A stretch of 20,197 nt of DNA, counting the filler, from Dicyema japonicum (Eukaryota; Animalia; Dicyemida): the NCBI GenBank assembly GCA_011109175.1. It is 3 parts of 3 records of this genome, joined end to end, with 100 filler letters (N's around TTAATTAATTAA, not from the genome) between each part and the next. Parts side by side here need not be neighbours in the genome. Positions count along the whole stretch, not along the records: positions 7,375 to 11,762 come from RDEW01000057.1; 2 more parts are not named here. The stretch is one strand, 5' to 3'. The first letter of the stretch is position 1. The number at the start of each line of letters is the position of its first letter. A program made the translations under genes and the position numbers. The notes under the pieces are model-generated. The model was not told where the DNA came from, did not search any database, and worked only from the letters and a program-made list of their open reading frames with translations. Of the stretch, positions 1 through 20,197 are shown piece after piece.

Positions 1-923
1 CGAACTCCTAATTAGTTTCGTGTAATCTAAAGAATCAAATCCATAACAAAACCAGTGACTTCCGAGGAGTCCTGATATGGTAGTTAAAATTCCGTTTAAC
101 TATGACCCCCGAAAGTTGGACTCCGGTATTCATTCATTTAATGGAAGCCATTTTCACGATTATCTAGAATTGGAAATATTGCCTGAGTACTTTAGCGGTT
201 TGTTCTACCATAAAATACAAATCTATATGTTCTGTAATATCGATGTTATAAGACGGATCAACCTCATATTCCCTTTTAAGAGCAGTCTTCAGTCTCCCCA
301 TTACAGTTCTGAAGAGTACACCTTACTACCTATTAGTTATGGAACTGGCATTACATGAGGAGATCCCACTCTACTATAACAAATATATTTCGACTGATGT
401 GTAGATCAAATCCATCGATCATCTCACAGGCATCTACAACAAATGACATTTTCATCATCCAAGGAAATGTCAGTAGAAACAGACTAATTGCTTTTACAAC
501 ATAATATATTTCCGACAAGGCGAAATATTTGAAGACAGGTGGAGAATTCCTGTGGCATGTTTAGACAACTTGGTTGACTTGGAGGAAGATATTGCACATC
601 CAAGAATTTCCATTAAGTTTCTGAGAATAATAAGTTAATAAAATCTCGAAATTGTCCCCAAAGTTCAATTCATTTTAAGCATTCAAATGTAAGAGTTTCA
701 CCGAATTAATCGCTGGAATATAGACAAAAAACATAGAATGACGACTATTCCAATTCCATGTACTCATTAAGATTCCGAGGACTGCGTTACTCGAAAAAAT
801 TTTGAGGAATAAAAAATAAAAATACATGGAGAGAATAAACCGATTATTTTAGAAATAATGTTATTTTTGTTTATTTATCGAGCTTTATGGAAAACATCAG
901 ATTTTGAGTCAATTCGTGCCCAG

Positions 924-1399
924 ACTATAAGTGTTATTATTATTATTATTATAAGCACTTATCGCTATGTCATAGGACTTGACAAAGCATGTGCAACACG
1001 AGTTAGCAAATCACTGGTTAGTTTCATCCACTTCCTCCTATTCAAAGCCGCAGCGCGCAACCAGTCCAGATCCTCTCCACTTGCAAGATGCCGTCCCATT
1101 TCTTTAAGGTCCTCGTCGAGAACGACTGCCAGTGTCGTCCTTGGGCGACCACGGAAACGGGGGGCCTCCAACATGAAGTAATCCTCCATGGCTACGTTCG
1201 CGGGGGCATCTAGGTCCAGTCGCAGAATATGGCCGAAAAGCCTCCATCGTGTATCCAGAATCTCATTAGAAATTTTTGAGGTCTTCGTCCTCTTATAGAG
1301 AAGATTAGATGACATCCTCGTATCACTTCTTTCGAACATCATATGCCGTAGTTGGTCTCTATGAAACGCATTAAGCCTCTTCAGTTCACTATAAGTGTT
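924..1399 (-). mobile_element. 5'-truncated RTE-type non-LTR retrotransposon (ORF2 C-terminus) with (TAA)n tail and 12-bp target-site duplication
   Basis: ORF 965..1342 has RWRLFGHILRL...RGRPRTTL...DLDWLRAAALNRRKW, typical of the RTE-clade RT C-terminus. The 3' tail is (TAA)n at about 936-952. ACTATAAGTGTT occurs identically at 924-935 and 1388-1399. Confidence 0.9.
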
Positions 1400-1419
1400 C
1401 TACATAGAAATAATTAACA

Positions 1420-2325
1420 ATTTTATTATTTTTGGAAAAATTTCTGATCCGGCTAAAACATCTGGATGACCTGATAATATTAAACAACCCTACATTCAAC
1501 ACAAGGACTCCCTACAGAGCGAATGACAGGACATTGTCTCCCGATCTCACTCTTGCCTCACCAAACATCGCAACATTAACAAAATGGACAGTGTTATACG
1601 AGACCAGCAATGACCATAATCCCGTTTTAATTACGTCTGAAAGAAGAGTGTCAATTGTAAAGAAACCTGTTTTATTTATCGACTACAAAAATGTCAACTG
1701 GAAAAAGTTCTCAGATTTTGTCGACTACTATCTATTTGACTTTCATTTATCCATTTTCAACTCCATCGATAAAGCACTACACTATTTTAATAGAGTGGTA
1801 CGCGAGGAAATGAAAATTTGTATTAAAAAAAGGCCACTGACCTCAAGAAAGAAGTCTTCCCCCAAAACGATCCACTCATAAAAGAAAGAAATTACCAAAA
1901 AATTCTTCAAAAACAATCCTGGGAAACAAGATTGAGAATTCGTAACATTAGAAAGAGAGATCAGGAACAATGCAAAAAAGAAACAATAGAAAGTTTGGAA
2001 AAACCTCATGTCCAATCTAAACAAGCAGAACTCCTCTACAAAAATGTGGAAAACACTTAGAAGCGTAATTAACGCTGACAACCCGGCCACACGTGATGAA
2101 ATAGAAAACAAGATCTTCCTAAACAAACTTATGAGTACTACTCTTCCACGAGTTTCAGCCCATATAAGAAATTCGAAAGTCCATCCATCCTAGCCCTAAA
2201 CCTAAAAGAGCTACCTCCCCGATTCTCCTCTCTGTGGAGAACGTCAGAATATGGTCAAGGGTCAAAGTCGACTAATTCTTGTGGTCCGGACGGAATTTCT
2301 GCAATAGTTCTGAAAAACATAGGCC
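1420..2325 (+). mobile_element. Degenerate LINE ORF2 fragment (APE endonuclease C-terminus, linker, start of RT), Jockey/I-like
   Basis: LIILNN..T...SPDLTLAS...W.V....SNDHNPV and NVNWKKF in ORF 1432..1881. After stops and frameshifts, SCGPDGISAIVLKNIG follows (GPDGI from 2283), the motif preceding the LINE RT domain. Confidence 0.85.
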
Positions 2326-2341
2326 TTTATTAATATTGTAG

Positions 2342-2690
2342 ACTTGTGTCGCGGATGAGGTTTTCAACGATTTGTGTAGTAAAATTGACTCGTGGTTGGA
2401 GGAGAGTTCAAAGTGTGCAAAACTAATTTCGGAAATGGAGGATTTTTATGAGCAGTTGGTGGCTGTGAAGGAGTTTGTTAGCAAAACAAACGGATTTGAG
2501 AACAAAATTGTGGAATCCGAGAATTTTGCCGGAGTATGGGTTCTGTCACTTTTAGTTTACGAGTGAAAATGATAGGCGGTATGACATCCAGAGGATGAGG
2601 ATCGACTTTAATAGACTGAGGAATAGGACGGAGAAGCTTTACTGTAAAGTGGAGAGCAATGTCAAGGTAGTCAGAAAAAAGAAGCAATGA
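2342..2690 (+). CDS. Last two exons of a coiled-coil/spectrin-repeat-like protein (5' part absent, abuts LINE fragment)
   Basis: AG acceptor at 2340-2341, exon 2342-2533, 22-nt GT-AG intron 2534-2555, exon 2556-2690 in frame to TGA. Product VFNDLCSKIDSWLEESSK...YDIQRMRIDFNRLRNRTEKL resembles spectrin-repeat helices. Family assignment is tentative. Confidence 0.55.
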
Positions 2691-2896
2691 ATGAGTAACA
2701 ACTTAGTTAGTTTAATTTTCTTTGATTTGTGATTTTGTTGGTTTGTATTATACTTGTTTAATATGATTTGGGAAAACATTTTTAATTTTAAAATTTGAAA
2801 AAAATTAACATTAAAAAGTTAACTTTATAAATCTATTAACCAAACTTTTTAACCTTAAATTTTTTTTAATTAACAAATTTTAATTTAAAAATTAAA

Positions 2897-3694
2897 TTAA
2901 GGCATCTGAATGGCAATGCTATTTCCCCTAACAATAGCCAACGAGATACGTTCTCGGAACCAACCAGTCTCTCGCGGATCCTTGGTCACAGCTTGAATCA
3001 TGGAGCCGATCTTACGAACCAACTCATCTGCTTGGGGGCCAAGGATTCCTGACGTTTCCACCGCGAATGGAACAAATATATACTCCTCCGAAATTCTCTG
3101 GTACTTCCTCCTCTTTCGTTCCTCGGCCTGCTTCGAAGCATGTCCTGGGTCTGAAGCAGAAGCAACCAAATTAGACGGGGAATAAGTATCAACACACGTC
3201 GCGTCCCAGATCAGGTTTCGTCCGTTGGCGAATGGAAAAGTCGTCATCCCATCAGGGCGTTTTCCATCGTTTCGAGAAAGACCAGCAGGTTCTAACAGGC
3301 AATGGTGTCCAGCAGAGGCAAGGGAATTCTTTAATGTCATGTTAAGGCAGGAGTGCCTGGGGAAACGACCCGCACTCATCTTGCATGACAAGGGATGATA
3401 ACCAAAAGGATCGATCCAACGTCCACAGCGGCATTTTCTTTCGGCACACAATTTAAGACCAAGACGAAGCGAGGTAGCTATTCTCACAGCCTCATCATCC
3501 AACAGGTTTCCAATTTCGGCAGATGGAAAAGCGTTCATCCAGGCCCCCGTCGAGTGACAACTGGCTGTTTTGAGGCAAGCAAGCCTTCTTATATCTTCCG
3601 TCTTTTCAAGGGATTCTTTCTTCTTTTCGAAGACACAAAACAAATAGGACTTTTGCTTATCACAATTGACCGGAGCAATTAGGTACAAATTCAT
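2897..3694 (-). mobile_element. CRE-clade non-LTR retrotransposon C-terminal region (zinc knuckle + restriction-like endonuclease), copy 1, uninterrupted 265-aa ORF
   Basis: GAWMNAFPS, SLRLGL, CRCG...GYHPLSC, RHSCLN, EP, RPDG...WDATC, AEERKRRKY, FVPFAVETSG, RISLAIVRGN. No RT domain is present and the first ~25 aa are not CRE-like. Confidence 0.9.
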
Positions 3695-3791
3695 CCATTT
3701 TTAAATTAAAAAAAATTAACTTTATTTATTCGCAATTTGAACTTGTAAAATATTTATACGAAACAATAAAAGACAAATGTTGTTTTAAAAA

Positions 3792-4290
3792 CTATTTATT
3801 GAAATTGGACATTACGTAATTTTCCCAAATTTCGTGTACAAAAGTTTCTGTTTGTTTCAAAAAAACTCTTGAATTGCTAAAAACATTTTTCGACAGATTC
3901 CGAGGATAGCTGACAATATAGAAGGACAAATAATCTTTAGAAGAGACATTTTTACATTCCATATTAATAATTCTAGTTAGGTCGCTTCCCAAAATTCTCT
4001 TCTCCAAATATTGTTTGACCTTAGTTTCATCTTTCATAAAATTTATTGCACCAAGCTTCGAATATACGTACTCTATTGTATACTCGTTACTTTCCAAATT
4101 GTAATATTTTTATATGTGATAAATTACAATTTAAATAAAAATTTCGAATATTTGAATAGTTGCAGCCTTCAACCGGGTACCCCATCTAGTCAATACGACT
4201 TTAGAGGAATTACAATTTCGGAAAACAACAATTTTTGCTTTTGGTTCTTCCTAATAGAAGCTTGTACGCTAGCTAATATAGATTTAATTT
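3792..4290 (-). mobile_element. Degenerate hAT-superfamily transposase C-terminal fragment
   Basis: VLTRWGTRLKAA at about 4160-4197. In a frame alternative to ORF 3792..4097, CQLSSESVEKCF*QFKSFFETNRNF matches the hAT dimerisation motif (S..VERxFS). Several frameshifts. Confidence 0.65.
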
Positions 4291-4399
4291 TAAGTTTAAT
4301 TCTGATTTAATTTAGACTTTTTTTGAATGGAAATACAGAGAAGTTGAAATCTGTTTGAAATGGGACTAAGTCTTCTGAGTCTTTCTGGACTTCGTAGAT

Positions 4400-4615
4400 G
4401 ATAATGTAATCGAACACATCAAGAAAGAATCCACAAGAGGGGGGAGGAGACTCCGGACCATGAAGGTCTGTCTTCGCTCTGGAGCAGAGGCAGAGATGAT
4501 CTGCCTTGAGAAAGTACGAATTGGGTACTAGTTTTGGTGTTGTCCTAAAGCGAACAACAACAATCCAGTGCTATAGCTGCCAAGGATTCGGTCACACCAG
4601 CCAATGCACTTATAA
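4400..4615 (+). mobile_element. LINE ORF1 (gag-like) zinc-knuckle remnant
   Basis: IQCYSCQGFGHTSQC from 4563, matching the QCxxCQxxGH knuckle of Jockey/I-type ORF1. Confidence 0.6.
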
Positions 4616-5489
4616 GTTAATGGGAGTTTATATCTGAAAGACACAAGTGGAATCCACAAAATTGTCATCAATTTGATAATCATGAAGAGATGTAATTAGT
4701 AGCTACGCAAATTTATCAATTGGGCAAAAGGGTTATTTATATAATATCGATTTAGAAAAAACGTCGTTGAGTCAACATCTAGCGAAACTAACAATTACAA
4801 ATATATATCACACAATATTGTCGAAATACATGAAACGTACCAAAAATTAATTAAGTGACACTTTTGACTTTTCATGGAGTTGTCATTGGTGGTGCTGGTC
4901 AGATGAGGGGACCCAAAACTCTGATCCATCCCAGAGGTTAAAATAGTGGATTAGTTCCTTAAGAAGGTACGTATAGGTTACTTTAGGTGGTGTGGCCCGA
5001 GAGCGATCCGTAGCAATCTAGTGCTAAAGATGTCAAGGATTCGGCCACATCAGCTCCCTCTGCACTTACAAAAAGAAGTGTCAAAATTGTATTAATGACA
5101 TACGTGATAAATTAAAAAAAGGCTGAATTTTCTAAAATCAGAAAAAACCAAAAATAAACTGACAACTTTCCAGTAATTCAAAAATATAGAGAAAACTGTT
5201 GACAGGTGACTATATAAATTTCTCTAATATGATAATAAACTGAAATAATGATCAGAAATATTTAAATTTTTCTTCTTTTAGTAAATATGAAGTTTTCTAA
5301 TCACTAATCAATTTATTTCACAATTTGTCTGGCTTTTATTCACTAAAATGAAAATTTAGTAGAGAATCTTAGTAATTCTCGTTTGGGTTAGTTTTATTAT
5401 TGATTCTAGTCATACGTTATTTATCGATTAGATTTCTCTACTGATTCACATTGGTTTACTTGAAAATTATACAATTTACAATTTGGGCA

Positions 5490-5765
5490 ATGAATTGAAT
5501 TCAACCTAATCGGATGATCAATTACCTGAGTTTTTCGAAAATAAGCCCATGTCAAAAAAAGCAATGCAAATAAATTAACAGTAAAACCTCTCGAATGATA
5601 TCAAGAATTCGTGTCAAGACTGCAAATAAATGATCCAATTCCAGAAGATGAGTTTCTTCTCTATGAGTATACAGAAAATGAAGAGATCCTGGAAAATTTG
5701 GATGAAAATGATGAAGACAAAGAATGCATCAATGATGGAGAACAAAATAATGAAAAAGTCGTTTT
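5490..5765 (+). mobile_element. Probable pogo/Tigger transposase acidic C-terminal remnant
   Basis: FVSRLQINDPIPEDEFLLYEYTENEEILENL is visibly homologous to IIDKLMVSTPIKEGEFINFTYSENDELHEFL at about 9175-9270. An acidic tail is typical of pogo/CENP-B-like transposases (family is inference). Confidence 0.4.
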
Positions 5766-6288
5766 CGAGGGTGAGTATATCGAAAGGTCAGGTGATGTGT
5801 TTAGATCTCCAGGATCATATCCACATTTTTTGTGTTGGTTGCGGTTGTTCAGTATGACAAGTTTCGAGGTGATTTGTTCTTTTGCTGTCTGTTAACTGAG
5901 TCGAATACTATAGTGGGTCAGTAGCATTAGGGTCATGATAACGTAATTGAAGTTGAGTAGGAACTCCAGGCATCATGATGAAGACGGAATGTAGATATTA
6001 ATGAGGTGATGGATAGTCTGGAGTCTNCGAGGGTGAGTATATCGAAAGGTCAGGTGATGTGTTTGGATCTCCAGGATCACTTCCACATTTTTTGTGTTGG
6101 TTGCGGTTGTTCAGTATGACAAGTTTCGAGGCGATTTGTTCTTTTGCTGTCTGTTAACTGATTCGAATACTATAGTAGGTTATTAGCATTAAGGTCATGA
6201 TAACGTAATTGAAGTTGAGTAGGAATTCAAGGCATCATGATGAAGACGGAATGTAGATATTAATGAGGTGACGGATAGTCTGGAGTCT
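5766..6288. repeat. 261-bp near-identical tandem duplication split by a single N
   Basis: 5766-6026 and 6028-6288, N at 6027, scattered SNPs and 1-nt indels. Confidence 0.95.
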
Positions 6289-6390
6289 TACAGAAAAAAC
6301 TTATCAATTTTGTCTCTTGTCAAAGAGTCCGTTAGTTCAACGTGTTTTGGTGTGATCCCATTAATGTTCAGTTGTAAGATTCTGATTCTC
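5766..6390 (-). mobile_element. LINE ORF2 N-terminal APE endonuclease remnant (contains 261-bp duplication)
   Basis: Minus strand from about 6385 reads RILQLNINGITPKHVELTDSLTRDKIDKFFL*DSRL, the canonical start of the APE domain (LQxNxNG...D...QE). Confidence 0.75.
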
Positions 6391-6564
6391 CTGACATCAG
6401 GACGATCTCATTGGAGCGAAGTCTCTGTGCTCGCGCAAAAAGACAGAATATAATAAAAATGTCAAAAAACGGAGACAATGCAGACAGAAAATCTCACACA
6501 ATTATTTTATTTATTTTTTTTCTCAACGACCCAATTTATATATTTTTGTTTTATTTTTTAATAC

Positions 6565-6946
6565 CAAAACTAGATCTGAGTGGACTAGATGTCATATACA
6601 AACAGTTCATCGAGTCCACAATAGAATACGCATGTAATGTCTGAGGATCTAACCTTACTGCAACGAATTTGGACAAGATCTGCGACATTCAAGTGAAGTC
6701 AGCAAACCTGCTAAGGAAATATTCCCGTGTGGAATTCCTACCCAGAAACCTAGAAATATGATAAAGGCGACTGGAACAGTGCCCTTGCGAAGTACTCGAG
6801 TATACGGACCACGTCCATATCGGAAATGCGCATGAACGCAGTCGGAATACTGAGAAAAGATGCGAAGACTGTTCAAGGAAGCTGGGATCCCCTGAATTTT
6901 GTTTATTTTGGATTTGACGGTTGTTTTCCTGTTCAATAATAATAAT
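6565..6946 (+). mobile_element. LINE ORF2 C-terminal fragment with (AAT)n 3' tail
   Basis: YKQFIESTIEYACNV*GSNLTATNLDKICDIQ (post-RT Y.....P.LEYA..VW motif). (AAT)4 tail at 6935-6946. Confidence 0.7.
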
Positions 6947-6974
6947 ACGGTTACACCAAACTAATTAATCAATT

Positions 6975-7275
6975 GTTCCCAGCACGCCCTAGTAGAAACC
7001 TCGACTTGACCCGATGCTCCTCCCTCGACACCACACAAGCACGTACAACGGGATGTTCCTCTGTTCTTACGAATTGAAGATTTAGAGAGATTGGAGACTG
7101 GGACTTTTCAGAAATTTAGAGGATCTTTTTTTGGCTAGATCGATTTTCCAAACACTTGTCCAAGTATGAATGGACCCCAAATTTTACATGCATACAAAAT
7201 GCATGGCTCAATGTATTGGTTGTACCTTGTCAATAGTGTCGACATTCTTGTTTAAGTAAATTTATCCTGTATGGN
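6975..7275 (-). mobile_element. Second degenerate LINE post-RT fragment
   Basis: Minus strand reads TLLTRYNQYIEPCILYAC..WGP, the same motif class as the 6565-6946 fragment. Confidence 0.55.
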
Positions 7276-7374
7276 NNNNNNNNNNNNNNNNNNNNNNNNN
7301 NNNNNNNNNNNNNNNNNNTTAATTAATTAANNNNNNNNNNNNNNNNNNNNNNNNNNNNNNNNNNNNNNNNNNNN
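7276..7374. other. Assembly gap with TTAATTAATTAA six-frame-stop linker
   Basis: N-run flanking TTAATTAATTAA. An identical construct is at 11763-11862. Confidence 0.95.
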
Positions 7375-7685
7375 CAATAATTTGGGCGGCGGCCAGCATT
7401 CTCCCTCTCTTACGGGTCGCTAAGGAGTTCGCAACCTGTTTGCAGATCATGGAATTAAACTTTTATTTCCTTTAAATTAAAGTATTATTTGTTTATTAAG
7501 TTATTGAAATCCGGAATAATCAAGGTTGAAGATGTTCGTAGCAACTGACTCAAGTGATGATCTGTTAGTTTGTTACGATATTTATGTTTTATTCGAATCA
7601 TTTTACTAAATATTGATTCGCATACATATGTAGATCCAAACATTGATATATTCATATATGCATTGTATGTTATATTTTGGAACTT

Positions 7686-7848
7686 TTCTTGAGGAAGTAA
7701 TTCGTAAAAATTAAGGATTGAAGAATTTTTGAATAACGCCGCCAGTTCTATATCATGTTGTAAATTAATGAGTTTTAGCTGAAACTTTGTTCTAGCTTCT
7801 TGAGGAAGTAATTCGTAAAAATTAAGGATTGAAGAATTTTTGAATAAC
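7686..7848. repeat. 52-bp exact direct repeat inside hAT remnant
   Basis: 7686-7737 = 7797-7848 (period 111). Confidence 0.9.
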
Positions 7849-8283
7849 ATCTCAATATTCAGCATCAACTTGTTCCAAAAAAGATTTAAAATATCGATGA
7901 TTGAGTGCTTTTGAGCGTATCCAGTTTACGATATTAACAACTTTTTTAGAAACATAATCCATTTTAATAGATTTGGCAATTTTACTTTAAAAAATTACGA
8001 TATAAGCTGATTCTCGATATCATCTGATATTAATTGTATTTTTCTCGTAACAGTATCATTGATAAGTGTTAATTTTCTAGCAATGTCTTGTATTGTGCTA
8101 GGACAACACTCATTCGCAAATATCTGAATTGCCTCCTTGAATATTTCCCCATCAGTATACGGCTTCATATGTGCTCCAATCAAATGGCATATTTTCAATG
8201 AAGCCATTGTTGTATCATTGTTGGTTGCTCCACTTTTAAAATATGACGTTTTTTTAATATATTCTGATTTAAGAAAGTTCAGT

Positions 8284-8573
8284 TTTCTTTTTCTTGACTC
8301 GCCTAAAATACTATTAATCAATGAGGTTTTCACCTAGATAGGAGTCGAATTTGGAAGAGTGCCGCCGATAATGTCGTTCAATGGTATACGTTTTTAATGT
8401 GTTTAGCGTCGCATAGCATATAAGGCACTTTCTTTTTCTTGACTCGCCTAAAATACTATTAATCAATGAGGTTTTCACCTAGATAGGATTCAAATTTGGA
8501 AGAGTGCCGCCGATAATGTCGTTCAATGGTATACGTTTTTAATGTGTTTAGCGTCGCATAGCATATAAGGCAC
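8284..8573. repeat. 145-bp tandem duplication inside hAT remnant
   Basis: 8284-8428 and 8429-8573, nearly identical. Confidence 0.95.
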
Positions 8574-8899
8574 TGTGCTTTTCCCTTACATTCAACTACA
8601 AAAAATTTTTCTTCCCAGTCTTTTTGAAATACACGATTTTCTTGAGTGATATTTCGATTTCGCTTAATACAACCAGACATAAAGATAAAAAATACCACAC
8701 TAAAATAATTTATTTTAAACTTAAAGTTTGATATAAGAGTAAATAATTAAATCTTAACATTATAAAAAAAATTAACAAAAAAAGTTAGTTGCTCTCCAGG
8801 GGCCGCAAAAATCATCCTGGGGGCCGCATGCGGCCCCGGGGGTTGCATTTGAGAACCGCTGTTCTAGACATTTTAAAAACATTCCTAAAAATGTATTTA

Positions 8900-9460
8900 A
8901 TCATTAATTATATGAAAACAATTTTTATTTTATCAAACAATTACATCAAATATAAAGAAGTGGAAGATGGTTAGTGCCCGATGTACATAAAGCTGCAAAA
9001 CGCTTTTCCAAATCATTAAAGACCTTGAAAAAAATATTTCTCGGACCGAAATCAAAACATATGGCCACATTTGTAGGATTCATTATCAGAAAATATAACT
9101 CTGAAAATCTAAAATTAACNGAAAAAAGCATTGAAGAACCTAAAGGGAGACCATGAAATTAAGAATTTCGGACAAATTATAGATAAATTAATGGTCTCAA
9201 CTCCCATTAAAGAAGGGGAGTTTATAAACTTTACGTACTCTGAAAATGACGAATTACATGAATTTCTTCAAAGCAATACCGATAAAAATGACAATTTAGA
9301 CAGCACAATTACTGCAGATTGTGAAAGAAACAAATACATTACACATCGAGATGCGATAAAAAGTGTTTTGGATCTCAAAAACGACAATTTTGATGTGAAT
9401 ATGCTTAAAAGTTTAATAAAAATGCAAAAGCAGCGATTGCAAATTTACATTACATTGTTA
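8900..9460 (+). mobile_element. Probable pogo/Tigger transposase C-terminal remnant
   Basis: ORF 9131..9484 has an acidic region and an ITHRDAIKSVLDL helix, homologous to 5490-5765. Confidence 0.4.
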
Positions 9461-9469
9461 CCGTTTTCA

Positions 9470-9851
9470 GTTGTAAAGCCTTGACCTGAGTTGGCGATTA
9501 ACAGGCCGCGTTGGAGCCATGTTTTGCGTATTCTGCTCAGTGCCGCGGTAGCCAGCAGCTTTCTGCGGGTAATGTCTTCACTGTCTCCAAGCAGGGAACC
9601 GAGTTTCCTCACATTCCTACAAGTTTCACAAATTTTTGTGTCTATGCGTTTGATCTCATTGAATTCGGTTTTAGAAGTGTTGATTATGAGGAACCACTTA
9701 TTAAGTATCCTTGGAGTGTTGTTTAGAAGATCGATTAGAGCATCTTTGTTGTCCGAAGCGAAGTCAACATCGTCTGCATAGACAATTTCGGTGATAGAGT
9801 CATCGTAGAAAGTTCTCAGATCTCTCAGGGCGGCTTCCAGGTAGATGACAT
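9470..9851 (-). mobile_element. RTE-type reverse transcriptase fragment
   Basis: VIYLEAALRDLR...EIVYADDVDF...W.L.IN..KTE...KLGSLLG.SEDI.RRK.LA..A. YADD at 9769-9780. No start codon, so absent from the ORF track. Confidence 0.9.
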
Positions 9852-10423
9852 TAATTAAAACTCATCAAATAAAAAATCAGAACTGTGTTAAATTGAATTT
9901 ATTCCAAGAAAAATGTTAATTAAATATTATTCAATTAAACTTTGAGAACAATTTCTAAATTTAGGTCAGGTAGACAAAGTATGTTATTAGTAACTGTGGG
10001 TTCGCAAGTATTGCAAACTATTATTAAATAAACAGTTTTTACTATAAGATTCTAGAATCTGCAATGTTCCGGCTCTCAGCTCAACAGTATTATTGATAAA
10101 ACCAACAACATGTGTCATGCCTGAAGGCTGGAATNGATGACATTAATTAAAACTCATCAAATAAAAAATCAGAACTGTGTTAAATTGAATTTATTCCAAG
10201 AAAAATGTTAATTAAATATTATTCAATTAAACTTTGAGAACAATTTTTAAATTTAGGTCAGGTAGACAAAGTATGTTATTAGTTACTGTTGGTTCGCAAG
10301 TGTTGCAAACTATTATTAAATAAAGAGTGTTTACTATAAGATTCTAGAATCTGCAATGTTCCGTCCAGTAGCATAACAGTATTATTGATAAAATTAACAG
10401 GTGTCACGCCTGGAGGCTGAAGT
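9844..10423. repeat. ~290-bp duplication of the LRR gene 3' end split by a single N
   Basis: 9844-10134 vs 10136-10423, N at 10135. 3' flank identical, penultimate exon strongly diverged. Confidence 0.95.
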
Positions 10424-11244
10424 CTAAAACGAAATAATAAAATAACACAAACGCAAGTAGCTCAACAGTATTTTCGCCGAGACAAAGATGTTCACCAGCT
10501 AAAAGATTCATTTGTAAATGATATCTTAAAAATTTTTATCTTACCTAAGCTCTTACTCTTTAAATTTGAACGGAATAAAAACCGATCCTCTCGGCATAAT
10601 CCTAAAAATTGAATTAATTATTTTGGTTAAACATTAAGCGAAGTGGAGCATCAGAAAAAGTATTGATATCGATGTAACGAAGCATACTACAGCCACGCAG
10701 AAATCAATAGAATAGAAATAACAAATATACATGCACGATAATGATTTGAGTCCTTTAAACGAACCTTCAACTAGTTTGTCTAAAAATTGAATTAATTATT
10801 TTGGTTAAACATGAAGCGAAGTGGAGCATCAGAAAAAGTATTGATATCGATGTAACGAAGCATACTACAGTCACGCAGAAGTCAATAGAATAGAAATAAC
10901 AAATATACATGGCCGATAATGATTTGAGTCCCTTAAACGAACCTTCAACTAGTTTGTGCAAAGAGTCACCAGTGCAATTACTATATATCATTTTAAAAAG
11001 TTACAAGGATTCAAGAGAAATCAAATTCGTAAATCGTGGATTTTCTGTGAATGTGACACGTTTAGAAATTTCGTGTCCTTCTAAATACTCCCGTTTAAGG
11101 TTGTCATTATAGAAACAGTCGAAGCTGAAATATATAATAATAAATTCACATTTTAGCCGAAGACCAGCGTGCATTAGAAATATTACAATCCTGCATGGGG
11201 ATGAAAAATTGAAATAATCCTATGAAGATCAAGATGGCAATCAT
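10227..11244 (-). CDS. Secreted leucine-rich-repeat protein, 8 exons, ~215 aa when the 178-bp duplication is collapsed
   Basis: Exons 11244-11150, 11124-11005, 10980-10909, 10882-10811, [duplication], 10601-10557, 10524-10453, 10423-10335, 10309-10227. Introns are 25, 24, 26 (GT-TG; alternative 44-nt GT-AG), 31, 32, 29 and 25 nt, nearly all phase 2, with three 72-nt (24-aa) exons. Product: MIAILIFIGLFQFF (signal-like)...FTNLISLESFNCTGDSLHKLVEGSFKGLKSLSAILLRDCSMLRYIDINTFSDAPLRFM...ICNTCEPTVTNNILCLPDLNLKIVLKV*. Confidence 0.75.
10602..10957. repeat. 178-bp tandem duplication within LRR gene
   Basis: 10602-10779 and 10780-10957. Both tiny introns are identical between copies and the differences lie in exon sequence. 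Confidence 0.95.
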
Positions 11245-11334
11245 TAAAAGAATTAGAACATATTAATTTTATTTAAAATAAATTAATTAATGCAATTAAA
11301 TCTAAAATTAATAAAACAAAATTATTTTATAAGG

Positions 11335-11762
11335 AGGAGGTGGCTAAACTACCCCGCGCAGTGGTATTTTATATGGCCTGTACTGAAAATGTATCAATAT
11401 TAGTGAGCACAACAAAATTAAAAAGCCTTCAAAAATTTTGCCAGCGACAACGAATATAAGAAGTATTGCAAATATATTTTCTTCGAATAAATGGAATAAG
11501 ACTATGCAGATAAGCATGTTAAGCATTAAAAGAATTAGAACATATTAATTTTATAAATTTATTTGATCTATTACAGGGGATGGTCAAACTTCGCCCCGTG
11601 GTGGTATTTATCCGGCCTGCAAGAAAGTTTACGAAAATTGGTTTTAGTTTTTAATCATGTAATAAATCATGTCATTCAAGTGGTTAATTTAATCGGAAGA
11701 CAATTCAAGATATATTTGGAAGATATTGAGACAAAATATAAATTTTATTATTTTTTGTTTCA
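11335..11762 (+). mobile_element. Two related hAT (Charlie-like) terminal fragments interleaved with a paralogous LRR first-exon remnant
   Basis: CAGGGGATGGTCAAACTTCGCCCCG...TCCGGCCTGC at 11574 and a degenerate GGTGGCTAAACTACCCCG...TGGCCTGTAC at about 11339. The motif CATTAAAAGAATTAGAACATATTAATTTTA (start codon and upstream sequence) occurs at 11242 and 11524. Confidence 0.55.
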
Positions 11763-11862
11763 NNNNNNNNNNNNNNNNNNNNNNNNNNNNNNNNNNNNNN
11801 NNNNNNTTAATTAATTAANNNNNNNNNNNNNNNNNNNNNNNNNNNNNNNNNNNNNNNNNNNN
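11763..11862. other. Assembly gap with TTAATTAATTAA linker
   Basis: N-run flanking TTAATTAATTAA. Confidence 0.95.
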
Positions 11863-11948
11863 AAATTAATTTTATATTTTTATTATTTTAATAATTTATA
11901 TTTTAATTAATTAAACATTTGTAATTGGTTAATTTACATAGCAATAGT

Positions 11949-12535
11949 ATGAAAAAGGAAGTTAAATATAATTTATTGATGTACGCTTTTGTATCGTGGA
12001 AATTTGTGGAAGTATATCACAGGAAATCTGCACTTGGTAACTTATGGTTTTTTAAAATACATTGTAGCACACTGTATTATTGTTGACCTAAACTAATGTA
12101 TCGAATTTGAAGACTTCATTTTTCCAGAACAACCGGTGACGAACTATCGAACTCAATTTGAATGAGTCCATCCTAATGATTTGAATAAATCACTAATTTT
12201 CCGCCATGCTAGAGAAAGTATTTATGAAATATTGCAAGTAATAAATGTTTGTTTTATATTTTTAGGATAAAATAGTCATCGGTCACGACCTTGGTCAGTT
12301 CTTTTCTTGCCTGAACTTCAATATTAAATATTCCAACTGTTTCGACACTTATTTATGTCAGGAACTGTTGAATATAATGAAGAAGGCCGGCAGTGAGAAG
12401 AAGACACTGAGAGAGATGGCCAGAGTCATTCTTGGAATGAAATTTGACAATTATAACTCGCGGGGCAGAATAAGAGCTGCTCGGGGTCTGTATTTATTCG
12501 TTGAATCGATAAGAACGAACACTCTAGATTGGTAA
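11949..12535 (+). pseudogene. REX4/ISG20/AEN-like DEDDh exonuclease-fold pseudogene
   Basis: Three exons (introns 12037-12067, 31 nt; 12238-12265, 28 nt). Motifs KSALAHCIIVD, PEQPVTNYRT, ILQDKIVIGHDL, FDT, TLREMARVILG, RAARGLY align with the REX4 pattern. In-frame stops TAA 12094-12096 and TGA 12163-12165. Confidence 0.75.
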
Positions 12536-13061
12536 ATACATTTGTTTTTTGTTTAAATTTGACAATTAGGTTGAATATATTTAGTTTGTTTTGAACTGTA
12601 ATTTTTCTGTAGAAAAAATGTTCGGAAGTTAGGAAGGAAGAATAGATATTTCCAAATTATATTTATTTTCTCTTTTTTTGTAAATTAACATTTGACAAAT
12701 TCAACTCACCTTAAATCTCAATGATCAAATTATTGAATCTTCAACAAATGGAAGATTCTTAACTATTAAATCACTTTTTGCTTTCACAATTAAACAAATT
12801 GTGAAAATACCAATAAGACGAAATGTTGATATTACAAGAAAAAAACAAGCAGATAATTTTCGACGTTTATAAATTGAAGATAGAGCATCCTTTTTTTGAT
12901 GAAATGTCTGAAATAAATATTGATAATTGACTCTTTTTATCGAAAAATGCTCAAATTTGTTTCTCTTGGCGAAAATTAATAAATAGATAAATTGATTCTT
13001 TAGAAAATGTTGTTTTGATTTCCGTGAAAACGCTAGTTCTTGGAGGTTCAACGTTAATAGT

Positions 13062-13480
13062 TGCCAGATAGAGATAGATAGATAGAATGCACGTCCGCGT
13101 TACCAGTAAACAGTGTTTATGGTTTCGCTTGTGCCAGTCACACAGTTTTTTAAGATCAAGAGAACAAGAGAGTTAATTATTTAATTAATTCCGAGGTAGG
13201 AAGTCCGTTAGTTATTCTTGTCTTATAGTTTCTTTTTCTTGTAGTGCGGCTTTTCTAGACGTAGGATCCTTTATTAATAAAAGGAAACTTAATAATTGCC
13301 TAAGAGCTGGGCCTTCAAAGTGAGCAGGGGATGTTCTTCCTCCTCTTCTCTAACTAGACCTCCGAGAAAGTACAGTCCATCGCCTCTCGCGGAGTAAATG
13401 TCAGGAAAGGCTCGCATCGGCCTGCATAATACGAGATACCTCCAAGTTTGATCGACTCCTTCACATTAAATTGGGTAGCA
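13062..13480 (-). mobile_element. Possible degenerate LINE 3' end with (TCTA)n tail
   Basis: GC-richer degenerate coding-like stretch ending in a GATA/TCTA microsatellite at about 13066-13084. No decisive motif. Confidence 0.3.
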
Positions 13481-13531
13481 CTCAGACGATACATAAGAAA
13501 CACGTAGCCTTTTATGGTCGCAAGGTGTGTA

Positions 13532-13765
13532 CTACGCGTTTTTCCAACAGCAAGGATGGCAGGCTTCTTTTGGGATACACTCACTCAACAAGGTGTCGTG
13601 CTTCTGGTATTTATAAAATACATGCTTCACGAAATAAAGCTCGAAATAAATTATAACCTTTCTGTATGTTTTTTTAGATTTTTCAAATCGGTCGATAAAA
13701 AATACATCTAATTGAAATTTTTTAATTTCGTCAAGTTCATTTTTAGTAAGTTTAAGCAAAACCAT
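13532..13765 (-). CDS. Hypothetical small protein or gene 5' remnant
   Basis: ATG after an AT-rich intergenic region, possible in-frame 33-nt GT-AG intron. No recognisable motif. Confidence 0.25.
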   Translation of the reverse strand: MVLLKLTKNELDEIKKFQLDVFFIDRFEKSKKTYRKVIIYFELYFVKHVFYKYQKHDTLLSECIPKEACHPCCWKNA

Positions 13766-13990
13766 TTCTGAAAAATAAGTTTTACCAATAATACTTATTA
13801 TTTTTTCAAATTGGAAAATTTAGATAACAAAAGCGAGATTAATTCAAAAAAAATCTTTAATAAATTACAAAAATAATTAGGAGAATCCAAAAATCTAATA
13901 AAAATTAATTGGAAAAAATATTTATTTTTTTAAAATAACGTTGAAGGGGAATTATCCAACCCGTGACATTTTATGTGTAAACCCAGGGAA

Positions 13991-14566
13991 TTAGGATTCC
14001 CCAGTGGCTGCACCGCGGATAGCAAACGAGTTACCTCGCAAGATTGCTATCGATACCCTCTGGTACAGCTGGTTTCCCGGTGGTCACTGCTCTGCTTCCC
14101 AATGAGCTTCCCAATGACCGAGAGAATCCTCTTCCCCGCGGGCCCAATCACTCCACTCGTCTCCACGGCAATTGGGACGAAGTTGTATGCGTCAGGAAGC
14201 GATGCGTACTTCCTCCGTTTGGTTTCCTCGGCCCGGTGAGACGCGAAGCCAGGACACGACGCAGACTGAGTAACGGTCCCCGGAGCAAAAGTGTCCGCAC
14301 AGGTTACATCCCATACGAGGCACTTCCCCTCGCTGAATGGGAAGACCGTCATTCCGTCCGGCCGCTTGCCGTCTCCGCGATCAAGACCGGCAGGCTCCAG
14401 AACCGAAGGAAAGCCTGCGGCATTAAGAGCCCGTTTGACGACGTTGTTCAAACACGAGTGTCTCGGGGTACGTCCAGCGCTTAACCGGCAGGAAAGAGGG
14501 TGGAGACCATCCGAGTCTATCAACTGCCCGCACTTGCACGTGTGGGGGTGGCAAAGAGGCGAACTG
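13991..14566 (-). mobile_element. CRE-clade retrotransposon RLE region, copy 2 (5'-truncated, one frameshift near C-terminus)
   Basis: PLCHPHTCKCGQLIDSDGLHPLSC, RHSCLN, RPDGMTVFPF..GKCLVWDVTC, AEETKRRKY, FVPIAVETSG. After a frameshift, LYQRVSIAILRGNSFAIRGAATGES* ends at 13991. Confidence 0.9.
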
Positions 14567-14736
14567 ACTCATCATCCAAGAGTAATCGCTTCAATATTGT
14601 TTGAACTCAAATTTCTAAGGATGTTTTCAAATAGAACAGGCTTGTTGTTGGATGAGTTGTTCTTTTACTTTAAAATTGTTTTCTACACAGCCTGATCTTT
14701 TAAGAACACAAATCAGAAAAAAATAAATTGTGAAAA

Positions 14737-17238
14737 TCAAATATCAGGACGCTTTTTTAAAATATGATGAATTTTGGCATTCCCCAACACACGAATATTC
14801 AATCTGCTCAATAAAAGATTCAAGTCTTCAAAGTCAGGTGACATTGCAGTATTTTGGCACAGAATCACCAACTTGACCAATAGTTTAGCAGTCACCATAT
14901 CAATCTGTAGAAGAGTAATCGCATCCTGACAACTAAACTCAACAATATAAATTACAGTGCAAAAAAGTCATCGAGATTGTCTGAATAGCAACATTTGTAT
15001 TTCGTAAATAACTCTTCTACCAAACAATCTTTGATCTCAAAACTTATCCTCCTCGCGCCAGATGCCCCAAAACTGGTCTGACCAATAATCTTTTTATAAA
15101 CATGTAGCCAACTAACCTTATCAAAAAGCCATTTGTCAACCCTACAAGCTATAACTCTAACCAATGTCCAAAAGACTGACTCTGAAACTCTCCCTTTTCC
15201 ATCTTCTAGGGCAGATTCAATGCTCAAGTACACCTTCTGTGCACCCTCCGACATAACCAGAACTGAATCCGAGCCCTTACTCGAAATCCAACTAGAATTT
15301 ACAAACTAATATCACTTTTCTGATAGCCAAATCCCAACTATCAAATCCAACTGACCTACAATTTTCCCCGCCAAAACATCCACGAATTTATCTATCGATA
15401 CACCAACTTGTGTAATTATGACATCAAAGGGCCCTCGAGTGTAAAAATCGTCACACTCCAGTGATAATAAACAGGAAAAAGCAGAACAAAAATCCTAGAA
15501 ATGGTTTCAAAACATTTCAACCATGTGGAAGTTCAATTCATAAAATAAACTACAAATCTCGCCAAGGAAATTAAGGCCGGTGTACAACTTGTCAGTCAGG
15601 AGTGCAGGTTTGGCTGTTTTTGTGATTTCCTTTACCAAATCGCAGGTTACTTTAAAGAGGATATCATATAATTCATATTTAAACTTTATGTCACAAGCAA
15701 TGGAAATTCTTTCTGCCACAATTATTACCAAACTCATTACCAACCCCGAATTGAGGTCACCAGCCAAGAAAATTCATTCACAATACTTCTGCCTCCAGAA
15801 CCGTCATCAATTCGCTTCAAAATATTCCTCATTTTTCTCTTAATACCTGCACGAATAAACATATACAGCTAACAATCATCCTCAATTCGAATCCAAGCAG
15901 ATCGAAAACGTTCATTTCCAGTTAAATAGTCAATAAGGACACAACTGGAGGAAACATTGGTCAATTTGGCCAGTCTAGCTTGAAAAAGCACCAATTCGTC
16001 AATATAATGAGACAGCAAGTAGTCATCTCCAAGCAGGTCATCCAAATCAGCATCAATCTTACTTACAACAGCACTCAGTAGAAAATGTATAAAGTCGTTC
16101 TCGAATATTATATACATCTACTACTTGTAAATTGATTGAGTATTTGGGCAGAATTAAAGGCTGTAATTGGAGGGTTAGAAACTCCACGTTGTTCAAAATC
16201 CAGGAATAAACTTTCTGGAGATACCATTCTGGTCGGGATAGAGAGTTGGTTTGAGACTTAGATGTAAAATGGTAGCGAAATCTTTTCAAAAAAGGCTCAG
16301 CCAAAGTTTTAGAAATCAGAGAAATATGAATATTGTTCGACTCAGTTTTATTCGACTGTGAAAAATAAGTTGACTGTTTTCTTAAAGTTACATGCCAGAA
16401 GATACTCAAAAAAGTGAAAATACTCAAAAATAGTTCGAAATTTGACCGAATCCAGTTTCTTTGGACTTTCTGGAGGATCTGTGTTGAGATTTGGGAAATC
16501 GTCTTTCACAATACTCCACAATTCGCTGCTTTATATAAAATTGTCTTACCCAGACAGAAATTCAATCATATTTTGTTGCACATATTTTTGTGATTTGTCC
16601 ACAAAGTCGAGGATTTTTTGGGATTTTGTAGCTTCAAGAAGAAGGGAAATATCAAAAATAGACTTACCATATTTGACCGCTTCAGTAAAATGTTCAAAAG
16701 TTATGTTTTTTAAGGCCAAACCAGTTAGAATTACTCAATTACATATCATACACCAGACTACTTATTTTTTGGCCAGAACATAAAAAGGCAGCTGCTAAAA
16801 GCGATTTCTTCTGTTCAGACACACTCTCGCCCATTTCCTCGAGTGTATGAGGAATCTTGAGTTGAGTGTGGTCAATGGTGAGTAACTTCCGTTTGTTTAT
16901 TATGCAATTTATTTGTTCCTTAAGACCACATAAGTCTGATTTTAACTTGGCTAATTCCTTCGGTAAATGAAGGTCATCAAAATTAACCTGTCTAGTTGAA
17001 TATAAAAAAGTACATTTATTGCAGAAATATCATTTTCAAGAGATTTTCTGAGGCTATTCATTGTCCGGTAAATGAAGGTCATCAAAATTAACCTGTCTAG
17101 TTGAATATAAAAAAGTACATTTATTGCAGAAATATCATTTTCAAGAGATTTTCTGAGGCTATTCATTGTCTCGTGTCCGGGAATGACAGCCCCGATAGTA
17201 TTATTTAGATAGGATACGAGGTCTTCCACATCACTCAT
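14737..17238 (-). CDS. RINT1: RAD50-interacting protein 1 / Tip20 (NRZ/Dsl1 ER tethering complex), multi-exon
   Basis: PFLKRFRYHFTSKSQTNSLSRPEWYL.KVYSWI, DDYLLSHYIDELVLF, FGASGARRISFEI and CQDAITLL match RINT1 motifs. Tiny introns include 14933-14955, 15292-15315, 15495-15521, 15713-15744, 15847-15873 and 16100-16124. Stop TGA at 14737-14739. The junction near 16350-16430 is not fully resolved. Confidence 0.9.
16961..17170. repeat. Exact 105-bp tandem duplication in RINT1 exon1/intron1/exon2
   Basis: 16961-17065 = 17066-17170. Confidence 0.95.
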
Positions 17239-17379
17239 TTGAAAATATTTATTATTAAATATAATATCATAAAGGTTAAATTTTTATCACTTGTATTAAT
17301 ATTAAATATATACATAAACATTTTATGAATATTTATTTATGTATGATTTTTAATCAAATAATTAATATAGACTCCGGTT

Positions 17380-17700
17380 CATGTTTCATGTTTGTTTATG
17401 GGAGCTGATTGTCGAATATTCAAATATCAAACTAGCCAAGGATACTCATCCCTCCTTTTTAAAATTTATCCCAGGCCCGTATTGAGGCTTCCGGGTTTCA
17501 TTTGAAACATTAAATCCTCAAAGTCGAGAGGGGGGAGAGGTTTATTGGGTGGGTGAGGGATTCATCCTATAATAAAATTTCAGACGGATTGAAACGAGTC
17601 GTCGTCGTTGTAATGTACCGAATTCAAAAGCTTGGTTTGTACAGAACAAACCTCAGAAATTTTTGATTAATAAATTCTTGACCCTTGATTATACATCCCA
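17380..17700 (+). pseudogene. Possible degenerate gamma-glutamylcyclotransferase-like gene, divergent from RINT1
   Basis: FMFVYGS*, ARI.GFRVSF...GG, a frame-preserving 31-nt GTGAG...TTTCAG intron, then RVVVVVMYRI. Several stops; similarity is weak. Confidence 0.25.
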
Positions 17701-17728
17701 TTGATCTTATGGTTTCAAAAACTAAAAA

Positions 17729-17800
17729 GGGGATGTGGTTTAGTGGTATGATGTCTGCTTCGCATGCGGAAGGTCCCGGGTTCGATTCCCGGCATCTCCA
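17729..17800 (+). tRNA. tRNA-Ala(CGC): tRNA-Ala (anticodon CGC)
   Basis: GGGGATG/CATCTCC acceptor stem with G3:U70, anticodon stem TCTGC/GCGGA with loop TTCGCAT, T-arm CCGGG-TTCGATT-CCCGG, discriminator A, followed by a TTTTT Pol III terminator. Confidence 0.95.
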
Positions 17801-17934
17801 TTTTTAAGAATTTATTAAATTTCCAACCATTATCTTCTTCAAATAATGTTTAGGGCAGAAGGTATTTTTTTAACATTATGATTAATTTAATGTTTTGGGC
17901 AGAAGGTCTTATTTATTTTCTTATTTATTATTTC

Positions 17935-18200
17935 GGACGCCTTTGAGTTTGCCCCCTCGCCTTCGAAACTTCCGGAATCGTCGCCAGGACTGCTACTCAA
18001 CTCCTCGCCGACATTGGTAGGAAAATCTCTTCGAAAACAAACGACTGGGGAGAGACGAGCTGGCTTTTCCAGCGAATCTCGGTCGCTCTGCTCCGCGGAA
18101 ACTGCCACTCAATACGCAGTGCGGCGTTGTTGAGCTGACCCTCAGGCTCTCGACTATTCTCTTAGCTTCTTACTAGCATCTAATTTTGTTTTCTTTAAAT
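17935..18200 (+). mobile_element. CRE-clade retrotransposon extreme 3' fragment, copy 3
   Basis: Plus strand AFETSGIVARTATQLLADIGRKISSKTNDWGETSWLFQRISVALLRGNCHSIRSAALLS* (TGA 18136-18138). Confidence 0.85.
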
Positions 18201-18239
18201 GATAATTATATTTTCATATAAATTAATTCGTCCTAAACG

Positions 18240-19263
18240 GAAAAGAGTTAACAATTGAGATAGTTGCCCCTGAGAAGCTGAAATCGAGATCCTTTCGAAG
18301 ATCCTCGTCATCTTTCGCCCGAAACCTTCTCTATAAATGAACCAATTCGTCTGGGTAGGTTCTGAATAGAACGTTTCTGCATTCCTGACGTCTCGGGTGC
18401 CAGGAAGACAAACTGCTATTCCTGAATCCAACGCATTTCTAAACTTTTTTTCTCCGTCTCTTTCAGATGGAACTCTAGGATTTTCGATTGATAATTTCTG
18501 GTCGGAAAAAGAGTTTACTCACTTGACGTTTCAAACTGAACACTTTTTTCTCTGATAAAGAAAGGTGATCATCCCATCGGGTCTTCTGGCGTCCTCGGCA
18601 AAGATCTTTGCATGCTCTAATTGATAGCGAAAACAAGAAGTTCGGAGAGACCGACAGATGATCTGGTTAAGTTTGGCATATCGTGAGGATCGTTCAATTC
18701 TGGTACGACATGAAATTGTCTGTACGTAAATTGAGCGGAATTGTTATTTGGCTGAAACGGGTAGGGCGAGGCGTAGGAAGACTCTGATTCTCACTTATTC
18801 GTTGTCCAGACGGCAGCCAGTTATCTCACAAGGGCAGCAGTCCAACCAATCACCGTTCAGGGGCTGGCTACTCATTTTTAAGCAACATGTTTGCCTCGGT
18901 CCACGCGATCATCTAATCTTTCTTACGCTTTGCCGTTGATTAGCGATGTCCACTGCGATCGGCGGGTTATATTTGATTGAATTACAATCCCAATTCTCTC
19001 CAAGTGACCAAGAAATTGTGCCTACCAGACGACTCCTCTGTTCATTGTATTGAGAGAGAACAGTCATTTCTCTAGATGAGAAGAAATATGTTCCCTGCGC
19101 TGAGTCAACTGCGATGGCCAGATCCTCAATATACAGTAGCTTTGTATAAGGTAGCTTTGAGATTGATAGCCGGTTCCTTAGTAGGAAGAGTTCAATCTGA
19201 ATATCGAACAGTGTAACTTTTCCGAAAGGATAGAAATATACGCGCAGAAGGCTTATTCGAGTA
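18240..19263 (-). mobile_element. Highly degenerate CRE-clade retrotransposon, copy 4
   Basis: Across stops and frameshifts: GDWLDCCPCEITGCRLDNE*VRI..FLRLALP, RYAKLNQII.RSL, RRPDGMITF, FVFLAPETSG, RIGSFIEKVSG, FERISI.LLRGN. Cut at its 5' side by the hAT element. Confidence 0.8.
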
Positions 19264-19271
19264 AGCTAGAC

Positions 19272-20197
19272 CAGCCATGCCCAAAGGGGATCCAGTGGCC
19301 CACTTTGGGAGCCACAGAACATTTTAGGGGAGCCACAGAAAAATTCAGATTTTGTATGAAAAAATTTATGAAAATGAACATATAATTTTATTTTTGAGGT
19401 CGTGTTCGCAGGCCGAAAAATTGTTTATCTATTATTTTTAAATTATTGTTTTTCCACGCTAGTATTCTTATTTGATTTACTTCGTGGTTAACTTTAAAAA
19501 CTGGATATAAGTAATATTACCAAAAAAAAGCGTCGACAATATTTGGAATAATATTTAGCATATGGATTTATTGCAGCTCTGAATAATCGAGATACGCCAT
19601 TGTGTTTAATCTGCAATCGTACATTAACTAATGAAAGCATGAGGTCGAACAAACTTAAAATTCATTTGTATACTGTACACAAAGATAAAAAGGATAAACC
19701 TTTGGGGTTTTTTATCAAACTGAAAAATAATTATATACGAAGACAAAAACTACCTCCAATGTTCATTGAAACTCGAGAAAAACAGAATTTAGGTTATATC
19801 ACATTGTATAATATTTTGTATTTTAGGCTTAATGAAATCATGCAAAATATGTAAACTTATTGCCAAGTCTGGAAGTTATCATAATATTGAAGAAACACTA
19901 ATTGTGCCTGCTGCAGAAATAATTTTATTTTAAGTTCAAAATCTGGATTCAGATGAAATATTATATTCAATTCCGTTAGGTAGATCTACTGTTCACAAAA
20001 GGATCGATAACGTGGCACAAGAATTCGAGTCTCAATTATTGCATTTTCTAAGGAATACATACTTTTCATTGCAGATAGACAAACGTATATAGCCAGATAA
20101 CGGTTCTTTCTTTATGGCACGTGTAACGCTTTGGAATCGCAATGATATTATTGAAGGAATGCTTTTTGAAAAAAAGATTACAAGTGATATGAGGGGG
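19272..20197 (+). mobile_element. Degenerate hAT Buster/Charlie (ZBED5/SCAND3-like) transposon, left end and transposase N-terminus
   Basis: TIR-like CAGCCATGCCCAAA after the target AGCTAGAC (19264-19271), with subterminal GGGAGCCACAGAA twice. KKRRQY...YGF...PLCLIC...NESMRSNKLKIHL..VH BED finger, then E.LIVPAA, TVHKRI and FSLQID. Stops and frameshifts present. Confidence 0.9.

Follow-up and report, generated by a model that had tools for sequence, protein, structure and literature searches.

A divergent direct repeat at the 3′ end of a probable orphan gene of Dicyema japonicum, and its most plausible origin at an assembly joint

The window is a 20,197-nt stretch of Dicyema japonicum DNA made of three joined parts, of which we analyzed the piece at positions 7375–11762 (RDEW01000057.1; 4388 nt, 32% G+C). 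This piece holds a minus-strand gene that we divide into seven exons (Table 1) and that is probably real. Exons 1–5 joined to 6B and 7B come to 576 nt, or 191 codons plus a stop, and six GT..AG introns of 25, 24, 129, 32, 29 and 25 nt link the seven open exon frames (intron 3 measures 129 nt, or 307 nt as assembled). A best-chain-of-ORFs statistic exceeded the values from 399 of 400 composition-matched shuffles, the G+C content was 0.30–0.40 in the exons versus 0.16–0.25 in the tiny introns, the stop is followed at a distance of 32 nt by AATAAA, and the silent bias of the differences between the two versions of exon 7 described below counts as further support for the gene model. Exon 1 opens with an ATG followed by about 15 hydrophobic residues that, read by eye, probably form a signal peptide; the protein is probably secreted. 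Five of the six introns are 24–32 nt long, in keeping with dicyemid nuclear genes, whose spliceosomal introns are mostly shorter than 30 nt (Lu et al., 2019, PMC6736024), and the GT..AG termini, the AT-richness and the many surrounding transposon remnants are likewise those of dicyemid nuclear genes. Among animals, introns of less than 30 nt have been reported only in dicyemids and in myxobolid myxozoans (Zverkov et al., 2019, PMC6543705; Hadjez et al., 2026, PMC13644364).

Table 1. Features of the analyzed piece, in coordinates of the window.
Feature	Positions	Strand	Remarks
hAT element, internally deleted	7485–8698	minus	zinc finger 8462–8698; hAT dimerisation domain 7488–7868
Two-copy tandem duplication	8284–8573		145-nt unit, 2 differences; inside hAT transposase remnant
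RTE-type reverse transcriptase fragment, 5′-truncated	9448–9858	minus	directly downstream of the gene
Copy A	9844–10134	minus	291 nt, last before the N at 10135
3′ flank, copy A	9844–9934	minus	91 nt, includes 6–15 nt of the RTE 5′ end
AATAAA twin in copy A	9898–9903	minus
Exon 7A with stop	9935–10017	minus	copy A
Intron 6, copy A	10018–10042	minus	25 nt
Exon 6A	10043–10134	minus	ends at the N; no splice acceptor precedes
N	10135		single base, exact A/B junction
Copy B	10136–10423	minus	288 nt, first after the N; contiguous with the rest of the gene
3′ flank, copy B	10136–10226	minus
AATAAA polyadenylation-like signal	10190–10195	minus	32 nt past the copy B stop
Exon 7B with stop	10227–10309	minus	copy B
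Intron 6, copy B	10310–10334	minus	25 nt
Exon 6B	10335–10423	minus	copy B
Exon 5	10453–10524	minus	72 nt
Exon 4	10557–10601	minus
Two-copy tandem duplication	10602–10957	minus	178-nt unit, 6 differences; intron 3 (129 nt) together with the final 49 nt of exon 3
Exon 3	10909–10980	minus	72 nt
Exon 2	11005–11124	minus	39 aa
Exon 1	11150–11244	minus	ATG, hydrophobic signal-peptide-like start

At the 5′ end of the gene, a 31-nt string ending in its ATG, possibly a conserved promoter or leader, occurs in identical form at 11242–11272 and at 11524–11554, 282 nt upstream. The upstream copy sits in an older, 74%-identical duplicate of the 5′ module of the gene, which has a hydrophobic 60-aa ORF of its own (11344–11526, minus strand) and represents either what is left of a tandem paralog or a first exon used as an alternative. 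This older duplication is certainly real, so the locus does duplicate.

The preliminary description had assigned the gene to a secreted leucine-rich-repeat (LRR) family, an assignment that found no backing in our searches. Each exon alone (23–39 aa) was compared with Pfam by hmmscan, and none matched an LRR or any other Pfam family at E values up to 10, which is a weak test at such lengths. By eye, we recognized two LxLxxNxLxxL-like stretches, one at the end of exon 5 and one in the middle of exon 6; of the units of about 24 residues that might follow the form LxxLxLxxN/CxL, two are good (exons 5 and 6), exon 3 has a typical second half, and the remaining units fit poorly. The gene resembles small secreted LRR proteins and LRR-based variable receptors (lamprey VLRs) in its hydrophobic N-terminus, its Cys-containing C-terminal exon, its two 72-nt exons, each equivalent to one 24-residue unit, and these two stretches. 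It differs from them in that it matches no LRR profile exon by exon, is not flanked by donor cassettes, carries no signature of somatic assembly, is known in just two variants, and has its replaced residues mostly outside the beta-strand motif. The leucine-rich-repeat label is a weak one.

Relatives of the gene were sought in collections that contain no dicyemid sequences. A HMMER search with exon 2 (39 aa) against 1.84 billion representatives from such collections yielded no accepted relative; one bacterial protein of 2269 aa (P0021, E = 1e-10) was set aside, as its score accumulates over 13 identical repeats of 118 aa that individually match exon 2 only weakly (22 bits, 36%). A word search of proteins, again with no dicyemids included, gave no candidates for the 60-aa open stretch around exon 6B, and an exact look-up of ten ORFs of the piece in a 15-billion-protein collection, also free of dicyemids, found none of them. 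Exact metagenome scans for a conserved 29-mer of exon 6 and a 27-mer from the 5′ end returned nothing, nor did an Rfam search of the piece. The gene is thus probably an orphan.

The most conspicuous feature of the locus is a direct repeat of its 3′ end. The two versions of the penultimate exon that had been described earlier proved to belong to a real repeat, found by a repeat finder at 9844–10107 versus 10136–10399 with 94% identity and by TRF as 1.9 copies of a 292-nt period. We aligned the minus strands of copies A and B globally, and together with a codon table this reproduced all of the earlier counts: exon 6 differs at 14 of 89 aligned nucleotides plus one 3-nt indel (by codon, eight replacements, one synonymous change and one codon indel), the 25-nt intron 6 at two positions, the coding part of exon 7 at four of 83 nt (three silent, one replacement), and the 91-nt 3′ flank at none. 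Divergence between the copies is 6% overall and 16% in exon 6, where differences are enriched relative to the rest of the unit (Fisher p = 2e-4). Within exon 6 the replacements fall into two patches, codons 1–11 and codons 18–21 (7 of 12 nt changed in the latter), while the 15 codons neighbouring them are invariant; seven of the A/B differences are packed into 11 nt (10072–10082).

Differences between the copies grow more frequent toward the contig end bearing copy A, as would be expected if low coverage there had led to base-calling or consensus errors. We nonetheless find this explanation scarcely credible, because the only indel is exactly 3 nt and in frame, no stops or frameshifts occur across the 57 codons compared, and three of the four changes in exon 7 are silent. 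The predominance of silent changes between exons 7A and 7B implies instead that copy A derives from a working gene. As assembled, however, neither an AG nor any upstream exon precedes copy A, whose first base is that of exon 6, and from other acceptors near exon 6A stops are reached within 4–10 codons. Lacking both a 3′ splice site and upstream exons, copy A cannot serve as an alternative cassette.

Both copies carry the junction with the same transposable element downstream of the gene. We call the reverse transcriptase (RT) fragment at this position RTE after the preliminary description, its membership otherwise resting on a Pfam RVT_1 match (E = 8e-8) and on its 5′ truncation. In alignments the fragment starts at residue 64 of an Octopus sinensis RT, and protein and DNA alignments alike place the beginning of RT homology at about 9849–9858, that is, 6–15 nt inside the repeated unit. 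The earlier observation that both copies include the first bases of the RTE junction was therefore correct, and the proposal drawn from it, that A and B represent either alleles of a single locus or a duplicate of very recent origin, was supported, since the same 5′-truncated junction in both points to one insertion site and hence one locus.

The closest relatives of the RTE fragment are annotated proteins of Octopus sinensis (81–82% amino-acid identity), which make up seven of its eight named protein matches, the eighth being from Sycon ciliatum. At the DNA level the fragment is 81% identical to an annotated copy on O. sinensis contig VCDQ01013049.1 (L001 10198–10509), and in a BLAST comparison of the piece with three O. 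sinensis loci the RTE was the sole match. Octopuses are hosts of dicyemids, and the likeness could mean that the octopus assembly includes parasite DNA, that the present one includes host DNA, or that the element moved horizontally between host and parasite. Taken with the tiny introns, these relatives suggest a dicyemid genome or dicyemid DNA within an assembly of cephalopod origin; the contig shows no resemblance to human DNA. On the plus strand at 8974–9484 lie two overlapping ORFs of 60 and 117 aa with no Pfam match, which may have formed the tail of a different transposon, interrupted by the RTE insertion. Nearby, at 8795–8862, a G+C-rich, partly palindromic island of 70 nt stands in AT-rich DNA like the end of a miniature transposon, and looser relatives of this motif occur at 11335–11369 and 11575–11609.

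The differences between copies A and B are distributed as a mosaic. The 111 nt adjoining the RTE contain none, the next 177 aligned nucleotides contain 20 plus the codon indel (p = 5e-5), and divergence switches sharply from 0% to about 11% at 9954/9955. Uniform divergence of A and B is thus rejected, whatever their arrangement. This rules out a tandem copy that has simply diverged in place, and ordinary alleles of a single age cannot give the pattern either. Possible sources are an old or converted tract on one haplotype, a contig end from a paralog, or a second parasite species; identity of the shared part would also follow automatically if one graph edge had been traversed twice during assembly. 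Mosaic tracts are expected of variable-receptor systems, and the pattern fits a converted or recombined tract. Segmental conversion from paralogous donors had been suggested, but the repeat finder detected no third copy of exon 6, whether donor cassette or paralog, within the 4.4-kb piece. Exon 5 was considered as an intragenic donor and dismissed, as the strings it has in common with exon 6A (14 nt) and exon 6B (6 nt) are too short to call conversion.

Diversifying selection had also been proposed for exon 6, and we examined this by Nei-Gojobori counting between the two sequences, copy A and copy B. Exon 6 has 10.7 replacement changes over 65.7 sites and 3.3 silent changes over 21.3 sites, giving pN = 0.162 against pS = 0.156, a ratio of about 1 (1.05) that fits neutrality (Fisher p = 1.0), so this two-copy comparison revealed no excess of replacement over silent change and the proposal was not borne out. 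The raw codon count of eight to one overstates the replacement excess because multi-hit codons hide silent steps. Exon 7 is constrained (pN = 0.017, pS = 0.164, ratio about 0.1), and the contrast in pN/pS between the two exons has p = 0.08. Silent-site divergence between A and B is about 0.16–0.18, more than ten times the published heterozygosity.

These values bear on a reading that follows from the preliminary description, in which a secreted LRR family would have its hypervariable part in exon 6, with diversity maintained by positive or balancing selection or by patchwise gene conversion, as part of a variable recognition or surface-antigen system. The clustering of replacements in two patches beside 15 invariant codons, the mosaic tract, the signal-peptide-like start and the likely parasitic lifestyle are all in its favor. 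Against it stand the neutral-like pN/pS of exon 6, an exon 6 versus exon 7 contrast short of significance in only two sequences, the missing LRR profile, and the failure to find donors or family members in the piece or among public proteins; moreover, false duplications are ascertained exactly where haplotypes diverge most (PMC9516828). We regard as quite improbable the corresponding biological scenario, a secreted LRR-like dicyemid family in which short patches of one repeat exon are kept highly polymorphic by balancing selection or patchwise paralog conversion, giving a surface or recognition protein in evolution against the cephalopod host; A and B would then both be deep allelic lineages within a single family member. 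The same judgement applies to the variable-system reading as originally put, which cuts across the other explanations considered here. The A/B repeat is not evidence for a new variable-antigen system.

The account that we favor starts from the junction itself. The 4388-nt piece contains just two Ns, at 9120 and 10135, and the chance of an N falling exactly between the copies is about 5e-4. The scaffolding program SSPACE writes a single n for a negative gap, a convention for which our literature search found no citable statement. The published D. japonicum assembly was made with Platanus, SSPACE, GapCloser and HaploMerger from an animal sample with 1.24% heterozygosity (Lu et al., 2019, PMC6736024), and dicyemid assemblies have been built from pooled animals (PMC6736024, PMC6543705). 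We hold, with moderate confidence, that the repeat is a false duplication in which the assembler wrote one locus twice, in the form of two natural variants. The sequence before the N at 10135 would be the end of one contig and the sequence after it the start of the next; these ends would overlap by about 290 nt and be too different (6% overall, 16% in exon 6) to merge, and the scaffolder would then have laid both head to tail, creating a false "heterotype" duplication. Copies A and B would both be genuine sequences, showing the 3′ end of a small orphan gene in two haplotypes or population variants; the dicyemid sample was probably pooled and heterozygous. One haplotype would contain a tract of far older descent, which could be a deep allele or could stem from a converted paralog. 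What we observed is the N at the junction, the common RTE junction, the mosaic and the pN/pS values; that contig overlap was the cause and that A and B are allelic is what we infer.

Ko et al. (2022, Genome Biol 23:205, PMC9516828) gave a gap between the pair and unusually divergent haplotypes as hallmarks of false duplication. As in their false heterotype duplications, the copies here form an adjacent pair on one scaffold with a gap between them (the N at 10135), represent the same locus (the RTE junction and the identical 91-nt flank), differ more than their surroundings and create spurious extra exons; that class was defined by read depth, k-mer multiplicity and read-pair discordance, whereas our comparison uses sequence alone and the gap is a single N. 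Also counting for a false duplication are the two further two-copy duplications within the 4.4 kb, whose copies differ by 1.4% and 3.4%, close to the heterozygosity of 1.24%. Several observations count against it. The N at 9120 lies inside an open frame (8974–9156, plus strand) with no duplication around it, so a single N may sometimes mean something other than an overlap between contig ends; no N interrupts the junctions of the two other young duplications, for which junction-spanning sequence may exist; silent divergence of about 0.16–0.18 is far above ordinary heterozygosity; and the older copy of the 5′ module shows that the locus does duplicate.

The last of these points leads to the alternative of a real duplication, either a 292-nt tandem copy of the 3′ end or two complete gene-plus-RTE units in tandem that collapsed where they are identical, with the N hiding the missing stretch. 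De Bruijn assembly also breaks contigs at the boundary of a true tandem unit, the 145-nt and 178-nt duplications are seamless, and an old, diverged duplicate of the 5′ module lies 282 nt upstream. In-place divergence is nevertheless rejected by the contrast of 0/111 with 20/177, copy A would, in the short version, lack an acceptor and upstream exons and yet have an exon 7 under purifying selection, and 4.4 kb would be an unusually small space for three young two-copy duplications. We therefore consider a real duplication rather unlikely.

The two other young duplications have features of their own. The one at 10602–10957 is probably the same kind of artefact as A/B; if real and spliced, its extra 49-nt pseudo-exon would shift the frame of the gene. 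In both young intragenic duplications, this one and A/B, one of the boundaries coincides exactly with a predicted 3′ splice site, at the last base of intron 3 (10602) and the first base of exon 6 (10134), respectively, a coincidence with a chance of about 1e-3 if the splice sites are right, and these boundaries could reflect branch points of the assembly graph at exon edges of a multi-copy family. The duplication at 8284–8573 starts at the first Cys of a Spin-doc-type zinc finger (Pfam zf-C2H2_12). Elsewhere in the same hAT element, a 52-nt exact repeat (7686–7737 and 7797–7848) brackets 59 nt at the deletion point, an arrangement resembling the filler DNA left by abortive gap repair.

The sharp switch from 0% to 11% at 9954/9955 is also what a chimeric contig end would leave. 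The terminal 180 nt of copy A would then have been contributed by a paralog, or by the orthologous gene of another dicyemid in the same host sample, and joined to the locus through k-mers common in the conserved end of the gene. A silent divergence of about 0.17 is at the level of a paralog or sister species, copy A stops exactly at the exon edge where family members would begin to differ, and samples of dicyemids, being pooled from hosts, are difficult to clean (PMC6736024, PMC6543705). One published dicyemid assembly, made with SPAdes, is highly fragmented and includes host DNA (Zverkov et al., 2019, PMC6543705). No paralogous exon is present in the piece and public data yielded none, and we think such a chimera improbable.

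Finally, small extrachromosomal circular DNA or a somatic rearrangement, each of which has been reported from dicyemids, would also yield repeated units if the assembler walked a loop twice. Circular contigs of less than 500 bp are abundant in an assembly of Dicyema sp. (PMC6543705), and the unit lengths of 145, 178 and 292 nt are near integer multiples of 10.44 nt, a post hoc observation on three points. A loop walked twice should give identical copies, however, and needs no N, which makes this explanation very unlikely.

To our knowledge, the proteins with which dicyemids interact with their hosts are essentially unknown; on present evidence the A/B finding opens no new question. If the tandem copy is an artefact, an annotator working from this assembly would report a false extra gene fragment and a reader would infer a gene-family diversification that is not there, while the duplication at 10602–10957 would wrongly break the reading frame of the same gene. 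The real remainder is modest: a probably secreted orphan gene whose introns are ultra-short and in which two natural variants differ, over one stretch, far beyond ordinary heterozygosity.
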